Assembly (NCBI GenBank): GCA_030533265.1
Contig: JAUNJM010000003.1
Coordinates: 11,692 to 75,691, forward strand
DNA from: Ruminococcus sp.
Lineage (GTDB): Bacteria > Bacillota > Clostridia > Oscillospirales > Ruminococcaceae
Direction of reading: 5' to 3'
DNA length: 64,000 nt
Shown: positions 1 to 64,000 of the stretch, one piece after another
Numbering within the stretch: position 1 is the stretch's first letter
Layout of the letters: the number at the start of each line of letters is the position of its first letter
Program-made: the position numbers and the translations under genes
Notes under the pieces: model-generated
Told to the model about the DNA's origin: nothing
Databases searched by the model: none
Seen by the model: only the letters and a program-made list of their open reading frames with translations

Positions 1-1204
1 AAACAGGAACACCCTGTGGGTTATTGAATTCTGAAGAAATACATGGGCAGTTCTCAGCAGGAGCAGTAAATCTTGAGTTTGGATGAGCAAGCTTATTGCC
101 ATCAGCAATATATTCAACACCGTTGACCTTTTCACCCTTCCACTCTGTTGCATTAACAGGAGGATTCTTGTCAAGACCTTCCCACCAAGGAGTCATGTTA
201 TCGTTATTGATAGCAACGTTTGTAAAAATAGCGTTCTTCTTAGTTGAAGCAAGTGCATTGAAGTTAGATTTAGCATTTGTACCAGGCGCAACACCAAAGA
301 AACCGTTTTCAGGGTTGATAGCATAAAGTCTGCCATCCTCACCCGGTTTGAGCCAAGCAATATCATCACCGACTGTCCAGACCTTATAGCCCTTTTCTGT
401 ATAGCATACAGGAGGGATAAGCATTGCAAGGTTTGTCTTTCCGCAAGCTGATGGGAAAGCAGCAGTGATATATTTAACTTCACCGTCAGGCTTTTCAACA
501 CCAAGGATAAGCATATGTTCAGCCATCCAGCCTTCGTTCTTACCCTGGAATGAAGCAATTCTCAAAGCAAAGCACTTTTTACCGAGAAGTACATTTCCGC
601 CATAAGCTGAGTTGATAGACCAGATAGTATTATCCTCCGGGAAGTGAACGATATATCTGTTATCAGGGTTAACATCAGCCTTTGAATGAAGACCTCTTAC
701 GAAGTCATTTGATGTATCGCCAAGGTTCTCAAAAGCCTTAGCACCCATTCTTGTCATGATATCCATGTTAAGAACAACATAGATAGAGTCTGTAAGCTCA
801 ACGCCGACCTTAGCCAAAGGTGAGCCGATAGGACCCATTGAATATGGGATAACATACATTGTTCTGCCCTTCATAACACCGTCATACATAGGTGTAAGCT
901 TAGCATACATTTCAGCAGGTGAGCACCAGTTGTTTGTAGGACCTGCATCCTCTTCCTTTGTTGTACAGATAAAAGTTCTGTCCTCAACACGAGCAACGTC
1001 GTTTGGAAGCGTTCTGTGATAAAGGCAACCAGGATATTCGTCCTGATTCATTTCGATCATTTCGCCTGTTGAAAGTGCTTCGTCACGAAGTGCCTGGATC
1101 TGTTCGTCGGAGCCATCGATCCATACTACTTTATCAGGTTTTGTAAGTGCAATCATTTCATCAACCCAAGCGTTAACGTTAGGGTTCTTTGTAAGACTTG
1201 CCAT
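1..1204 (-). CDS. pckG: Phosphoenolpyruvate carboxykinase (GTP), 5' part; runs off window start (absent from ORF track)
   Basis: Manual translation from ATG at 1204: MASLTKNPNVNAWVDEMIALTKPDKVVWIDGS...NDVARVEDRTFIC...YGGNVLLGKKCFALRIAS...WMAEHMLILG...AAFPSACGKTNLAM...VGDDIAW...INPENGFFGVAPGTN; these are GTP-PEPCK signature motifs; GAGGAG RBS. Confidence 0.95.
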   Translation of the reverse strand, partial: MASLTKNPNVNAWVDEMIALTKPDKVVWIDGSDEQIQALRDEALSTGEMIEMNQDEYPGCLYHRTLPNDVARVEDRTFICTTKEEDAGPTNNWCSPAEMYAKLTPMYDGVMKGRTMYVIPYSMGPIGSPLAKVGVELTDSIYVVLNMDIMTRMGAKAFENLGDTSNDFVRGLHSKADVNPDNRYIVHFPEDNTIWSINSAYGGNVLLGKKCFALRIASFQGKNEGWMAEHMLILGVEKPDGEVKYITAAFPSACGKTNLAMLIPPVCYTEKGYKVWTVGDDIAWLKPGEDGRLYAINPENGFFGVAPGTNAKSNFNALASTKKNAIFTNVAINNDNMTPWWEGLDKNPPVNATEWKGEKVNGVEYIADGNKLAHPNSRFTAPAENCPCISSEFNNPQGVPV

Positions 1205-1278
1205 AAGATTTTTACTCCTCTCATACTATATACTCTTTTTATTGAAAACTTGAAAAATTCAAATCTTCTACAAATAAC

Positions 1279-1307
1279 ATTATACCCTATAAAAGCTTTT
1301 TTGTCAA
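1279..1307 (-). promoter_or_regulatory. Sigma-A promoter of pckG
   Basis: TTGACA (1307-1302), 17 bp, TATAAT (1284-1279). Confidence 0.75.
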
Positions 1308-1315
1308 CACCTGAT

Positions 1316-1333
1316 TTGTGATATAATTAACGA
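1316..1333. promoter_or_regulatory. Possible Rex operator upstream of the pckG promoter
   Basis: TTGTGATATAATTAACGA; 2 mismatches to TTGTKAA-N4-TTMACAA. Confidence 0.4.
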
Positions 1334-1753
1334 TATTTTGCAATAATGTTTATCAGATTGTTCAAATTTGCGTTATTTTAACTCAATAAATCTTTTGACG
1401 TTGCGGATTTTTGAATTACAATAATAGAAATCTTGCAAAATTGTTATAAAACAAGCTGTATGCCAATAAGTTAAAAGTCATCCTTCAATAACGTTTACAA
1501 TAAGAAATCTGCTATTTGCACAAATAAGTATTTTCAGTCATTGAGTTATTGTGCAAAAATACCGCTTGATAAAATTCCACAGAAACAAACTACAGAACTT
1601 TTATTGCATATTTATATGATATAAAGGATTTAAATTGCTTTTATTTGTGAAACTCTGACAAAATCAGAAATTCATCCGAAATTTTTGCTCAATTTGATTT
1701 TATAATAAAACAGTTATATCATAAATATATCAAAGATAACAGGAGAGATTTAT

Positions 1754-2260
1754 ATGGCATCAACAAATCAGAAAATAAAAAAACTGGCACTTACAGGACT
1801 TTTCATGGCAATGACATATGTGCTCACTGCTTTTTTTCACATTCCGACGATAAAAGGTTACGTTCATGTTGGTGACGCTATTGTTTTTATTGCTTCTTGT
1901 GTGCTTCCTACACCTTACGCAATAGCATCTGCTTCTATCGGAGGTGCACTTGCTGATGCATTATCAGGTTACTGGATATGGGTTCCTGCAACTCTGTTAA
2001 TCAAAGGACTTACTGCTCTGTTTTTTACATCAAAAAAAGAAAAAGTTATTTGCAGACGAAACCTGCTTGCATTAATCCCTGCATTAATTTTATGTGTTGG
2101 CGGTTACGGTCTTTACAGTGGTTTTGTGATATACGATTCACTTGTGGCAGGCTTTGCAGATGCATTTGCAAACACAATGCAGATTGTAACAAGTGCATTT
2201 CTGTATGTAATCTTAGGTCTTGCTTTTGACAAGCTTAGTTTAAAGAAAAAGATGCAATAA
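1754..2260 (+). CDS. ECF transporter S component (TIGR04002-like)
   Basis: Hydrophobic 168 aa with GYVHVGDA and GGALADALSGY..W.PAT motifs; AGGAG RBS. Confidence 0.8.
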   Translation: MASTNQKIKKLALTGLFMAMTYVLTAFFHIPTIKGYVHVGDAIVFIASCVLPTPYAIASASIGGALADALSGYWIWVPATLLIKGLTALFFTSKKEKVICRRNLLALIPALILCVGGYGLYSGFVIYDSLVAGFADAFANTMQIVTSAFLYVILGLAFDKLSLKKKMQ

Positions 2261-2276
2261 AATATATTATGACGAT

Positions 2277-2307
2277 AACACCCCGATAGAATTTATCGGG
2301 GTGTTTT
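2277..2307. terminator. Intrinsic terminator
   Basis: AACACCCCGATA/TATCGGGGTGTT stem plus T run, between convergent genes. Confidence 0.8.
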
Positions 2308-2356
2308 CCTTGTCATAAACTTATTATTCTTTTGTGCACTGACTTTTCTATAATAA

Positions 2357-2545
2357 TTACTCTTCGACATCAATAACTGAAACAGGACATCCTTCGGCAC
2401 AATTACGCACTAAATCTTCTTCTGAGCTGTCGGGCTGTTTTATTACATAAGATTTATCATCCTCGTTAAAATCAAAGACATCAGGACATTCATTTACACA
2501 GAAGCCACAGCTTATGCACCCTTCCTGATCCACATAAACCTTCAT
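2357..2545 (-). CDS. Single-cluster ferredoxin
   Basis: CISCGFC...CP motif; acidic 62 aa. Confidence 0.9.
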   Translation of the reverse strand: MKVYVDQEGCISCGFCVNECPDVFDFNEDDKSYVIKQPDSSEEDLVRNCAEGCPVSVIDVEE

Positions 2546-2710
2546 TACAATTCAATCCTTTCCTTTTTAGTTGGCATAAATTTACCGTCCTTATTATACC
2601 CGTTTGTGAAAGTTATAAACATCTTAAAATCATTATGCACACATCGTCAAAATACGACATATATTGAAATGATACGTCTTTTAAATATAACAAACAAAGG
2701 AGATATTATA

Positions 2711-2965
2711 ATGGACTTTTTTGAAAGTGGCGTTTTAGGCAAAATCTTTGACGCTGACAATTCAGTCATGGATAGCGACAGCTGCAGCTGTCCTCAGCCT
2801 GTAGGAAAATTTCCTGCTGAAACACCCGTTGCAATGGCTTATGTACCGTTTCAGCAATGGGAAAATCCATACGACAAAGATGCAGGCTTATCAAGGGGGA
2901 CTATCTTCCCATCACTTGATAAGCCGTTCATTGGCAAGGGGGTAAGAGATTGTGACAATGACTGA
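2711..2965 (+). CDS. cotJA: Spore coat-associated protein CotJA
   Basis: AMAYVPFQQW...GTIFPSLDKPF; start reassigned to ATG 2711 after AAGGAG. Confidence 0.9.
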   Translation: MDFFESGVLGKIFDADNSVMDSDSCSCPQPVGKFPAETPVAMAYVPFQQWENPYDKDAGLSRGTIFPSLDKPFIGKGVRDCDND

Positions 2966-3212
2966 CAAACAGAGAGCTATGCGAAAGGTACAGGCTGCAA
3001 CCTTTGCACTCGTTGAAGCTAATCTTTATCTGGACAGTCACCCGACCTGTCCGAACGGTCTGGAATACTTTGCGGAACACAAAAAAGCTTACGAAAAGGC
3101 AGTAAAGGAATATGAAGAAAGATTCGGGCCACTTACTGCAAATGCATCAAACGATACAAAAAAGTGGAATTGGGTAGTCACACCTTTTCCATGGGAAAGA
3201 GGTGAGAGCTGA
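2952..3212 (+). CDS. cotJB: Spore coat protein CotJB
   Basis: LYLDSHP...YEERFGPL...WNWVVTPFPWE. Confidence 0.9.
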   Translation: MTMTDKQRAMRKVQAATFALVEANLYLDSHPTCPNGLEYFAEHKKAYEKAVKEYEERFGPLTANASNDTKKWNWVVTPFPWERGES

Positions 3213-3820
3213 TGTGGCAATATCAAAAGAAACTTGAATATCCAGTAAACATTAAAAATCCTAATCCCGCTTTGGCAAAGGTAATAATTTCGCAGTTGGG
3301 CGGTCCTGATGGTGAAGTCGGTGCTGCTATGAGATACCTTAACCAGCGTTATGCAGCACCATGCCGTGAGATTCAGGCAATCCTGACAGACGTCGGCACT
3401 GAAGAACTTTCTCACATGGAGATCGTTTCAGCTATTCTTTATCAGTTGACGAGAAACCTATCCATCAAAGAGATAAAGGAAAGTGGTTTTGACACCTATT
3501 TTGTGGACCACACTACAGGTATCTATCCTATTGCTGCTTCCGGAGTTCCTTTCACCGCAAGTATATTCCAGAGCACAGGTGATCCTCTTGCTGACCTCCA
3601 TGAGGATCTTGCTGCTGAACAAAAAGCACGACTGACTTATGATAATATCCTGAGATTGACTGATGATCCTGATGTTCGTGATCCTATCAAATTCCTCAGA
3701 GAACGTGAGATAGTTCACTTCCAACGTTTCGGTGAAGGTCTGAGAATGACACAGGATATGCTTGATGCTAAAAACTTCTATGCTTTTAACCCAAGCTTTG
3801 ATAAAAAGAAAACAAAATAA
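3212..3820 (+). CDS. cotJC: Manganese catalase family spore coat protein CotJC
   Basis: MWQYQKKLEYPV, GGPDGE, TEELSHME, REREIVHFQRFGE. Confidence 0.93.
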   Translation: MWQYQKKLEYPVNIKNPNPALAKVIISQLGGPDGEVGAAMRYLNQRYAAPCREIQAILTDVGTEELSHMEIVSAILYQLTRNLSIKEIKESGFDTYFVDHTTGIYPIAASGVPFTASIFQSTGDPLADLHEDLAAEQKARLTYDNILRLTDDPDVRDPIKFLREREIVHFQRFGEGLRMTQDMLDAKNFYAFNPSFDKKKTK

Positions 3821-3910
3821 CTTTTGTATTATAAATCAATGAGGCATATCTCATTTTATTCACACAACAGTAAAACTAAATAATAGCAAAAAGCCTCCTA
3901 TGCCAGAGTA

Positions 3911-4184
3911 GAACCATATTTTAAAGCGACTAAAGAATACAACGTTGCGTCGTCAATCTAAAGACGTGGAAACCCTTCTGATAACGCTATGAGAGAATTT
4001 TTCTTTTCTGTCTTGAAGACAAAGTGTATTTATCGGGTGAAACCCATGACTTCTACAACAATGAACGTATTCAATTTAAAACAAAACTGACTTCGCTTAA
4101 AAAACGAAGTCAGTATGTTGCTTAAAATTTAATATTGCACCATAGGGGCGTTTTTGAATTATCCATATAGTTTGGGGAGGTACA
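3911..4184 (+). mobile_element. Degenerate IS3-family remnant (3' end of transposase orfB plus probable right inverted repeat)
   Basis: Reads YFKATKEYNVASSI*RRGNPSDNAMREFFFSVLKTKCIYRVKP, then after a deletion/frameshift FYNNERIQFKTKLTSLKKRSQYVA*; this follows the IS3 SxxGNxxDNA.xE.FF..LK.E and YN..R pattern; ends TTTGGGGAGGTACA (..CA terminus). Confidence 0.8.
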
Positions 4185-4189
4185 TAACT

Positions 4190-6742
4190 TTAACCCTTTG
4201 CGTCATACCAGCTTGCACCAACATTTACATCAACAAGCATCGGAACTGCAAGGGATACTGCATTTTCCATTTCTTCTTTCAGGATAGCTGACGCTTTTTG
4301 CACATCATTATCCGAAGCTTCAATGATAAGCTCATCGTGAACCTGCAAAATAAGTCTTGCATCAAGCTTTTCGGCTTTGAGTCGCTCATAAACCTTGACC
4401 ATTGCAATCTTGATTATATCCGCAGCAGCACCTTGTATCGGCGCATTCATTGCTGCACGTTTACCGAAAGCCTGAATCATCTTGTTGCTTGCAGAAAGCT
4501 CAGGAATATATCTTCTTCTGCCGAAAAGCGTGGTAACATATCCATCTTTTTGCCCATTAGCAACAGTTTCGTCCATAAACTTACTAACTTTCGGAAAGTT
4601 ATCGAGATAGCTCTGAATATATCTCTTTGCCTCAGCAACAGATACTCCGATATCCTTTGAAAGTGAAAATGCTCCGATACCATATATGATACCAAAGTTT
4701 ACTGCCTTTGCAGCTGAACGCATTTCAGGTGTGACAAAATCCTCAGGGAGATCAAAAACCTGAGAGGCAGTGCTTCTATGAATATCCTTGCCGTCCTTGA
4801 AAGCAGACTGCATATTCTCGTCGCCACAAACGGATGCAAGAACTCTCAACTCAATCTGGCTGTAGTCAGCGTCCAGCAGAGAGTATCCGTCCTCAGCTAC
4901 AAAAAACTTTCGCATATTTCTGCCGATCTCTTTTCTGACGGGGATATTCTGCATATTCGGCTCGGTTGATGAAATTCTGCCTGTACGGGTTTCAGTCTGC
5001 TTGAACACTGAATGTACCCTGCCATCGGAATCAATCTGTTTAAGCAGTCCTTCAACGTACGTAGAATTAAGCTTGGTCAGTGTGCGGTATTCTATGATAA
5101 GAGGTACAATCGGGTGCTTGGATACAAGCGATTCAAGCACCTCAGCGTTAGTGGAATAGCCACTTTTGGTTTTCTTTTTGACAGGCAGTTTCAAATCCTC
5201 AAAAAGCACTTGTCCGAGCTGTTTCGGAGAGGATATGTTGAACTCCTTGCCTGCATAGGTGTAAATCTCGTCTGTGATACGGTCTATATCTGCCGAAAGC
5301 TGAACTCCAAAGTCCTTGATTCCTTGTATATCAGCTTTGACGCCCCATACTTCCATTGAAGCCAACACTTCGCATAGTGGGAGTTCAATATCGTTATAAA
5401 GCTTGTCCATCTGAGTAAGTTCAAGCTGTTTTTCAAGGCATATGTGCAACGCTGAAAGACTTGAAATGTCAGCAAGCTCACCCATGTCACTGCGATAAGC
5501 AACATTGTAAGCAAGACAAAGATTTTCGACAGTATACTCACTTGCCTGAGAGTTGAGCAGGTAGCCTGCAAGATCACAGGAAAATACAAGATTTTTAAGC
5601 TCGCTACCATGACCAAATGCAAGCTTGTGAGCCTCTTTTCCCTCAAAACAGATTTTTTTGCAGTCAGATGCAAAAAACTTCACCATAAGCTCATCGTTAT
5701 CTGAAAGGTAAATACAGTCCTCAAAAAGCACCTGTAAAGCGTTATCCGAATAAATAAAATAACAGGTTTTATCAGCAGGAAACGCCGATAAATCGGATTC
5801 AATAAGTTGCTTTGAATCATATTTCGGGAGATCAGAAAGCTTTGTTTTCTGTTCGATAATCTCATCATTGCTGTTTGCACCTGCTCCCGTCAAACCGAGC
5901 CTGTCCATAAGCTTGTTCATTTCAAGACGCGCCAAAAGCTGTCGTGACTTGTCAACATCACGTTCTCCAAGTCTGTAAGCCTCAGGGTCTTTATCAACAG
6001 GTACATCAAGAAAAATCTCTGCAAGAAAACGGCTGTTCAAGGCATCACCATGACCAGCTTCAAGCTTTGCACGGACACTTTTTGTAAGAGTCATGCTATC
6101 AAGATTTTTATAAAGCTCATCAATACTGCCTTGTTGCTGTATAAGACTTAGTGCAGTTTTCTCACCGATTCCCTTTACACCTGAAATATTGTCGCTCGAA
6201 TCTCCCATAAGAGCCTTGACTTCGATCATCTGTCGAGGCTGAACGCCATACTCCTCCATGATACGATCAGGGGTGTAAATCTTTGTTTCCTTAACACCTG
6301 CAAGACGCACAGTAACATTATCGTTTATAAGCTGAAAGCTATCTCTGTCACCCGTGAGAATAAAGCACTCGTTACCCGAATCGGCAAAAATCTTTGAGAG
6401 CGTACCGAGAATATCGTCAGCCTCATAGCCCTCACATTCGATTGTTTTTATGCCGAGATCGGTAAGCAGTTCTTTTATAAGTGGCATTTGCAATGCAAGC
6501 TCTTCAGGCATACCCTTACGGTTTGCTTTATAACTTGGATCAGCTTTGTGACGAAAAGTCGGAGCTTTAAGGTCAAACGCAACCGCAACGCAGTCAGGTT
6601 TTACAGCCTCAAACTCCTTCAGATATATATTCATAAACCCCGTAAGTGCATTGGTATATTCGCCCTTTGAAGACGAGAGTACTCTTATACCATAAAACGC
6701 ACGGTTCATGATGCTGTTTCCGTCAATAGCAAGTAATTTCAT
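4190..6742 (-). CDS. polA: DNA polymerase I
   Basis: 5'-3' exonuclease N-terminus (DGNS..RAFY); DYSQIELR, AKAVNFGIIYG, QVHDEL. Confidence 0.98.
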   Translation of the reverse strand: MKLLAIDGNSIMNRAFYGIRVLSSSKGEYTNALTGFMNIYLKEFEAVKPDCVAVAFDLKAPTFRHKADPSYKANRKGMPEELALQMPLIKELLTDLGIKTIECEGYEADDILGTLSKIFADSGNECFILTGDRDSFQLINDNVTVRLAGVKETKIYTPDRIMEEYGVQPRQMIEVKALMGDSSDNISGVKGIGEKTALSLIQQQGSIDELYKNLDSMTLTKSVRAKLEAGHGDALNSRFLAEIFLDVPVDKDPEAYRLGERDVDKSRQLLARLEMNKLMDRLGLTGAGANSNDEIIEQKTKLSDLPKYDSKQLIESDLSAFPADKTCYFIYSDNALQVLFEDCIYLSDNDELMVKFFASDCKKICFEGKEAHKLAFGHGSELKNLVFSCDLAGYLLNSQASEYTVENLCLAYNVAYRSDMGELADISSLSALHICLEKQLELTQMDKLYNDIELPLCEVLASMEVWGVKADIQGIKDFGVQLSADIDRITDEIYTYAGKEFNISSPKQLGQVLFEDLKLPVKKKTKSGYSTNAEVLESLVSKHPIVPLIIEYRTLTKLNSTYVEGLLKQIDSDGRVHSVFKQTETRTGRISSTEPNMQNIPVRKEIGRNMRKFFVAEDGYSLLDADYSQIELRVLASVCGDENMQSAFKDGKDIHRSTASQVFDLPEDFVTPEMRSAAKAVNFGIIYGIGAFSLSKDIGVSVAEAKRYIQSYLDNFPKVSKFMDETVANGQKDGYVTTLFGRRRYIPELSASNKMIQAFGKRAAMNAPIQGAAADIIKIAMVKVYERLKAEKLDARLILQVHDELIIEASDNDVQKASAILKEEMENAVSLAVPMLVDVNVGASWYDAKG

Positions 6743-6806
6743 TTTTACACCTCTGTATTATTAAAGTTTACAGGATTATATTAATCACAATTTCTTTTCA
6801 CACTCA

Positions 6807-7823
6807 TTATTCTGAGAGCTTGTCCAACGACAGTGTTGCAATACCGTTGAGATCCTGTCCTGCACGTTTACCTGCAATATAATCGAAATACGCCTGACAG
6901 CCTATCATTGCAGCATTGTCACCACAGTATCTGAACTCAGGCATGAAAAGCTTGTAACCACGTTTGTCACAAGCCTCCTGCAAAGCATTGCGAACACCTG
7001 AATTTGCCGAAACACCGCCTGCAAGCCCGATAGTAGTGTACCCGTATTCTTCAGCTGCTTTCATTGTTTTTTCAACAAGTATTTCCGAGATAGTCTTCTG
7101 GAATGATGCTGCCATGTCCTCACGGTTAATAGTTTCACCCTTCTGAGCAGCGTTGTGAACTGTGTTTATAACAGCAGTCTTCAATCCCGAAAAACTAAAA
7201 TCAAATTCCGAACCCTGCACCTTGGGCTTAGGTAGCTTGAAAGCATCAGGATTTCCCAATTTTGATGCCGAATCAATGTGCTTTCCGCCGGGATACTCAT
7301 ATCCTAAAGTCCTTGCCACCTTGTCAAAACACTCACCTGCAGCATCATCTCTTGTCCTTCCGATGACGTGATATTTTGTGTAATCTCTCACTTCAACAAT
7401 ATGGCTGTGCCCTCCTGACACTACAAGACACAGGTACGGAAGTTTAAGCTCAGGATGAGAAATATAGTTCGCTGCAATGTGCCCTGCAATATGGTGTACA
7501 GCAATCAATGGCTTTCCTGTAGAGAGAGCCAATCCCTTTGCATAGCTTATGCCTACAAGCAAAGCACCAATAAGTCCAGGTGCATAAGTCACAGCAATAG
7601 CGTCAATATCTGATAAAGTGCAGTTGCTTTCTTTGAGAGCCTCAGCAACGACTGTTGATATGTTTTCACAGTGCCGACGTGAAGCGATCTCAGGCACAAC
7701 TCCACCATAAAGCTTGTGTTCGTCAATCTGAGTAGCAACAATATTTGAAAGCACATTTACTCCGTCCTCAACAACGGCACAAGCTGTTTCGTCACAAGAG
7801 CTTTCTATAGCAAGAATTCTCAT
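6807..7823 (-). CDS. tsaD: tRNA N6-adenosine threonylcarbamoyltransferase
   Basis: IESSCDET, GGVVPEIASRRH, HHIAGH, DDAAGECFDK, DNAAMIG. Confidence 0.97.
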   Translation of the reverse strand: MRILAIESSCDETACAVVEDGVNVLSNIVATQIDEHKLYGGVVPEIASRRHCENISTVVAEALKESNCTLSDIDAIAVTYAPGLIGALLVGISYAKGLALSTGKPLIAVHHIAGHIAANYISHPELKLPYLCLVVSGGHSHIVEVRDYTKYHVIGRTRDDAAGECFDKVARTLGYEYPGGKHIDSASKLGNPDAFKLPKPKVQGSEFDFSFSGLKTAVINTVHNAAQKGETINREDMAASFQKTISEILVEKTMKAAEEYGYTTIGLAGGVSANSGVRNALQEACDKRGYKLFMPEFRYCGDNAAMIGCQAYFDYIAGKRAGQDLNGIATLSLDKLSE

Positions 7824-7983
7824 GTTGATAATCTTTCCTTTCAGTTAAATTTGTATATCACGGAACGGAAACTCTGTCAGAATCTATTCCCTCTGTTTCA
7901 TAAATGAATGTATACCCTGTATGCCTGCTGTAATTGCTCACAAGAAGTATTCTGTCCAAAGCTTGTATGCATAAAGTCATCTT

Positions 7984-8715
7984 CTATTTGCTGTCAAGTC
8001 CGTATATCCTGTTCATTTCATCAGAAAAACCACCGTTTTCACCCTGGGTAAAAAGCGAAGGCTCAACCTGTAAGAACGGATTTCCACCCTTTCGACTCTC
8101 GACAAGCACAAGCCACGGAGCTGTATACGGATTTTTGGATACAAAGCGTACTCGTTTCGGTTCAAGACCATTTCCCCTCATAGCGACCATGATATCGCAG
8201 AGTCGCTGAGGTCTGTTGCAGATACAAAGTCGTCCACCGAATTTCAGATTCCTTGCAGCTGCTTTGCACACATCATCAATAGTGCACATCATTTCGTGCC
8301 TTGCGATTGAAACAGCTTCAAGGTCATTTTTTGCACCGGTGTTATCAATCTTGTATGGTGGGTTGCAGGTGATAACATCAAGCTCCTGCTCAGATTTCCA
8401 GTCTTTCAGATCACCCATAACAGGTGTAATGCTGTCAATGTGAGAACGCTCCAGCGAAATTCTTAGCTGATCATGAGCTTTCTGCTGTATTTCCAGAGCA
8501 AAAATGTGCTTAGGTCGTGAATTTTTGTGCATAAGCAGTGCAACAATTCCACTTCCTGTACAAAAATCGCAAACGCTGTCCTTGTGACGTGGTTTGGCAA
8601 AGTCAGCAAGCAAAAATGCATCCGTGCCGAAACGGTGTTCGGTAGATATACATATTTCTATATCATCACCCAGTTTTTCAAAGGTGAAATCATCATATTT
8701 AATGTTAGTATCCAT
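7984..8715 (-). CDS. tRNA1(Val) A37 N6-methyltransferase-like (YabB/TrmN6)
   Basis: FGTDAFLLA, DFCTGSG, CNPPY, IARHE. Confidence 0.85.
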   Translation of the reverse strand: MDTNIKYDDFTFEKLGDDIEICISTEHRFGTDAFLLADFAKPRHKDSVCDFCTGSGIVALLMHKNSRPKHIFALEIQQKAHDQLRISLERSHIDSITPVMGDLKDWKSEQELDVITCNPPYKIDNTGAKNDLEAVSIARHEMMCTIDDVCKAAARNLKFGGRLCICNRPQRLCDIMVAMRGNGLEPKRVRFVSKNPYTAPWLVLVESRKGGNPFLQVEPSLFTQGENGGFSDEMNRIYGLDSK

Positions 8716-9160
8716 TTTTCATATCCTTTGTCATAAGCCATGCATTTTCTGTAGGGTTCCGATAGTAGTTCTTTCGTTCACCAAACTTGAAAAAACCATG
8801 CTTCCGGTATAAACTTTGTGCAGGAATATTGCTTTCTCTGACTTCAAGAAAAGCAACATCTGAACCGCTGTACTTGTCCAGAGCATTAGCAATCAGTCTG
8901 TCCGCAATGCCTTGTTTTCGGTACTCTTTCAGCACAGCGATATTGTTTATCGTTAGCTCGCCGACAACGCAGGATAAGTTTATAAACCCTGCTATTTTTC
9001 CATCGACAACGGCAACAAGAATATCACCGCTGTTGCTTGAAAGCTGATATTCAAAGCTCTGCTTGCTCCAGGGATCTGAAAAGCAAGTATTCTCAATTAA
9101 ACAAATATCTTCACAGTCACTAAGCTGAGCTTTCCGGATCACAATATCAGAATTACTCAT
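8705..9160 (-). CDS. rimI: Ribosomal protein S18 alanine N-acetyltransferase
   Basis: GNAT motifs NIAV..EYRKQGIA, LEVRESN, RKNYY. Confidence 0.9.
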   Translation of the reverse strand: MSNSDIVIRKAQLSDCEDICLIENTCFSDPWSKQSFEYQLSSNSGDILVAVVDGKIAGFINLSCVVGELTINNIAVLKEYRKQGIADRLIANALDKYSGSDVAFLEVRESNIPAQSLYRKHGFFKFGERKNYYRNPTENAWLMTKDMKNGY

Positions 9161-9992
9161 TTTCCTTGTCCTCTAAAAGCATAGCATAAAGCTCTCCCTT
9201 TGAGAAGTCTGTGGATTTTGCAATCTCCTTACAAGCGTCAGCACCTCTCATGCCCTTTGACACAAGATTTTTTACCTGCTCGTAAGCTTGCTCTATCGTT
9301 TCAACCGAAACAAGCTCCTCTGCTTTAGCTCCCTCAACAACAAGAACAAATTCACCCTTAGGCTTGTTCTGAGTGTAATATTCAATGGCCTCTGAAAGCG
9401 TAGTCCGGAAAACCTCTTCATGAATTTTAGTCAGCTCACGACAAAGTGAAATCCTTCTGTCACCGAAATATTCAAACATATCTTTCAGCGTATAGATAAG
9501 CTTGTGAGGTGCTTCATAAAATATCATCGTTGACGTACAGTTTTTGACCTGTGCAAGATGAGAGTATCTCTGTTTTTTTGTGACCGAAAGGAATCCCTCA
9601 AAAGCAAATCGTGACGTATCCAGACCACTTATTGCAAGAGCCGAAACCACTGCTGACGGCCCCGGAACAACATTAACCTCAATACCCTGTTCGGCACAAA
9701 GCTTTACAAGATCCTCTCCAGGATCTGAAATACAAGGCATACCTGCATCAGTAACGATAGCAGCGTTCTCACCTGCAAGCAACCTGTCGATAATTTGTTT
9801 TCCTGCAGTTTTAGTATTATGCTCATGATAGCTCAAAAGCGGTATCTTTATATCAAAATAGTTTAAAAGTTTAGCTGTTACCCTTGTATCCTCAGCGCAG
9901 ATAAAATCGACCTTCCTAAGCGTTTCCACTGCACGATAAGTCATATCACCAAGATTTCCGATGGGTGTTCCCACCAAAAAAAGCTTCCCCAT
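9153..9992 (-). CDS. rsmI: 16S rRNA C1402 2'-O-methyltransferase
   Basis: TPIGNLGD, AEDTR, DAGMPCISDPG, RELTKIHEE. Confidence 0.96.
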   Translation of the reverse strand: MGKLFLVGTPIGNLGDMTYRAVETLRKVDFICAEDTRVTAKLLNYFDIKIPLLSYHEHNTKTAGKQIIDRLLAGENAAIVTDAGMPCISDPGEDLVKLCAEQGIEVNVVPGPSAVVSALAISGLDTSRFAFEGFLSVTKKQRYSHLAQVKNCTSTMIFYEAPHKLIYTLKDMFEYFGDRRISLCRELTKIHEEVFRTTLSEAIEYYTQNKPKGEFVLVVEGAKAEELVSVETIEQAYEQVKNLVSKGMRGADACKEIAKSTDFSKGELYAMLLEDKENE

Positions 9993-10013
9993 GCTTATTT
10001 TCAGTCCTTTCTG

Positions 10014-10982
10014 TTATCTGCTCAAAATCTGTTGTGCCATCTGCTCCAAATCAGAATACTCATTCAAAAGTCCACAATCTCCACGCATTTTTGCAGAATT
10101 CGGCAATCCCTTTATGTACCATGCAACATTTTTACGCATCTCTTTCATACCCTGATTTTCTCCTTTGTATTCACAAAGCATTTTCCCATGTCTGAGCATA
10201 ACCTGCATTTTTTCTTCAAGTGATATTTCAGGTAAAAGCTCACCTGTTTCAAGATAGTGCCTGATTTCACGGAAAATCCATGGCTTGCCATAAGAGCCAC
10301 GACCTATCATAACAAGATCACAGCCTGTCTGATCGTACATATCCTTGCAATCCTGTGGTGTCTTGACATCGCCGTTTCCGATAACGGGTATGCTTACAGC
10401 CCGCTTTACCTGTCGGATTATGTCCCAGTCTGCACATCCTGAGTACATCTGGTTTCTTGTTCGACCATGAACAGCAATAGCTGAAACGCCTGCCTGTTCG
10501 AGATTTTTTGCAAACTCCACGGCATTTATGCTGTCAGCGTCCCAGCCTGCACGAATTTTTACAGTAACGGGACATTCAGCATATCTTACGACCTCTTTTG
10601 CAATATCAAAAGCAGTTTTCGGAGCTTTCATAAGAGCTGAGCCACTACCGTTGCCAACTATTTTCGGTACCGGACAACCCATGTTGATGTCAATAATATC
10701 AGGCTTATACCGGTTAAGCAGGTAAGCAGCCTTGCCCATATATACAGGCTCTTCACCAAATATCTGCAAAGCCATAGGGCGTTCCTGCTGCTCGATTTCG
10801 CAAAGTTTTGCAGTTTTCTTATCGCCAAAGCAAAGACCTTTTGATGAGATCATCTCACTCACAAGATAGCTTGCACCGAACTCCCTGCACAGCAGACGAT
10901 AGCTTTTGTCTGCAACCGATGCCATAGGAGCAAGTGCTGAAGTTTTTTCTATTTTTATATTACCTATACTGATTTTTTTCAT
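10014..10982 (-). CDS. dusB: tRNA dihydrouridine synthase B
   Basis: LAPMA, DINMGCP, VHGRT, GNGDV. Confidence 0.93.
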   Translation of the reverse strand: MKKISIGNIKIEKTSALAPMASVADKSYRLLCREFGASYLVSEMISSKGLCFGDKKTAKLCEIEQQERPMALQIFGEEPVYMGKAAYLLNRYKPDIIDINMGCPVPKIVGNGSGSALMKAPKTAFDIAKEVVRYAECPVTVKIRAGWDADSINAVEFAKNLEQAGVSAIAVHGRTRNQMYSGCADWDIIRQVKRAVSIPVIGNGDVKTPQDCKDMYDQTGCDLVMIGRGSYGKPWIFREIRHYLETGELLPEISLEEKMQVMLRHGKMLCEYKGENQGMKEMRKNVAWYIKGLPNSAKMRGDCGLLNEYSDLEQMAQQILSR

Positions 10983-11197
10983 AAGCTTTCCTTTATGTTT
11001 ATTTTATCTGCATATAATAACAGTATAGCACATTTCTCAAAAAAAATAAAGAGCTGTTGTAAAGTTGCACAAGTAAAGGTGTATAAATTTGTGAAAGATT
11101 TTTTCAGAAATTTGTATACAAGGCACAAAAAATGTGTTATAATAAATAACATAATGAAATATGGTTTAAGTATTTTGTTGAAGAAGGGAGGCATTTT

Positions 11198-11818
11198 ATG
11201 AAGTCTATCATAACAATAAGCCGTGAATTCGGAAGTGGCGGACGTGAGATTGGAAAAAATCTTGCTAACCAGCTTGGCATACCGTTTTATGATAAGGAAC
11301 TTCTGGAATTGGCCTCAAAAGAAAGTGGTATATGCAAGGAGCTTTTTGTCAGTCATGATGAAAGCTATACAAACAGCCTGCTCTATTCGCTTGTAATGGG
11401 AGCTTATCCTGTATCTCAAGATGGAAAGATAAATCCTGAAATGCCACTTAACCATCGTATTTTTCTTGCCCAATTCGAAACAATAAAGAAAATTGCAGAA
11501 GAAGGTCCGTGTATAATTGTCGGCCGTTGTGCAGATTATATTTTGAAGGACAATGACAATGTTATTAACTTCTTTATAATGGGCAATATGCCTCAGAAGA
11601 AAAGACGTATTCTTGAAAGATATGATATAGAAAAGAACAAAGTCGAGGATTTCATAAGAAAAACGGATAAACGTCGAGCAAATTATTATAACTATTATTC
11701 CGACATGAAGTGGGGAGAGGCTAAGAATTATGATCTTTGCATCAACTCCTCGAAGACGGGGCCAGACGGTGCAGTTGAGCTTATGAAAGCCTATATAAAT
11801 ATTAAAGAAGCAAACTGA
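11198..11818 (+). CDS. Cytidylate kinase-like family protein
   Basis: ITISREFGSGG, IVGRCADY, DKRRANYY, YDLCINS. Confidence 0.85.
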   Translation: MKSIITISREFGSGGREIGKNLANQLGIPFYDKELLELASKESGICKELFVSHDESYTNSLLYSLVMGAYPVSQDGKINPEMPLNHRIFLAQFETIKKIAEEGPCIIVGRCADYILKDNDNVINFFIMGNMPQKKRRILERYDIEKNKVEDFIRKTDKRRANYYNYYSDMKWGEAKNYDLCINSSKTGPDGAVELMKAYINIKEAN

Positions 11819-11917
11819 TACTATATTTCTTTTTCATTATCTTCCTTTATTATGATTAAAGCTGTCGGATTCTCGGCAGCTTTTTTCATAGTAAACAAAC
11901 TGAAAGGACGTGTTGTT

Positions 11918-12913
11918 ATGTATGTACCAAATGAAAAACGATATGAAAAAATGGTGTATAACCGTTGTGGAAACAGTGGATTAAAGCTACCTGCTGTGTC
12001 ACTTGGAATGTGGCAGAACTTCGGATACAAGGACAGCTTTGATAACATCGAAAAGATGTGTCACACAGCCTTTGATCTTGGCATAACGCATTTTGACCTT
12101 GCTAACAATTACGGTTGGCCGTATAACGGCTCGGCAGAGGAAAATTTACGACTCGTGCTTGATCGTGGTATGCGACAGTTCAGAGATGAACTTTGCATTT
12201 CTACAAAAGCAGGGTATGATATGTGGCCAGGCCCTTACGGTGATAAAAACGGATCAAGAAAATATCTGCTCTCTTCGCTTGACCAGTCACTTAAAAGAAT
12301 GAAACTTGATTATGTTGATATTTTTTATCATCATGTCCGTGATCCTGAAACACCGCTTGAAGAAACTGCAATCGCACTTGATTCCACTGTAAAACAGGGT
12401 AAGGCTCTATATGTTGGTATTTCCAACTATAACAAAGCTGACACGGCTAAGATGCTGGACATTTTCCGTGAACTTAGAACCCCGTTCGTGGTAAATCAGC
12501 CGTCCTACTCAATGCTCAACCGTTGGATAGAAGATGACGGTCTGCGTGATTTTGCTTATGATGAGGGTATTGGTCTTGCAGTATTTTCACCGTTATATCA
12601 GGGATTTTTGACAGACAGATATTTGAACGGAGTTCCTGCTGATTCAAGAGTTGCAAAGGGAAATACATGGATTGGCAACGAGCTTGATGATGCTATGCTC
12701 AAAAAGCTGAACGCTCTTAATAACATTGCAAAAAACAGAGGTCAAAAGCTTTCACAGCTTGCACTTTCATGGGTTCTCAGAGAAGGCAAGGTAACAACCG
12801 TGCTTATCGGAGCCAGCAGACCTGAACAGATAATCGAGAACGTTGAAGCAGTATACAAGACCGAGTTTACTCAAGATGAGCTTGAAGCTATTGAGAATGT
12901 ACTGAGAGGCTGA
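11918..12913 (+). CDS. Aldo/keto reductase (YghZ/Gpr-like)
   Basis: SGLKLPAVSLG, HFDLANNYG, STKAGY, YVGISNY; start reassigned to ATG 11918. Confidence 0.9.
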   Translation: MYVPNEKRYEKMVYNRCGNSGLKLPAVSLGMWQNFGYKDSFDNIEKMCHTAFDLGITHFDLANNYGWPYNGSAEENLRLVLDRGMRQFRDELCISTKAGYDMWPGPYGDKNGSRKYLLSSLDQSLKRMKLDYVDIFYHHVRDPETPLEETAIALDSTVKQGKALYVGISNYNKADTAKMLDIFRELRTPFVVNQPSYSMLNRWIEDDGLRDFAYDEGIGLAVFSPLYQGFLTDRYLNGVPADSRVAKGNTWIGNELDDAMLKKLNALNNIAKNRGQKLSQLALSWVLREGKVTTVLIGASRPEQIIENVEAVYKTEFTQDELEAIENVLRG

Positions 12914-12915
12914 GC

Positions 12916-13398
12916 TTAAACTCTTGCACCAACGATGTGAAGCAATCTGATATTGTCAAACAAATAGCTTGAAAGCGGTCGCATATAGGCATCAAATGTA
13001 TGTGAGGCAACATAGATATTACCGTTTCTGACTGAAACGATAACCAGAGTGTGATAGAATCGCCCATCACTGTCACCAAGCTGAACAATATCGCCTGTCT
13101 GAGCATAGTTCAAGGCAAGCTCTATTGCATAAGGTCCGATGCCTTTATTGTTAGTAAGGAAATTATACAAAAATCCTACTCCTGTCCATGCCGGAGCACG
13201 ATCGTTGGGTGAATTATAGTACCAGCCGAAGGTCGGAGTATAGTTCATAACTCCACAACCTGCATAAATACACTGCGAAGCAAAATTTGTACAATCACCA
13301 CCGATATTCTCAAAATCGAGGTATCGGTGATTTCTTTTTAAAGCCCATTTTTCAGCATAGGCAAGAGCCTTTTTCCTGTTGTAATCTATGTTTTTCAT
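12916..13398 (-). CDS. Putative amidase domain (Amidase_6) protein
   Basis: YNRKKALAYA, GGDCTNFASQC, GDIVQL, YH, SHT. Confidence 0.8.
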   Translation of the reverse strand: MKNIDYNRKKALAYAEKWALKRNHRYLDFENIGGDCTNFASQCIYAGCGVMNYTPTFGWYYNSPNDRAPAWTGVGFLYNFLTNNKGIGPYAIELALNYAQTGDIVQLGDSDGRFYHTLVIVSVRNGNIYVASHTFDAYMRPLSSYLFDNIRLLHIVGARV

Positions 13399-13501
13399 AA
13401 GCACTATTCCTTTCGATTTTTATAATAGTTTATTCCCGAAAGGAATGATTTGTTATCTTGACACAAAAAAGCGATGGTGTTTGCCATCGCTTTTTTAATT
13501 A

Positions 13502-14062
13502 TTAATTTTTAATTTTATTTTTTATAACAAGTGAGTATGCCATTGCACCAACTATAGTGATAATACATTCAAAAAGCATATAAAAACCGTTGTAACCAAG
13601 GCTGTAGATCCATACTGATTTCCAGCCATCTGCATATTCTCCCCAGATCGTAACGCCTGATGTAAAGTGGCAAGCAAATCTCAACAATGATGCTACAAAA
13701 GCACCAAGAGCAACTCCGATAGTTGGCTTTTTAAGATTTCTGAAAAGTGCTCCGCCGATACCCAGAACAGCGAATGCTATAACGTAATCAAGGAAGATCA
13801 GGATAAAGTAAGCCATAACTCCTTTAACGTAAGCGAAGTTTCCAAGTCCTTGTAGAAGCATTTGTAAAATACCGTGAACAACTCCGACAAATGCACCCCA
13901 TTTAAAGCCATGTCTGTAGCCGTAAATAACTATCGGTACTTGGCTGAACGCTGTAACCGAACCTCCCATCGGAGCTTCAAAGACTTTTATGTATGACAAC
14001 ACTGTTGCGAGTGCTATCATAATTGCTCCTTCTACCATGATTTTTGTTTTTGAATTTTGCAT
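13502..14062 (-). CDS. thiT: Energy-coupled thiamine transporter S component
   Basis: GGSVT, LDYVIAF, HFTSGVTIWGEYA, YSLGYN; TPP riboswitch upstream. Confidence 0.92.
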   Translation of the reverse strand: MQNSKTKIMVEGAIMIALATVLSYIKVFEAPMGGSVTAFSQVPIVIYGYRHGFKWGAFVGVVHGILQMLLQGLGNFAYVKGVMAYFILIFLDYVIAFAVLGIGGALFRNLKKPTIGVALGAFVASLLRFACHFTSGVTIWGEYADGWKSVWIYSLGYNGFYMLFECIITIVGAMAYSLVIKNKIKN

Positions 14063-14103
14063 AAAAACCCTTCTTTCTGAATATTTAAGGGCAAAAACTA
14101 CAA

Positions 14104-14135
14104 TAAAAAAACCACAGGCTATTTAAACCTGTGGC
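14104..14135 (-). terminator. Terminator of the TPP riboswitch expression platform
   Basis: CCACAGG-loop-CCTGTGG followed by T7 on the minus strand, between aptamer and thiT. Confidence 0.8.
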
Positions 14136-14149
14136 ATAAAGCTCTGAAT

Positions 14150-14236
14150 ATTTTCCTACGTCGGCATTATCCGAATCAGGTTATGGGTCGAAACTCAATC
14201 GTTTCCTCTCAGCCATTCAGCTCCCCTTTTTTATAT
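14150..14236 (-). ncRNA. TPP riboswitch
   Basis: GGGGAGCTG..GGCTGAGAG...GACCC..AACCTGAT..GGATAATGCC..CGTAGG core, upstream of thiT. Confidence 0.95.
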
Positions 14237-14343
14237 GCAATTTTCACTCTTTGAAAAGTATACCACATATTCTGACAAAAGTCAACAGCAAATTTCGATA
14301 TAAAAATAAAAACCGCTGCCACTTTTGCGACAACAGTTTTGTT

Positions 14344-14428
14344 TGGTGGGAGAGGATGGATTCGAACCATCGAAGCTGAAAGCAACAGATTTACAGTCTG
14401 CCCCCTTTGGCCACTCGGGAACTCTCCC
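14344..14428 (-). tRNA. tRNA-Tyr(GTA)
   Basis: Cloverleaf GGGAGAGTTCCCGAGTGG...CTGTAAA...GGTTCGAATCC...CCA. Confidence 0.97.
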
Positions 14429-14454
14429 AAATATTAAATTATAATAAAAATAAA

Positions 14455-14530
14455 TGGAGCTGGTGGACGGACTCGAACCCCCGACCTGCTGATTACAAAT
14501 CAGCTGCTCTACCAACTGAGCTACACCAGC
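14455..14530 (-). tRNA. tRNA-Thr(TGT)
   Basis: GCTGGTGTAGCTCAGTTGG...TTTGTAA...GGTTCGAGTCC...CCA. Confidence 0.97.
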
Positions 14531-14726
14531 TTATTTTACTGTTTTATGCTTGTCAACAGCTTTTGTCCGACAGCTTAATTATTATACACCGTATATGTGA
14601 AAATGTCAATACTTATTTTGCGATTTGTATATGTGCACAAAAAATGTTACTGCTAATTATGCTGTTTTGTAGCGTACTGTAAAAAACGCCTCCACGCTAT
14701 CGGTGGAGGCATAATGATATTTCATG

Positions 14727-16400
14727 TTATTTGTTTTCTGAGAGGAACTTCTCTGTATCAAGAGGATAGTTCTTAAGGTCAGGAAGCTTTTCAAGTGTCA
14801 GAACACGATCATTTGTGTAGATTTTCTTCCACATATCAATAGTTGTATACTGATCTGAAAGCTGCATATCCTTGAGAGTAAACTCACCGTTCCATGTACA
14901 GAACCAAGCCCATCTTGCACCATCGTTGAACGCAAGATCAGGATCAAACAATGCACCATTTTCAGTAAGTGCAACGATCTTCTGAGTATCTGTTACAGAC
15001 TTTGTATAGTCGAAAGTTTCTTTCTTTGATGAGCTGTCATGCTCGTTCGCATAAATGTCATAACCGAGAATGTCAACATATTCATCACCAGGGTAATAAG
15101 ATGGGTCCTGTCCGTTCCATACCCAGATGAGGTTGTTGATGTTGTGATAGTTTGTCAGACGATCATACATGAGCTTCCAGAGTTCCTTGTAAGACTCAGC
15201 TCCTGATGCACCCCACCAGAACCAAGGATTCTTCCACTTAGGATCTCCTCCGCCTTCGTGAAGAGGACGCCAGAGAATAGGAACATGGTTATCATCAAGC
15301 TGAATCAGTATCTCCGCAATAGCGTCAATATCTCTTATAAGCAGATCATAGCCTTTTTTATCCTCACCACGCAAAGCTTTTCCGAGGTTGAAGGTAGTAG
15401 CTTCCTGTCTGAAGCCTTCATACCATGGTTTTCCATTGGCATTGAGATATGGCTCAGGAGCGTTCCAGTGCCAACACATAGTAACGATACCGCCCTCGTT
15501 GTTCCACCAGTCCATAGCCTGAGCAGGAACCATCTTTCCTTCGTTAGAGCCATTTGCTATACGGCTTGGTGAAGCTTCGATAAGGTCCAGACCAAGGATT
15601 GCAGGAGTAGCACCTGTTACTCTTTTGATTTCTTTGAACTCACGACTTTCCTTACCTTCATCTTTTGAAGAATACTGTCCTGAGATGGTATATTTTCCAT
15701 AAACGTCTGTAAGGAAGTTATAAAGACGCCTTGTTTCTTCAGTAGCGTTTTTATTGGAAAGCACCTTGCTTACTTTAAACTCATTAAGATCAATAGCCTT
15801 AGCACAGCTGAGCACCATTGAGTCGATATAAACACCCTTGAGATTGTCCTTTGTGTTGAAAGAAATGATGTGCTTGCCTGCCGGGAGAAGTACCTTTTCG
15901 GTTGTATTTGGTTCAAGTGATGCGGATTCGATTTTTACCGACACAAGCATTGCACCGTCAAGAGAAATCTGACATTCAGAACCTGCCTGGTCTGCACAGC
16001 TCATGAGAGTAAGATCATAGCTACCCTCAGCAGGCAGATCTATTTCAATTTCAACCTTGTCAGACAACTGTTCACTGTTATTGAACAGATTTACAATACC
16101 CTTACCTGTATATTTTCCGAACGATTCCTTTGAAATGGTAAAAGCCTCTCCTGAAAGCTTACCGTCCTCAATTTCAAAAGTCTGATTGAAGTCCTCAGGG
16201 ACTTTGTTTTCAATCACAAAATCAGAAAGATCGAAGTTGCCGAGAGTTTCAACAACCGGCGCTGTAGTTATATTTGCTCTTGTTGTTGATTTTTTAGTTT
16301 CTGATGAATCAGTTTTGTCACTGTCAGTACAGCCTGCAACGGAAAGCATCATTGCAGTTGCAAGAGAAAGTGAAACAAGCTTTTTAAATGAAACAAACAT
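14727..16400 (-). CDS. GH26 beta-mannanase lipoprotein with N-terminal CBM35/CBM6-like module
   Basis: Lipobox VAGC, S/T linker, WHW, WRPLHE (acid/base), WFWWG, YYPGDEYVD, ALTENG (nucleophile); start reassigned to ATG 16400. Confidence 0.88.
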   Translation of the reverse strand: MFVSFKKLVSLSLATAMMLSVAGCTDSDKTDSSETKKSTTRANITTAPVVETLGNFDLSDFVIENKVPEDFNQTFEIEDGKLSGEAFTISKESFGKYTGKGIVNLFNNSEQLSDKVEIEIDLPAEGSYDLTLMSCADQAGSECQISLDGAMLVSVKIESASLEPNTTEKVLLPAGKHIISFNTKDNLKGVYIDSMVLSCAKAIDLNEFKVSKVLSNKNATEETRRLYNFLTDVYGKYTISGQYSSKDEGKESREFKEIKRVTGATPAILGLDLIEASPSRIANGSNEGKMVPAQAMDWWNNEGGIVTMCWHWNAPEPYLNANGKPWYEGFRQEATTFNLGKALRGEDKKGYDLLIRDIDAIAEILIQLDDNHVPILWRPLHEGGGDPKWKNPWFWWGASGAESYKELWKLMYDRLTNYHNINNLIWVWNGQDPSYYPGDEYVDILGYDIYANEHDSSSKKETFDYTKSVTDTQKIVALTENGALFDPDLAFNDGARWAWFCTWNGEFTLKDMQLSDQYTTIDMWKKIYTNDRVLTLEKLPDLKNYPLDTEKFLSENK

Positions 16401-16630
16401 ATTTCCATAAACCTCTTTTCCATATATATTGACGGATTTTTTATGAACATTTAACACTAAAACATAAAAAATCACCTGATTTAAGTTTAATATCTGGAAT
16501 AATCTTTGTCAATAGTTTTTTCAAGTTTTACATTGTGTTAATATTTAATCATACACCGCTATTGACGTTTGATTTAAAAAGTAGTAAAATATTCTATGTA
16601 AATAATAATCTTTGAAAGGAATGCTTTGTT

Positions 16631-17209
16631 ATGAAAAACTTTATCGTTGAAACATCAGCACGTCACGTTCATGTGACACAGGAAACACTTGAAACTCTGT
16701 TCGGAAAGGGTGCAACTCTTACACATAAGAAGGATCTTTCACAGCCGGGACAGTTTGCTTGCGAAGAAAGAGTTACTATCGTCGGACCAAAGAAAGAGCT
16801 TCCTAACGTATCAATCCTCGGCCCATGCCGTCCTGCTGATCAGGTTGAGCTTTCTGCAACTGATGCACGTTCAATCGGCATCGTTGCTCCAGTAAGAGAG
16901 TCCGGTGACGTTGCTGGTTCAGGTGCTTGCAAGATCGTTGGACCATGTGGTGAGGTAGAAATTAACGAAGGCGTTATCGTTGCAAAAAGACATATTCACC
17001 TTACTCCTGCTGACGCTGAGGAGCTTGGTGTTGTTGACAAGCAGGTTGTTTGCGTTAAGATCAAAACTGCTGACAGAACTGCTATTCTTTGCGATACAGT
17101 TTGCCGTGTACACGAAAATTATGCAAGAGCAATGCACATCGACACAGATGAATCAAATGCTGTCGGTGCAGGCAGGGATCAGATGGGCGAAATTGTTTCT
17201 TGCTGTTAA
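16631..17209 (+). CDS. pduL: Phosphate propanoyltransferase / phosphotransacylase PduL
   Basis: SARHVH, LSQPGQFA, RESGD, RHIH, MHIDTDESNA. Confidence 0.92.
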   Translation: MKNFIVETSARHVHVTQETLETLFGKGATLTHKKDLSQPGQFACEERVTIVGPKKELPNVSILGPCRPADQVELSATDARSIGIVAPVRESGDVAGSGACKIVGPCGEVEINEGVIVAKRHIHLTPADAEELGVVDKQVVCVKIKTADRTAILCDTVCRVHENYARAMHIDTDESNAVGAGRDQMGEIVSCC

Positions 17210-17377
17210 TACTTAACTATATAACGAAGATAGTATTTAAACGGAGAGGCTTTATTTAAAAAGCTTCTCCGTTTTTTGTTAAAATCCTTAAAAAAGTTGT
17301 GTTTTCCTCTTTTCAACCCTTGAAAAATAGTGTATAATATAATTAATAATATCAATTTTTCAGAATGGAGGATTATT

Positions 17378-17848
17378 ATGAACAAAAATGAGATAAGAGT
17401 AAGAATTTTCAATAAGGAATATTGCCTTATGACAGACGAAACAAAGGAGTATACTGACAAGCTTGCAGCAGACCTTAATAACAGAATGACACAGCTCATG
17501 GAATCGAAAACTATGATGTCACATCAGGACGCTGCTGCACTTATCGCTCTTGAAACTTACGACGAGCTTATAAAAGCAAGAGATAGCGTCGAGGGTATCA
17601 GAGAGCAGATAAAGGACTATGCAGATGAGGCTGCTATTCATCGTGAAGTTGCAGAGAAAGCAACAGCAAGAGTAGCAGAGCTTGAGGAAAGAGTAGCACA
17701 GCTTGAAAAGGAAGTAAAGCTTAGAACAAAGCTCTCATCTGAGAAAACAAACGCAGAAGAAATCATCTCACATGATATACAAAAAGCATTGAATGGCACA
17801 AATGCACCTTATAATGCAATGAGCAACCAGAACAGGAATTTCAGATAA
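17378..17848 (+). CDS. zapA: Cell division protein ZapA-like coiled coil
   Basis: VRIFNKEY N-terminus, AAALIAL, coiled coil; usual position before a U32 gene. Confidence 0.75.
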   Translation: MNKNEIRVRIFNKEYCLMTDETKEYTDKLAADLNNRMTQLMESKTMMSHQDAAALIALETYDELIKARDSVEGIREQIKDYADEAAIHREVAEKATARVAELEERVAQLEKEVKLRTKLSSEKTNAEEIISHDIQKALNGTNAPYNAMSNQNRNFR

Positions 17849-19899
17849 TGGCAGAGATACTTGCTCCGTGTGGAAGCACGGAGTCGCTTTTTGCAGCACT
17901 CAGAACGGGTGCTGACGCAGTGTATGTCGGTGGAGAGAGTTTTTCAGCAAGACAGAATGCAACTAACTTTTCTGATGATGAGCTTGAAAAAGCAGTATAT
18001 GATTGTCATGTCAGAGGTGTAAAAATTTATCTTGCTGTCAACACAATGTTGACCGACGAACAGCTTAATAAATGTATAAGCTTTGTCGAAAAAGCCTGTG
18101 AGCTTGGTGTGGACGGACTCATTACTCAGGATATGGCACTTGTGAGCATTGTCAGAAACTGTTGTCCGGATATGGAGATACACAGCTCAACACAAATGAC
18201 GATACATACAAAAAGAGGTGCAATTTTAGCAAAAGAACTTGGCTTTTCAAGAGTTGTGCTTTCAAGGGAATTGCCGTTTGAAATTATTGCTGAAATATCG
18301 GAACTTCCCGTTGAAACAGAGGTTTTCATACATGGAGCGTTGTGTATGTCTGTTTCAGGGCAGTGTTATATGAGTGCTGTTATCGGTTCAAGGAGTGCTA
18401 ACAGAGGACTGTGTGCCCAACCTTGCCGATTGCCGATGACTGCTGTTTCAGGAAAAGAAGAATATGTTCTGTCGCTTAAAGACCTTTGTGGGATTGAGTA
18501 TTCAGACAGGTTGGAATCGGCAGGAGTAAGTTCTCTGAAAATCGAGGGCAGAATGAAACGTCCTGAGTATGTAGCGTCTGCTGTTAATGCATACAAGAGC
18601 AAAACGCTTGGTAAGGATTATGATTTGTCACTGCTTGAAAGCGTGTTTTCGAGAAGTGGATTTACAAATGGTTATCTTGATGGCAAGCTGAACAAGGATA
18701 TGTTCGGAGTGCGTACAAAAGATGACGTTATTGCCTCAGCTAAGGCTTTGCCACAGTTGCACGAGCTTTATCGCAAGGAGTATAAACGAAGCAGACTCAG
18801 TATCAAATGCTTTGTAGCAGAGGGTGAGCCTCTAAGGATAACAGCCGTTGACGAGAACAACATATCGGTCAGTGTTATCGGAGAAATCGCTCAGACAGCA
18901 CTTAATCGCCCATGTGACGAGGAAATGCTGACAAAACAGCTTTCAAAACTTGGGGATACTATATACGAATTAGAAAGCCTGACGGCTGAAACAAAGGGAA
19001 ATCCTGTTGTTTTTGCATCACAGCTGAACTCCTTAAGACGTGAGCTTGCAGACAAAATGGATAACGCAAGAGCTGAGTATTTTTCAAATAGCATACCATT
19101 TGAAAAAGTAGGTCTGTCACTTGATTTCAAAAGAAATCAAAGGCAACTCAAACCAACTATAAGAATTTCAGTCACTTCGCTTGAACAGCTTGACTATGTG
19201 GACAAAAACAACGTAGAAATGATAATAATGCCTTTGAGCCTTGCAGAAAAAGCTATTGAAAATGGATTTGATATTCAAAACGTTGCAGTTTCTATGCCAC
19301 GCTTTACGTTTGATGAGGACAACGATTTTCAAAGTCTTAAAAAACTTAAAGCAAGAGGTGTTGATAAGATAAATTGTACCAATCTTGCTCATATTCACAT
19401 GGCAAAAGAGCTTGGACTTGAGATGCATACTGACTTTGGATTCAATGTTGCAAACTCGGTTGCATTGCAGGAGCTTCGCGATATGGGAGTGACCGATTCT
19501 GTCGTGTCTGTGGAACTGAAAGTATCACAGATAAACAGGCTTTGCAATTCTCTGCCGATAGGAATTATTGCATACGGCAGATTACCGTTGATGCTTACGG
19601 CCAACTGTCCGATAAAGCAATCACAGAGCTGTGCAAAGTGCCAAAAGAGTCTTTTCGACAGAACCGGACGTGAATTTGCAGTTAAATGCTCAAAGAATCA
19701 CGGATATGTCGAGATACTCAATTCTGATATGCTTTATCTTGCTGACAAGCTGGGAGATTTTGATGTAAGCTTTATAAGGCTTGATTTTTATGATGAGTCA
19801 CCACAAAGAGTTGCTGAGATAATTTCAAAGTATCAAAATGGTGAGCTGTCCGACACAAACAAAATTACAAGGGGATTATACTACAGAGGAGTAAAATAG
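17848..19899 (+). CDS. U32 family peptidase-like protein (RlhA-like hydroxylase, long form)
   Basis: EILAPCG, STQMTIH, HGALCMSVSGQC, SANRGLCAQPCR, KIEGRMK. Confidence 0.88.
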   Translation: MAEILAPCGSTESLFAALRTGADAVYVGGESFSARQNATNFSDDELEKAVYDCHVRGVKIYLAVNTMLTDEQLNKCISFVEKACELGVDGLITQDMALVSIVRNCCPDMEIHSSTQMTIHTKRGAILAKELGFSRVVLSRELPFEIIAEISELPVETEVFIHGALCMSVSGQCYMSAVIGSRSANRGLCAQPCRLPMTAVSGKEEYVLSLKDLCGIEYSDRLESAGVSSLKIEGRMKRPEYVASAVNAYKSKTLGKDYDLSLLESVFSRSGFTNGYLDGKLNKDMFGVRTKDDVIASAKALPQLHELYRKEYKRSRLSIKCFVAEGEPLRITAVDENNISVSVIGEIAQTALNRPCDEEMLTKQLSKLGDTIYELESLTAETKGNPVVFASQLNSLRRELADKMDNARAEYFSNSIPFEKVGLSLDFKRNQRQLKPTIRISVTSLEQLDYVDKNNVEMIIMPLSLAEKAIENGFDIQNVAVSMPRFTFDEDNDFQSLKKLKARGVDKINCTNLAHIHMAKELGLEMHTDFGFNVANSVALQELRDMGVTDSVVSVELKVSQINRLCNSLPIGIIAYGRLPLMLTANCPIKQSQSCAKCQKSLFDRTGREFAVKCSKNHGYVEILNSDMLYLADKLGDFDVSFIRLDFYDESPQRVAEIISKYQNGELSDTNKITRGLYYRGVK

Positions 19900-20337
19900 A
19901 TGAAACTGTTGATAAAAAAACTGAATGACAGAGCAACTCTGCCAAAACGTGCAACACCGGAAAGTGCCGGCTATGACCTTTCAGCCTGTCTTGCAGAGCC
20001 TTTGGAGGTAAAAGCAGGACAGACTGTGAAAGTTCCTACAGGACTTTCAATGGCAGTTGAGGGAATAGAAAAATGCGTTTTGTTGATATACGCACGCAGT
20101 TCACTTGCAACAAAGTTCGGACTTGCTCCTGCGAACTGTGTCGGTGTCGTTGACACTGATTATCGAGGAGAGGTGCTTGTTGCATTGCACAATCATTCGG
20201 ATCAGGACTATACTATAAACGACGGTGAACGTGTTGCACAGCTTGTAGTGACACCGATATATACTCCCGATGTTGAGGAACGTGATGAGCTTTTGGATAC
20301 CGAACGTGGTACAGGGGGATTCGGAAGCACAAATTAA
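19900..20337 (+). CDS. dut: dUTP diphosphatase
   Basis: AGYDL, RSSLA, GVVDTDYRGE, RGTGGFGST. Confidence 0.96.
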   Translation: MKLLIKKLNDRATLPKRATPESAGYDLSACLAEPLEVKAGQTVKVPTGLSMAVEGIEKCVLLIYARSSLATKFGLAPANCVGVVDTDYRGEVLVALHNHSDQDYTINDGERVAQLVVTPIYTPDVEERDELLDTERGTGGFGSTN

Positions 20338-20378
20338 GCTATCAATCAACTTGCTAAAAAAGTTTGAGGAAGGTTTTT

Positions 20379-21536
20379 ATGACAATATACAACGTAAAGA
20401 TATATACCATTAATAAAAATCGTGATGTTATCGAAAACGGATACGTCAGATTTGAAAAAGGCAAAATAACAGAAATCGGAACAGGTTTGCCCAAAGATAT
20501 TTCCGAAAGTGATCTGGATGGCAAGGGAGCAAGTCTTTATCCGGGCTTTATTGATGCACATACGCATCTTGGACTTACTACAAACGGCGTCGGTGTAGAG
20601 AGTGAGGACTTCAACGAGGAGTCTGATCCTACAGCGTCACAGCTCAGGATTGCAGACGGTATAAATCCGATGGACACAAGCTTTCAGGAAGCTGTAAGAG
20701 CAGGGATAACAACTGCTGTAGTGTCACCGGGATCTATGAATCCTATAGCCGGAGATATAGTTGCATTGAAAACTGTCGGAAAACGTGTCGATAAGATGAT
20801 AATAAAAACGGTCGGAATGAAATTCTCTATGGGAGAAAACCCAAAAATGACATACATGAACAGAGATGAGTCACCATGTACCAGAATGGCTGTTGCAGGT
20901 ATGATAAGAGAGGCTCTCTATAAAGCAAAAAGATATATGCAAGACAAGGAATCATCTGTTGAAAATGATGACGATGCACCTGACTTTGATATAAAATGCG
21001 AGTCGTTGATACCACTTCTCAAAGGCGATGTGAAAGCACATTTCCATTGCCACCGTGCAGATGATATTTTCACGGCAATAAGAATTGCAAACGAGTTTTC
21101 ACTCGATTACACTTTGGTGCATTGCACCGATGGACACCTCATTGCCGATGAACTTAAAGATGAAAATGCAACGGCGATAGTCGGACCAATAATATGTGAT
21201 CCATGTAAGCCTGAGCTTGCGAACATTACTCCGAAAAATGCAGGCGTATTGCAAAAAGCCGGTATAAAAACAGCGATATGCACTGACCATTCAGAAGTGC
21301 CGATACAGTATCTGCCGATAAGCGTTGGAATAGCTGTGAAAAACGGTCTTGACATGGACAAAGCTATTGAAACGGTTACGATAAATTCAGCCGAGATCGC
21401 AGGTATAAGTGATAGAGTAGGATCGGTTGAACAAGGTAAAGACGCAGATTTTGTGCTGTTTGATGGCTACCCGTTTGAGATAATGAGCGAACCTAAAGCA
21501 GTGTTTGTGAACGGTGAGAAGATTTTTGAAAACTGA
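20379..21536 (+). CDS. Amidohydrolase family protein
   Basis: PGFIDAHTH, GENPK, HCHRADD, TDH, GKDAD. Confidence 0.88.
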   Translation: MTIYNVKIYTINKNRDVIENGYVRFEKGKITEIGTGLPKDISESDLDGKGASLYPGFIDAHTHLGLTTNGVGVESEDFNEESDPTASQLRIADGINPMDTSFQEAVRAGITTAVVSPGSMNPIAGDIVALKTVGKRVDKMIIKTVGMKFSMGENPKMTYMNRDESPCTRMAVAGMIREALYKAKRYMQDKESSVENDDDAPDFDIKCESLIPLLKGDVKAHFHCHRADDIFTAIRIANEFSLDYTLVHCTDGHLIADELKDENATAIVGPIICDPCKPELANITPKNAGVLQKAGIKTAICTDHSEVPIQYLPISVGIAVKNGLDMDKAIETVTINSAEIAGISDRVGSVEQGKDADFVLFDGYPFEIMSEPKAVFVNGEKIFEN

Positions 21537-21553
21537 GCGAAAGGAAAACTACT

Positions 21554-22396
21554 ATGAGAGAAATAAATGTAAGTGAAATAGAAAACGCAGTAAGAGATCT
21601 TTGTATAAAGGCAAATCTCTATCTTCCACAGGATATGGAGCAGTGTATAAAATGCAGTGCAGAAAAGGAAAAATCACCTGTCGGACAAAGCGTTTTTGAC
21701 GATATTATCAGAAATATCAGCGTTGCTAAAGATGAAACAGTTCCTATCTGTCAGGACTGTGGAATGGCAGTGGTATTCATGGAGGTCGGACAGGATGTGC
21801 ATTTTGTCGGTGGCTCTGTGAACGATGCCATAAACAAGGGTGTATCCCGTGGATATACTGAGGGCAAGCTCAGATGCTCAGTAGTCAGTGATCCTCTTGA
21901 AAGAGTAAACAGCGGCGACAATACTCCTGCTGTTGTTCATTTGAAATACATTGACGGAGAAAACGTAAATATAACCGTTGCACCAAAAGGATTCGGCAGT
22001 GAGAATATGTCACAGCTTAAAATGATGACACCATCGGTCACAACGGACGAGATAGTAGACTGGGTAGTAAGCGTATGTGCAACAGCAGGGTCAAATCCAT
22101 GTCCACCGATAGTTATTGGTGTAGGTATCGGTGGCGACTTTGAAAAGTGTGCGTATCTTGCAAAAAAAGCACTTTGCAGACCTGTTTCACAGCGTAATCC
22201 TAAAGCTCTTTATGCTGAGCTTGAGCAGAAAATGCTCGATAAGATAAACAAGCTCGGTATCGGTCCACAGGGATTCGGCGGAACACAGACCTGTCTTGCA
22301 GTGAACATTGAACAAGCTCCTACGCATATTGCAGGTCTGCCTGTTTCGGTAAACGTCGGCTGTCATGTAACACGTCACGCTAGCTGTACAGTCTAA
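21554..22396 (+). CDS. Class I fumarate hydratase / tartrate dehydratase alpha subunit
   Basis: PICQDCG, KGFGSEN, NPCPP, GPQGFGG, CHVTRH. Confidence 0.9.
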   Translation: MREINVSEIENAVRDLCIKANLYLPQDMEQCIKCSAEKEKSPVGQSVFDDIIRNISVAKDETVPICQDCGMAVVFMEVGQDVHFVGGSVNDAINKGVSRGYTEGKLRCSVVSDPLERVNSGDNTPAVVHLKYIDGENVNITVAPKGFGSENMSQLKMMTPSVTTDEIVDWVVSVCATAGSNPCPPIVIGVGIGGDFEKCAYLAKKALCRPVSQRNPKALYAELEQKMLDKINKLGIGPQGFGGTQTCLAVNIEQAPTHIAGLPVSVNVGCHVTRHASCTV

Positions 22397-22455
22397 CTCT
22401 GACTTGCAATTCGTAGGCGACTGTTTATATATTGTTAAAGGGAGATAATCATATA

Positions 22456-24357
22456 ATGGAAAACCAGTTACAAAATCATCTTGACGATTTTGACGTTATA
22501 GTAGTCGGAGCAGGTCATGCAGGCTGCGAGGCAGCACTTTCGGCTGCAAGGCTTGGTATGAAAACAGCGGTTTTTACGTTGACTCTTGACGGAATTGCAA
22601 ATATGCCTTGCAATCCGTCAATAGGAGGAACGGCAAAAGGACATCTTGTCCGTGAAATTGACGCTCTCGGTGGAGAAATGGGCAGGGCTGCTGATGCAAC
22701 GTTCCTGCAAAGCCGTATACTCAATCGTGGCAAAGGCCCTGCTGTTCACAGCCTGAGAGTACAGTCAGACAGAATAAAATATCATACATATATGAAACAA
22801 CAGCTTGAGCAGACTGAAAATCTTTCAGTAAAACAGGATGAAGTGTGCAGAATACTCACTGATGATAACAGGGTAACAGGAGTTGTAACAAGACTTGGAA
22901 GCGAGTATTCGGCAAAGGCAGTTATTATAGCAGGCGGAACATACCTCAACGGTACAATACACGTTGGTGACAGCTCATATGCAGGTGGTCCTGATAACGT
23001 TATGCCTGCTACGCATATTTCCGATTCACTCAAAGAACTGGGTATAAATCTGCGTAGATTCAAAACCGGTACTCCTGCAAGAGTCCACAAGCGTTCGATA
23101 AATTTTGACGTTCTTGAAAAGCAGGATGGAGATGATAAGATAACACCGTTTGCTTTTGATAATGATGCCAAGCTTGAAAACACGGTTTCCTGCTATATAG
23201 CCTATACAAATGATGAAACGCATAATGTAATAAAAGATAATATTCACCGTTCACCAATGTATTCGGGTAGGATAGAAGGAATAGGCCCAAGATATTGTCC
23301 TTCAATCGAGGATAAGATAATGCGTTTTCCTGATAAGCCAAGACACCAGCTTTTTATTGAGCCGATGGGACTGGATACTGACGAGTATTATCTGCAAGGA
23401 ATGTCCTCATCATTGCCTGAGGATGTACAGATTAAATTCCTGCGTACCATAAAAGGTCTTGAAAATGTTGAGATAATGCGTAACGCCTATGCAATAGAAT
23501 ACGACTGCTGTGATCCTACAGACCTTGCTCCAACACTTGAGTTCAAGGGAATTTCCGGTCTTTACGGAGCCGGACAATTCAATGGTACATCAGGCTATGA
23601 GGAAGCAGCGGCACAAGGACTTGTTGCAGGAATAAATGCATCAATGAAAATCATGGGAAAGGAACCGATGATACTTGACAGAGCGTCTTCATACATCGGA
23701 ACGCTTATTGATGACCTTGTTACAAAGGGCTGTCTTGACCCTTACAGAATGCTTACATCAAGAAGCGAATACCGTCTGCTTCTGCGACAGGACAATGCCG
23801 ATATAAGACTCACTCCGACAGGGCATGAGATAGGGCTTATATCCGATGAAAGATATGACGCATTACAGAAAAAGCTGGAGCTTATAGGTAAAGAGATCGA
23901 CCGTGTATGGCATGTAAACTTAGGTCCTTCAAAGGATCTGAATGACTATCTTGAAAGCTGTGGAACTGAGGCCTTGCAGTCAGGAATAAAGCTCGCACAG
24001 CTTATAAGACGTCCACAGCTTTCGTATGATGGCCTGAAATTTGTTGATCCGAACAGACCTGAACTACCTGAACAGGTAAAAGAACAGGTCGAATTGCAGA
24101 TAAAGTATGAGGGATATATAAAGATACAGCTTGAACAGGTCGAAGCTATGAGAAAGCTGGAGAAAAAAGCTCTCAATCCGGATACCGACTATTCTCAGAT
24201 AAAAGGATTGCGACTTGAAGCGATAGAAAAGCTTAACAAAATCAAGCCATTGAGCGTTGGACAGGCAAGTCGTATTTCAGGTGTCAACCCTGCTGATATA
24301 AATGTCCTGCTCATCTATCTTGAACAGCAGTCCTCTGCCGGACGGGCCTTGTCATGA
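22456..24357 (+). CDS. mnmG: tRNA uridine 5-carboxymethylaminomethyl modification enzyme
   Basis: [41 protein letters not shown]. Confidence 0.97.
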
Positions 24358-24410
24358 TAATAGTTTGTAAGCATCAGATTTTTGCACTCGCTGTGGAGAG
24401 TCTGATAAAT

Positions 24411-25709
24411 TTAGTCTGCCTTTACGGACTTGTTTGTTGACAAAAGTAAAATCGCTGTCAGATTCGGCAATGCCATAAGACCATTAAAAATATCTGAAAT
24501 ACTCCAAACGACTGACAAAGAGGATACCGAGCCGATAAATACGCAGATTGTGAAAATCAGCTTATAAATCATGCACTTTTCGGGGAAAATATAAGACCAC
24601 GCACTTTGACCGATAAAAAACCAACCTGTAATGGTTGCAAAGGCAAAGAGAATCATGGAAACTGCCATGAAAACACTTCCGAACTCTCCAAGCCCTGTTG
24701 AGAAAGCAGCGCATATCATCTCGGGACCACCATCACCGATCTCGACACCGCTTACTAAAATCACAAGAGCAGTAACTGTGCATAGTATTATTGTATCGAC
24801 AAAAACCTCAGCCATGCCCCAGTTTCCGAGAGTTTTCGCATTCTTTGAACGACAGCTTGCGTGTACGGCAACGGTTGAGCCAAGTCCTGCTTCGTTGGAA
24901 AAAGCTCCACGTTTTAATCCGACAATACAAGCCTGTTTTATTGCAAAGCCTGCACCGCCTCCTGCAACCGATTCGGTGCAAAACGCAGAGTCGAAAATCT
25001 TGTAAAAAGCATCAAGAAGTTCTGAACGATGGGTGATTATAACTACCAATGAACCGATTATGTAGAAAAGTGCCATAAATGGCACAAGCTTTTCGGTACA
25101 TTTTGCAAGACGATCTTTGCCTGATATAATTATCGCTATAAGAAAAGCTATAATGACTCCACTTACAGGCAACGGAATTGAAAAGGTTTCCTTGCAGGAT
25201 ACGGAAATAGCATTACTTTGAGCCATGTTACCCATTCCAAGTGATGCAAGAGTACAAAAAACTGCAAAAAGTATCGCAAGCCATTTTGAATCAAGACCTT
25301 TTTCCATATAGAGCATTGCACCTGAAAACCCTGATTTCTGGCTGTATTTTACTCCAAGAAAATTTTCGGTGTAAGAAAGAGCCATTCCGAAAAAAGCAGA
25401 TACCCACATCCAGAAAACTGCTCCTGCACCACCAATAGCGATAGCAGTTCCGACTCCGACAATGCTTCCCGTACCTGCAGTTGCCGCAAGGGACGTTGCA
25501 AAACTCTGGAATTGTGATATACCACCTTGCTCATTATCAGATTTTTTGTCCTTTTTCAAAAGTGCAAAAAATGTGCTTCTGAGAATTTTTATAAAATGTA
25601 TCTGAGGAAAACCCATTCGAAATGAGAGATAAATTCCTCCTCCGAGCATAAGTATTAAAACAGGATAACCCCATATTACCCCTGAGATTTTTTCCAATAT
25701 AAGTTCCAT
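24411..25709 (-). CDS. Sodium:alanine/glycine symporter (AGCS family)
   Basis: GAGAVFWMW, FSNEAGLGS, VFVDTIILCT, GLMALPN. Confidence 0.9.
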   Translation of the reverse strand: MELILEKISGVIWGYPVLILMLGGGIYLSFRMGFPQIHFIKILRSTFFALLKKDKKSDNEQGGISQFQSFATSLAATAGTGSIVGVGTAIAIGGAGAVFWMWVSAFFGMALSYTENFLGVKYSQKSGFSGAMLYMEKGLDSKWLAILFAVFCTLASLGMGNMAQSNAISVSCKETFSIPLPVSGVIIAFLIAIIISGKDRLAKCTEKLVPFMALFYIIGSLVVIITHRSELLDAFYKIFDSAFCTESVAGGGAGFAIKQACIVGLKRGAFSNEAGLGSTVAVHASCRSKNAKTLGNWGMAEVFVDTIILCTVTALVILVSGVEIGDGGPEMICAAFSTGLGEFGSVFMAVSMILFAFATITGWFFIGQSAWSYIFPEKCMIYKLIFTICVFIGSVSSLSVVWSISDIFNGLMALPNLTAILLLSTNKSVKAD

Positions 25710-25781
25710 AAAACAGCCTCCCTCTGCATTTTTATGCTTGAAAAGGGCGTTTTATACTTCATACATGAGAGGTAACAGACT

Positions 25782-26252
25782 ATGTATACTTGTAAACCTG
25801 CGAAAAGGTCAATCGTGTTTATATATGTATCAATACTGTTGATTGCTATGCTTATCACACAGCTTGTATTGACATTCGACAGCTTTTTAAAAGAATTAGG
25901 AAACTACATTCTGATAATTCTCTGGGCTATTGTCGGTATATATCTGCTTATACTGTTTCCACTGTTCTATAAAAAAACGAGGTTCATGGTATCAAAGGAC
26001 GACATAGTAAAATACACCTTCCTGTTCACCTTCAAGTATCAGTATATGACAATGGATTCAGTAAGATCCGTATCAACAATAATAACACCTCTGAGCAGGG
26101 TGACTGGTCTGAATTTTATTATCATAAATGCACTCGGTTCAAAAATGCTCCTGCCTTTCATACTGAAAGACGATTGCCTGGAGATAACGAAATACTTTAA
26201 CGAGATAATCAGTAACCGACACAAAACCGCAGATAATGCTTCAAAGGAGTGA
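25782..26252 (+). CDS. Small membrane protein, YdbS-like (bPH domain)
   Basis: Two TM helices then a beta-rich domain; coupled to a YdbT-like gene. Confidence 0.55.
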   Translation: MYTCKPAKRSIVFIYVSILLIAMLITQLVLTFDSFLKELGNYILIILWAIVGIYLLILFPLFYKKTRFMVSKDDIVKYTFLFTFKYQYMTMDSVRSVSTIITPLSRVTGLNFIIINALGSKMLLPFILKDDCLEITKYFNEIISNRHKTADNASKE

Positions 26253-27763
26253 GTGATTTGGCAAGAACTGCCATGCATAAGAAGGCAAATTGGCTGAGAA
26301 CTTTTTTCAGACACCGTCAGCATCCTTTGAAAATTCTGATTTATACCTCAAAGAATATCTGGTTGCTTGCAATTCCTCTGACCAAGTATCTTATCGCAAG
26401 CAAATTTGACTTTCAAAACTGGATAAAAACTAACTGGGTAGATATTCTTACTATAGTTGTTATTTTCGGACTTGCATTTTTCAGGTGGGTGTTTGTCTAC
26501 TATGAAACGGAAAGTGACGGAATTGTTGCACATACCGGACTTTTCGGAATGATGACAACAAAGGTATATTATAGTGAGATAACGACAATGTCCTGTTGTC
26601 AGAGCTATCTTCAAAGACTCTTCAATGCCTGTACGCTGTATATCGAAACCAACGCAAAATCTCTTTCAGGTACGGAAATAAAGCTTGATTTAAGAGAAAA
26701 ATGTGTCAACGAAATTTATGATATTGTGACAGCACAGTGCAAAAACAATAACAAAATGACCATAAAGCCTAAGCAGACTCATCTCCTGATTTTTTCACTG
26801 CTGTTTTCATCGGCTGTTTCAGGTATGATAATTTTCGGTATGTTCATGTTTCAGCTTTACCGATTTGTCGGACGAGAGATTGAGGAAAAGCTGATAACAA
26901 CTGTAAATGGAGAAATAACAAAGGTTAATCTCACTATACTTCGGTTTACAAGCTCGATACCGAAAATCATACAGATAACTGCTCTGACGATAATCGGAGG
27001 CTGGTTGCTGTCGTTTATAGTCAACCTTATGAGGCACTGCAACTTCAAGGCTACAAGGTGTGGATCACAGCTTCTCATAAAAAGCGGAGTGCTTATCAGA
27101 CGCAGATACGTCATAAACCGTGATAAAATCAATTATTTTGACTATCAGAAATCGCTTTTGATGAAACTTTTCAGAATATGCTCTGTCACGATACATTGTA
27201 CAGGCTATGGAGCAAGATACCGTGAGATCTCAGCTCTTATTCCGATAACGACAATGAGCGAGGTGAGAGCCTCTCTCAAAATACTTGAACCACAGATTCC
27301 TCACACAGTTATCGAAATAAAAACGACCCCAAAAGATATACCGAGATTTATGTTCATGCCTGTGGTGTATGGATTCATCCCACCGATTGCAGGAGGGATA
27401 TTAAAGCTTTTATTCCCGTCATGGAGCAAAGAGATAGATATTCTTATGGTGATTGCACTTATTCCGTTTGCATGGAAGCTTATCGTTGCAATAGTAGCAT
27501 CCTATAATACATCCGTAGGCTTTAAAAACGGATACTGCACATTAAGATATTGTCATTTTTACAAGTTCCATAAGATAATAATGCCTAAAGAAAATATCAG
27601 CAAAACAGTCGTTTCACAAACATTGTTCCAGAAGATAAGCCATACCTGCAACCTGAAAATATATACGAATTCAGAGAAGACCTGTTTTCACAGGCTGAAA
27701 AACCTGCCTCTTGAAAAAACTCTTGACCTCTATTTGCGTGAAGGCTTGCAGACGTTTTTCTGA
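26249..27763 (+). CDS. Membrane protein with repeated bPH_2 domains, YdbT-like
   Basis: HPL start motif; three TM-pair/PH repeats (QSYLQRLF, QKSLLMKLF, QTLFQKI); start uncertain. Confidence 0.65.
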   Translation: MSDLARTAMHKKANWLRTFFRHRQHPLKILIYTSKNIWLLAIPLTKYLIASKFDFQNWIKTNWVDILTIVVIFGLAFFRWVFVYYETESDGIVAHTGLFGMMTTKVYYSEITTMSCCQSYLQRLFNACTLYIETNAKSLSGTEIKLDLREKCVNEIYDIVTAQCKNNNKMTIKPKQTHLLIFSLLFSSAVSGMIIFGMFMFQLYRFVGREIEEKLITTVNGEITKVNLTILRFTSSIPKIIQITALTIIGGWLLSFIVNLMRHCNFKATRCGSQLLIKSGVLIRRRYVINRDKINYFDYQKSLLMKLFRICSVTIHCTGYGARYREISALIPITTMSEVRASLKILEPQIPHTVIEIKTTPKDIPRFMFMPVVYGFIPPIAGGILKLLFPSWSKEIDILMVIALIPFAWKLIVAIVASYNTSVGFKNGYCTLRYCHFYKFHKIIMPKENISKTVVSQTLFQKISHTCNLKIYTNSEKTCFHRLKNLPLEKTLDLYLREGLQTFF

Positions 27764-27883
27764 CAGACAAACACGATTTACCGATACAGACTAAATTTGT
27801 ATCGACCTAATGGGTATACTTATTCTCATAAGCGCTCAATAGGTTCAAACCGATAATATAAAACTATCTGTATTACCCGGTTG

Positions 27884-27972
27884 CTTGTGCAAAATAAACA
27901 AAAAAAGAATTGTAAATTCTTCGTTAAAAACGTCGGATAACACTTGCAATAAACGCAGTGTTGTAGTATAAT
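27884..27972 (+). promoter_or_regulatory. Duplicated hydrogenase promoter, copy A (drives hydC)
   Basis: TTGCAA-17-TATAAT; 75/89 ungapped identity to the reverse complement of 33548-33636. Confidence 0.85.
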
Positions 27973-28053
27973 ATTTATGTAGTATATTTTGAATGTAAAA
28001 TATTTCTTCGGCAGTCCTTGTCGGAGAAAAAGGAAATAATGGAGGTATGTTTT

Positions 28054-28554
28054 ATGAGTAAGAAGCCAAAGATGTATCCATTTAATGGAACAGCTGAGGA
28101 TGAACAGAAGCTCAGAGCTGTTATTGAAAAACATAGAAATCAGCCTGGTGGACTTATGCCTATTCTTCAGGAGGCACAGGCTATTTATGGTTATCTTCCA
28201 TATGAAGTACAGTCAATAATCGCAAAAGAGCTTGATATTTCAATGTCAAAGGTTTATGGTGTTGCAACATTCTATTCTCAGTTCTCACTTACTCCAAAGG
28301 GCAAATATCAGATCAGCATCTGTCTTGGAACAGCTTGCTATGTTAAGGGTTCTGACAAGCTTCTTGAGGCAGTTGAAGAAAAACTCGGCATCAAAAACGG
28401 AGAATGTACACCTGATGGCTTGTTCTCAATCGACTGTTGCAGATGTGTTGGTGCTTGCGGACTTGCACCTGTTATGCTCATCAACGAGGATGTTTACGGA
28501 AAGATTGATCCTAAGCAGGTTCCTGAGATTCTTGAATCATACATGAACAGATAA
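28054..28554 (+). CDS. Bifurcating [FeFe]-hydrogenase 2Fe-2S subunit (NuoE/HydC/HndA-like)
   Basis: LQEAQAIYGYL, VATFYSQF, CLGTAC, CVGAC; GGAGG RBS. Confidence 0.93.
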   Translation: MSKKPKMYPFNGTAEDEQKLRAVIEKHRNQPGGLMPILQEAQAIYGYLPYEVQSIIAKELDISMSKVYGVATFYSQFSLTPKGKYQISICLGTACYVKGSDKLLEAVEEKLGIKNGECTPDGLFSIDCCRCVGACGLAPVMLINEDVYGKIDPKQVPEILESYMNR

Positions 28555-28576
28555 TTTTATTTTACTTACAGAATAT

Positions 28577-28610
28577 AAGCTCACCGGATTTAATTCCTGT
28601 GAGCTTTTTT
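28577..28610 (+). terminator. Terminator after hydC
   Basis: AAGCTCAC..GTGAGCTT stem plus T run. Confidence 0.8.
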
Positions 28611-28803
28611 GATTAGAAATCTACTTTACAAAAAGGATGGCTGTTATAATTATGCAAACGGTAAGAGGAAGGTAATTGTCATCTATACGAAAAGTCAGGA
28701 TACAAGAGAACAGGAAAGATTGAAGTCATAAACGATAGAATGTCGTTGGTATATTATGAAAAGTAGTAAAACTAATTTTAATTTGTAAATCTGAATATTA
28801 TAC

Positions 28804-28839
28804 AAAAATCCCACAGAGAAAATTATCTCTGTGGGATTT
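28804..28839 (-). terminator. Terminator after hydA
   Basis: AAATCCCACAGAGA/TCTCTGTGGGATTT stem, T run on the minus strand. Confidence 0.8.
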
Positions 28840-28884
28840 ACTTCTCTATTAAGCAAGAGTCTGCATTTTTGCAGTCATGAGAGA

Positions 28885-30621
28885 TTAAAGACCTCTCTTA
28901 ACATATGTTGTATGGAGAAGGTGATGAGCCTTTTCTGAACCTGGTTCACCAAGATATTCAGCATAGAGTTCCTTGATTGCAGGGTTCTCATGTGACTTTC
29001 TGATTGGCATATTAGCGTCAATGTTGTAGAGAACCTTGGCTCTTTCAGCACGAATATCAACAGTGTTTCTAATGTATGCAGGCTGCTGTGGCTGTCCACC
29101 ACCGTTTACACAACCACCAGGACATCCCATTATTTCGATGAACTGATAATCAGCTTCACCACTTTCAACCTTCTTGAGAATTTCCTTAGCATTTACAAGA
29201 CCTGAAGCAACAGCTACCTTAACGTTAAGACCTGCAACTTCATAAGAAGCTTCCTTGATACCGTCAGTACCACGAACATCATTAAAGTCGAGAGCCTTAA
29301 GCTCTTCACCAGTAAGAGTTTCGACTGCAGTTCTGAGAGCAGCTTCCATAACACCACCAGTTGCACCGAAGATAACTCCTGCTCCTGTTGAAAGACCAAG
29401 TGGCTGATCAAATTCTTCATCAGGAAGCTCAGTAAACTTGATACCTGCCTTCTGGATCAATCTGCCGAGCTCTCTTGTTGTAAGAGCGATATCAACATCA
29501 GGTACACCTGCAGCGTCCTCATCATCTCTGCCAATCTCGAACTTCTTAGCGGTACATGGCATAATAGCTACAACTACGATGTCCTTAGCATCAAGACCCA
29601 TCTTTTCAGCATAATAAGTCTTTGTGATAGCACCGAACATCTGCATTGGTGACTTACAGCTTGAAAGGTTATCGATAAGCTCAGGGAAATAATGCTCACA
29701 ATATTTAACCCATCCTGGTGAACAAGATGTGATAAGTGGGAGCTTTCCACCGTTCTTGACTCTTTCGATGAACTCGTGAGCTTCTTCCATGATAGTGAGG
29801 TCAGCACCAAAGTCAGTATCGAATACCTTGTCAAAACCAACTCTGCGAAGAGCCGCAACCATTTTGCCTTCAACGTCAGTACCGATTGGATAACCGAAGC
29901 ATTCACCAAGACCAGCTCTTACAGCAGGAGCAGTCTGAACGATAACAGTCTTATTTGGGTCAGCAATAGCAGCTAAAACGTCATCAACGTTATCCTTTTC
30001 TCTGAGAGCACCGGTTGGGCAAACAGCAATACACTGTCCACATGAAACACAGCTTGTTTCACCAAGACCACATTCAAAGCTTGTGCTGAGAACTGTATCA
30101 AAACCTCTTTCGTTAGGACCGATAACACCAACACTCTGAACCTTTTCACATACAGCAGCGCAACGACGGCAAAGAATACACTTGCTGTTATCTCTGATCA
30201 TGTGAGCTGATGTATCGTCAATTTCAGTTTCTGTCATTTCACCGTCATAACGTGAATCATCAACGCCGAGATCGTGACAAAGCTTGAGAAGCTCACAGTT
30301 GCCACTTCTTACGCATGAAAGACAGTTTTTCTTATGATTAGAAAGAATAAGCTCAAGAGTCATTTTTCTTGAGTTGAGGACTTTTGGAGAATTTGTGACA
30401 ATTTCCATGCCCTCAGCGATAGGGTAAACGCATGAAGCAACAAGGCTTCTTGCACCCTTTACTTCAACTACACAGATACGGCAGGCACCGATCTCGTTAA
30501 TTTCTTTAAGGAAGCAAAGAGTTGGGATTTCTATACCGGCAATTCTTGCAGCTTCAAGGATTGTAGAACCCTTTGGAGCAGAAATTGCAACGCCATTGAT
30601 TTTAATATTTACCATTTCCAT
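28885..30621 (-). CDS. hydA: [FeFe]-hydrogenase catalytic subunit (group A, HydA/HndD-like)
   Basis: N-terminal 2Fe-2S, His-ligated and 2x4Fe-4S motifs; H-cluster motifs TSCSPGW, MPCTAKKFE, EIMGCPGGCVNGGGQP. Confidence 0.95.
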   Translation of the reverse strand: MEMVNIKINGVAISAPKGSTILEAARIAGIEIPTLCFLKEINEIGACRICVVEVKGARSLVASCVYPIAEGMEIVTNSPKVLNSRKMTLELILSNHKKNCLSCVRSGNCELLKLCHDLGVDDSRYDGEMTETEIDDTSAHMIRDNSKCILCRRCAAVCEKVQSVGVIGPNERGFDTVLSTSFECGLGETSCVSCGQCIAVCPTGALREKDNVDDVLAAIADPNKTVIVQTAPAVRAGLGECFGYPIGTDVEGKMVAALRRVGFDKVFDTDFGADLTIMEEAHEFIERVKNGGKLPLITSCSPGWVKYCEHYFPELIDNLSSCKSPMQMFGAITKTYYAEKMGLDAKDIVVVAIMPCTAKKFEIGRDDEDAAGVPDVDIALTTRELGRLIQKAGIKFTELPDEEFDQPLGLSTGAGVIFGATGGVMEAALRTAVETLTGEELKALDFNDVRGTDGIKEASYEVAGLNVKVAVASGLVNAKEILKKVESGEADYQFIEIMGCPGGCVNGGGQPQQPAYIRNTVDIRAERAKVLYNIDANMPIRKSHENPAIKELYAEYLGEPGSEKAHHLLHTTYVKRGL

Positions 30622-30639
30622 TGTAATTCATCCTCCCTC

Positions 30640-32454
30640 TTACTTTTTAGAAATAGCCTTAAACTTACATGTAGTCATACAAGCACCACATTTAACGCAC
30701 TTTTCAGGATCGATTTCAAGAGCAGGAAGCTTCTTTCCAGGAGCGATATAATCAGTCTTTGAAATAGCATCAGCAGGACAGTTCCTAGCACATATACCAC
30801 AGCCGATACACTTTTCCTTATCAATCTCAAACTGGAGAAGATCCTTACAAACACCTGCAGGACACTTTTTGTCAACAACGTGAGCGATATATTCATCCTT
30901 GAAGTAACGCAAAGTTGAAAGAACAGGGTTAGGAGCAGTCTGACCAAGACCACAAAGTGAGTTATCCTTTATGTAGTAGCAAAGCTCTTCGATCTTGTCA
31001 ATATCCTCGAGAGTAGCCTGACCCTTAGTAACCTTGTCAAGCATTTCAAGAAGACGCTTAGTACCAATACGGCAAGGAGTACACTTACCACATGATTCGT
31101 CAACAGTAAACTGGAGGAAGAACTTAGCAATATCAACCATACAGTTATCTTCGTCCATAACGATAAGTCCACCTGAACCCATCATAGACCCAATCGCAAT
31201 GAGGTTATCATAGTCGATTGGAACATCGAGGTTTTCAGCAGAAATACATCCACCTGAAGGGCCACCTGTCTGAGCAGCCTTGAACTTCTTGCCATTAGGA
31301 ATACCACCACCGATTTCTTCGATGATAGTTCTGAGTGTAGTACCCATAGGAACTTCAAGAAGACCTGTGTTGTTAATCTTACCACCAAGAGCGAATACCT
31401 TAGTACCCTTTGACTTTTCAGTACCCATTGATGCAAACCACTCTGCACCATTGAGAATGATCTGAGGGATGTTAGCATAAGTTTCAACGTTGTTGAGGAT
31501 AGTAGGTCTTTCAAACAAGCCCTTTACAGCAGGGAATGGAGGACGAGGACGAGGCTCACCTCTGTTACCTTCAATAGAAGTCATGAGCGCAGTTTCCTCA
31601 CCACAAACGAAAGCACCGGCACCAAGTCTGAGCTCAATATCAAAGTCGAAACCTGTGTCAAAAATATTCTTTCCGAGAAGACCATATTCATGAGCCTGCT
31701 CGATAGCGATCTCAAGACGCTTAACAGCGATTGGATACTCAGCTCTTACATAGATATAACCCTGTGAAGCACCGATAGCATATCCTGCGATAGCCATAGC
31801 TTCCAGAACAACGTGAGGGTCACCTTCGAGAACTGAACGGTCCATAAATGCACCTGGGTCACCTTCGTCAGCGTTACAGCAAACATATTTCTGTCCACCG
31901 TCCTGAACGAAGTTTCTTGCCATCTGCCACTTACGGCCTGTTGGGAATCCTGCACCTCCACGACCACGAAGTCCTGAAGCAAGGATCGTGTCGATAACCT
32001 CTTCAGGAGTCATCTCTGTGAGGACTTTACCAAGAGCCTCATAGCCTCTTGTACCGATATATTCATCAATCTTTTCAGGGTTGATAACACCACAGTTACG
32101 CAATGCAATTCTTTTCTGGTGCTTATAGAAATCAGTATCCTGAATTGATTTTACTTCACCATTTTCAACAGTTTCATCATAAACAAGACGTGTAACTACA
32201 CGACCCTTTACGAGATGTTCAGAAACGATCTCCTCAACATCACTTTCTTTAACCATTGCATAGAAAGTGCCCTCAGGATAAATGATCATGATAGGACCTA
32301 AAGCACAAAGTCCATGACAGCCGGTTTTAACTACCTGAATTTCATTTTCAAGACCGTTTTTAGCGATCTCGGAATTGAGCTTTTCGATAATAGCCTGACT
32401 TCCTGAGGAAGTACAGCCTGTTCCGCCACAAACCAGAACGTGTGAATGATACAT
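30640..32454 (-). CDS. NADH/FMN-binding hydrogenase subunit (NuoF/HydB/HndC-like)
   Basis: GLRGRGGAGFPTG, NADEGDPGAFMDR, GGPSGG, ESCGKCTPCR, two C-terminal 4Fe-4S clusters. Confidence 0.95.
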   Translation of the reverse strand: MYHSHVLVCGGTGCTSSGSQAIIEKLNSEIAKNGLENEIQVVKTGCHGLCALGPIMIIYPEGTFYAMVKESDVEEIVSEHLVKGRVVTRLVYDETVENGEVKSIQDTDFYKHQKRIALRNCGVINPEKIDEYIGTRGYEALGKVLTEMTPEEVIDTILASGLRGRGGAGFPTGRKWQMARNFVQDGGQKYVCCNADEGDPGAFMDRSVLEGDPHVVLEAMAIAGYAIGASQGYIYVRAEYPIAVKRLEIAIEQAHEYGLLGKNIFDTGFDFDIELRLGAGAFVCGEETALMTSIEGNRGEPRPRPPFPAVKGLFERPTILNNVETYANIPQIILNGAEWFASMGTEKSKGTKVFALGGKINNTGLLEVPMGTTLRTIIEEIGGGIPNGKKFKAAQTGGPSGGCISAENLDVPIDYDNLIAIGSMMGSGGLIVMDEDNCMVDIAKFFLQFTVDESCGKCTPCRIGTKRLLEMLDKVTKGQATLEDIDKIEELCYYIKDNSLCGLGQTAPNPVLSTLRYFKDEYIAHVVDKKCPAGVCKDLLQFEIDKEKCIGCGICARNCPADAISKTDYIAPGKKLPALEIDPEKCVKCGACMTTCKFKAISKK

Positions 32455-32474
32455 AATTCGTACTCCTCCTTATA

Positions 32475-32837
32475 TTACTTATATGTGTATTCTTTAACTA
32501 CCTGTCCACGCATGAGGTGCTTTTCTATAACCTCTACTGCCTTTTCAGGAGTCATCTGAACATATGTGATCTTATCTTTACCAGGCTCCATAACCTCTAC
32601 GATAGGTTCATACTGACAAAGACCGATACAACCTGTCTGAGTAACAACCACCTTGTCTGAAAGCCCTTTTTCTGCAACTCCCTCAGCAAGAGCATTAAGA
32701 ACAGGTCTTGCGCCAGATGCTATACCACAAGTTGCCATACCTACAACAACTCTTGTTGTGTCGATATCTTCCTTACGAAGACCAACCTGACTCTGCATCT
32801 TTTCACGTATAGCCTTGAGTTCTTCCAAAGATTTCAC
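32475..32837 (-). CDS. Thioredoxin-like (2Fe-2S) ferredoxin subunit (HydD/HndB-like)
   Basis: VGMATCGIASGA, TGCIGLCQYEP; GTG start. Confidence 0.9.
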   Translation of the reverse strand: MKSLEELKAIREKMQSQVGLRKEDIDTTRVVVGMATCGIASGARPVLNALAEGVAEKGLSDKVVVTQTGCIGLCQYEPIVEVMEPGKDKITYVQMTPEKAVEVIEKHLMRGQVVKEYTYK

Positions 32838-32887
32838 TTTAAATCACCAATCCTTCTAAAATTTTATTTTGTGCCAAAAGCTGTTGC

Positions 32888-33445
32888 TCACAAAATATTA
32901 CCTGCATCAGCCTCCAGCTTGTTTTCTGTCAAAAAATCCCGGATATACGCTGAAACCTCAGGGGTATCAAAAGGCACATCTCCAAGAATTTCCCTGAGCT
33001 CTCTTGTATCCAGAACAAATTTCCTGTCATCGACGCTGTAGCTATAAACAAAGTCAATGTCCGTATTGAGCGTTATCAGACTGTAAATGGTTGAGGTCAT
33101 ATCACCCAACGGCATTCTGTCGATATGCGAAATACGGAAAGAAGCTGTTACTGTTGTTCCGACACCGACTTTGGAGGTGATGGAAAAATCACCGTCCGAA
33201 CATTCGGCAGCAAGCTTGAAAAATGACACACCAAGTCCTACTTTTCGGGTAGTTCTTGTTGTATAAAACGGGTCACATACCCTTGAAAGCTGTTCCTCGT
33301 TCATACCACAGCCGTTGTCCTTGATGATGATAGTCATAAGGTCTTTTTCTAAACTTGAATCAACGGATATTTCAATAAGTGATGCTTTTGCTTTTACAGA
33401 ATTCTGAGCCACGTCCAAAACATTGAGGGAAAGTTCGGTCATCAT
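32888..33445 (-). CDS. HATPase (histidine kinase-like) protein of the hydrogenase cluster
   Basis: DVAQNS, DNGCGM, DPFYTTRTTRKVGLG, HIDRMPLGD. Confidence 0.9.
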   Translation of the reverse strand: MMTELSLNVLDVAQNSVKAKASLIEISVDSSLEKDLMTIIIKDNGCGMNEEQLSRVCDPFYTTRTTRKVGLGVSFFKLAAECSDGDFSITSKVGVGTTVTASFRISHIDRMPLGDMTSTIYSLITLNTDIDFVYSYSVDDRKFVLDTRELREILGDVPFDTPEVSAYIRDFLTENKLEADAGNIL

Positions 33446-33495
33446 TAATTAAATCTGCAACCGTTCCTTCCGAAAAATGAGCCTTGTGCTGTCAT
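33445..33495 (-). CDS. Candidate 16-aa leader peptide MTAQGSFFGRNGCRFN
   Basis: GGAGG 9 nt upstream of the ATG; stop overlaps the HATPase start (TAATG). Confidence 0.4.
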   Translation of the reverse strand: MTAQGSFFGRNGCRFN

Positions 33496-33547
33496 TTTCA
33501 CGAACCTCCGTTCAAACATTTTCTCAGAATACTATGCACCTACGACA

Positions 33548-33636
33548 ATTATACTACAATTAATCTATTATTTCAAGTATTATGCGACGTTTTTAATGAA
33601 GAATTTACAATTTTATTTTTGTTTAGTTTGCACAAG
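33548..33636 (-). promoter_or_regulatory. Duplicated hydrogenase promoter, copy B (drives HATPase-hydD-hydB-hydA)
   Basis: TTGAAA-17-TATAAT; inverted near-copy of 27884-27972. Confidence 0.85.
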
Positions 33637-33790
33637 AGTCCTGATTGAACAGATCAAGACAGGTTATCAGCCTATAATCTGCAAGAGCATTGCACCTGCT
33701 TGCAAAAATAAGAAAAGTGTGGTATACTCAAAGTGTAAAATATGACCATATCGGCTGATCGCCGACAAATTGATTTAAGGAGCTTTTGAT

Positions 33791-34144
33791 ATGACTATTG
33801 GTGACGTTAAAAACTATCTTAATGCTGAAATACTTTGTGGAGAGGAATACCTGCACAGAGAGGTGCATACGGCCTGTGGTTCTGACATGATGAGCGATGT
33901 GCTTGCTTATGTTAAGGATCAGTCTGTGCTGTTGACAGGACTTTGCAACCCACAGGTTGTAAGAACTGCTGAAATGATGGACATAATATGCCTGTGCTTT
34001 ATAAGAGGCAAGCGTCCTCCCCAGGAAGTTATCGATCTTGCAAAGGAACGTGAGCTTGTTGTTCTCGCATCATCAAAAAGAATGTTTGATGCTTGTGGAA
34101 TTCTTTATGCAAACGGACTTGCAGGAGGTGCTGTTCTTGAGTAA
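33791..34144 (+). CDS. DRTGG domain protein
   Basis: GSDMMSDVL, LLTGL..PQVVRTA. Confidence 0.88.
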   Translation: MTIGDVKNYLNAEILCGEEYLHREVHTACGSDMMSDVLAYVKDQSVLLTGLCNPQVVRTAEMMDIICLCFIRGKRPPQEVIDLAKERELVVLASSKRMFDACGILYANGLAGGAVLE

Positions 34145-34556
34145 TTTGGTATTAAAATATAATGTTGACTCGAAGGACTTCACAAGAGCAGGAGAGGCAT
34201 CAAGTGATGTAAAATCCAAGCTCAAGCAGATGGGAGTTCCACCTGAGGCAGTCAGAAAAGTAGCTATTGCTATGTATGAGGGTGAGATAAATATGGTTAT
34301 CCACGCAAATGGTGGAGAAATCACGGTTGAAATATCTCCGAAACAAATAATCATCACACTTGCCGATAAAGGTCCCGGAATCGCTGACATCGAGAAGGCA
34401 ATGCAGGCTGGTTGGTCAACAGCATCTGAAAATATCAGAGCGTTGGGATTCGGTGCCGGAATGGGACTTCCAAACATGAAAAAATACTCCGACGAGATGG
34501 ATATTCAGACGGAAATCGGTGTCGGAACTACTGTTACCATGAAGGTAAATATCTGA
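34137..34556 (+). CDS. Anti-sigma-factor-like Ser/Thr kinase (RsbT/HATPase)
   Basis: YEGEINMVIH, DKGPGI, GFGAGMGLPNMK; TTG start at 34137 after GGAGG. Confidence 0.88.
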   Translation: MSNLVLKYNVDSKDFTRAGEASSDVKSKLKQMGVPPEAVRKVAIAMYEGEINMVIHANGGEITVEISPKQIIITLADKGPGIADIEKAMQAGWSTASENIRALGFGAGMGLPNMKKYSDEMDIQTEIGVGTTVTMKVNI

Positions 34557-34578
34557 TTTGTAAGATAATACATATAGA

Positions 34579-35868
34579 ATGGAGGCGACAGCTTTGGATG
34601 AGGTTTTTACAAATTCCGTAAGGCTTGACCCCGACCTGTGCAAGGGCTGTATAAATTGCTTGAAGCGTTGTCCGACACAGGCAATAAGAGTGCGTGGAGG
34701 AAAGGCTCACATAACAAAAGATTTCTGTATTGACTGTGGTGAGTGTATAAGAGTCTGTCCTCACCATGCAAAAAAAGCCTTTTATGAACCACTCGATGTC
34801 ATAAATAATTATAAGTATACCGTTGCATTACCTGCTCCGTCATTTTATGCACAGTTCAACAATCTTGACGATACAAATATCGTACTGAGAGCCTTGAAAA
34901 GAATGGGCTTTGACGATGTTTATGAAGTTTCGGCTGCTGCCGAGCTTGTATCGGAGCTTACAAGAGATTATATCGAAAAACACAGGGAAAATGCACCTTT
35001 TATATCTGTTGCCTGCCCATCGGTGGTAAGGCTTATACAGGTAAAGTTTCCCAACCTCATAGAACATCTGCTCAAAGTAAATTCTCCTGTTGAAATAGCT
35101 GCATCTGAAGCAAAGAGAATTGCAATGGAAAAGACAGGACTCAGTGCAGAAGATATTGGTGTTATATTCATTTCACCGTGTCCTGCAAAGGTTACGTCGG
35201 TAAAAAATCCATTAGGATACGAAAAAAGTGAAATTGATGCCGTTATCGCAATTAAAGAAGTCTATCCGAAAATCCTGCCACTTATGCTTGAATCTGTTGA
35301 TGACAACACCGATTTTTCATGTTCAGGAAAAATCGGTCTTAGCTGGGGGGCGTCAGGCGGAGAAGCAAGTGGTCTGCTCATTGACAACTATCTTGCTGCC
35401 GACGGTATCGAAAATGTTATAAAGGTACTTGAGGACCTTGAAGACCAGAAGATCTCTAACCTTGAGTTCATTGAGCTTAACGCTTGCTCAGGAGGCTGTG
35501 TTGGCGGAGTTTTACAGGTTGAGAATCCTTATGTTGCAAAGTCAAAGCTTAAGCAGCTCAGAAAATACATGCCTGTTTCAAAATCGCATATCGGAAATGC
35601 GATTCCATGTAATTCATACATAACGGATGATATTGAGTATAAGCCTGTTTTCAATCTCGGAAAGGACTTTGCTGACGGATTGGAAAAAATGGAGCAGATG
35701 GAGGAAATATATCAGCGTCTGCCCGGACTTGATTGCGGTTCTTGCGGAGCACCAACCTGCAAGGCTCTTGCAGAGGACGTTGTAAGAGGAATCGCAAAAG
35801 AAAAAGATTGTGTACACCTGCTCAGAGAGTACATTCATAAAATGACTAACGAGCTTGGTGACATTTGA
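34579..35868 (+). CDS. Putative sensory [FeFe]-hydrogenase-like Fe-S protein
   Basis: Two N-terminal 4Fe-4S clusters; degenerate H-cluster motifs (SVACP, SPCPAK, ELNACSGGCVGG); C-terminal LPGLDCGSCG..TC Fe-S domain. Confidence 0.85.
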   Translation: MEATALDEVFTNSVRLDPDLCKGCINCLKRCPTQAIRVRGGKAHITKDFCIDCGECIRVCPHHAKKAFYEPLDVINNYKYTVALPAPSFYAQFNNLDDTNIVLRALKRMGFDDVYEVSAAAELVSELTRDYIEKHRENAPFISVACPSVVRLIQVKFPNLIEHLLKVNSPVEIAASEAKRIAMEKTGLSAEDIGVIFISPCPAKVTSVKNPLGYEKSEIDAVIAIKEVYPKILPLMLESVDDNTDFSCSGKIGLSWGASGGEASGLLIDNYLAADGIENVIKVLEDLEDQKISNLEFIELNACSGGCVGGVLQVENPYVAKSKLKQLRKYMPVSKSHIGNAIPCNSYITDDIEYKPVFNLGKDFADGLEKMEQMEEIYQRLPGLDCGSCGAPTCKALAEDVVRGIAKEKDCVHLLREYIHKMTNELGDI

Positions 35869-35885
35869 TTTCTGAGGTGAAAATA

Positions 35886-36221
35886 ATGACAGTAAACGAA
35901 CTTTTGAACAAAACCAGCCTGAAGCCATTGTGCATCGCTGACGGAGAAAGAGAAATAAAAGGCATCTATAACTGCGACCTTATGAGCGTTGTTATGTCGA
36001 AAGGCTTTTCAGGTGCTTGTTGGGTGACTATCATGTCAAACATAAATTCAGTAGCAGTGGCAGCACTTACTGATATGGCAGTTATCATCCTCGCCGATGG
36101 TGCAGCTCTTGATCAGCTTATGATTGACAAGGCAAAGGCTCAGGATATAAACGTTTTACAATCGGACAAGCCTATTTTTGAAACGTCGCTTGAGATATAC
36201 AAGCTTCTGAATAATGCTTAG
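35886..36221 (+). CDS. DRTGG domain protein
   Basis: CDLMSVVM, WVTIMSNINSVAVA. Confidence 0.85.
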   Translation: MTVNELLNKTSLKPLCIADGEREIKGIYNCDLMSVVMSKGFSGACWVTIMSNINSVAVAALTDMAVIILADGAALDQLMIDKAKAQDINVLQSDKPIFETSLEIYKLLNNA

Positions 36222-36939
36222 CCTGTCTTATGATCTGCATATACACTCCTGCCTTTCTCCATGCGGAGATGACGAAAGCACTCCTGCAAACATCGTCGGC
36301 ATGGCTTTTGTGAAGGGGCTTGACGTTATTGCTCTCACCGACCATAACGCCGTACGCAACTGTATTGCAGCAAAGGAAGTTGCTGATGCTTACGGAGTGA
36401 CGCTTATATGTGGAATGGAGCTTACAACAGCAGAAGAATGTCATGTCGTTATGCTTATGCCGAGTCTTGAAAAAGCTCTTGAGCTTGACGAATACGTCCA
36501 CGCAAGACTTATGCCTATAAAGAACGATCCTCGTATTTTCGGCAAACAGGAAGTCAGGGATAGTGATGACAACATCATTTCAACAGAAGATACACTGCTT
36601 ATCACTGCGACCTCGATCTCATTCGGCGAAGCATTTTCACTGGCAGAGAGTCTTGGCGGAGTGGCAATCCCTGCACACGTTGACAAGTCAACAACGTCTG
36701 TAATATCAAACATGGGATTTATCCCACCTGAAAGCACATTCAGGACCGCAGAGTTCAAAAACACTGACAATATTGAACGCTATAAGGAGCTTTATCCGTA
36801 TCTGAAAAACTGCAAGATAATAACAAGCTCCGATGCACACTATCTTCAGGATATCAACGAACCCGTGAATTTTATCCACGCAAGAGAAAAATCTGCTGAT
36901 GCGATAATTGATGCGATAAGGAATCCTATTATTCTTTAA
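36214..36939 (+). CDS. PHP domain phosphoesterase
   Basis: DLHIHSCLSPC, TDHN, PAH, SSDAH. Confidence 0.9.
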   Translation: MLSLSYDLHIHSCLSPCGDDESTPANIVGMAFVKGLDVIALTDHNAVRNCIAAKEVADAYGVTLICGMELTTAEECHVVMLMPSLEKALELDEYVHARLMPIKNDPRIFGKQEVRDSDDNIISTEDTLLITATSISFGEAFSLAESLGGVAIPAHVDKSTTSVISNMGFIPPESTFRTAEFKNTDNIERYKELYPYLKNCKIITSSDAHYLQDINEPVNFIHAREKSADAIIDAIRNPIIL

Positions 36940-36960
36940 AAAGTGCTTAGCATAAATTTA

Positions 36961-36995
36961 CACCCCTGAGAATACCGGTTCTCAGGGGTGTTTTT
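36961..36995. terminator. Terminator between the PHP gene and htpG
   Basis: CACCCCTGAGAA/TTCTCAGGGGTG plus T run. Confidence 0.8.
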
Positions 36996-37007
36996 GCGTT
37001 GTATTTA

Positions 37008-38892
37008 TTATACCATAAGTCCACAGATGAGATTAGCAAACTCAACAGGGTTTTCAATAGACATGCCCTCAATGAGCAGAGCTTCCGAGTAGAGTATCTT
37101 TGCGTAATCTGCAAGCTTATCCTTGTCCGTTGCGTAAAGTGATTTGAGTTTTTCAAAAACAGGATGTGACGCATTAAGTTCAAGGCACTTTTCAGCTTTG
37201 ACCTTGTTGCCGTCATTCTGAGGCATAGAGTTGAGTACCTTTTCCATTTCAATGGTAATATCACCATCGGCCGAAAGGCAAACAGGGTGACTCTTGAGCT
37301 TTGTCGAAAGTCTTACTTCCTTTACCTTGTCGCCAAGTGCCTCCTGCATGAATTTGAACATATCCTTGTTTTCTTCTGAAGCCTTTGCAGTTTCCTTCTT
37401 TTCATCCTCGGTTTCAAGGTCAAGATCACCGTCAGAGATCGACTTGAACTTTTTACCCTTGTATTCCATAAGCATCTTAATAGCAAACTCATCAACATCC
37501 TGAGTGAAATAAAGAACTTCAAAGCCTTTGTCCTTTACAAGTTCAAGCTGTGGGAGCATTTCGATTCTTGGAATACTCTCTCCACAAGCATAGTAAATTA
37601 CTTCCTGACCATCCTTCATGCGTGAAACGTATTCGTCAAGAGTAACCTTGCTGTTCTCAAAAGATGATGGGAACAAAATCAGATCCTGCAAAATTTCTTT
37701 TGCAGAGCCGTATGTTTGATAAATGCCGAATTTAAGCTGTAAACCAAAGTTCTCAAAGAATTTCAAATACTTCTCTCTGTCGTTTTTGAGAAGCTTTGTA
37801 AGCTCATTTTTGATAGACTTTTCAACATTCTTTGCAATGATTTTGAGTTGTCTGTCATGCTGAAGCATCTCACGGGAAATGTTGAGCGACAAATCCTCAG
37901 AGTCAACAAGGCCCTTTACAAAGCTGAAATAATCAGGGAGCAGATCTGCACACTTTTCCATTATCATAACTCCACTTGAATAAAGCTGAAGTCCCTTTTC
38001 ATAGTCCTTTGAGTAGAAATCAAAAGGTGCTCTTGACGGAACGTAAAGCAGTGCATCATATGTTGCAATACCCTCGTTCTTGGAGTGAATATGAGTAATA
38101 GGATCTTCAAAATCCATGAACTTTTCCTTGTAAAAGTTGTTATAATCCTCGTCTTTAAGCTCACTTTTGTTTTTCTTCCAGATCGGAGTCATGCTGTTGA
38201 GAGTTTTAACCTCCTTGTGAACATGAGGATTCTCACCCTTTTCATCGTAGTGAGTATGTTCCATCTCCATTCTTACAGGAAAACGAATATAGTCAGAGTA
38301 TTTCTTGACAAGTGACTGTATCTCATACTGTTCAAGATACTTGTCATAATTTTCATCTTCGGTATTGTCCTTAAGAGTGAGAACGATTTCTGTGCCCGCC
38401 TGAGCCTTTTCGCACTCCTCAACAGGTATATCCCTCAACACCGTCAGACTGCCATTTATAAGCCTTGTCAGAGCCATACGCCTTTGTGTAAACGGTAACT
38501 TCTTTTGCTACCATAAAAGTGGAATAAAAGCCTACGCCAAACTGACCGATAATGTCAACATCGTCACCAAGTTCGTTGTCCTTTTTGAAAGCCAGTGAAC
38601 CGCTGTTTGCGATAGTACCAAGATTGTTCTCAAGGTCTTCCTCGGTCATACCGATACCATTGTCCGAAACGGTAAGCGTACGTTTTTCCTTATCAACGCT
38701 TATTTCTATACCGAATTCGTCACGCTTGATGCCAACTGATGAATCAGTAAGCGACTTGAAATAAAGCTTGTCAATAGCATCGCTTGCGTTTGAGATAAGC
38801 TCACGCAGGAAAATTTCCTTGTGAGTATAGATAGAATTGATCATCATGTCCAGAAGTCTTTTTGACTCCGCTTTGAACTGTTTTGTTTCCAT
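37008..38892 (-). pseudogene. htpG: Molecular chaperone HtpG (Hsp90), split by a single-base insertion at ~38425 (real or assembly error)
   Basis: The two ORFs join as ...GVEGYT|[13 protein letters not shown] if one C is removed from TATACCTGTT; [32 protein letters not shown]. Confidence 0.9.
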
Positions 38893-38919
38893 TGTTTTTC
38901 TTCCTTTCTGAGATTCGTT

Positions 38920-38946
38920 TTAGCACTCTCGTAGTGCGAGTGCTAA
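38920..38946. promoter_or_regulatory. CIRCE element (HrcA operator) upstream of htpG
   Basis: Perfect TTAGCACTC-N9-GAGTGCTAA. Confidence 0.97.
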
Positions 38947-39112
38947 TCTAATGACTATTATACACCTATTCAGATTAAATGCAATAGTTGTAACAAAACA
39001 TATATCTTTTGTTTACTTTTTGTTAAAAATTGTACCCGATAAAATGATTTGCATTTTAAGTATATGATGTGTTATAATAATTGTGATTATATATAAAGAG
39101 GAGAGCATAAAA

Positions 39113-39976
39113 ATGAATATGACACAACTTTTTGAAAAAAAGAAGCCTGTATTCTCACTTGAGATATTCCCTCCTAAGAAAAATGCAGGTGGTATCGAAA
39201 CCATATATCAGACTCTTGACGGATTGAAGGACATAAAACCTGATTTCATCAGCGTCACATACGGAGCAGGTGGCAACATTGCAGATAAATCCACCTGTGA
39301 TATATGTGCTATCATAAAAGCGAAGTATGGTATTTTGCCTATAGCACATCTGACCTGTGTGAACAATTCAAAGGCTGATATTGATGTGATACTCGAAAGC
39401 CTCAAGAATGTTGGCGTAAGTAATATTCTTGCACTCAGAGGAGATATAAACCCTGATATTGCACCAAAGGACGATTTTGCTTATGCAAGTGACCTTGTTT
39501 CATACATAAAAGCAAGAGGTGATTTTAATATTTCAGGAGCTTGCTATCCAGAAACACATCCTGAAAGTGAGGACGCTGTTTCAGACATACTCAACCTTAA
39601 AAAGAAAGTAGAAAACGGTACAGAGCATCTTATCTCACAGCTTTTCTTTAATAACGAGGATTTTTATGCATTCCGTGAAAAAGCAAAGCTCGCAGGAATA
39701 AATGTACCGATAGAAGCAGGTATCATGCCTGTTACCAACAAGAATCAGGTGCTCAGAATGGCAACAATGTGTGGTGCATCAATTCCAAAAAAAATGTCAC
39801 GACTGCTCAACCGTTTCGAGAATAATCCGAAAGCGCTTGAGGATGCAGGTATTGCTTATGCGATTGACCAGATCGTTGACCTTATCGCCAACGATGTTGA
39901 CGGAATACATCTTTATACGATGAACAAGCCATACATAGCTCAACGAATTTCCAATGCGATACAGTCGATGAGATAA
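39113..39976 (+). CDS. metF: Methylenetetrahydrofolate reductase
   Basis: SLEIFPPK, SVTYGAGG, AHLTC, LALRGD, GIHLYTMN. Confidence 0.95.
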   Translation: MNMTQLFEKKKPVFSLEIFPPKKNAGGIETIYQTLDGLKDIKPDFISVTYGAGGNIADKSTCDICAIIKAKYGILPIAHLTCVNNSKADIDVILESLKNVGVSNILALRGDINPDIAPKDDFAYASDLVSYIKARGDFNISGACYPETHPESEDAVSDILNLKKKVENGTEHLISQLFFNNEDFYAFREKAKLAGINVPIEAGIMPVTNKNQVLRMATMCGASIPKKMSRLLNRFENNPKALEDAGIAYAIDQIVDLIANDVDGIHLYTMNKPYIAQRISNAIQSMR

Positions 39977-39996
39977 CCCGAAACGGAGGCATATCT

Positions 39997-41037
39997 TTGA
40001 ATTTTTACAGCGATATAAATAATGCAGTATTCAATGAACAGCTTATAACAGCCCGAAAAAAAGAAAAACACGCTCTTTTCATAAATGCCTCAAAGCTCGG
40101 AGCGTTGCTTATCATATACTATCTGCTCGGAACACTGATGGTCAACGTCTATTATTATATTGTCTATGCGTACAAGAATCATAGTTTTACACTGAGTTAC
40201 ACAACGGTAATAAAATATCTGCGAGGACAACCTGAACTTATATCGTCATCACTTTTTGTAATGCTTGCAAATCTTTTTTCTGTTGTCATGTCGCTTGTGA
40301 TTACATTGATGATAGCCGGATTGTTAATGAAAGTACGATTCGGAGTAATGATCAAGCCTCAGAAAAAGCATTTCATAGGTGCAGGAGTATGGCTTCCTGC
40401 TTGTATGGCAATAAACTCGGTGATGAGCGTCATAGCAGCTATTTTCACTATGTTCATGGGAAAAAGAGGTATAACCGTACCTGAAATGGATCTGACTCTT
40501 TCCGATCCAGGCTTTGCGGGATTATTTACACAGATAGTTTATGTAATAATTATAGGCCCGATAGCAGAGGAGCTTATATACCGAGGATTGATTCTTTCAT
40601 TGCTCAAACCGTTCGGCAAATGGCTTGCAGTCTTTTTTTCAGCATTGATGTTTGCACTTATGCACGGAAACATTCCACAAGCTCTCGCAGCCTTTATGGG
40701 AGCATTGGTGTACGGACTTCTGGCAGTTAAGTTTGATTCGATAATACCGACTATACTGATTCATATTGCCAACAATTTCATTGCAAGCTATCCTGACTAT
40801 AAAGCTGTTTATAATATGCCTATGTGGATATACTATGCAGTCATGATAGTGCTTTCATTTGCGGGAATTTATGTTATACTCACAAGAATAACCGAACTGA
40901 GAATAAAACATGAGTCACCAAGCGTTTTAAGCTCAGCACAGAAATACAGGATAGTATTCACAAACGTATTTGTAATATTTTATCTGCTTATGCTTATAAC
41001 AACTTTTATAAAGGCTTTTTATTATGCAAATATGTAA
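39997..41037 (+). CDS. CPBP (Abi/CAAX) intramembrane metalloprotease
   Basis: PIAEELIYRG, FALMH, HIANN. Confidence 0.88.
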   Translation: MNFYSDINNAVFNEQLITARKKEKHALFINASKLGALLIIYYLLGTLMVNVYYYIVYAYKNHSFTLSYTTVIKYLRGQPELISSSLFVMLANLFSVVMSLVITLMIAGLLMKVRFGVMIKPQKKHFIGAGVWLPACMAINSVMSVIAAIFTMFMGKRGITVPEMDLTLSDPGFAGLFTQIVYVIIIGPIAEELIYRGLILSLLKPFGKWLAVFFSALMFALMHGNIPQALAAFMGALVYGLLAVKFDSIIPTILIHIANNFIASYPDYKAVYNMPMWIYYAVMIVLSFAGIYVILTRITELRIKHESPSVLSSAQKYRIVFTNVFVIFYLLMLITTFIKAFYYANM

Positions 41038-41296
41038 CCCCGGGTTTACCGAGCAACAGGCTCACCATTATCTCGAAAACAGGCTATGGATCTGAGATGT
41101 GCAAAGATAGAAATTGTACGCAAGATCATAAAGCTGTATGAAAGCTGATTTTTGCAGAGATAATATGTATACAAATTGTGAAAAAACAGTTTTGCAAGTG
41201 TTAAATTACATAAATTCCATTGCAATTTGAAAAAAAAGAGAGTATAATATAAAAGGTTAATTTTATTTTAATATATAAAAACGGAGGGTGTTAAAA

Positions 41297-42160
41297 ATGT
41301 TAGTATCTGCAAAGGAAATGCTTACAAAGGCAATCGAAGGAAAGTATGCTGTAGGTCAGTTCAACATTAACAATCTTGAATGGACAAAGGCTATTCTTCA
41401 GACAGCTGAAGAACTCAAGTCACCTGTAATTCTTGGTGTATCTGAGGGTGCAGGAAAATACATGTGCGGATATAAGACTATTGTTGGAATGGTGAACGGT
41501 ATGATCGAGGAGCTCGGAATTACAGTTCCTGTAGCACTTCACCTTGATCACGGTACATTTGAAGGTGCAAAGGCTTGTATCAACGCAGGTTTCTCATCAA
41601 TCATGTTCGATGGTTCACACTACCCAATCGAAGAAAACATCGCAAAGACAACAGCTCTCGTAAATACTTGTGACGTTCTCGGAATTTCACTTGAGGCTGA
41701 AGTTGGTTCAATCGGTGGAGAAGAAGACGGTGTTATCGGTGCCGGTGAATGTGCTGATCCTGACGAGTGCAAGGCTATTGCTGACCTCGGTGTAACAATG
41801 CTTGCTGCAGGTATCGGAAATATTCACGGTAAATATCCTGAAAACTGGGCTGGTCTTTCATTCGATACACTTGCTGCAGTTAAGGACAAGGTTGGAGATA
41901 TGCCACTCGTACTTCACGGTGGTACAGGAATCCCTGCTGACATGATCAAGAAGGCAATTTCACTCGGAGTTGCAAAGATCAACGTAAATACAGAGTGCCA
42001 GCTTGCATTCGCTGCTGAAACAAGAAAGTATATCGAAGAAGGTAAGGACCTTCAGGGCAAGGGCTTTGACCCAAGAAAGATACTTGCTCCGGGTGTTGAG
42101 GCAATCAAGGCAACAGTTAAGGAAAAGATGGAACTCTTCGGTTCAATCGGCAAGGCTTAA
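41297..42160 (+). CDS. fba: Class II fructose-bisphosphate aldolase
   Basis: HLDHG, DGSH, GNIHG, VLHGGTG, KINVNT. Confidence 0.96.
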   Translation: MLVSAKEMLTKAIEGKYAVGQFNINNLEWTKAILQTAEELKSPVILGVSEGAGKYMCGYKTIVGMVNGMIEELGITVPVALHLDHGTFEGAKACINAGFSSIMFDGSHYPIEENIAKTTALVNTCDVLGISLEAEVGSIGGEEDGVIGAGECADPDECKAIADLGVTMLAAGIGNIHGKYPENWAGLSFDTLAAVKDKVGDMPLVLHGGTGIPADMIKKAISLGVAKINVNTECQLAFAAETRKYIEEGKDLQGKGFDPRKILAPGVEAIKATVKEKMELFGSIGKA

Positions 42161-42213
42161 TAAAAGTAATATAAAGGGGAGCAGATTGCTCCCCTGATAT
42201 ATAAAATTGAATA

Positions 42214-42257
42214 CGAGTGTATCCCAGATCAACCACTCGCTAATAAAAACAAGGAGG
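42214..42257 (+). ncRNA. Probable preQ1 class I riboswitch (translational)
   Basis: CGAGTG/CACTCG stem, loop ending AAC, A-rich tail TAATAAAAACAAGG overlapping the SD of queT. Confidence 0.65.
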
Positions 42258-42266
42258 ATTCTCTAA

Positions 42267-42779
42267 ATGAGAATTTTTAACGCACGCAGAATCACAAAAA
42301 TTTCGACTGTTACAGCGATTTATGTAGTCACAACATTGCTTTGCAGTGGAATAGCATACGGACAGATGCAGTTTCGGGTATCAGAAATGCTGATGTTACT
42401 TTGCTTTTTCAATAAGGACTATATCATTTCAATGACGCTGGGTTGCTTTATCGCAAATCTGTTCAGTCCTTTAGGCCTTATTGATGCAGGATTTGGAACA
42501 GCAGCAACACTTATTGCAGCGATACTGATATATGTGTTCCGCAAGGAAAACAACACGGGACGATTGATAGTATGTTCACTTTTCCCCGTTATTACGAATG
42601 CATTAATAGTATCCGCAGAGCTTAAGGTTGTATTCGACTTGCCATACTGGGCAAACGCCGTATGGGTAGGAGCAGGCGAATTTGTGTGTGTAAGCATTCT
42701 CGGAACAGCAGTTTTCAGACTTTTGTTAATGAACAAAGGATTTGTGAAAATGGTTTCGGCAAAGAGTGCGGTTAATTAA
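42267..42779 (+). CDS. queT: Queuosine precursor transporter QueT
   Basis: YGQMQFRVSE, GCFIANLFSP.G..D..FGT, GEF. Confidence 0.9.
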   Translation: MRIFNARRITKISTVTAIYVVTTLLCSGIAYGQMQFRVSEMLMLLCFFNKDYIISMTLGCFIANLFSPLGLIDAGFGTAATLIAAILIYVFRKENNTGRLIVCSLFPVITNALIVSAELKVVFDLPYWANAVWVGAGEFVCVSILGTAVFRLLLMNKGFVKMVSAKSAVN

Positions 42780-42820
42780 AAAAATGACCGACAATTACAT
42801 AGTGATTGTCGGTTGAATAT

Positions 42821-42906
42821 GCAGAAGTGGCGGAATGGCAGACGCGCTGGCTTCAGGTGCCAGTGGCAGCAATGTCGTGTGGGTTCAAGTCCCATCTTCT
42901 GCACCA
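42821..42906 (+). tRNA. tRNA-Leu(CAG)
   Basis: GCAGAAGTGGCGGAATGGCAGACGC...TTCAGGT...long variable arm...GGTTCAAGTCC...CCA. Confidence 0.97.
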
Positions 42907-42949
42907 AAAAAGAAGTAACTTTTGGTAGACAAAAGTTACTTCTTTTTTT
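42907..42949 (+). terminator. Long hairpin terminator after tRNA-Leu
   Basis: AAAAGAAGTAACTTTTG/CAAAAGTTACTTCTTTT. Confidence 0.85.
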
Positions 42950-43094
42950 ATCCAAGCCGCAGGCTTGGCATATCATCACGCGTCAGCGTGTATATCATCG
43001 CCGTAGGCGCATATCATCAGCCGAAGGCTGTATTACCTGCAGCTTGATGAGATGCAACACTGCGTGTTGATGATATACAAGGCTTCGCCTTGAT
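42950..43094. repeat. Two-fold symmetric array of six variable hairpins joined by a constant YATATCAT linker
   Basis: Four top-strand hairpins (loops GCA, GTCA, GTA, GAA) and two bottom-strand hairpins (GCA, GAA); three linkers on top and two on the bottom strand. Confidence 0.9.
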
Positions 43095-43139
43095 TTGTTT
43101 GTGGAAAAGTAGTATAATTCTCTTGAAAGGAGTGGTTAT

Positions 43140-43488
43140 ATGCCGAAAAATTATTTGCTGATATATTCTGAGCAGCTTGCAACTGAAATTGAATTGCTTT
43201 GTCAAAGCATTAAGGCCCCGTCTAACACTCTTTTCCAAATTCGTAAAAAGTTCAAGCAGTATTTATGCAAATATCCGTGAAGCAAATTATGGACAGAGTA
43301 AAGCGGATATGCTTTCAAAATTTGAAATTGCTCTTAAGGAATGTAGCGAAACCGAAGGTTGGTTACGTTTATTGTTCAATACGAATGCGATTGATGAAGA
43401 AATCTATAAAAAGCATAGAAATCTTTGCGGTCGAATCAGACGAATGTTGATTGCAAGTTGTAAAACATTAAAGGAGAGTATAAAATGA
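43140..43488 (+). pseudogene. Four-helix-bundle protein (23S rRNA IVP / Avd-like family) with +1 frameshift in the A5 run at 43245-43249
   Basis: AGGAG RBS, MPKNYLL...QIRK|SSSSIYANIREANYGQSKADMLSKFEIALKECSETEGWLRLL; matches the family pattern Q..RS..SI.ANI.E....S..DF..K..IA.KE..ET..WL. Confidence 0.85.
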
Positions 43489-43856
43489 AACGAATTATTT
43501 GTTTTTTGATTTGCTTGTTGATGCTATTTTCATTCGTAGGTTGTGATTCCGATACAACCCCTGTTCTTTCCGGCAGTTATTATGCTGTTGGCGATTATGA
43601 AGAAATGTTAACGCCGTATCTGTCGCTTGATACAGATAACAATGAGTTTCGTTTTGGTGCCGGTTCTGCACTTTCTTATCAGGAATATGGCTCTTATAAA
43701 ATTGCAGACGGAAAGATTATTGCCACTTCACAAAGCACAACATTTGAATTTGAGATTAAGGATAAGAACACCCTTATATTGATTGACAATGGGGATAATG
43801 ACTTTTTTAAAATTCCTATCAATACGCAGTTTGTATATAGTGAAGATTTGAAGTAA
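43485..43856 (+). CDS. Hypothetical lipoprotein (cargo of the tRNA-Leu module)
   Basis: MKRIICFLICLLMLFSFVGC lipobox; AAGGAG RBS; overlaps the upstream stop. Confidence 0.75.
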   Translation: MKRIICFLICLLMLFSFVGCDSDTTPVLSGSYYAVGDYEEMLTPYLSLDTDNNEFRFGAGSALSYQEYGSYKIADGKIIATSQSTTFEFEIKDKNTLILIDNGDNDFFKIPINTQFVYSEDLK

Positions 43857-43914
43857 TTACATTATTTTTAGTCGTTCTTACCCCTGCTTACACTACTTTT
43901 AGTCGCTCTCTCGC

Positions 43915-43955
43915 AAAAAAAGTAGGAAGTACCAAAGGTGCTTCCTACTTTTTTT
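43915..43955. terminator. Bidirectional terminator closing the module
   Basis: A7-GTAGGAAGTACC/GGTGCTTCCTAC-T7. Confidence 0.85.
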
Positions 43956-44052
43956 ATGTAATAAAAATCCCTAAAATCTACGTTCTTAAAATTAATTTAT
44001 TGTAAAACTATAACGTAACCTCGTTCGGCTATCCTATCTTCTGTTGTTTTTT

Positions 44053-44988
44053 CTATACTTTAAAAACCATTCTCAAAAAGTTATACAGATGTGGTTTTAC
44101 ACTGCTTGCATCGTGACCACCGTCTGATACCGTGTGCCAGAGATGCGTTACACCATTATCATTCAGCAAGTTGTGATAGGACTCCGGTGCTGTCGTGACA
44201 ACAGGATCATTGACTGCTGCAGAAACAAGCAAAAGATATGGTGCTTTTTTAGTGAAGGTCAGCTCCGACTTTTCAAGCTGTCCCGGATGCATTGGGGAAT
44301 TCGGTATTTCAACCAGTCCCGGAGCCGGACAAACAGCTCCTATGTAACCGAAAAGCTCAGGGAGAGAAGCTCCGATAAAAAGTGATTCACGTCCACCCAT
44401 AGAAAATCCTGTTATAGCAGTGTTTTCCCTGCCTGTTTTTACAGAAAAGGTCTTTTCAATAAACGGCATAAGATCTGTTGTAAGATCGTTTATGAAATTG
44501 TCATATGCAAGTGAATTTTCAAGGTCCATACCGGTGCAAGAAGGCATATCCTTGCTACAGAACATGTATGGTGCTACTACTATCATCTCTTCAGCCTGAC
44601 CGTCAGCGTAAAGATTTGAAATCATTTTGTCAAGACTTAAATCAAAGCCTTTTGCCCAATCCTCATTACCAAAGTATCCGTGCAAAAGATAAAGAACAGG
44701 ATATTTTTTATCCTCAGAATAGTTCGGAGGCAAAAGGACGTTAACATTGGTATCACGACCTGCAGTTTTGGAAAAGTAGGTGTATTTTCTGAACTCAGGG
44801 TAATCAATACCATCTCTTTTGACAATGATGTCCTCTGGTTGCTTTTCAGTGATTTTTTCCTTAACAGATTGCATATACTCCACTCCTGTAATTTTTTCGC
44901 CAGCTGAACTGTCTTTTGAACTATTGCTGTTACACGAAGCAGTTGACAAGGTCAGTATTGCAACAAGTAAGCATAGTATTTTTTTCAT
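44053..44988 (-). CDS. CE1-like esterase lipoprotein (feruloyl/acetyl esterase type)
   Basis: Lipobox TASC, YPVLYLLHG, GFSMGG, GGH. Confidence 0.82.
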   Translation of the reverse strand: MKKILCLLVAILTLSTASCNSNSSKDSSAGEKITGVEYMQSVKEKITEKQPEDIIVKRDGIDYPEFRKYTYFSKTAGRDTNVNVLLPPNYSEDKKYPVLYLLHGYFGNEDWAKGFDLSLDKMISNLYADGQAEEMIVVAPYMFCSKDMPSCTGMDLENSLAYDNFINDLTTDLMPFIEKTFSVKTGRENTAITGFSMGGRESLFIGASLPELFGYIGAVCPAPGLVEIPNSPMHPGQLEKSELTFTKKAPYLLLVSAAVNDPVVTTAPESYHNLLNDNGVTHLWHTVSDGGHDASSVKPHLYNFLRMVFKV

Positions 44989-45167
44989 GATATCATCTCC
45001 TACAGATTGATTCTGCAATAAGTATATCATAACATTTAACTTTTTTCAAGACTTTTTGGAGAATATGTGGAATATTGAAAATTATAAATGTGGTATCACT
45101 TGTAAATCACAAGTTGTTGTGATATAATATAATTTATAGGCAACAATAGAAAAAACGGAGGATAATT

Positions 45168-46118
45168 ATGAAAGAGATCGTTATAGCAATACTTTTGTTG
45201 ATAGTCGGATTTGTTCTTCTGATAAAGGGAGCCGATTTTTTTGTAAGTGGCAGTTCATCTGTGGCAAAGCTTCTGAAGGTGCCATCAATGATAATCGGAC
45301 TTACAATCGTTGCAATGGGAACAAGCCTACCCGAGTGTGCGGTAAGCGTAACGGCTTCAATTACAAACAACAATTCTCTTGCAGTAAGTAATGTTATCGG
45401 TTCAAATATGTTTAATCTCATGGCAGTTTGTGGAGCCTGTGCACTGTTTACTCCACTTGTTGTAAAAGCTAATACGCTGAAAAAGGAATTTCCGTTTTCC
45501 GTTTTATGTGCAGCACTTCTACTGATTTTCGGCTCTCTTGGAGCAACGCTTGGACGTGTTGACGGAATTATACTGCTTGCACTTTTTGCACTATATCTGT
45601 TCTGGATGATCATGTCAGCAAAAAAAGCAAGGAAAAATGCTTCTGATAGTGACTCTGAAGATTATGAGATACTGCCGGTATGGAAATGTCTGCTTTTCAT
45701 CGTGGGCGGAATTGTTGCAATAAAGTTCGGAGGAGATTTTGTAGTTGACGGTGCTGTAACAATAGCAGAAAAAGCCGGTCTTAGCCAGACGCTTATCGGA
45801 CTCACAATCGTTGCAATGGGTACAAGCCTACCTGAATTTGTTACGTCCATTGTTGCGGCAAAGAAGAATGAGGTCGATATGGCTCTTGGCAACGTTATTG
45901 GATCAAATATTTTCAACATTCTTCTGATCCTTGGAATAGCGTCAACAATAAGTCCGATTGCGTTCATAAAAGAAAACATGGTAGATATAATTGTCCTCAT
46001 AGCATTCAGCATAATTGTATGGATTTTTGCCTGGACTAAAAAAACTCTCCGTCGTTCTGAAGGGATTGCAATGCTTATTTTATTTATCACATACATGGTC
46101 TATATCGCAATAAGATAA
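45168..46118 (+). CDS. Calcium/sodium antiporter (YrbG-like)
   Basis: Two alpha repeats GLTIVAMGTSLPE...GSN.FN. Confidence 0.92.
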   Translation: MKEIVIAILLLIVGFVLLIKGADFFVSGSSSVAKLLKVPSMIIGLTIVAMGTSLPECAVSVTASITNNNSLAVSNVIGSNMFNLMAVCGACALFTPLVVKANTLKKEFPFSVLCAALLLIFGSLGATLGRVDGIILLALFALYLFWMIMSAKKARKNASDSDSEDYEILPVWKCLLFIVGGIVAIKFGGDFVVDGAVTIAEKAGLSQTLIGLTIVAMGTSLPEFVTSIVAAKKNEVDMALGNVIGSNIFNILLILGIASTISPIAFIKENMVDIIVLIAFSIIVWIFAWTKKTLRRSEGIAMLILFITYMVYIAIR

Positions 46119-46230
46119 AAAGACAGCAAGCCAAAAGCCTTGCTGTTTATTTTTTACTGTACAGAAAATCTCCCCACAAAACTGTCGGAATACGCTATAC
46201 TGAAATCAACTTAAAAAGGAGGTTAATTTT

Positions 46231-46647
46231 ATGGTAAATTATGCAAAAAACAAATCGCATAAACTTCTTATTGTATTGGTGATAATTATTGCCGTTTCCT
46301 CAATGATAACAGGATGCAAAGCTGAAAAAAGTACAGATACCTATGAACCATACGTCACAACAAGATCCAGATCATTGTGCCTTTACGCTAATTGCAACAG
46401 AAAACGTGAAACGGGAAGTGTTTATTGCAGTTTGCATCGTCGTACCGATACTGAACGCACAACCACTAAAACAACTACTACACGAAAATCAACCTATGTT
46501 CCTCGAAAAACGTCTAAAACCACTACAAAGTATGATGAATATGATGTTTATGATTATGTTAATCCGGAAGATTTTTACTATGACAACTATGATGATTTCT
46601 TTGATTATGAGGACGCAGAGGACTACTATTACGACCATCATAGCTGA
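46231..46647 (+). CDS. Hypothetical lipoprotein with Cys/His motif and Asp/Tyr-rich tail
   Basis: Strong AGGAGG RBS, lipobox ITGC, C-x4-C-x9-C-x2-H, T/K linker, D/Y tail. Confidence 0.75.
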   Translation: MVNYAKNKSHKLLIVLVIIIAVSSMITGCKAEKSTDTYEPYVTTRSRSLCLYANCNRKRETGSVYCSLHRRTDTERTTTKTTTTRKSTYVPRKTSKTTTKYDEYDVYDYVNPEDFYYDNYDDFFDYEDAEDYYYDHHS

Positions 46648-46734
46648 AAATATTAAAATTGTGTAAACTTTCGGCTTATATATACACTCCCCTTGACTTG
46701 AAAGCTTGGCTGTGATATAATATTAAAGTTGAAT

Positions 46735-46811
46735 GCGTTGCTAGCTCAGCTGGATAGAGTGACTGGCTACGAACCAGTAGGTCAGGGGTTCGAGTCCCTT
46801 GCAGCGCACCA
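46735..46811 (+). tRNA. tRNA-Arg(ACG)
   Basis: GCGTTGCTAGCTCAGCTGGATAGAG...CTACGAA...GGTTCGAGTCC...CCA; TTGACT-17-TATAAT promoter at 46693-46721. Confidence 0.97.
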
Positions 46812-47027
46812 ATGCCGACCGCAGAGGGCAAATCACGATAGCAGGTTACGACCTCGCAGTGATAAGTTTTGTATGTGGTCAATCAGATCACGTTATCGGT
46901 TTAGATAGCGTGATTTTTTGTTTATATGATTACATCGAATATGGACAGTGTCATCAAATGTTGGTTTATATATAAATAAAAATGCCGTTCTCTGTTTTCA
47001 GAGAACGGCAATCTTTTTAGATAAGAA

Positions 47028-47897
47028 TTACTTTATAGTAGTGATGTCACTGCCAAACCACTTTGTTGAGATTTTTTCAACTGTACCATCAGCCTTCATA
47101 GCAGAGAGAGTTTCTTCAATCTTGTCGCAAAGAGCCTGATCACCCTTTCTGAAACCGATAGCATATTCCTCTTCTTCAAGTCCCTCGTCCATAATCTTGA
47201 ATTCTTTCTTTGTTGAGTTGATTTCGTACTGAGCAACAACAGAATCAAGGAAAACAGCATCGCACATGCCAAGCTCAAGCTGGTTAAGAGCCTCAACGTT
47301 AGTAGCAAGCTCTTGTACTGTGATGTCAGCATAAATATCGCTGTCAGCAAGAATCTCCTGAGCTGTAGAGCCGTTCTGAACGGCAATAGTCTTGCCCTTA
47401 AGATCGTCAAGAGTTTTCATTTCACTGTCAGAGTTGATAGTGAAAACCATAGCATTGTTCATATAAGGGTCAGACATAAGCATCTGCTCTTTTCTTGAAG
47501 GACTTACAGAAAGACCGTTCCAGATACAGTCGATAGTACCTGCGTTAAGGTCAATTTCTTTTGTCTCCCAGTTAACACCGTAAGTTTCAAGCTTGATGTC
47601 AAGACGCTTGCAAACTTCTTCAGCAAGGTCGATGTCAAAGCCTACTATCTTATCATTTTCGTCAGTGTAACCCATTGGCTTAAAAGTAGCATCAAGACCA
47701 AGAATGAGCTTTCCTGCATCAGTAACCTTCTTGAGGGACTCATCAACAGAAGTAACACTCTCCTCTGCCTTTGAAGCAGACTCTGATTCAGCCTTAACAT
47801 CTGAATTAGAAGCGATTTCTGTTCCACCACAGCCTGCGAACAAAAGCATAGTAGCCAGTGAAGCAGAAGCTATAGCACTTAAAATTGATTTTCTCAT
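47028..47897 (-). CDS. Amino acid ABC transporter substrate-binding lipoprotein
   Basis: Lipobox FAGC, GFDIDLA, IDCIWNG, YAIGFRK, KWFG. Confidence 0.9.
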   Translation of the reverse strand: MRKSILSAIASASLATMLLFAGCGGTEIASNSDVKAESESASKAEESVTSVDESLKKVTDAGKLILGLDATFKPMGYTDENDKIVGFDIDLAEEVCKRLDIKLETYGVNWETKEIDLNAGTIDCIWNGLSVSPSRKEQMLMSDPYMNNAMVFTINSDSEMKTLDDLKGKTIAVQNGSTAQEILADSDIYADITVQELATNVEALNQLELGMCDAVFLDSVVAQYEINSTKKEFKIMDEGLEEEEYAIGFRKGDQALCDKIEETLSAMKADGTVEKISTKWFGSDITTIK

Positions 47898-48130
47898 AAA
47901 ATTTTCTCCTTTCAAAAACGTCTTATCATAACGTATTTACTTTATTATATTAGCACAACTTTTGACTAAAGTAAATGGGTTTAGCAATTTTTTTGAAAAA
48001 AGTCCTAAAAAACATTTCAAAATCACGAAATTTTGTGAACTTTTTTTCGTAGAGCGAAAAACGCTTGATTTTTTTCGAGGATTATTGTATAATTTGAAAG
48101 AAGACACGAATGATAATAGGAGGAATAAAC

Positions 48131-49141
48131 ATGGTTTCGTTGAAAGACATTGCACAAAAGTGTGGAGTATCCGTGGCAACAGTCAGCAAAGCTCTGAACG
48201 ACCATAATGATGTAAGCGTTGCTACAAAAGAAAGACTTGTAAGAGTAGCGAAAGAAATGGGATATTTTCCGAACTCTCAGGCAAGAGCCTTGAAAACAAA
48301 CAGGACATATAATATCGGAGTAATGTTCAGCGAAGAAGAAGGCAAAGGTTTTTCACAGGAATTTTTCGCAAGGATACTCAGTTATTTCAAAAGCTATTGC
48401 GAAAGACAGGGATATGACATAACCTTTGTAAGCACAGGCTTCGGAAAGCATAAAATGTCAACTTATGAGCATTGTAAATATCGAAACGTTGACGGAATAA
48501 TGATTACAAGCGGAGATTTCACAACATCTGATGTATATGAAGTTATAAACGGTGATATTCCTGTTGTAACTATCGACTATATTTTTGATTCTACAACCGC
48601 AGTAATGTCGAGCAACGAAGCAGGAACTGAAAGTCTTGTAGATTATGTAGCGAAAAAAGGACATAAGAAAATAGCATATATACAGGGTGGAAGTACATCT
48701 GTAACTAAAAGACGACTCGCAGGATTCTTCAAAGGTTGCAAAAAGTATGGAATAGAAGTAAATCCTGAGTGGATATATAAGGCTGACTATCATGATGTTG
48801 CCCTTACTTATCAGGTAACCAAGGAAATAATGTCAAAGGACGAAAAACCAACCTGCATATTTATGCCTGACGACTATTCAGCAATCGGAGGAATCCACGC
48901 TCTCAACGATATGGGATTTTCCGTGCCGAATGATGTTTCAATAGTTGGCTTTGACGGAATATCATATTCACAGCTCATGAATCCAAAGCTCACAACTTAC
49001 GCACATGATACAAAAGCAATGGGAAAAAAAGCTGCAGAAAAATTGATTTCATTGATCGAGCAGCCTGAGCAGTCATTTGCGGAAGAAATAATCGTTGACG
49101 GCAAATTGCTTGAAGGTGAATCTGTCGCAGACCTGACATAA
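48131..49141 (+). CDS. LacI family transcriptional regulator
   Basis: LKDIAQKCGVSVATVSKALN HTH, VPNDVSIVGFD. Confidence 0.95.
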   Translation: MVSLKDIAQKCGVSVATVSKALNDHNDVSVATKERLVRVAKEMGYFPNSQARALKTNRTYNIGVMFSEEEGKGFSQEFFARILSYFKSYCERQGYDITFVSTGFGKHKMSTYEHCKYRNVDGIMITSGDFTTSDVYEVINGDIPVVTIDYIFDSTTAVMSSNEAGTESLVDYVAKKGHKKIAYIQGGSTSVTKRRLAGFFKGCKKYGIEVNPEWIYKADYHDVALTYQVTKEIMSKDEKPTCIFMPDDYSAIGGIHALNDMGFSVPNDVSIVGFDGISYSQLMNPKLTTYAHDTKAMGKKAAEKLISLIEQPEQSFAEEIIVDGKLLEGESVADLT

Positions 49142-49237
49142 ATACACCGGTAAAACGAAAACAACAAAAAGACCTCCTATGGTATAACATGAACCATAGG
49201 AGGTTATTATTATAGTAAAAAGTATGAAAAGCTCTCC

Positions 49238-50602
49238 TTAAACCTCATTGAAAGCTTGTTTTATAGTCCTTACACCTACGATTTTCATGGAGTAACGAGA
49301 AATATCTATTCCCTTTAGCGACTGTGCAGGAAGTATGCACTTTTCAAAACCCATACGCTCTGCCTCAGAAAGCCTCTGCTCTGCATGGGAAATGTTTCTC
49401 AGCTCTCCTCCAAGACCGATCTCACCAAAAGCAATAGTCTTGTCATTAACGAGCTTGTCGGTAAGACTTGAATAAAGTGCTAAAGCAATGGACAAGTCTG
49501 CTGCGGGTTCGTCAAGCTTAAATCCGCCGACTATATTTATGTATACATCAAGTCCGCCAAAATAAAATCCAAGACGCTTTTCAAGTACAGCTATAATTAT
49601 AGCCATTCGGTTATAATCAAAACCTGTACAGGTTCTTCTCGGTGCCGTGAAACCACTCTTTGATACAAGTGCCTGTACCTCTGCCATTATCGGACGACTA
49701 CCCTCCATAACACAAGCTACACAACATCCCGAAACATCCGTCGGACGTCCCGACAACAGCATCATGGACGGATTCTCAACCTGTACAAGCCCTTTATTCA
49801 CCATTTCAAAAACACCGATTTCGTTAGTTGAACCAAAACGGTTTTTTACCGCTCTCAGAATCCTGTAGGAAAGATCACGCTGTCCCTCAAAATAAAGAAC
49901 ACAATCAACAATATGCTCCATAACCTTTGGTCCTGCAATAGCTCCGTCCTTGTTAACGTGACCTACTATAAAAATCGGAACTTCTTCCGTTTTTGCAGTC
50001 CTCATGAACATATTAGTACACTCACGAACCTGTGAGAGCGAACCTTGTGCTGATGATATTCCACTGATACTCATAGTCTGTATCGAGTCTATGATAACTA
50101 TTTCCGGCTTTTCTTTTGTAATAACACTGCATATTGCCTCACAGTCGGTCTGTGCAAGCAGATAGAGATTCTCGTTTTTTACACCGAGTCGCTCAGCACG
50201 AAGCTTTATCTGCCTTACCGATTCCTCTCCCGAAACGTAGAGAATAGTATGATCTTCACCCATAAACTCGCATATCTGCAAAAGCAATGTTGACTTTCCG
50301 ATACCCGGCTCGCCTCCAAGGAGAACCAGTGAACCTTTTACCAATCCACCTCCGAGAACTCTGTCCAGCTCTTTAAGTCCCGTTGAGTATCTTACCTCGT
50401 CAAAGCTTGCATCAACATCACTTATATTCAGGATAGCGTCCGAAACATCTCTTATTGCAGTTGAACCCGATGACGTTTTGTGAGAAGTCGTCTGACATTC
50501 CTCAAAGCTGTTCCATTCACCACAGCCCGGGCATTTGCCGTTCCACTTTGACGTTTCATATCCACATTGATTGCAGACAAATACGCTTTTTACCTTAGCC
50601 AT
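49238..50602 (-). CDS. radA: DNA repair protein RadA/Sms
   Basis: Zn finger, GEPGIGKST, KNRFG. Confidence 0.97.
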   Translation of the reverse strand: MAKVKSVFVCNQCGYETSKWNGKCPGCGEWNSFEECQTTSHKTSSGSTAIRDVSDAILNISDVDASFDEVRYSTGLKELDRVLGGGLVKGSLVLLGGEPGIGKSTLLLQICEFMGEDHTILYVSGEESVRQIKLRAERLGVKNENLYLLAQTDCEAICSVITKEKPEIVIIDSIQTMSISGISSAQGSLSQVRECTNMFMRTAKTEEVPIFIVGHVNKDGAIAGPKVMEHIVDCVLYFEGQRDLSYRILRAVKNRFGSTNEIGVFEMVNKGLVQVENPSMMLLSGRPTDVSGCCVACVMEGSRPIMAEVQALVSKSGFTAPRRTCTGFDYNRMAIIIAVLEKRLGFYFGGLDVYINIVGGFKLDEPAADLSIALALYSSLTDKLVNDKTIAFGEIGLGGELRNISHAEQRLSEAERMGFEKCILPAQSLKGIDISRYSMKIVGVRTIKQAFNEV

Positions 50603-50617
50603 AAAAAACTCCGTTCA

Positions 50618-51112
50618 TCATTTCTTTTTAAAGACAATCAGCTTGCTTATAATATAATTCAGGATAAGTACAACCACATTTGCAATAATCTTTGTTGCCC
50701 AATAGTTGAAAGAAAGCAGTGAGTATCCTACCCACATCATGCCCATTTCAACAAAAAGTGTAAAAACCCTGCCCCCATAGAACGACAAAGCTTCAGCAAA
50801 AACAGCTCCTGCTTTTGTTACATTGGATTCGAAAACCCAGATACGGTTTGTTATATACGCAAAAGTCACTGCACATATCCATGAAATAACCGTACTCACC
50901 GTTGCAACAATTCCAGATGAGCTTGTTATCATTTCAAGAAAAATCTTTGAAAGCCCTGCTGTTATAAAGCTTACAACTGTTGTAAGCACTCCGAAAAATA
51001 GATATAAAAGCATTTCCTTGTTTTTTGCATAAAACGGCTGAAACCCCTTGAGAAATCTCCATGACATTATTTTATCAAAAATATCAGGCTTTTTTTGTGT
51101 ATTGTTTTCCAT
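50618..51112 (-). CDS. GtrA family protein
   Basis: YLFFGVLTT, FAYITNRIWVF, NYIISKLIVF. Confidence 0.88.
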   Translation of the reverse strand: MENNTQKKPDIFDKIMSWRFLKGFQPFYAKNKEMLLYLFFGVLTTVVSFITAGLSKIFLEMITSSSGIVATVSTVISWICAVTFAYITNRIWVFESNVTKAGAVFAEALSFYGGRVFTLFVEMGMMWVGYSLLSFNYWATKIIANVVVLILNYIISKLIVFKKK

Positions 51113-51331
51113 CAGAATTGTCCTTTCTCATAAGAACTGATTATATTATACATTATAATATGAAATAATTCAAGCCTTAACCAATCATAATTATCCCATT
51201 TTGAAAGAGTTGATAAACCGCAAATCAGCAAAATTCAACCCGATGCAAAGGACTTGAATTTTAAACGCATATGTGGTATATTCTTGTTAAGGTTTTATAA
51301 ATGTTATTTACCATTGGAGGCTGAAAATTAA

Positions 51332-52591
51332 ATGGTGTTTTTTATAATAGTGTGTCTTCTGATCTCGTCTGTATGTTCTGCGACCGAAACTGCCTTTTCG
51401 TCTGTCAACAGAATAAGACTCAGAAACTTTGCCGAGAGTGGAAACAAAAGTGCTGAAAAAGCACTTAAAATTATCGACAACTTTGACAAGGCTCTTACAA
51501 CCATACTTGTAGGTAACAATGTTGTGAACATTGCGTCATCATCAATGGCTACGGTGCTTTTCACTGAACAATTCGGTGGCGGAAGTGTCGGCATTGCAAC
51601 ACTCGTTATGACCATTCTTGTACTGATTTTCGGTGAGATAATACCTAAATCACTTGCAAAACAAAACTCAGAAAGCTTTTCTGTTTTTATGGCTGTGCCA
51701 CTTTCGTTTGCAATGTTTGTTCTGACTCCGATAACTACAGTTTTTATGAGCATAAACTCGCTTGCAACAAAGCTTTTCGTCAAAAAGAATAACCAGCCGA
51801 CTGTTACCGAAGAAGAGCTGAAATATATTATCGACGAAATCGAAGATGAAGGTGTGCTTGAAGAACAGGAATCCGACCTTGTGCGTTCAGCTCTGGAGTT
51901 TGACGAGATAACCATCAGCGAAATACTCGTTCCACGTGTCAACATAACGGCAATCGAGCTTAACACTCCCATCGACAGGATAAGAACGCTGTTTCTCGAA
52001 TCAGGCTTCTCAAGACTGCCTGTTTTTGAAAACAGTATCGACTCTATCATAGGAATTCTTCACAAATCCGATTTCTATGAGCTTTATCTCAACAAAGAAA
52101 ACGATATAACTTCACGTCTGAAAAAACCCGTATTTATATCCGAAAACAAGCGTATTTCCGAAGCTTTGCGTGAAATAAAGGAATCAAAGGTCCATATGGC
52201 AGTCGTAGTTGACCAGTACGGTGGCACTGAGGGTATATGTACGCTGGAGGACATTATCGAGGAGCTTGTCGGAGAAATATATGACGAAACTGACAGGGAA
52301 GATACTTCTTTCGTGCGCATAAGCAATGATCGTTTTGAGATCTCTCCCGATCTTTCGGTCAGCGATTTTCTTGACCGTCTTGATCTCCCTGAGGATACAA
52401 TAATCACAGAAAGAAACTCAATGGGAGGCTTTGTCATGGATATTTTAGACCGTATCCCTGAACCTAACGAGTTCTTGTCATACGGTATTTTCAACATGAC
52501 CGTCATCATGGAGGACGAGCAGAAAATCTGTAAAATTAAAATAAGAATTAAAGATAATATCCGCAATACCGAAACAAACGAAAGGATCTGA
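51332..52591 (+). CDS. Hemolysin-family CNNM/CBS/CorC transporter
   Basis: SATETAF, LVGNNVVN, FGEIIPK, SRLPV, EDIIEELVGEI. Confidence 0.9.
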   Translation: MVFFIIVCLLISSVCSATETAFSSVNRIRLRNFAESGNKSAEKALKIIDNFDKALTTILVGNNVVNIASSSMATVLFTEQFGGGSVGIATLVMTILVLIFGEIIPKSLAKQNSESFSVFMAVPLSFAMFVLTPITTVFMSINSLATKLFVKKNNQPTVTEEELKYIIDEIEDEGVLEEQESDLVRSALEFDEITISEILVPRVNITAIELNTPIDRIRTLFLESGFSRLPVFENSIDSIIGILHKSDFYELYLNKENDITSRLKKPVFISENKRISEALREIKESKVHMAVVVDQYGGTEGICTLEDIIEELVGEIYDETDREDTSFVRISNDRFEISPDLSVSDFLDRLDLPEDTIITERNSMGGFVMDILDRIPEPNEFLSYGIFNMTVIMEDEQKICKIKIRIKDNIRNTETNERI

Positions 52592-52595
52592 CTCT

Positions 52596-53087
52596 ATGCC
52601 AAAACAGATAAAAAAGGACATCATTCACCCAAAAGAAAAAATGAACAGGATCTTCGCAATCCTGTCCATGTGCACTGCCATAATAATGTGTGCTTTTCTG
52701 ATATTCGTAATGCCAAGAATGATCAAAACTGAAAGCATCAGTCTGACTTTCCTTTTCACGATTGCTTTCGCATTGTTTTTTTTGTCATGCTTTATCCACT
52801 GTTTCTCCTCTATCGGCTCTTTTAAGGCAACAAGCAGATTTTCTTTAATTTTTCAAGGCTTTGTTTCGCTTGTAAGTACAATTTTCTGCATATTCAATAC
52901 AAGGTTTATTCTCGTCATGCTTTTTTCTGCATTGAAAAAAACCGACATAGTCAAAGTACTGCTCGGCACAAAATCTATGGTAAGATTTCTTGAATCGCAA
53001 TACACCAACTGGATATGCTTTATATTCGCACTTATCGCTATGATTATAGTTGGTGTGCTGGGAATCATAAGACTTGCACGCAAATAA
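52596..53087 (+). CDS. Hypothetical membrane protein
   Basis: About four hydrophobic segments; follows the CNNM gene by 4 bp. Confidence 0.65.
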   Translation: MPKQIKKDIIHPKEKMNRIFAILSMCTAIIMCAFLIFVMPRMIKTESISLTFLFTIAFALFFLSCFIHCFSSIGSFKATSRFSLIFQGFVSLVSTIFCIFNTRFILVMLFSALKKTDIVKVLLGTKSMVRFLESQYTNWICFIFALIAMIIVGVLGIIRLARK

Positions 53088-53089
53088 TA

Positions 53090-54067
53090 CTACTCCAGTC
53101 TGATACTTACCTCTCCTGATGACAACACATTTTGAGTACCGTCATCAAAGCGCACAATAAGCCTTGCCTTTTCGTCAATGTCAATAGCTGTGCAGGGAGT
53201 TCTTCTCTCACCCGATACAGCAAAAATCCGTTTGCCGATAAGCATTGAACGCTTGCGATACTCATCAAGTATCTCATCACTCATATAATTTTCCGGAAGT
53301 TTATTCAATTCACGCAGAATCTCAGCGGCAAGTCTGTTACGAATGTTTTTGTGATCATTGTCCGAAAACACTGACGCCGCCGTTTTCTTTATATCATCAG
53401 GAAAGTCATTTTCAGGTGGCAGAATGTTTACCCCAATTCCCAGAACTGCATATTCCAATCCACCACTCTCAAAATCCACTGACGCTTCGGTAAGTATACC
53501 GCATATCTTTTTGCCGTCAATAAAAATATCGTTAACCCATTTTATCTCTGCCCTGACCTGACCATCACTGACCGTTTCAACTGCTCTTGCTACCGCAACA
53601 GCTGCCGAGGTTGTAATATAAAGTGCATTTTCTATCGTCATTTCAGGGCGCAGTATAACAGATAGATATATCCCTGTTTTGTCAGGAGAAAAAAAGCTTC
53701 TTCCAAGTCTGCCCTTGCCGGCAGTCTGTTGCTGTGCAACGAGTACATACCCATGTGATGCCCCGTCCTTTGCCAGCCCTTTCAGTACGGTATTTGTAGA
53801 GGTAACTGTACGCTCTACATGAATATCAAACGGACTGTCTCCCAATACAGCTTTTATACCCTCAACCGAAAGACTGTTATCATCAGCATTGAGCGTATAT
53901 CCCTTGTTCGTGACTGCTGATATTTCAATACCGTCCTGACGCAGATCCTCTATAGCCTTCCACACAGCCGTTCTTGACACACCAAGAACCTTTGCAAGCG
54001 TTGCTCCGGAAAAACATTTTCCTCTGTTTTTTTCAAGTTCTTTTAAGACTTTATCTTTTAGTTTCAT
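53090..54067 (-). CDS. birA: Bifunctional biotin ligase/repressor
   Basis: HTH SRTAVWK, QTAGKGRLGR, KWVND, KICGIL, SGEVS. Confidence 0.95.
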   Translation of the reverse strand: MKLKDKVLKELEKNRGKCFSGATLAKVLGVSRTAVWKAIEDLRQDGIEISAVTNKGYTLNADDNSLSVEGIKAVLGDSPFDIHVERTVTSTNTVLKGLAKDGASHGYVLVAQQQTAGKGRLGRSFFSPDKTGIYLSVILRPEMTIENALYITTSAAVAVARAVETVSDGQVRAEIKWVNDIFIDGKKICGILTEASVDFESGGLEYAVLGIGVNILPPENDFPDDIKKTAASVFSDNDHKNIRNRLAAEILRELNKLPENYMSDEILDEYRKRSMLIGKRIFAVSGERRTPCTAIDIDEKARLIVRFDDGTQNVLSSGEVSIRLE

Positions 54068-54203
54068 AAAAATCACCTTTATAATAGTATAGCAAAATGA
54101 CAGATAAAAAGCAATAAAATCAGTCAAAACATCTAAGATATACGATAAAAAAACGTTGTTTTTGCCCCGGGAACAAAAATTTACAAAAAATTAATATAAT
54201 TAC

Positions 54204-54232
54204 TTGACAAGGTGATTTGTGTGTGGTATAAT
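54204..54232 (+). promoter_or_regulatory. Sigma-A promoter of rpmG-secE-nusG
   Basis: TTGACA-17-TATAAT with extended TG. Confidence 0.85.
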
Positions 54233-54415
54233 GATTTTACCTCTTTATGAGGTCTATTTTTTTGCGTATTTTTGCGTAAAAAAACATAAGTTACCTCATG
54301 GTATTGCTTTTAAAGCAGTACTTGCGTGAAAACGTGTGAGGGAGGCAGGCGTACTCTGTTGAGATGAAAATCTCGTGTTCTTGCAGAGTGCAAATTTCGT
54401 CAGGAGGTGCCGAAA

Positions 54416-54565
54416 ATGAGAGTAAAAATTACACTTGCATGTACAGAGTGTAAGCAGAGAAACTACAACACAAAAAAGAACAAGAAGAATGATCCTGACA
54501 GACTTGAAATGAATAAATATTGCAAGTTCTGTAAGAAGCACACTCTTCACAAAGAGACTAAGTAA
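54416..54565 (+). CDS. rpmG: 50S ribosomal protein L33 (Zn-binding form; below ORF track cutoff)
   Basis: [49 protein letters not shown]. Confidence 0.97.
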
Positions 54566-54582
54566 GTCGGGAGGAGAAAATT

Positions 54583-54837
54583 ATGGCTAAAAAGGCAGAA
54601 TTGGATTCCAAGGCTACAAAGTCTAAAGCTTCCGCTAAGAAAAAGGGCGGAATCAAAAAGTATCTCAAAGATTTGAAATCTGAGATCAAAAAGGTCGTTT
54701 GGCCTTCTAAGAAACAGGTTATCAACAATACCGGAGTTGTGTTGACTGTAATGGTGATAGTCGGATTGTTTCTCGGAGGTGTCGACGCAGGACTCGGTGC
54801 TATCATTAAAGCTGTATTGAACGGCTTTGCTAAGTAA
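54583..54837 (+). CDS. secE: Preprotein translocase SecE
   Basis: EIKKVVWP plus TM helix. Confidence 0.95.
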   Translation: MAKKAELDSKATKSKASAKKKGGIKKYLKDLKSEIKKVVWPSKKQVINNTGVVLTVMVIVGLFLGGVDAGLGAIIKAVLNGFAK

Positions 54838-54887
54838 GCTCGGGTCAAAGGGTTTTTGCGACATCAATATTATGGAGGTTTTACATT

Positions 54888-55418
54888 ATGTCTGAACAAG
54901 CAAAATGGTATGTTATACACACCTATTCCGGCTATGAGAATAAGGTAGCTCAGAATATTGAAAAGGTTGTAGAAAACCGTAAGCTTCAGGACCTTATCCC
55001 TGAAGTAAGGATCCCAACTGAGATCGTTACAGAGGTTAAGGATAACAAGACAACTGAAGCAGAAAGAAAGCTTTTTCCAAGTTATGTACTGGTAAAGATG
55101 GTCATGAACGATGATTCCTGGCATATCGTAAGAAACACACGAGGTGTTACGGGCTTTGTCGGACCAGGATCAAAACCTGTTCCTTTGACAGAGAAGGAAG
55201 TAGCTGCACTCGGCGTTGAAGCTACAAGAAAAACAACTCTTGAGGTTACTTTCAAAGTTGGCGACAACGTTATTGTTACAGCAGGTTCTTTCGAAGGCTT
55301 TACAGGCGTTGTACAGGCTGTTGATATTGAGGCTCAGACAGCAGATGTTGTCGTTTCAATGTTTGGCCGTGAAACATCAGTAAGCTTGCCAATAAATCAG
55401 ATCAAAGCTGAGGATTAA
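54888..55418 (+). CDS. nusG: Transcription factor NusG
   Basis: WYVIHTYSGYE, RNTRGVTGFVG, KOW, MFGRET. Confidence 0.97.
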   Translation: MSEQAKWYVIHTYSGYENKVAQNIEKVVENRKLQDLIPEVRIPTEIVTEVKDNKTTEAERKLFPSYVLVKMVMNDDSWHIVRNTRGVTGFVGPGSKPVPLTEKEVAALGVEATRKTTLEVTFKVGDNVIVTAGSFEGFTGVVQAVDIEAQTADVVVSMFGRETSVSLPINQIKAED

Positions 55419-55534
55419 GCAAATTAACGCTTGGCGTTAAAAATTCATACGTTTTAAACGAAGCGAAAGTTGATATACAAGACAGTACGCTGGAATTAAT
55501 GCGAACTGATCTGGTTGTCATCGGCTTCAAAAGA

Positions 55535-55566
55535 GTGGGAGGGTTCAAAAGAATCCGCCTTACCAC
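55535..55566 (+). promoter_or_regulatory. Ribosomal protein L1-binding RNA site before rplK
   Basis: GTGGGAG...hairpin...ACCAC next to the SD. Confidence 0.7.
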
Positions 55567-55586
55567 AAATTATGGAGGTGCGAAAG

Positions 55587-56012
55587 ATGGCACAAAAGGT
55601 AGTAGGCTTTATTAAGCTGCAGATCCCAGCAGGAAAGGCAACTCCTGCACCACCGGTTGGTCCTGCACTTGGACAGCACGGTGTAAACATCATGGCATTT
55701 ACTAAGGATTTCAATGAGAGAACTAAGAACGATATCGGTCTTATCATTCCTGTTGTAATCACAGTTTATGCTGACCGTTCATTTACATTTGTAACAAAGA
55801 CTCCACCAGCAGCAGTTCTTATCAAGAAAGCTTGCAAAATCGAGTCTGGTTCAGGCACACCTAACAAGACAAAGGTTGCTACAATCACTAAAGAGCAGGT
55901 TCAGAAGATCGCTGAACAGAAAATGCCTGACCTTAACGCTGCAAACCTTGAGTCTGCAATGAGCATGATCGCTGGTACATGCCGTTCAATGGGTGTTGTT
56001 GTTGAAGACTAA
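55587..56012 (+). CDS. rplK: 50S ribosomal protein L11
   Basis: [21 protein letters not shown]. Confidence 0.98.
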
Positions 56013-56037
56013 TTCGTAAGTCGCATTTTGCGAAAAG

Positions 56038-56087
56038 GTGGGAGATAGTAATCAGCTTTTGCTGATAACTACTTTCGTTATTACCAC
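56038..56087 (+). promoter_or_regulatory. Ribosomal protein L1-binding RNA site before rplA
   Basis: GTGGGAG...long hairpin...ACCAC next to the SD. Confidence 0.75.
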
Positions 56088-56107
56088 TAATAAGGAGGAA
56101 AATATAA

Positions 56108-56803
56108 ATGAAACATGGCAAGAAGTATGTTGACAGTGCTAAAGTTGTCGACAAGGCTAAGCTTTATGACGCTTCAGAGGCTCTTGACCTTGCTGCTAAG
56201 AATGCAAAGGCTAAGTTCGATGAAACTATTGAAGCACATATCCGTCTTGGTGTAGACTCACGTCACGCTGACCAGCAGGTTAGAGGTGCTGTTGTTCTTC
56301 CAAACGGTACAGGTAAGAATGTAAGAGTTTGTGTATTCTGTAAAGAAGATAAATATGACGCTGCTAAGGAAGCCGGAGCTGAATATGTTGGCGGTATGGA
56401 TCTCGTTGACAAGATCACAAAGGAAAACTGGATGGACTTCGACGTTGTTGTTGCTTCACCTGATATGATGGGTGTTGTTGGACGTCTTGGTAAGGTTCTC
56501 GGTCCTCGTGGACTTATGCCAAACCCAAAGGCAGGTACTGTTACTCCTGACGTAGCTAAGGCTGTTTCAGACGCTAAGGCTGGTAAAATCGAGTATCGTC
56601 TTGATAAGACAAATATCATTCACTGCCCAATCGGTAAGGCTTCATTCGGTGCTGAAAAGCTCGAAGAAAACTTCAATACTTTGATCGATGCTATCGTTAA
56701 GGCTAAGCCTGCAGCTGCTAAGGGTCAGTATTTGAAGAGCGTTGTACTTGCATCTACTATGGGTGTTGGTATCAAGGTTAATACTGCTAAATACGGCAAC
56801 TAA
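56108..56803 (+). CDS. rplA: 50S ribosomal protein L1
   Basis: [20 protein letters not shown]. Confidence 0.98.
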
Positions 56804-56863
56804 TCTTTACAAAAAAGGATAACGGATTGATTTTAAAAAAATCAATCCGTTTTTTGTTGTCTT

Positions 56864-57559
56864 TTATTCAAAATCATAGATAAATCCAAGCTGTCGCATT
56901 GAGGATACTCCGTCATTACCTGATATGAAATGATCCAGAAGATGTATATCCATACTGCGAAGATGAGTGATTATCTTTTTGGTAAGTAATATGTCCTCGT
57001 CAGATGGTGCACTCGTTGCATCAGGATGATTGTGTGCAATGAAAAAGTAGTTTACGCCACTGTTAAGCACTGCTTTTGTTATGTTGCGAAGATTCACCTG
57101 TACCGACTGCGAATTTCCTGTTTGTATATCAGTATAGTTTTTAAGCCTGTAGTTGTTATCAGCGAAAAACAGCTTTATCTGTTCATACTGCTGACCATAA
57201 TACAAATCTCCTATAAAAGCTTTCAGCTTTGCAATATCTCTTATATCTATGTCATCATCAGTTCTATCTGTATGCAGATAAACGTTAAGGGCATTGAAAA
57301 CTTTCAGGGATAGCGCAGGATTTTCTCCAACGATCTTACTGTGTACAAGGTCTTCATACGATGCACTCAGCACCCCTGAAAGCGAACCAAAACGATTTAT
57401 AAGCTCATGTGCTATGTGATTCGTATTACAACGTGAATAACAGTGAAACAAAATCATTTCAAGAATCTCATGCTCCTCAAAGCTGTTGAAATTCATCTCT
57501 TTTGCAAATTTCGTTTTCATTCTTGCTCTGTGACCGTCATGCAGATTCTTTTCTGCCAT
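56864..57559 (-). CDS. radC: RadC family JAB-domain protein
   Basis: HDGHRARM, HEILE, AHNHP....PS..D, LLDH. Confidence 0.88.
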   Translation of the reverse strand: MAEKNLHDGHRARMKTKFAKEMNFNSFEEHEILEMILFHCYSRCNTNHIAHELINRFGSLSGVLSASYEDLVHSKIVGENPALSLKVFNALNVYLHTDRTDDDIDIRDIAKLKAFIGDLYYGQQYEQIKLFFADNNYRLKNYTDIQTGNSQSVQVNLRNITKAVLNSGVNYFFIAHNHPDATSAPSDEDILLTKKIITHLRSMDIHLLDHFISGNDGVSSMRQLGFIYDFE

Positions 57560-57574
57560 CAGACTGCACTCCTT

Positions 57575-59740
57575 CTATTTTATGTTCTTTTGCTTCATGG
57601 TTAGTGAAATACGCTTTTTCTTAACGTCAACATCAAGCACCCATACCTTCACCACGTCACCGACCTTAACAGCCTCCAATGGATGTTTGATATACCTGTC
57701 GCAGATCTGTGATATGTGAACAAGCCCGTCCTCATGAACTCCGACATCAACAAACGCACCAAAATCGATTACATTTCTGACTGTTCCCATAAGCTCCATA
57801 CCAGGCTTGAGGTCTTTAAGTTCCATAATGTCACCGCTTCTCATAAGTGGTGGTGGCAATTCGTCACGAGGATCACGTCCGGGTTTTTGCAATTCCTTGA
57901 CAATATCGGTCAGCGTAGGCACACCAACTCCGATCTCATCTGCAAGCTTTTGAAAGCCAAGCTTTGAAACCGTGTCATCAAGTCCCTTTAATGCACTCAC
58001 ACTTCCGTCAATGTCGTTTATAGAAAGTCCGCACTTTTCAAGCAAAAGCTTTGCCGCATTGTAAGACTCAGGATGAACAGAAGTGTTATCAAGAAGGTTT
58101 TTGCCTCCCTGAACTCTCAGAAATCCTGCGCTCTGCTCAAATGCCTTTGCACCAAGTTTAGGCACTTTCAGAAGCTCTTTTCTGTCCTTGAACTCACCGT
58201 TTTCTTCACGGTATGCAACTATATTCTTTGCAACCGTTGCGTTTATGCCTGAAACATACGACAAAAGTGAATGTGATGCAGTGTTAAGGTCAACACCGAC
58301 AGAGTTTACACAGTCCTCAACAACTCCACTCAAAGCCTCGTCCATTCTTGCTTTTGGCATATCATGCTGATACTGTCCTACACCTATTGCTTTCGGGTCG
58401 ATCTTTACAAGCTCTGCAAGAGGATCCTGCAAACGTCTTGCAATAGATACAGCACTTCTCAGCGAAACATCAAACTCAGGGAACTCCTCTGCAGCAAGCT
58501 TAGATGCGGAGTACACCGACGCTCCTGCTTCTGAAACTACCATATATGAAACACTCTGAGGTATCTCCTTGATAAGCTCAGCTACAAAAGACTCTGACTC
58601 ACGGGAAGCTGTGCCGTTACCGATAGAGATAGTTGTAACATTGTGCTTTTCAATTAGCTTTGAGAGTATTCTTTTTGCCTCGTCAATCTTGTTCTGTGGT
58701 GGAGTAGGGTAGACAACTGTAGTATCAAGCACCTTACCCGTATGGTCAACAACTGCAATTTTACAGCCTGTTCTGTAAGCAGGGTCAAGACCAAGTGTGC
58801 AATGACCTTTTACAGGAGGTTGCATAAGTAATTGACGGAGATTTGACGAAAATACCTTTATCGCACCCTCCTGAGCTTTTTCCAGAAGCTCACTACGGAT
58901 TTCACGTTCTATTGAAGGATATATAAGACGCTTATAGCTGTCGATACAAGCGGTTTCCACCAGTCTGCCACATTCACTGTCGTTCACTCTGAACTTTGAA
59001 ATGCAGGCTCTCTCACCTGCTCCTTCAGGCACTTCTACCGATACCTTCAAAGCTCCTTCTTTTTCTCCACGGGAAATAGCAAGAACTCTGTGTCCTGCAA
59101 TTTTTGAAACAGGCTCTGAAAAATCATAATAATTCTCATACACCGTTTCAGCTTCCTCGTCAGCTGCTTTTGAAACAATTCTGCCTATTTGTGCAAATAG
59201 CTGTCGCAGATATTTTCTCAAGCCTGCATTGTCAGAAACGTCCTCAGCAATGATGTCCAACGCTCCCGCAACGGCAGTTTCAGCACAATCAACACCCTTT
59301 TCAGCATCAACATACTTCAAAGCCTCAATATATGGCTCAGTTGACATGACCTGAAGCATGATTATTTCAGCAAGTGGCTCAAGTCCCTTTTCTCTTGCAA
59401 TACTTGCTCTTGTTTTTCTCTTCGGCTTGAACGGACGATAAATATCCTCCACTTCAACAAGAGTTACAGCCTTTTCAATGGCTGATGCTATCTCATCAGT
59501 CATTTTTTCCTGCTCTATTATAGAGGCTGTTATCTCAGCCTTACGCTTTTCAAGATTACGAAGGTATGTAAGACGGTCTGATATTTCTCTTAAAATCTGG
59601 TCATCAAGTGAACCAGTACGCTCTTTTCTGTAACGTGCAATAAAAGGTATTGTCATACCTTCGTCAATGAGCGTTATAGTATTGTCTATCTGTTCCTGTC
59701 GGAGCTTAAACTCCTCGGCAAGTACCTTGTTTATTTCCAT
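57575..59740 (-). CDS. tex: Tex family RNA-binding accessory protein
   Basis: TIPFIARYRKE, DPAYRTGCK, ARRLQDPLAELVK, S1 domain. Confidence 0.95.
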   Translation of the reverse strand: MEINKVLAEEFKLRQEQIDNTITLIDEGMTIPFIARYRKERTGSLDDQILREISDRLTYLRNLEKRKAEITASIIEQEKMTDEIASAIEKAVTLVEVEDIYRPFKPKRKTRASIAREKGLEPLAEIIMLQVMSTEPYIEALKYVDAEKGVDCAETAVAGALDIIAEDVSDNAGLRKYLRQLFAQIGRIVSKAADEEAETVYENYYDFSEPVSKIAGHRVLAISRGEKEGALKVSVEVPEGAGERACISKFRVNDSECGRLVETACIDSYKRLIYPSIEREIRSELLEKAQEGAIKVFSSNLRQLLMQPPVKGHCTLGLDPAYRTGCKIAVVDHTGKVLDTTVVYPTPPQNKIDEAKRILSKLIEKHNVTTISIGNGTASRESESFVAELIKEIPQSVSYMVVSEAGASVYSASKLAAEEFPEFDVSLRSAVSIARRLQDPLAELVKIDPKAIGVGQYQHDMPKARMDEALSGVVEDCVNSVGVDLNTASHSLLSYVSGINATVAKNIVAYREENGEFKDRKELLKVPKLGAKAFEQSAGFLRVQGGKNLLDNTSVHPESYNAAKLLLEKCGLSINDIDGSVSALKGLDDTVSKLGFQKLADEIGVGVPTLTDIVKELQKPGRDPRDELPPPLMRSGDIMELKDLKPGMELMGTVRNVIDFGAFVDVGVHEDGLVHISQICDRYIKHPLEAVKVGDVVKVWVLDVDVKKKRISLTMKQKNIK

Positions 59741-59741
59741 A

Positions 59742-60236
59742 TCAGTTTTCCTTTCCGTCACAATTTACTGCAAGTATCGGATAGCCGTTGATATACGGCT
59801 TTACAATCACCGGCTCAGCCTTTGCCTGCTTAAAAACAACAGGAGCAAGCTCCCTTGCAAAGTCAGAAAGCTCCTCAAGAGCTTTTGTTTTCACAACGGG
59901 ACAGACAGGCGAAAGAGTAAGCACAAGTGTACCATTCAGATCCATTACACGAAATGGCCATATTCTGCAGTCAAAAGGCTTTGAGTCTTTCATTACACAG
60001 CCGTTTTCCCTATCAAGCATAGAACAATAATACAGATCCTCATCAGGCTCTTTTTCCATATCAAATATGAAGCTTTCACCATTTTCAAGGAATCTCTGAG
60101 TTTTGTTGTAATTTTCAAGTATCTCATCAGCTTTTGACTTTGTTATAACGGGAGCTTCCCAAATGTCTGAGCTGTCAAAGCAACAGCATATACGGCATTT
60201 TGCACACTCCTCTTTTGACAGAATCCTGTTAAGCAT
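59742..60236 (-). CDS. YkgJ-like cysteine cluster protein
   Basis: CAKCRICC, C..L....C, KPFDCRIWPF. Confidence 0.75.
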   Translation of the reverse strand: MLNRILSKEECAKCRICCCFDSSDIWEAPVITKSKADEILENYNKTQRFLENGESFIFDMEKEPDEDLYYCSMLDRENGCVMKDSKPFDCRIWPFRVMDLNGTLVLTLSPVCPVVKTKALEELSDFARELAPVVFKQAKAEPVIVKPYINGYPILAVNCDGKEN

Positions 60237-60327
60237 ATTTTCACCGCCCACAATAATATACTTTGATTTTACCACATTTTCGCAAAAAAAGCAAGGTGAA
60301 AACAGTGCTTCACCTTGTTTGCTCCAA

Positions 60328-60774
60328 TCACTTTAAGAAAAAGAAATAGACTATACCATAAACAACGCTCGCAAGAATCCCATAGAGAATAACAGGTCCG
60401 CAGATTATAAAAATCTTTGCTCCCAGACCAAGCACAAAACCCTCCGTTTTAAACTCCATTGCCGGAGCAACCACCGAGTTTGCAAAACCTGTTATCGGTA
60501 CTAAAGTTCCTGCACCGGCGTGTTTTGCGATACGGTCATAGTAGCCCAGTGCAGTGAACAGTGCCGAAAGAAAGATCAGACTTATCGAAGTTGCCATGCC
60601 TGCATTTTTCTCTGAAAGTCCAAAGCCCGAATACATATTCAGCAGACTTTCTCCAAGCATACAAATAAGTCCTCCAAAAACAAAAGCTTTGGGAATCGTT
60701 ATCCACCATTTTGTCCCCTTTGATGCTTCCTTATACATTTGTGAATACTGCGATTTACTAAGATTAATATCCAA
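60328..60774 (-). CDS. spoVAC: Stage V sporulation protein AC
   Basis: KAFVFGGLIC, AGAGTLVPITGFANS, GPVILYG; TTG start after AGGAG. Confidence 0.9.
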   Translation of the reverse strand: MDINLSKSQYSQMYKEASKGTKWWITIPKAFVFGGLICMLGESLLNMYSGFGLSEKNAGMATSISLIFLSALFTALGYYDRIAKHAGAGTLVPITGFANSVVAPAMEFKTEGFVLGLGAKIFIICGPVILYGILASVVYGIVYFFFLK

Positions 60775-60803
60775 ATTCTCATCTCCTGAATGATCTTTTA
60801 GGA

Positions 60804-60832
60804 TATTATCTGCAAAAAAACGTTGAATATGC
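60804..60832 (-). promoter_or_regulatory. Possible forespore (sigma-G/F) promoter of spoVAC
   Basis: GCATA-17-GATAATA, close to the sigma-G consensus GNATA-N17/18-CATANTA. Confidence 0.45.
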
Positions 60833-60868
60833 AAAAAGGCAGTTGCTTTTTACAACTGCCTTCAATAT

Positions 60869-62443
60869 TTACTTTACCTTTAAATCAGGCAACTTATCTC
60901 TTGTCACCACCAACGAATTATTATAAGCACTGATAAGCTGTTCCTTAGCGTTATATTCCTCATTAAGGCTTCCATCCTCATTAAGCAGATAATTTCCTCC
61001 CCAATTACCGATATAACTCCAGAGTGCATTATCCTCTGCAACAAGATTCATATCAGGAAGGTTTCCACACTCACTTATTGCAATCGGTTTTGTCTTGCAA
61101 ATCTTTGTAAGAAACAGCATGGTATTCTTTTGTCCTGAAAGATCACCCTTGTCATAGATGTCAGCAGAGATAATATCGCACATCTCGTCACCAACATACC
61201 AATCAACATTCTGAGCACTCCACACCCAGATAAGATTATCAAGCTTGTGATAACTCGTCTGACGCTCATAAAGGAGCTTCCACAGCCATTTATATGAGTC
61301 TGAATCATTGCCCCACCAGAAGTAACCATTGCTTGCCTCGTGCAGAGGACGCCAGATTACAGCAATGTCATTATCCCGCAAGATTTTGAGCTGCTCAGAA
61401 ATTTTGTCTATGTCATTAATGATTGCCATGCACTCATCAGAGATTTTCTTTTCTTTATGTAACTTTTCTATATCCTCTGGAGTAAGCATTGCAATTTTTT
61501 GCTTTGTCATAGCCTTTGACAAGTCAAAATCGGTCTTGTCGGCATAGTATTCGCCACTGCCCAAAGGGTCCTGCCAATGCCACATATAACCGACTATTCC
61601 ACCCTCTTTGCTCCATTCAATGGCATAGTCTATCTCATTTTGAGCCGAAATGTTCTCATCCTCAGTAAACATCATAAGGTCACCGAATCGTATCGCAGGA
61701 TATTTACCTGTGAACTCGAAAATCTTGTCTGTTTCAAAGTGAGTGCCGACAGTATCATGCTGTCCGAGAATAACCTGCTTACCAAAAGCAGATTTCAGAT
61801 ATTCATAAAGCTTTTGTGCTTGCTCATCAGCATTCTTGTTTGAAATCTTGGTTTTTGAAACATCGGAAGTGATCGTGTTCTTAACAGCCGTTACACGCAC
61901 ATAGTCTACATCAACATCACCTTTTTCACAGATAATCGTAATAACTGCACTACCTTTTTTCATGTACACATTGTTCAATGAGAAGGTTTCAAAAGCTTTC
62001 TTACCGGAGTTTGAAATCTCTCCGATAATTTCACCGTTCACTGCAAGCTTGCTTGTTTTTTTCTTGTCGCTTGCAGTCGTTACTGCAATGTTATAAAACT
62101 GTGAATCTTTGAGTTCAACGCTCACCGACCAGAGATTATCATTCCCATAAAAGCCTGTGACATAGCCCTTGCCTTTATAGCCCTTTCTTTCAGAAGCGAT
62201 CTTTGTTTTGCCTGAGATGACTCCGTCCTCAGCCTGAACAGTTTTATCAAACTTGACATATCGTATCTCTCCGACCTTTATTTCAGTCTGCTCAGGTTCC
62301 ATCTCTGATGATTCTGCAACGCTTTCACTATCTTCGACATAGTTATCGATAATATCCCTGTTATCATGGATTCTTGTGCCACAGCCTGTTGCAACAAGAA
62401 TCGAAAAAACACAAGCGATAACAGTCAGTATTTTAAACTTCAT
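60869..62443 (-). CDS. Second GH26 beta-mannanase lipoprotein with CBM35-like module
   Basis: Lipobox ATGC, QAEDG, GKGYVTGF, WHW, WRPLHE, YFWWG, AISECG. Confidence 0.87.
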   Translation of the reverse strand: MKFKILTVIACVFSILVATGCGTRIHDNRDIIDNYVEDSESVAESSEMEPEQTEIKVGEIRYVKFDKTVQAEDGVISGKTKIASERKGYKGKGYVTGFYGNDNLWSVSVELKDSQFYNIAVTTASDKKKTSKLAVNGEIIGEISNSGKKAFETFSLNNVYMKKGSAVITIICEKGDVDVDYVRVTAVKNTITSDVSKTKISNKNADEQAQKLYEYLKSAFGKQVILGQHDTVGTHFETDKIFEFTGKYPAIRFGDLMMFTEDENISAQNEIDYAIEWSKEGGIVGYMWHWQDPLGSGEYYADKTDFDLSKAMTKQKIAMLTPEDIEKLHKEKKISDECMAIINDIDKISEQLKILRDNDIAVIWRPLHEASNGYFWWGNDSDSYKWLWKLLYERQTSYHKLDNLIWVWSAQNVDWYVGDEMCDIISADIYDKGDLSGQKNTMLFLTKICKTKPIAISECGNLPDMNLVAEDNALWSYIGNWGGNYLLNEDGSLNEEYNAKEQLISAYNNSLVVTRDKLPDLKVK

Positions 62444-62475
62444 AGTTTTTAATATTCCTTTCTGGAAATCATTTA

Positions 62476-63408
62476 TCACTCGTTTTCAAACAAAGGAGTC
62501 GAAAAATATCGTTCAGCAGTGTCAGGAAGAACGGTAACAACTGTTTTACCTTTGCCGAGCTTTTTAGCCAGCTTTTTCGCTGCAGCAACGTTCGTTCCAC
62601 CTGATATGCCACACATAATACCCTCAAGCCTTGCGAGATCCTTAGCGGTTTCGATAGCTTCATCATCGGTTACTATGTATATATCGTTGTAAATATTGAG
62701 ATTCAGATTTTTAGGAATAACACCATCACCGATACCCATTTGCAGGTGTGTTCCCACTGTTCCTCCTGCAAGGATAGCTGCGTTTTCAGGCTCAACAGCC
62801 CAGATCTCAATATCAGGGTTCTGTGCCTTAAGCACTTCTCCGATACCACTGATAGTTCCACCTGTTCCGATACCCGAACAGAATCCATGAATAGGGCCTT
62901 CAACCTGTTCCATTATCTCAAGACCCGTATGATGCTTGTGTGCTCTTGGATTTGCAGGGTTTTCAAACTGCTGTGGTACAAATACATTTGGATCTTCCTC
63001 TGCCATTTTAAGAGCAGTATCCATACACTCCTGTATACAGTCACCGATATTCCCGTAATCGTGCATAAGCTTAACCTCTGCACCATAATGAGCAATAAGC
63101 TTTCTTCTCTCCTCACTGACCGAATCAGGCATGATGATTATGACCTTATAGCCTTTTACTGCTCCGATAAGTGCAAGTCCGATACCCTGATTGCCACTTG
63201 TCGGTTCAACGATAATAGTATTCTTGTTGATAAGACCCCTTTTCTCAGCATCGTTTATCATTTCAAGAGCAGTTCTCGTCTTTATTGAACCACCCACGTT
63301 AAGTCCTTCAAATTTTACAATAATATCAGCAGAATCTTCATCAACCATACGATTCAGCTTTACCATTGGTGTATGTCCAACTACTTCAAGTATATTGTTA
63401 TATATCAT
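62476..63408 (-). CDS. cysK: Cysteine synthase A
   Basis: GGSIKTR (PLP Lys), EPTSGNQG, GIGTGGT, DTAERYFST. Confidence 0.92.
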   Translation of the reverse strand: MIYNNILEVVGHTPMVKLNRMVDEDSADIIVKFEGLNVGGSIKTRTALEMINDAEKRGLINKNTIIVEPTSGNQGIGLALIGAVKGYKVIIIMPDSVSEERRKLIAHYGAEVKLMHDYGNIGDCIQECMDTALKMAEEDPNVFVPQQFENPANPRAHKHHTGLEIMEQVEGPIHGFCSGIGTGGTISGIGEVLKAQNPDIEIWAVEPENAAILAGGTVGTHLQMGIGDGVIPKNLNLNIYNDIYIVTDDEAIETAKDLARLEGIMCGISGGTNVAAAKKLAKKLGKGKTVVTVLPDTAERYFSTPLFENE

Positions 63409-63512
63409 ATTGACCCCCATAAAATGTCTGCATTTTTTTAATATATTATTTTTATTATATCACACTTATTCCTCCATTGCAACCATAGAGAATTGAAAAA
63501 AGCCTATGAAAC

Positions 63513-63584
63513 TGATATAATCCCCTTAAAGCAGACACTTGAAAAAACAAAAAATTTCAAGACTACTTTAAGGGGATTATATCA
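63513..63584. mobile_element. 72-bp MITE-like palindrome with IS3-style TG...CA terminal inverted repeats
   Basis: Perfect 19-bp IR TGATATAATCCCCTTAAAG, extending to ~30 bp with 2 mismatches and a 2-nt gap. Confidence 0.6.
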
Positions 63585-63611
63585 AAAGCATATCTGTGAA
63601 CTGTGTGTTTA

Positions 63612-64000
63612 TCATATAAACAATCCCATGATCGCTGATTCCATTTTGTCGTTTTCCTTAGGCTTTCCGTCAACCTCAACCGACTTCAAGGTAACAGAAA
63701 CACCCGTTGAAAATTTCAGCTCATAATCGCCCTCATGCTTCTTTTCTCCTGTATAGGTTACCGTAAACGTGAAAGGATTATATACCCAGTGACCATTATC
63801 AAAGAAATTGTCAATAGCTTGACCATAGTTGTCCTGACTCATCTTCATGTCAATCTTAAAATCGTATGTAGCAAATCTCACTCGGAATATCTGTATCGCC
63901 GAAACAACTGCATAGATAATAAAGACAATAACAGCAACTTTTATGCACTTAAACACCATTGCTTTGGTATTATTCTGTGGCTTTGCAGTGACAACAGGCT
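63612..64000 (-). CDS. Hypothetical membrane-anchored protein, 3' part; frame open to window edge
   Basis: One TM helix; no stop between ATG 63959 and the window end. Confidence 0.55.
   Translation of the reverse strand, partial: PVVTAKPQNNTKAMVFKCIKVAVIVFIIYAVVSAIQIFRVRFATYDFKIDMKMSQDNYGQAIDNFFDNGHWVYNPFTFTVTYTGEKKHEGDYELKFSTGVSVTLKSVEVDGKPKENDKMESAIMGLFI

Follow-up and report, generated by a model that had tools for sequence, protein, structure and literature searches.

Why should the subunits of one hydrogenase be encoded in two convergent units that are both preceded by the same promoter-like repeat? The question is raised by a rumen/gut Ruminococcus genome in which hydA and hydB stand on one strand, together with hydD and a HATPase_c gene, and hydC stands by itself on the other (Table 1). 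A first-pass annotation had ascribed this layout to an inversion that broke an operon, with duplication of the promoter keeping the subunits co-regulated. Genes were identified by Pfam, and our names agree with that annotation; its description of two convergent units with separate terminators also holds, each unit ending in a predicted hairpin of its own.

Table 1. Features of the locus, with positions counted from the first letter of the window (the whole 64,000-nt stretch analysed); promoters, boxes, leaders and terminators are predictions.
Feature	Position	Strand	Basis or remark
Promoter copy A	27866..27972, core 27884-27972	+	repeat alignment, promoter scan
Copy A, TTGTGCA-type box	27885-27901	+	
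Copy A, hyd-specific box TTAAAAACGTCG	27924-27935	+	
Copy A, -35 TTGCAA	27944-27949	+	
Copy A, -10 TATAAT	27967-27972	+	
hydC leader, ~75-80 nt	27973..28053	+	promoter + RBS scan
hydC leader, second -10-like element TGTAGTATAT	27978-27988	+	
hydC leader, word TGTAAAATAT	within 27973..28053	+	common to DRTGG promoter
hydC RBS GGAGG	28041-28045	+	
hydC, NuoE-like [2Fe-2S] subunit, 166 aa	28054..28554	+	plain hydCBA lineage
hydC intrinsic terminator, hairpin + U6	~28569..28611	+	-18 kcal/mol, z -4.7
124-nt part of hydC-hydA spacer	28661..28784	.	absent in strains of 2/3 DNA runs
hydA-unit terminator	28801..28839, 14-bp hairpin 28806-28839 + U-run	-	z -5.7 for the stretch
hydA, [FeFe]-hydrogenase catalytic subunit, 578 aa	28885..30621	-	
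hydB, NuoF-like FMN/NADH subunit, 604 aa	30640..32454	-	
hydD, small thioredoxin-like [2Fe-2S] protein, 120 aa	32475..32837	-	
HATPase_c protein, 185 aa	32888..33445	-	first long gene of its unit
16-codon leader ORF with own GGAGG	33445..33495	-	stop overlaps HATPase start (TAATG)
Promoter copy B	33548..33654, core 33548-33636	-	repeat alignment, promoter scan
Copy B, -10 TATAAT	33553-33548	-	
Copy B, -35 TTGAAA	33576-33571	-	
Copy B, box TTAAAAACGTCG	33596-33585	-	
Copy B, TTGTGCA-type box	33635-33619	-	
Divergent promoter-like site of sensor module, TTGCAA-17-TATACT with TG	33700..33728	+	
Sensor module	33791..36939	+	
DRTGG gene	33791-34144	+	
HATPase_c_2 kinase-like ORF	34038-34556	+	true start probably later
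HydS-like [FeFe] protein	34579-35868	+	
DRTGG-like ORF	35865-36221	+	
PHP gene	36214-36939	+	

The inward-facing duplication at the promoter positions was confirmed. The two 89-bp cores align without gaps at 75 columns, with mismatches at columns 11, 22, 24, 40, 53, 58, 64, 70, 71 and 73-77, and the repeat can be extended to 107 nt at 79% identity. As had been claimed, half of the 14 mismatches cluster in the -35/-10 spacer (7/17 columns against 7/72 elsewhere, Fisher p=0.004; seven within any 10-column window, permutation p=0.0026), and 54 of the 60 columns 5' of the -35 match. Identical stretches are at most 15 nt long, and the homology stops exactly at the -10. Copy B (TTGAAA-17-TATAAT, 11/12 consensus) and copy A (TTGCAA-17-TATAAT, 10/12) lie at a suitable distance from their first genes; by consensus match and position both are putative sigma-70-type promoters. 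A dispersed repeat, which the first-pass annotation had named as grounds for giving up its reading, is ruled out: the 1.41-Mb assembly, which is 83% complete, yielded no third copy, and 100 shuffles of the window gave no match to the 26-nt repeat core.

The two units together are predicted to encode one NADH/ferredoxin-dependent [FeFe]-hydrogenase of the electron-bifurcating type, and the assembly has one hydA, one hydB and one hydC only. HydA carries the H-cluster domain (Fe_hyd_lg_C, 2.6e-102), the small-subunit motif (Fe_hyd_SSU, 3.5e-28) and the N-terminal Fe-S domains (Fer2_4, NADH-G_4Fe-4S_3) of a HydABC enzyme; HydB has the Complex1_51K (1.1e-44) and NADH_4Fe-4S (1.9e-35) domains of a NuoF-like FMN/NADH subunit, and HydC the 2Fe-2S_thioredx domain (2.1e-53) and visible Cys motifs of a NuoE-like one. 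The same three families make up the trimeric enzymes of Ruminococcus albus 7 and Thermotoga maritima, and the hydC here groups with that of plain operons. Unlike there, where hydC-hydB-hydA form one operon, here hydC is alone and convergent: it is read from the other strand and has a promoter-like site and a terminator to itself, and hydB and hydA are of the sensor-linked lineage. The R. albus HydABC is described as a chromosomal bifurcating enzyme with a near-constant transcript level (PMC10838669, citing Zheng et al. 2014), and Ruminococcus-type bifurcating hydrogenases as a major source of rumen H2 (PMC10838669).

Beyond copy B lies the sensor module, with DRTGG, HATPase_c_2 and PHP genes and a HydS-like protein (Fe_hyd_lg_C, 1e-35; FeS, 7.9e-13, an extra C-terminal Fe-S motif), in the same order as in two genomes of a neighbouring genus, G197 and G064. 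Zheng et al., quoted in PMC5707799, model the HydS-like protein as a putative H2 sensor that signals via a kinase; the passages of PMC5707799 and PMC10838669 on the sensor-linked forms do not give their regulation at the DNA level. At the RNA level, a metatranscriptome contig spans the HATPase gene and 52 nt of its leader, and among the pieces listed for RNA run X16 none lies over hydC, where depth may be that of other organisms. Neither leader holds a known RNA element (the scan gave only a TPP riboswitch and two tRNAs, all at other places in the stretch covered), the copy B leader folds no better than shuffles (z +0.46), and GC content does not shift across the cluster.

The clusters of G197 and G064 are the nearest to ours, and nine of its ten genes correspond to theirs at 75-93% identity, in the same order and divergent layout: PHP (76/75%), orf118 (76%), hydS (84/83%), orf172 (77/78%), DRTGG (79%), HATPase (78/77%), hydD (86/84%), hydB (92/93%) and hydA (84%). 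The tenth, hydC, reaches only 65/64% (about 62-65% overall). In both relatives hydC heads the structural operon, divergent from the sensor genes. The usual order had been given as co-directional hydC-HATPase-hydD-hydB-hydA downstream of the DRTGG/PHP genes; the co-directional structural genes are borne out in relatives, whereas the sensor genes there point the other way. Unlike these sensor-linked Oscillospirales clusters (DRTGG, kinase-like ATPase, HydS and PHP plus hydC-HATPase-hydD-hydB-hydA), ours lacks the cluster's own hydC, has a hydC of another lineage on the far side and carries the promoter twice, and no same-lineage hydC heads, or is co-directional with, its structural genes. None of the 38 other clusters of this HATPase type examined is split, and in each of them hydC is on the same strand as hydB and hydA. 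Within the genus the HATPase gene has no match at E<=1e-10 in 25 of 26 other species genomes, the lone match being a 35%-identical ORF of 356 aa. Plain operons are the rule there, with hydC present in 22/24 genomes searched and the order hydC-hydB-hydA in all 13 loci fetched; among 160 public loci retrieved by hydC, 97 have that order complete. Housekeeping proteins reach only about 70% identity to the neighbouring genus: MnmG is at 72% to G197/G064 against 89% to same-genus genomes, and HtpG at 71/69% against 89/86%.

On its sequence, hydC here belongs to the plain hydCBA lineage and not to the cluster's own operon. HydA and HydB are sisters of their G197 counterparts (SH-aLRT 100; quick tree, LG+G4). 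HydC falls inside the plain-type clade (UFBoot 95, SH-aLRT 97; 32 plain rows plus this HydC) as sister of the main Ruminococcus clade (82/78), in a tree of only 170 usable columns and on a long branch (0.34 against a median of 0.11). Forcing HydC beside G197/G064 gave a borderline AU test (dlnL 40, p=0.058; quick tree, p=0.152). Across 185 locus pairs of comparable distance (HydB 88-96%, HydA 79-89% identical) the identity of HydC ranges from 70 to 96% (median 90), against 62% here; the regression residual is z=-6.8, and none of 4885 within-type pairs is as low. This HydC is closer than that of G197 to 135/135 plain-type HydCs (median 68.5% vs 58.4%), and at 14 diagnostic positions it has the plain-type consensus ten times, the HATPase type three times and neither once. 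Over codons 89-135 its DNA is 76-84% identical to four of five plain-type genes and 62-80% to the fifth, against 47-67% to G197/G064; at positions 55-66 (ELDISMSK) a few residues resemble the G197 type. Amino-acid windows hint at a mosaic or converted hydC, an idea we rejected, as the DNA of codons 1-90 is equally identical to both lineages and no conversion tract is seen at the DNA level. The inversion thought to have broken the operon is thus not upheld, as hydC here is not that operon's own.

A hydC of the plain lineage and the divergent layout in relatives together point to a history of hydC loss and replacement plus promoter copying. We propose, with a probability of about 0.6, that the cluster's hydC was replaced by a plain-type hydC and that ~90-107 bp of the cluster promoter was copied before it, so that the three subunits respond together. 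The sensor-linked cluster would have come from, or been shared with, the neighbouring genus, and the swap may have taken place in the Ruminococcus lineage or in the donor. Its own hydC would then have been lost, a plain-type hydC would have taken its place, and the promoter with its upstream boxes would have been copied in front of the newcomer, probably from B to A, leaving the two units co-regulated. Copy B would be the ancestral site, in the divergent gap between the H2-sensor module and the structural operon; where relatives have hydC, the operon here begins with the 16-codon ORF coupled to the HATPase gene, and the sole hydC of the assembly lies past the hydA 3' end, read from the other strand with copy A before it. 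The overlap of the 16-codon ORF's stop with the HATPase start occupies the place of the hydC end in relatives. A relic of the lost hydC in the copy B leader was sought in G197/G064 comparisons and rejected, since neither local nor anchored alignments were significant (shuffles did as well in 246-256 of 300 and 793 of 1000 cases, and for G064 in 39 of 1000).

Matches of copy B to relatives' upstream regions are weak and conflicting. Its upstream part matches G064 weakly (16/500 shuffles) and G197 not significantly, copy A has no significant match in the upstream regions of G001, G008, G197 and G064, and a blastn-short search of 180 relatives' loci with both copies gave no match at hydC promoters. 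As a separate observation, the -35 to -10 core of copy B agrees at 25/31 positions with the hydC promoter in two same-genus genomes (1-2 of 500 shuffles reach the score), a match that consensus hexamers inflate and that points opposite to copying from B to A.

Had the cluster's own hydC instead been inverted or relocated along with its promoter and gone on to evolve at an unusually high rate, in line with the first-pass model, one move of promoter plus hydC from the operon head to past hydA would turn a G197-type layout into the present one, and the long HydC branch, the residues at 55-66 and an AU test that does not reject G197/G064 sisterhood would all fit. We consider this unlikely, however: fast evolution should not draw a protein nearer to another clade, and HydC is nearer than that of G197 to all 135 plain-type HydCs, nearer to the plain-type consensus at the diagnostic positions and, in the DNA of codons 89-135, nearer to plain-type genes, besides its place inside their clade in the tree. 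We also doubt that the copies are the decaying leftover of a rearrangement, with at most one working promoter and with upstream conservation reflecting a recent event plus one multi-base spacer replacement rather than selection. A single event could account for the seven mismatches crowded into the eight columns 70-77, a second -10-like element follows copy A, and strain variants at 27878, 27931 and 27953 in metagenome contigs show that copy A is not invariant; yet in both copies the hexamers stay close to consensus, 17 nt apart and suitably placed for their first genes, the homology ends precisely at the -10, and the 12-nt box is kept at the G197/G064 hyd promoter amid poorly aligned surroundings.

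In invertible promoter switches (fimS-type, Bacteroides invertons) inverted repeats flank a promoter-bearing DNA block, and it had been suggested that the copies here could likewise recombine and flip the 5.6-kb block, swapping promoters. Such a flip would exchange the promoters' upstream halves. The inverted orientation around a block with promoters, and outer 60 bp more alike than the inner part, would suit such a switch. It is nonetheless very improbable: the repeats here are the promoters themselves, 84% alike with no identical run beyond 15 nt, there is no recombinase gene nearby (no such domain among ORFs scanned at 12.9-38.5 kb), and contigs of three DNA runs have one orientation only, a weak test in that contigs drop rare forms. 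Among the joints listed, just one is of opposite strands (28350/31626, a single contig) and it is remote from the repeats; a flip would leave each gene its own core promoter, with little change. That a chimeric metagenome contig joined DNA of two organisms is scarcely credible. The genome is a metagenome bin of 65 contigs and the cluster resembles another genus more than its flanks do, but both flanks are of the same genus, and in three runs from three independent studies contigs of even depth run across both regions, bPH-copy A-hydC-hydA and hydB-HATPase-copy B-sensor genes. Contigs of run X2 reach ~3.2 kb left of 27500 (record 17) and ~7.9 kb right of 34000 (record 23), and one of run X3 (record 25) spans 27712-29355; the misassembly at a junction that could have undone the first-pass reading is not seen.

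Returning to the proposed replacement and promoter copying, the copied DNA may include operators. The box TTAAAAACGTCG occurs in both repeat copies and nowhere else in the genome; TTAAARAYGTCG occurs twice in the genome, once per copy, and once in G197 (2.0 Mb), 240 bp before hydC, with the same place in G064, where the remaining intergenic DNA aligns poorly. Selection on upstream operator sites, as the first-pass annotation had it, is plausible for a 12-nt box that is unique to the copies and recurs in near-identical form at the nearest relatives' hyd promoter. The Rex operator is an 18-bp inverted repeat; the TTGTG...CACAA-like box here has its ends, like Rex-controlled hydrogenase promoters of Clostridia, but at 16-17 bp is 1-2 bp shorter. 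No Rex box was found in the copies, none of the 33 window matches to that consensus at <=3 mismatches lying in 27866-27972 or 33548-33654. The genome has a Rex-type gene; Rex itself appears in PMC5707799 as a redox regulator. Elsewhere the TTGTGCA box lies near pgi, groES, nrdD, ptsH, a spoIIAA-like gene and an amylase, neighbours too mixed to name a regulator. It is a speculative and rather improbable idea that the shared ~60 bp, above all the box TTCTTCNTTAAAAACGTCG, which in this genome is confined to the two copies and is retained at the nearest relatives' hyd promoter, are the DNA target of the HydS/DRTGG/kinase/PHP H2-sensing module, and that copying this element before an other-lineage hydC let the hybrid enzyme stay balanced.

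No relevant paper came out of a literature search for duplicated promoters in split operons. The locus would be a natural case in which an operon was split and co-expression apparently rescued by promoter copying. It also provides a short candidate operator in two independent copies, with orthologues besides, for direct use in pull-down or footprinting. If the proposed history is true, the enzyme would be a hybrid of a plain-type HydC with sensor-type HydA and HydB, suggesting that the HydC subunits of two hydrogenase lineages may be exchangeable.

Two promoter copies and two convergent units are found at the hydrogenase locus, and that observation is sound: copy A of the repeat lies 5' of hydC, and copy B, on the opposite strand, lies 5' of the HATPase-hydD-hydB-hydA genes (Table; gene families were assigned by Pfam). 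In an ungapped pairwise alignment the copies are identical at 75 of 89 positions, just as the first-pass annotation had reported, and a repeat finder lengthens them to 107 nt at 79% identity (27866-27972 and 33548-33654). Its claims of a mismatch pile-up in the -35/-10 spacer and of ~90% identity over ~60 bp 5' of the -35 were likewise borne out, with 7 mismatches among the 17 spacer positions but only 7 among the remaining 72 (p=0.004 by Fisher's test, p=0.0026 by permutation), and 54 of 60 positions identical 5' of the -35. A 26-nt core gave 0 matches by chance in 100 shuffles. No third copy was found in the assembly, which is 83% complete (1.41 Mb in 65 contigs), and this rules out a dispersed repeat at that coverage; the same assembly holds one each of hydA, hydB and hydC. 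Since a hairpin and U6 follow hydC, and a 14-bp hairpin and a U-run follow hydA on the strand of that gene, the earlier description of two convergent units, each with its terminator, is correct at the sequence level.

Features of the hydrogenase locus, box matches and bridging contigs (window coordinates unless a contig of the same genome, C, is named; X1-X3, DNA runs)
Feature	Position	Strand	Remarks
Copy A, inner edge		+	TTGCAA-17-TATAAT, strong sigma-70-like site
Copy B, inner edge		-	TTGAAA-17-TATAAT, strong sigma-70-like site
TTAAAAACGTCG box	promoter copies A and B		candidate element
TTGTGCA-N5-7-ACAA box	27885-27901, 33619-33635, 14625-14640
TTGTGCA-N5-7-ACAA box, examples elsewhere	C29:2849, C55:3966, C64:56378		perfect palindrome TTGTGCAAATGCACAA at C55:3966
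hydC	28054-28554	+	NuoE-like
hydA	28885-30621	-
hydB	30640-32454	-
hydD	32475-32837	-	small, thioredoxin-like
HATPase_c protein	32888-33445	-
16-codon ORF (MTAQGSFFGRNGCRFN)	33445-33495	-	own ribosome-binding site GGAGG; stop overlaps HATPase start as TAATG
Sensor module	33791-36939	+	DRTGG, HATPase_c_2 kinase-like ORF, HydS-like [FeFe] protein (C-terminal Fe-S motif), DRTGG-like ORF, PHP
X2 record 17	27500-28348		extends ~3.2 kb further left
X3 record 25	27712-29355
X1 record 3	28635-30796
X2 record 23	31849-34000		extends ~7.9 kb further right
X1 record 8, X3 record 30	copy B side

The stretch is present, whole or in part, in 20 public runs from 12 studies, and contigs were compared from three DNA runs of three studies and one RNA run. 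Every boundary is bridged in the DNA runs by contigs at even depth, and with the junctions crossed in three studies misassembly is ruled out. The proposal that the inverted copies flip the 5.6-kb block found no sign of an invertible switch, the only opposite-strand joint among those listed (28350/31626) occurring in one contig, away from the repeats. A strain-level insertion/deletion of 124 nt (28661-28784), in the hydC-hydA spacer between the two terminators, is present in X1 and the window and missing in X2 and X3. One RNA contig spans the HATPase gene together with 52 nt of leader sequence; being an assembled contig, it gives no readable start.

The closest hydC loci are those of Ruminococcus species, including R. 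albus; hydC is present in 22 of 24 same-genus genomes searched, and all 13 loci fetched from these show the plain hydC-hydB-hydA operon, which is complete in 97 of the 160 public loci found with hydC. None of the 160 has a convergent hydC. A HATPase gene match at E<=1e-10 was absent from 25 of 26 other species genomes of the genus, the single match being a 35%-identical, 356-aa ORF, and the gene occurs in 211 of 401 genomes across the order. The best matches come from two genomes of a neighbouring genus (G197 and G064), with PHP, orf118, hydS, orf172 and DRTGG on one strand and hydC, HATPase, hydD, hydB and hydA on the other. The co-directional order previously described as usual holds for other families, where hydC may alternatively come first of all, ahead of the sensor genes, but not for G197/G064, where the sensor genes diverge from the hydC operon. 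In all 38 HATPase-type loci examined hydC shares the strand of hydB/hydA, whereas in the window it lies opposite them. One Oscillospiraceae genome has two plain hydC-hydB-hydA sets in tandem (L134:10001-18635), the second at 43-55% identity to the window proteins.

The first-pass annotation attributed the split to an inversion of the operon, which is not borne out, as the window's hydC groups with the plain lineage; we read the history instead as subunit replacement with promoter copying. Identity to G197/G064 is 75-79% for PHP, orf118, orf172, DRTGG and HATPase, 83-84% for hydS, 84-86% for hydD, 92-93% for hydB and 84% for hydA, and only 64-65% for hydC. In a quick tree (LG+G4) of 50 representatives, taken from 122 loci having all three genes, G197 is the sister of the window's HydA and HydB within the clade of sensor-linked clusters (SH-aLRT 100). 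A more thorough HydC tree of 69 distinct sequences puts the window protein within the plain-type clade (UFBoot 95 / SH-aLRT 97); its branch is long, and its sister is the main Ruminococcus group (82/78). It is closer than G197 HydC to all 135 plain-type HydCs, and of its 14 diagnostic positions 10 agree with the plain-type consensus, 3 with the HATPase type and 1 with neither. Among 185 locus pairs matched for HydB/HydA similarity HydC identity is 70-96%, here 62% (z=-6.8), and none of 4885 within-type pairs deviates as much. As counter-evidence, forcing HydC with G197/G064 only borders on rejection in the AU test (p=0.058; quick tree p=0.152). Residues 55-66 resemble G197, and no DNA-level conversion tract was found for them. 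On our reading of these data, a plain-type hydC displaced the one that belonged to the cluster, either in this lineage or in a donor, and then changed faster, perhaps to fit new partners.

The surroundings of the cluster are native, with MnmG and HtpG at 86-89% identity to the same-genus genomes G001/G008 against 69-72% to G197/G064, and the flanking bPH protein at 78-79% against 39%. HydB and HydA are much closer to the other genus than such housekeeping proteins are, a sign that the cluster was exchanged horizontally. Synteny with G001/G008 stops directly after the bPH stop codon, placing hydC within a variable segment. Three same-genus genomes each have different DNA 3' of bPH (window 27764 onward against L262 and L263): G008 has an XRE-like regulator, G001 has GC-rich repeats and the window has the hydrogenase cluster, so that the site resembles a hotspot where gene content changes. 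The plain operon of G001/G008 is at a different locus, flanked by a GH26 gene and thiT, a site that in the window (14135-14726) has tRNA-Thr, tRNA-Tyr, a TPP riboswitch and a promoter-like TTGACA-17-TATAAT, positionally aligned with the hydC promoter of G001/G008.

The DRTGG-hydC gap of G197/G064 aligns poorly with copy B except for the blocks TTGTGCA and ATTAAAGATGTCG. A 12-nt word from this alignment, TTAAARAYGTCG, occurs twice in the window's genome, in copies A and B, once in the 2.0 Mb of G197, where it lies at the hyd promoter, and three times in G064, one match being at the same hyd-promoter place. Because this block holds the orthologous place there, copy A is taken to derive from copy B, on thin grounds; 25 of 31 positions in the copy B core match the hydC promoter found in G001 and G008, which would argue against that direction. 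TTGTGCA/TGCACAA lies 5' of hydC in 13 of the 15 sensor-linked loci from the same family (many closely related), 0 of 22 other loci (three with <200 nt available) and 25 of 130 plain-type loci, and occurs 319 times in the window's genome, 24% outside ORFs against 11.6% non-coding DNA. The longer TTGTGCA-N5-7-ACAA box (16-17 bp) has 17 of its 22 genome-wide matches outside ORFs, and matches precede pgi, ptsH (HPr), groES and nrdD, as well as a spoIIAA-like gene and the two hyd promoters; a general regulator probably acts at this box. With the TTGTGCA box before varied genes and TTAAARAYGTCG confined, in the window's genome and in G197, to hyd promoters, the copies appear to combine a general-factor site with a hyd-specific one. 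Neither copy carries a box matching the Rex-type consensus, and the element matches no known RNA element. The hydC leader (27978-28003) and the divergent DRTGG promoter (33718-33743) have a 26-nt stretch in common (20/26), which includes TGTAAAATAT directly 3' of a -10-like element, giving copy A a second possible -10 downstream.

We infer promoter activity for both copies from their sequence. The TAATG of the 16-codon ORF is at the position where the hydC stop overlaps the HATPase start in G197/G064; the ORF could not be shown to be a hydC relic, and it may keep translational coupling. The copy B operator has its own -35 on one side and the -35 of the sensor-module promoter (33700-33728) on the other, and so could serve both the structural operon and the divergent module. 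Equivalent predicted promoters with the same upstream sites would start both units, so that HydC synthesis would keep pace with that of HydA and HydB even though hydC has left their operon.

Follow-up and report, generated by a model that had tools for sequence, protein, structure and literature searches.

A family of small gene cassettes with a hairpin array and an associated four-helix-bundle gene, docked at tRNA 3' ends in gut and rumen Clostridia

What is the stretch of about 1 kb that separates tRNA-Leu(CAG) from an esterase gene in a Ruminococcus genome, and is it a unit in its own right? The DNA analysed here, referred to as the window, is 64,000 nt of Ruminococcus sp. assembly GCA_030533265.1 (contig JAUNJM010000003.1, positions 11,692-75,691, forward strand); all positions are those of the window. 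An initial annotation had listed in this stretch, between queT and the esterase gene, a terminator, a hairpin array, a promoter, a gene for a four-helix bundle (4HB), a lipoprotein gene and a second terminator, and had read them as a candidate novel module lacking an integrase or transposase. Every one of these parts was found at or near the place proposed for it (Table 1). The segment 42907-43914, about 1,008 bp, represents a single member of a family of small gene cassettes, and searches of ORFs and protein families recovered no integrase or transposase in it or beside it.

Table 1. Features of the cassette and its immediate surroundings (window positions)
Feature	Position	Strand	Basis
tRNA-Leu(CAG) with encoded CCA	42821-42906	+	ARAGORN; Rfam tRNA, 54.6 bits
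Cassette-borne bidirectional terminator (A-run, 19-bp stem, 5-nt loop, T-run)	42906-42948	+	inverted repeat and fold
Two-fold symmetric hairpin array, 148 bp	42951-43098	both arms	family-wide array comparison
hairpin0, 5' half and loop	42955-42964	+	complement of array centre, one mismatch here
Array centre element, reverse complement of the start of hairpin0; first inverted linker comes next	43037-43046	+	
Outward sigma-70-type promoter	43090-43118	+	10/12 matches
4HB gene, PF05635/TIGR02436	43140-43487	+	HMMs, intact orthologues, PDB 2RLD
Cargo: lipoprotein-like ORF, 123 aa	43485-43856	+	ORF list
Cassette end motif (TTTTAGTCGYTCT twice, finishing ..CTCTCTCGC)	43862-43914	+	homology limit
Second terminator (A-run, hairpin, T-run)	43915-43955	both	fold

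The edges of the cassette were placed by comparison with other copies. On the left, alignment with two of these (L154 and L026) shows that the cassette begins at the A-run directly after the C of CCA, with tRNA-Leu(CAG) as the docking point. The terminator found there is built on a 19-nt inverted repeat of 100% complementarity, with the A-run ahead and a T-run behind, and near-identical copies of this hairpin stand behind other tRNAs in other families. Its loop lies in inverted orientation compared with relatives. This terminator is intact, and the array was not seen to lie within a terminator loop. Native tRNA terminators in the genome of the window often abut CCA in a similar manner. On the right, homology with the L154 copy, which is 92% identical and lies in another context, ends at about 43914. 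The closing bidirectional terminator had been counted as part of the module; its hairpin is indeed present (-16.4 kcal/mol, z-score -8.4) but it is absent from the L154 copy. Given the right edge in that comparison, the hairpin more likely lies outside the cassette, and is probably either a resident terminator that also serves the convergent esterase gene or the start of a following unit. A simple terminator scan flagged neither of these two large A/T-flanked hairpins, and both calls rest on the inverted-repeat and folding analyses. A motif resembling the cassette end motif also stands ahead of the cassette in L154; comparison of the end motif with tRNA 3' ends by eye gave no convincing likeness. 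As regards the criteria for a MITE, the arms of the array are inverted copies of one grammar, and the junctions examined showed no target-site duplication.

The array itself consists of four units of the linker ATATCATC and a short GC hairpin, after which the same grammar is repeated inverted. The left arm comprises hairpin0 followed by three units of linker YATATCATC and GC hairpin, and the right arm carries the left-arm grammar on the opposite strand, terminating in ..CCTTGAT. Folding gave a z-score of -7.7 for the whole leader as RNA and of -5.0 for the array as DNA. Across the family the sequence of the stems varies while their pairing is kept. The complementarity of hairpin0 to the array centre is likewise preserved through 11 sequence variants: 69 of 73 arrays show one mismatch or none, against 3.4 mismatches for shuffled probes. 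Half of the loops are triloops, chiefly GAA, GCA and GTA. When read in the orientation of the linker, 156 of 252 loops are of the form G..A and only one is T..C, which places the G..A loops on one strand in the left arm and on the other in the right. The last hairpin of the array forms the -35 element (TTGATT) of the promoter, 17 nt from a -10 element TATAAT. This layout, with the -35 in the terminal ..TTGAT, recurs downstream of 25 out of 63 arrays, and an extended TG is present in 17 of these. Low-scoring Rfam matches in the leader to microRNA, snoRNA and plastid families were discarded as matches to plain hairpins.

The cassette is not peculiar to this locus. Of 151 genomes sampled from the order, 17 contained arrays; these represent 16 of 94 genera, and a single genome may have up to about 10 copies. 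None occurred in the nine other genomes of the window's own family, and no second one in the window's own 1.41-Mb MAG. Nearly all of the data behind these family comparisons are MAGs and metagenome contigs. The family belongs to Oscillospirales-type Clostridia of gut and rumen, and its members are docked at the 3' CCA of tRNA or tmRNA genes or at the end of a previous cassette. In an alignment of the window with 36 other copies, all 37 arrays begin directly where the CCA ends, and the genes concerned encode at least 15 tRNA species and tmRNA. These docked copies all share a layout of A-run, hairpin, T-run, ATCC and hairpin0, which the window matches. A signature scan placed at least 47 of 92 arrays beside an ARAGORN-called tRNA or tmRNA gene, a lower bound, the tRNA table being without loci L014-L033; several of the remaining arrays come after a tRNA 3' end and the others after conserved cassette ends. 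Tandem series of array-gene-array-gene were also found behind tRNA genes. Viral contigs held only eight relatives, all in tRNA-type contexts.

The initial annotation had suggested that the locus be compared in related genomes for empty sites, and such sites exist: in genomes of the same genus tRNA-Leu(CAG) is followed by a plain terminator. The cassette was also found in other contexts, including the full copy at L154 in a non-tRNA setting. Furthermore, two other families of the order have copies behind tRNA-Glu whose terminator, array, promoter and 4HB gene match those of the window at 80-81% identity, whereas the flanking genes reach only 67-70% identity within the genus. The family is patchily distributed and has spread horizontally.

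The 4HB reading frame is not intact in the assembly of the window; a run of five A at 43245-49 splits it into two partial ORFs. The run is A4 in three relatives, as it is in contigs of three public runs, one of which is otherwise identical over 43154-43272, so the frameshift is probably not biological and reflects an error of the assembly or a variant of the strain. With the frame read through the extra A, the HMM search of the repaired protein that had been suggested placed it well above the cut-offs of PF05635 (69.2 bits, cut-off 33.8) and TIGR02436 (75.3 bits, cut-off 24). A sequence profile search matched it to PDB 2RLD (E 6e-37). The predicted model of a 94%-identical orthologue has four helices (pLDDT 94.6) and superposes on 2RLD with a TM-score of 0.85 and on 2GSC with 0.81; both of these were deposited with five chains, and the protein is probably pentameric, as far as its modelled likeness to them can tell. 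The proposed resemblance to Avd, the accessory protein of diversity-generating retroelements (DGRs), was undetectable in the sequence profile search and emerged in the structure comparison (TM 0.79, rmsd 2.3 Å and 16% identity to Avd 4DWL). To our knowledge, no enzymatic activity is known for a helical bundle of 115 aa.

The two settings in which such bundles are familiar differ from this one. Avd is a pentameric accessory protein that binds nucleic acid and reverse transcriptase (RT) (see also PMC6182149). It shares the four-helix-bundle fold with the 4HB protein (PDB 4DWL; DGR RNP 8UBB and related entries), but there is no RT, template repeat or variable repeat beside the 4HB gene, whose neighbours are queT, the tRNA, the lipoprotein-like ORF and the esterase gene. 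The proteins encoded in 23S rRNA intervening sequences (IVS), also called S23 ribosomal protein (PF05635; 2RLD, 2GSC), resemble it in that the gene is physically joined to one for a stable RNA. In the window, however, the gene lies behind a tRNA with its own promoter, an array ahead and cargo behind; no rRNA match was found in 42000-44500, and the gene is thus outside any 23S rRNA helix.

Is the array connected with the 4HB gene at all? The first ORF after the array is a 4HB gene in 16 of 67 cases, and every other family takes this place three times at most. Approached from the protein, as the initial annotation had advised, the enrichment is clear: of the 57 unique 4HB relatives whose upstream DNA was long enough, 47 are preceded by a two-fold linker array and 42 have a tRNA or tmRNA gene on the same strand within 450 nt. 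In five genomes, each of the 13 PF05635 genes is situated either behind a tRNA gene or at the end of a contig. PF05635 is present in 17/17 array genomes compared to 56/134 others (Fisher p 1.5e-6, for genomes that are not independent). In a quick tree the linker word tracks the 4HB clade, for which physical linkage alone could suffice. Array and protein had been proposed as a cognate pair, and it is clear that the two are non-randomly linked; strict pairing in trans, however, failed when tested. Two nearly complete genomes (G113 and G050) contain orphan ATATCATC arrays while their only 4HB gene has another word, and in three more (G066, G105 and G164) such orphans occur where all sampled 4HB genes carry other words. 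Strict recognition of the word in trans is therefore unsupported, and the rule of one word and one 4HB acting in trans was rejected on these five genomes. In G028 the rule holds except for one added array with another word.

The cargo of the window is a lipoprotein-like ORF with a signal peptide and a lipobox-like site (..FVGC), and without a Pfam or NCBIfam match. As expected by the initial annotation, the cargo genes behind the 4HB gene differ among relatives. Homologues of this ORF were found behind an array without a 4HB gene (L080) and behind a 4HB gene of another clade (L193). Its start overlaps the 4HB stop (ATGA), and such an overlap with diverse cargo was seen in 15 of 55 cases, the window included; this frequent overlap suggests translational coupling of the 4HB gene and the cargo. 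One RNA-library contig in each of two studies crosses the junction of the 4HB gene and the ORF, and others extend to the array edge at 43072; these contigs carry neither strand nor ends and may derive from DNA carry-over. Their coverage of the array edge and the genes may leave room for an RNA role.

How might such a unit work? We lean towards an explanation in which the array acts as folded single-stranded DNA that is bound by the 4HB protein, the cassette being copied or inserted behind tRNA genes with the help of host enzymes. The cassette would be insulated from transcription of the tRNA by its own bidirectional terminator. The strand that carries the word also holds mini-hairpins with G..A loops, and this strand is opposite in the two arms; the array would be functional as folded single-stranded DNA, a form suggested by the bias towards G..A loops, by the stems that vary but remain paired and by the complementarity of hairpin0 to the centre that is kept through 11 variants. 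The protein encoded next to it would bind the array, perhaps with an oligomer sitting on the iterated hairpins, and together with host enzymes could help to copy or insert the cassette at the C/A junction ahead of the A-run terminator; mobilisation in trans may also occur. The complete form has the 4HB gene first and then a variable cargo gene, both behind the outward promoter; where the 4HB gene is lacking, the array would belong to a decayed or non-autonomous copy and still act as a boundary element of terminator plus promoter. Several observations count against this explanation, among them the orphan arrays, the missing target-site duplication and the lack of a catalytic partner; in addition, about three quarters of arrays have no adjoining 4HB gene, the stems are short at 4-6 bp, and a clear promoter at fixed spacing is found only in 25 of 63 arrays. 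A bolder version, in which array and Avd-like bundle form a new kind of mobile cassette without a recombinase of its own, the protein binding strand-specific mini-hairpins of DNA with G..A loops and enlisting host replication, repair or RNA-end chemistry to insert the cassette exactly at the 3' CCA of any tRNA or tmRNA gene, is put forward only tentatively.

The alternative that survives best is a resident, non-mobile regulatory or boundary element: an insulator of the tRNA locus or a structured RNA (a Gut-1 sRNA or a tRNA 3'-trailer), with the 4HB protein as a regulator or chaperone that binds DNA or RNA and autoregulates via the array ahead of its own promoter. We regard this as rather unlikely. 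It has in its favour the position of the array between terminator and promoter, where the last hairpin supplies the -35 element, the housekeeping genes such as purF and rsmA that come after some arrays, the RNA-library contigs that touch the array edge, and the native terminators that abut CCA. In addition, Rfam has Gut-1 as an RNA with covariation, and Gut-1 is related to the arrays described here. Linker flavours other than ATATCATC exist, among them Rfam Gut-1 itself, which occurs here as an inverted pair. A sister array at L031 with the word TGAAAT, between tRNA-Leu(GAG) and a 4HB gene, matches Gut-1 with 64.4 and 51.4 bits, one match per strand. The array of the window reaches 27.2 bits against RF01706 (E 0.0016 in a 251-nt search; minus strand, 42987-43062), below the gathering threshold of 50. 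The two have in common a grammar of three short hairpins parted by a constant short word, but the word is UGAAAU in Gut-1 and AUAUCAUC/UGAUGAUAU in the window. All that the original paper reports on the occurrence of Gut-1 is its presence in human-gut sequences (Weinberg et al. 2010, PMC2864571); the motif is treated there as a non-coding RNA, and neither tRNA genes nor inverted pairs nor a 4HB gene are mentioned.

A single transcript, however, does not explain Gut-1 matches on both strands of one locus, nor G..A loops on opposite strands, and the array lies behind a strong terminator and ahead of the promoter. A resident element is also hard to reconcile with the patchy distribution, with nucleotide identity across families above that of the flanking genes, with the differing contexts of the cassette and with the empty sites in congeners. 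As to novelty, the unit appears to be unpublished, as the initial annotation supposed; the literature on PF05635, TIGR02436, intervening sequence protein, Gut-1 and tRNA-linked hairpin repeats yielded no description of it beyond Gut-1. It is not, however, unique to the window, being one of a large family of which one flavour was already catalogued as Gut-1.

If the cassette moves, which enzyme moves it? REP elements and BIMEs, with their RAYT (TnpA_REP), are extragenic mosaics of short hairpins in alternating orientation in enterobacteria and pseudomonads, present in many copies at the ends of transcription units. The cassette family likewise has alternating hairpins and many copies per genome, and it could be a selfish repeat of this kind that a RAYT-like HUH (Y1) transposase moves in trans, with the 4HB gene a frequent passenger behind the outward promoter. 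The resemblance of the arrays, with their conserved flanking words, to BIMEs points this way, as do hairpins with G..A loops on a defined strand, which would suit an enzyme of single-stranded DNA, and the presence in three array-rich genomes (G036, G105 and G164) of RAYT-like ORFs about 250 aa long. Nevertheless, this reading is improbable. The search proposed earlier for an RT or HUH/RAYT gene accompanying the array gave no consistent co-occurrence. Y1_Tnp is present in only about 8 of 17 array-bearing genomes compared to 40 of 134 others, and was not found in five array-rich, 95-100% complete genomes (G065, with 18 arm matches, G028, G050, G066 and G069). Inspected Y1 genes have no array beside them, and HUH/Y1 was rejected as the partner. 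Furthermore, the stems of the arrays are variable and their linkers constant, whereas the stems of REP are conserved, and exact docking at the tRNA CCA, a terminator with a promoter, and cassette genes are foreign to REP. An RT as partner was rejected as well, none being found in array-rich G036 and G065. The window's own MAG encodes a single RT, on another contig, and has an IS200-like match at a contig start (142-aa frame).

Integron cassettes are series of small accessory genes between structured, sequence-variable attC sites, for which the folded single strand matters, and tyrosine recombinases occur in essentially all bacteria. An integron-like platform, in which the array would be a folded single-strand site of the attC or CTX-phage attP type for a host Xer-type tyrosine recombinase and the 4HB an accessory or common cassette gene, would fit the tandem series behind tRNA genes, the small, diverse, accessory-type cargo including lipoproteins, the structure kept while sequence varies and the tyrosine recombinase encoded in the genome of the window, but is the most doubtful of the alternatives, since no integrase adjoins any inspected array, informal inspection recognised no attC-type core sites, the site stands at the head of a tRNA-docked cassette with a promoter and terminator of its own, unlike most integron cassettes, and a ubiquitous Xer makes co-occurrence uninformative. 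No recombinase was found that consistently accompanies the cassette, and the search identified no catalytic partner; the explanation that we prefer assigns copying or insertion to host enzymes, with the help of the 4HB protein.

The finding joins two orphans, the Gut-1 motif (2010) and the stand-alone Avd-like bundles of PF05635, whose structures were solved in 2006-07. Both fall in one sharply bounded unit whose address is the last base of tRNA and tmRNA genes. If the reading as a mobile cassette is true, it would give a first function to stand-alone PF05635 proteins, including those of 23S rRNA intervening sequences, and to Gut-1. If the unit moves without a recombinase of its own, it would open a new path for gene flow among the abundant Clostridia of gut and rumen, and surface lipoproteins and other accessory genes may owe some of their variation between strains to it. 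Even if it is immobile, the terminator, array and promoter form a compact, portable boundary element, which makes them interesting both as a tool and for the study of gene regulation.

All the parts that the initial annotation had placed in order behind tRNA-Leu (terminator, hairpin array, promoter, four-helix-bundle (4HB) gene and overlapping lipoprotein-like ORF) were located in the window; forward-strand coordinates are tabulated below. The unit is flanked by queT on one side and a convergent esterase gene on the other. The array runs from its first hairpin, hairpin0, through three units of linker (YATATCATC, the array's constant "word") plus short GC hairpin to a centre and then an inverse arm; this right arm has the grammar of the left arm on the opposite strand and ends in ..CCTTGAT. 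Profile searches gave no family match for the lipoprotein-like ORF. Array and PF05635 gene are each single copy in the window's own MAG (1.41 Mb, 83% complete). The loop of the terminator hairpin (window 42925-42930) is inverted in the window (GGTAGAC) compared with L154, L026 and other loci (GTCTACC), with identical stems, and both forms occur among public contigs.

Features of the cassette region in the window
Feature	Position	Method
tRNA-Leu(CAG)	42821-42906	ARAGORN
Terminator: perfect 19-nt inverted repeat, A-run and T-run	42906-42948	Inverted-repeat search and folding
Hairpin array	42951-43098	Sequence, inverted repeats, folding
Promoter: TTGATT, 17 nt, TATAAT	43090-43118	Promoter scan
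4HB gene, in two ORFs in the assembly	43140-43487	ORF calling
123-aa lipoprotein-like ORF, start overlapping the 4HB stop	43485-43856	ORF calling, family search
Second A-run/hairpin/T-run	43915-43955	Folding

Skipping one A in the run at 43245-49 yields a 115-aa protein that clearly exceeds the PF05635 and TIGR02436 cut-offs. The run is A4 in three relatives, one of them a 92%-identical copy, vs A5 in the window; contigs from three public runs are also one A shorter at 43245, and one of these otherwise equals the window across 43154-43272. Given these shorter runs, the break is treated as an assembly error or private variant and not as a feature of the cassette. A profile of seven orthologues matches PDB 2RLD (E 6e-37) and 2GSC, for each of which five chains are deposited. 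The proposed structural likeness to Avd, the accessory protein of diversity-generating retroelements, is borne out by the predicted structure of an orthologue (pLDDT 94.6), with a TM of 0.85 to 2RLD and 0.79 to Avd 4DWL. In some genomes of the order sample (G107, G106, G058, G065) there are 7-10 PF05635 genes, and several of these contain in-frame stops; the 4HB genes must therefore both multiply and decay inside genomes.

The whole unit recurs at 92% identity on a metagenome contig, L154, where it stands behind another cassette end in place of a tRNA. The homology extends from the A-run after a C to ..CTCTYTCGC(A), window 43914; judged by where it stops, the cassette is about 1,008 bp long, and the closing terminator, counted at first as part of the module, is probably resident. 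Empty sites were found in two genomes of the same genus, where tRNA-Leu(CAG) is followed by a plain terminator. CCA is encoded in all native tRNA genes of the window's MAG and an A-run terminator lies immediately behind several of them, which fits insertion at the C|A junction ahead of such terminators; no target-site duplication was seen at the cassette junctions. In a congener (L011, G001:C3) the last 18 nt of tRNA-Leu(CAG), GTCCCATCTTCTGCACCA, recur about 100 nt downstream, resembling the scar left by insertion or excision of the integrase type at this tRNA.

A DNA search of 40 relatives found window 42902-43488 (terminator, array, promoter and 4HB gene) at 80-81% identity in two other families of the order, sited behind tRNA-Glu; the queT and esterase flanks reach only 67-70% inside the genus. 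Among 151 genomes sampled evenly from the order, 17 have the ATATCATC array, at up to about 10 copies per genome; they represent 16/94 genera, and none of them is among the 9 other genomes sampled from the window's family. When one genome per species was scanned for the pattern, at least 120 array loci came up, nearly all of them in MAGs of gut or rumen Clostridia (Acutalibacteraceae, Oscillospiraceae, Ruminococcus, 'Eubacteriales', Christensenellaceae). Directly behind the CCA of at least 15 tRNA species or tmRNA begin 37 copies, with the constant order A-run, variable stem-loop, T-run, ATCC, hairpin0, first linker. By signature scan an ARAGORN-called tRNA or tmRNA adjoins at least 47/92 copies; of the copies with no called tRNA, several lie behind a tRNA 3' end and the others behind the conserved end of a preceding cassette, from which array-gene-array-gene series arise. 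Terminator and array subtypes travel together, and the terminator therefore belongs to the unit. Within hairpin0, the 10 nt behind ATC are matched by a reverse complement at the array centre in 69/73 copies, across 11 sequence variants, and a TATAAT-like box stands 16-17 nt past the distal ..TTGAT in 25/63. In gut metagenomes, contig depth at hairpin0 and the first linker (window 42935-42981) is 10-100x that of the rest of the cassette and this piece runs on into many different continuations; it must therefore be extremely abundant across organisms.

The association of array and 4HB gene was examined from both sides. Of the 67 arrays with a downstream ORF, 16 have the 4HB gene next, at a fixed distance; no other family comes up more than three times among the followers, which include some housekeeping genes. 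From the protein side, relatives of the 4HB protein were retrieved from metagenomes and viral contigs, and 57 of these are unique and have at least 300 nt of upstream sequence. A tRNA or tmRNA on the same strand lies within 450 nt in 42 of the 57, and 47 have a two-fold word array upstream according to a rough test in which the window's own array fails. The same architecture occurs with other words (TGAAAT, GTGAAGT, ATGTAAT, GTGATAT, GCGATAT, GTGATGC, AATGAAG), and a further form has AT-rich word arrays with no hairpins. Mapped on a quick tree, the words track the 4HB clades, with 20 changes vs 37.8 for shuffled labels. PF05635 is encoded in 17/17 array-bearing genomes vs 56/134 others (Fisher p 1.5e-6); since these genomes are related, the p-value is too favourable. 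A separate 4HB clade lies behind tRNA genes (L015, L020 in G036, L248 in G113, L255 in G120), with AT-rich words upstream in direct then inverted order and no hairpins between; L015 has terminator and word block three times in tandem. Eight IMG/VR contigs (L234-L241) carry 4HB relatives, several with an upstream tRNA and word array.

Five genomes set a limit to the suggestion that array and protein are a cognate pair. The only 4HB gene of G113 and the only one of G050 go with another word, and yet both genomes carry orphan ATATCATC arrays; in G066, G105 and G164 the sampled 4HB genes all have other words, and orphan ATATCATC arrays are again present. These genomes do not support a strict word-specific action in trans. 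The orphans could be copies in decay; alternatively, it could be the hairpins, not the word, that the protein reads. G028 obeys the word-4HB rule except for one composite array. At L023 (G028:C5), two loci in a genome with one 4HB gene, a TATGTAATC-word array is followed directly by a GTGATAT-word array.

Read in word orientation, 156/252 loops start with G and end with A and one is the complementary T..C; half are triloops, mainly GAA, GCA and GTA. In the left arm the G..A loops lie on the top strand, in the right arm on the bottom strand. C-GNA-G triloops form very stable DNA mini-hairpins. We tentatively favour a single-stranded DNA form of the array, because a duplex site would show no loop bias, one transcript would serve one arm only, and such triloops are so stable as DNA. 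The 4HB-cargo junction is spanned by RNA-library contigs from two studies, one of which begins at 43072; DNA carry-over is possible in each case.

Conservation with the copies in other families reaches as far as the 4HB stop codon. In 15/55 loci, the window included, the next ORF begins 4 nt before the end of that stop. As had been predicted, this cargo is variable: it is highly diverse and includes at least 11 lipoprotein-like proteins. The window's own cargo recurs directly behind an array with no 4HB gene (L080) and again behind a 4HB from a different clade (L193).

No consistent partner enzyme emerged from look-ups of RT, Y1/HUH and tyrosine recombinase genes. Y1/HUH genes occur in about 8/17 array-bearing genomes and were not found in several array-rich, nearly complete ones, and no arrays lie beside the Y1 genes inspected; RT was not found in G036 or G065. 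The window's MAG encodes a single RT and a single full tyrosine recombinase, each on a contig other than that of the window; the RT gene (G000:C50:80580-81203) has a 395-aa frame and is about 0.9 kb away from tRNA-Thr(CGT). At L243 (G105:C67) two RAYT-like genes of about 250 aa, in inverted orientation, flank a tRNA cluster with a 4HB cassette at a distance of roughly 5-6 kb on each side.

The TGAAAT form of the array is Gut-1 (Rfam RF01706): at one locus it passes the Rfam threshold on each of the two strands. In the paper that defined it, Gut-1 is said only to occur in human-gut sequences (PMC2864571). Full-text literature searches found no account of a tRNA-docked array-4HB cassette. The window thus contains a genuine cassette with sharp boundaries, from a family that appears to be unpublished; its mode of movement and the role of the 4HB protein are inferred.

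Follow-up and report, generated by a model that had tools for sequence, protein, structure and literature searches.

A two-armed array of hairpins and constant linkers behind tRNA-Leu in Ruminococcus sp.: a member of a repeat family of gut Clostridia and a candidate single-stranded-DNA cis element

Introduction

The closest known family to the sequence described here is Gut-1 of Rfam (RF01706), a one-armed candidate sRNA seen in human gut metagenomes only and reported without context or function (Weinberg et al. 2010, PMC2864571). Gut-1 consists of short GC-rich hairpins with loops of three to five bases and a constant linker of 7-8 nt between them. It has been present in Rfam since 2010 and has acquired neither an organism, nor a context, nor a function in that time. 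Our search of the literature on the motif, and on hairpins arranged in tandem close to tRNAs, turned up nothing beyond the 2010 catalogue entry.

Two further strands of earlier work are relevant. The intervening sequence (IVS) of 23S rRNA is a small, selfish, folded element that sits at a stable-RNA gene and carries a gene of the PF05635 family (Coxiella; PMC4990558), and Avd of DGRs is homologous to that same family (PMC10053308). Loops of the C-GNA-G and C-GNNA-G types form hyperstable DNA mini-hairpins (PMC13037366, PMC3201870).

The window, the whole stretch of DNA that was analysed, comprises 64,000 nucleotides of a Ruminococcus sp. genome (GenBank assembly GCA_030533265.1, contig JAUNJM010000003.1, positions 11,692 to 75,691). 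An earlier note, made from the letters alone, drew attention to six perfect hairpins of differing sequence, joined by a nearly constant 8-nt linker and arranged as two inverted arms. It took them for a platform acting on single-stranded or cruciform DNA, or for a structured RNA. Here we describe the array, its surroundings and its relatives, and assess what it might do.

Results and discussion

Architecture of the array

The features of the locus are given in Table 1. On direct re-reading the hairpins, their coordinates and the linkers all match the earlier note. The placement of the array between tRNA-Leu and a four-helix-bundle (4HB) gene is likewise confirmed, the tRNA by ARAGORN and the gene by its assignment to PF05635 / TIGR02436.

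Table 1. Features in and around the array (window coordinates).
Feature	Position	Strand	Description
tRNA-Leu(CAG)	42821..42906	+	ARAGORN; Rfam tRNA 54.6 bits
Terminator-type hairpin	42907..42949	bidirectional	A5, 19-bp hairpin, T7, directly after CCA
H1	42952-68	+	CCAAGCC / GGCTTGG stem, loop GCA; 5' arm and loop complementary to centre
L1 linker	42969-76	+	left arm
H2	42977-90	+	loop GTCA
L2 linker	42991-98	+	left arm
H3	42999-43009	+	loop GTA
L3 linker	43010-17	+	left arm
H4	43018-30	+	loop GAA
Left arm	42969..43030	+	three times YATATCAT linker then hairpin (H2-H4)
Centre	43031-46	+	16 nt, between H4 and R1
R1 linker	43047-54		right arm
H5	43055-69		right arm
R2 linker	43070-77		right arm
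H6	43078-92		right arm
Right arm	43047..43092	-	two linkers, each followed by a hairpin (H5, H6); GNA loops on the - strand
Outward promoter	43090..43118	+	TTGATT-17-TATAAT, 10/12 matches; -35 overlaps H6 3' arm
4HB gene	43140..43488	+	PF05635 / TIGR02436; preceded by ribosome-binding site
Cargo gene	43485..43856	+	123-aa lipoprotein-like ORF; ATG overlaps 4HB stop (ATGA)
Cassette tail	43897..43915	+	resembles tRNA-Leu 3' end without CCA, degenerate (...TCTCTCGCA)
Second terminator-type hairpin	43915..43958		A7, hairpin, T7AT; outside shared cassette; -20 kcal/mol, z = -6.4

The left-arm linkers, in order CATATCAT, TATATCAT and CATATCAT, separate H1 to H4. On the + strand ATGAGATG precedes H5 and ATGATATA precedes H6; these right-arm linkers are the complement of the left-arm YATATCAT. 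All loops are GNA, with the exception of one GTCA, closed by C-G, on the strand that reads YATATCAT. The window contains 13 occurrences of the word ATATCATC, where 2.7 would be expected, and four of the 13 fall within the array stretch. Folding of the array as DNA gives z = -6.3 relative to shuffled sequences, folding as RNA gives -5.3 and -6.4 for the two strands, and in both cases 0 of 200 shuffles were equally good.

A cassette of about 1 kb

A horizontally transferred cassette of roughly 1 kb has the array as its non-coding front module. It runs in the order own terminator, hairpin-linker array, outward promoter, 4HB gene and swappable cargo gene. A contig from a genome of another family (G474) matches the window from the contig's first base, located inside H1, to 43923. 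Homology stops just past the tRNA-Leu-like tail, and the cassette therefore extends from 42907 to about 43915. Past the tail the window and G474 each have their own A-run, hairpin and T-run terminator; that of the window (43915-43958) may be the tRNA's former terminator.

In the 823 nt that follow the array, the window and G474 are 97.3% identical; within the array the figure is 72%, and whole units are replaced or missing. The cassette was transferred recently, and the array turns over much faster than the rest. The 72% applies to window positions 42954-43092 against positions 1-173 of locus L185, where the exchange and loss of hairpin units look as if units had been shuffled between arrays through the linkers.

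Inspection of ORFs and Pfam searches revealed no recombinase, transposase or reverse transcriptase gene in the cassette, and there is no integrase ORF within 42907-43958. The sequence predicted for an empty junction was searched as an exact pattern in metagenome contigs and gave no match. Genomes of the same genus retain QueT and tRNA-Leu with downstream sequence that differs in each; a pair of empty and filled sites from within the genus was considered and discarded, the protein identity of about 60% being too distant for a clean pair.

Docking at tRNA genes

The docking point of the cassette is the CCA end of tRNA-Leu, at 42906. Synteny with genomes of the same genus breaks at 42906-42919, which is the end of the tRNA or a few bases past it. 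Does this hold for related arrays? Among 94 arrays parsed from uncultured herbivore-gut Clostridia the 3' end of a tRNA or tmRNA aims at the array in 49, with the first linker 52-67 nt away, and these docked genes represent 14 tRNA identities plus tmRNA. In none of the 94 does a tRNA point away from the array.

The hairpin directly after the tRNA has a folding energy of -22.4 kcal/mol on the + strand and -21.4 kcal/mol on the - strand (z about -7), and was not listed by a simple terminator scan. The same hairpin occurs behind different tRNAs in other genomes, so this terminator belongs to the element. Its loop reads GTAGA here and in one relative, and the reverse complement TCTAC in most copies with the same stem. 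This corresponds to a flip/flop of the palindrome loop, and metagenome contigs carry both forms; one such contig shows an 'opposite strands' joint at 42908/42947.

At the other end of the array relatives keep the same arrangement of the promoter, with the -35 provided by the last hairpin. No promoter-like site facing into the array from the right was found within about 400 nt. The simple terminator scan flagged H6 together with ATTTGTTTGT (43078-43102) as terminator-like on the + strand, and the same bases also supply the promoter -35.

At L172 a direct repeat of 20 nt, derived from the 3' end of the tRNA there, flanks the copy and is followed by a second terminator, which is an insertion signature. 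Direct repeats of the tRNA end are clear in 1 of about 50 tRNA-linked copies; as a general border of the element they were rejected, being found in only one or two copies. A search of the window with the 18-nt tRNA end, allowing up to three mismatches, found no second copy.

Two other kinds of sequence at such sites were observed. Behind the orthologous tRNA-Leu, L047, L049, L050 and L054, all of the same genus, carry inserts of about 100-190 nt which share GGAGCAAAATGCAGACTTGAAGCC or a close variant. The inserts of L047 and L050 terminate with a repeated tRNA 3' end, and in L049 and L054 this repeat is degenerate. They represent a separate small element that docks at the tRNA and has no hairpin array. 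In L003, L005, L040, L042 and L076 a conserved module of ~60 nt with a T-loop-like GGTTCGAATTC lies to the right of the array. In L003 and L005 it ends ...CATAG(C/A)CA before the next A-run and terminator, separating tandem arrays. The module may be a pseudo-tRNA 3' end that serves as the next docking site.

Distribution of the family

When the genome (1.41 Mb, 83% complete) was scanned for clusters of linkers and of GC-rich hairpins, no array other than this one came up, and a repeat dispersed through this genome was rejected. Other genomes hold the array in multiple copies. Related arrays were detected in seven of 60 relatives, where a genome has as many as 18 matches and in many cases the match lies at the end of a contig, and in none of the 26 same-genus genomes searched. 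A three-linker pattern matched 48 of 401 genomes of the order, while a reversed control pattern gave no matches. In public genomes the three-linker pattern identified more than 120 loci, nearly all in uncultured Clostridia from the guts of ruminants and other herbivores, with genomes assembled from gut metagenomes, chiefly of ruminants.

The family statistics derive from 94 distinct two-armed arrays. The modal array has three left and three right linkers, and the right arm in the window is one unit below this number. The typical layout is terminator, array and outward promoter, often followed by the PF05635 4HB gene, and the smallest units of the family are only about 270 bp. A sister type with the arms in reverse polarity exists, and one-armed arrays of five to eight units with a single polarity also occur (L147, L149, L139, L151 and L142). 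The L149 array is placed directly upstream of a ribosome-binding site and may for that reason lie in a 5' untranslated region. The array in the window is one member of a large repeat family of uncultured herbivore-gut Clostridia, and the superfamily includes Gut-1.

Selection on hairpins and strands

Of the 309 inter-linker slots, 283 are filled by a perfect hairpin, whose stem averages 6 bp. There are 39 distinct stems in the left arm and 33 in the right, and the hairpins differ within one array. Five hairpins of the class CA-NNN-C...G-NNN-TG lack complementarity; the other 104 are complementary and comprise 12 stem types. The units between linkers are kept as hairpins through compensatory change, and the view that structure is conserved over sequence is substantiated by these 104 of 109. 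The constancy of the linker is upheld as well, since the 8 nt are kept as sequence across related arrays.

These observations bear on one alternative, that the array is a passive by-product, a decaying and functionless remnant kept only through recent transfer. The copy in the window is certainly worn. It has two right-arm units, a mismatch between H1 and the centre and a frameshift in the 4HB gene, and it is the only copy in this genome. However, its six hairpins are all still perfect, and neutral decay would erase both the compensatory change that keeps hairpins perfect across the family and the mirrored strand bias described below. We regard a functionless remnant as very unlikely.

The two arms differ in the strand on which the favoured loop is found. 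On the tRNA-sense strand the left arms have 67 G..A loops and six T..C, the right arms one and 91 (Fisher p = 7e-38). Non-Watson-Crick pairs, compared as G.T against A.C, number 16:5 in left arms and 1:6 in right arms (p = 0.007). A mutational strand bias cannot flip within 100 nt, and so the arms are selected as folded single strands, on opposite strands. The strand-symmetric grammar noticed in one array thus extends to the family, and the single-stranded DNA that had been guessed at agrees with loop polarity and G.T wobbles that fit single strands, opposite in each arm.

The centre and the linkers

The earlier note mentions a centre of 16 nt. It is no neutral spacer: positions 43036-43046 are the reverse complement of 42953-42963, in the 5' arm and loop of H1. 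The match is 10 of 11, with a C.A mismatch at 42958/43041, and in most relatives the same complementarity is 11 of 11. Over the family the longest complement between H1 and centre has a mean of 10.2 nt, compared to 4.25 nt in cross-class controls. Across at least nine covarying sequence classes, a change in H1 goes with a change in the centre.

L192 and L193, two orthologous arrays which a single genus carries behind the same tRNA, provide a direct comparison. The terminator, H1 and the centre differ jointly, H4 and one right-arm hairpin differ as well, whilst H2, H3, the two other right-arm units and the promoter are identical.

The linkers behave differently. In 40 copies with 3+3 linkers covariation of left and right linkers was sought and none was found; in the nested register of these copies the C variant of the left linker is opposite T 27 times and opposite G twice. 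Minimum-free-energy folds draw a ladder of four-way junctions in which left and right linkers pair, with variable positions uncompensated, and the ladder is therefore unsupported as a conserved structure. The linkers are conserved as words rather than as a helix.

Could the words be read on the duplex? The array would then be a platform of double-stranded DNA, with linkers as operator or arm-type sites, comparable to lambda-type attP or iterons, that control the adjacent promoter or assemble a recombinase, and with hairpins as incidental spacers. The six to seven copies of an 8-bp word in two orientations beside the tRNA attachment point are compatible with this, as are the -35 embedded in the last unit, a linker variant that tracks the clade of the adjacent 4HB gene, and left and right linkers without helix covariation. 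The spacers, though, range from 11 to ~24 bp, so that the sites would be unphased on a duplex, they stay palindromic by compensatory change, and the strand-specific bias in loops and wobbles is not something that a pure duplex site imposes. We judge the duplex platform to be distinctly improbable, if somewhat less so than a functionless remnant.

The 4HB gene and its cargo

The 4HB gene in the window is frameshifted by an extra A in the run 43245-43249 (A5). Intact relatives have A4 there and most metagenome contigs have one base fewer at 43245; the frameshift reflects a true pseudogene or else an assembly error in the homopolymer. An intact relative scores 68.7 bits with PF05635 and 75.2 bits with TIGR02436, and the closest solved chain is 2rld. 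The 123-aa cargo ORF matches no Pfam family. At least 11 relatives carry a different cargo gene, its ATG again overlapping the 4HB stop.

Homologues of the 4HB protein are encoded in 180 of 401 genomes of the order. Those of clade 1, 82-100% identical to the query, have a YATATCAT array upstream in 21 of 22 loci. Those of clade 2, 63-67% identical, have an array with a different linker upstream in seven of seven. The match of linker and clade may reflect mere linkage. Of the 48 array-bearing genomes, 26, some with 7-10 pattern matches, yielded no clade-1 gene, although we caution that 'not found' should not be read as 'absent', because metagenome assemblies break at these repeats. A requirement for the 4HB protein in trans was rejected on the same count. 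Arrays occur in these 26 genomes with no cognate gene found, and the 4HB protein is therefore probably not required for array persistence.

Comparison with Gut-1

The earlier note called for comparison with Rfam and made its proposal depend on other covarying copies and on there being no full match to a catalogued family. There are many covarying copies, and the only catalogued match is Gut-1, below threshold. The score is 27.2 bits (E = 0.0015-0.013) on the minus strand, at 42987-43062, over the full length of the model. The gathering score is 50, so the window array is no Gut-1 member by Rfam's rule. Other Rfam matches (plastid psbA 3' UTR, miRNA precursors and snoRNAs) are far below their thresholds, lie on the terminator hairpin or on single units, and were dismissed.

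The alignment nevertheless maintains the hairpin-linker register throughout, with three hairpins and the constant linker in place. As a positive control, sister arrays in the cassette series at L040, L033 and L185 score 58.6-70.9 bits, above the gathering score, and a true Gut-1 match directly follows the G474 copy of the cassette. The families have the gut habitat in common and the same plan of small GC-rich hairpins with short loops and a constant linker, GUGAAAU in Gut-1 and AUGAUAU in the window. Unlike Gut-1 as described, the array is two-armed, situated behind tRNA genes and linked to a 4HB gene, and in the stretch that matches the Gut-1 model the strand under selection is complementary to that of the model.

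Is the array then a structured non-coding RNA of the Gut-1 type? It might serve, for example, as a protein sponge with the linkers as repeated single-stranded RNA sites; its transcription would start on the opposite side or be read-through of the tRNA gene. In addition to the Gut-1 scores, the tolerance of G.T on one strand of each arm is typical of RNA helices, and some one-armed arrays are just upstream of a ribosome-binding site. Contigs of three metatranscriptome runs cover the tRNA, array, 4HB gene and cargo gene and not the flanks. These contigs are strandless, the ratio of RNA to DNA depth is roughly constant at 0.1-0.2, and flanks would drop below assembly depth. Over the array this ratio equals that of the neighbouring genes, and the coverage by RNA libraries therefore speaks neither for nor against transcription. 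The favoured strand flips between arms, so no one transcript holds both in the selected sense. A hairpin of -22 kcal/mol and U7 stand between tRNA and array, the conserved promoter is downstream and directed outward with none directed inward, and the loops on the selected strand are of the DNA-type GNA/GNNA rather than GNRA/UNCG. A non-coding RNA is in our opinion unlikely.

Comparison with other elements

The array is neither a CRISPR, a plain terminator nor a classical REP, as had been stated. In CRISPR loci repeats of 23-50 nt alternate with unique, non-palindromic spacers, whereas here only 8 nt are constant and hairpins make up the variable parts.

There are similarities to REP, BIME and REPIN sequences, which are intergenic palindromes of alternating orientation, found behind terminators, likely folded as single-stranded DNA, multi-copy and non-autonomous. 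A REP has one conserved imperfect palindrome with a GTAG-type tetranucleotide. The array, in contrast, joins several different hairpins by a constant linker without a GTAG foot. It also has no flanking RAYT gene, targets tRNA 3' ends, and carries a promoter and often a 4HB gene.

A repeat of this kind could be spread by a Y1 HUH transposase, either RAYT or a TnpA relative of IS200/IS605. Hairpins of single-stranded-DNA type, inverted arms, an intergenic position behind terminators, multiple copies and the breaking of assemblies at those copies all accord with this idea, and PF01797 genes are present in five of five array-rich genomes and in this genome. They are present in three of five array-free genomes too, a distribution that does not discriminate the two groups. 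No PF01797 gene is in or beside the cassettes that were read, no GTAG-type tetranucleotide is conserved at the hairpin foot, it is the linker that is conserved and the hairpins that vary, and the strong preference for tRNA ends is foreign to REPs. We give little credence to a REP-like repeat.

With the IVS of 23S rRNA the cassette shares the PF05635 gene, the small size, the folded character and the location at a stable-RNA gene. That gene, also a mark of DGRs, is represented through the intact relative, the window copy being frameshifted. The location differs, as the array is beside a tRNA gene, behind its 3' end, and not inside an rRNA helix. No long inverted repeat surrounds the ORF and no excision by RNase III is implied. 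Unlike a DGR, the cassette has no reverse transcriptase ORF and no template or variable repeat.

Comparison with integrons is also informative. Their cassettes are small, serial and have swappable cargo, and attC is a cis site conserved in structure, probably single-stranded, with one strand preferred. In the present case compensatory changes give no support to pairing between the two arms, each cassette brings its own promoter and terminator, docking is at a tRNA 3' end, and among the ORFs within 42907-43958 no IntI-type integrase, and no attI, was seen. Islands and cis-mobilisable elements that target tRNAs resemble the family in insertion exactly at the tRNA 3' end, in tRNA-like tails and in tandem accretion. 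The difference is that the cassette encodes only the 4HB gene and a lipoprotein-like ORF, with no integrase inside the element, and that a single family uses at least 14 tRNA identities and tmRNA.

A single-stranded-DNA cis element?

The interpretation we prefer, though tentatively and at a little under an even chance, is that the array serves a non-autonomous, tRNA-docking cassette as a cis element in the form of single-stranded DNA; how it would do so is an inference. The array would act as DNA rather than as a transcript. On opening of the duplex, the strand with G..A loops would snap into very stable mini-hairpins, so that the variable parts are looped out and the constant linkers are left exposed as successive single-stranded sites. 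A sequence-specific protein, either the co-encoded 4HB protein or a recombinase or transposase provided in trans, would read the linkers. Two inverted arms may allow function whichever strand is exposed, for instance on the lagging-strand template. The module might help the cassette to insert at tRNA 3' ends, to be maintained there or to be rearranged, with terminator and promoter shielding neighbouring genes from the insertion.

DNA is preferred over RNA because the loops are of the stable DNA type and because a bidirectional terminator and an outward promoter bracket the array. That the hairpins are looped out is suggested by unit lengths that vary from 11 to ~24 nt while the linkers are constant.

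Several points count against a single-stranded-DNA element. Covariation cannot tell single-stranded DNA from RNA, and no recombinase gene is in the cassette or tied to arrays. Direct repeats of the tRNA end are rare, the predicted empty site was not found, and neither was the 4HB gene in 26 of 48 array-bearing genomes. Contigs from RNA libraries cover the array at the same ratio as elsewhere, and one-armed arrays upstream of a ribosome-binding site, such as L149, could be transcribed.

A broader proposal is that integrase-less cassettes docking at tRNAs, with a cis site of single-stranded-DNA mini-hairpins and a PF05635 partner, constitute a new class of element. We consider this rather doubtful, yet somewhat less so than the non-coding RNA. 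If true, PF05635 and Gut-1 would share a role in elements that home to stable-RNA genes.

Implications

To our knowledge PF05635 proteins are unexplained outside DGRs. The array family links them and Gut-1 at a defined address, the 3' ends of tRNA and tmRNA genes, in small cassettes that move between bacterial families with varied cargo genes. In the mirrored strand bias, function as folded single-stranded DNA has a concrete signature that can be tested. If the mechanism is worked out, it could reveal a new route of cassette insertion and reshuffling in gut Clostridia and could supply compact parts (terminator, insulator and promoter) for organisms that are hard to engineer.
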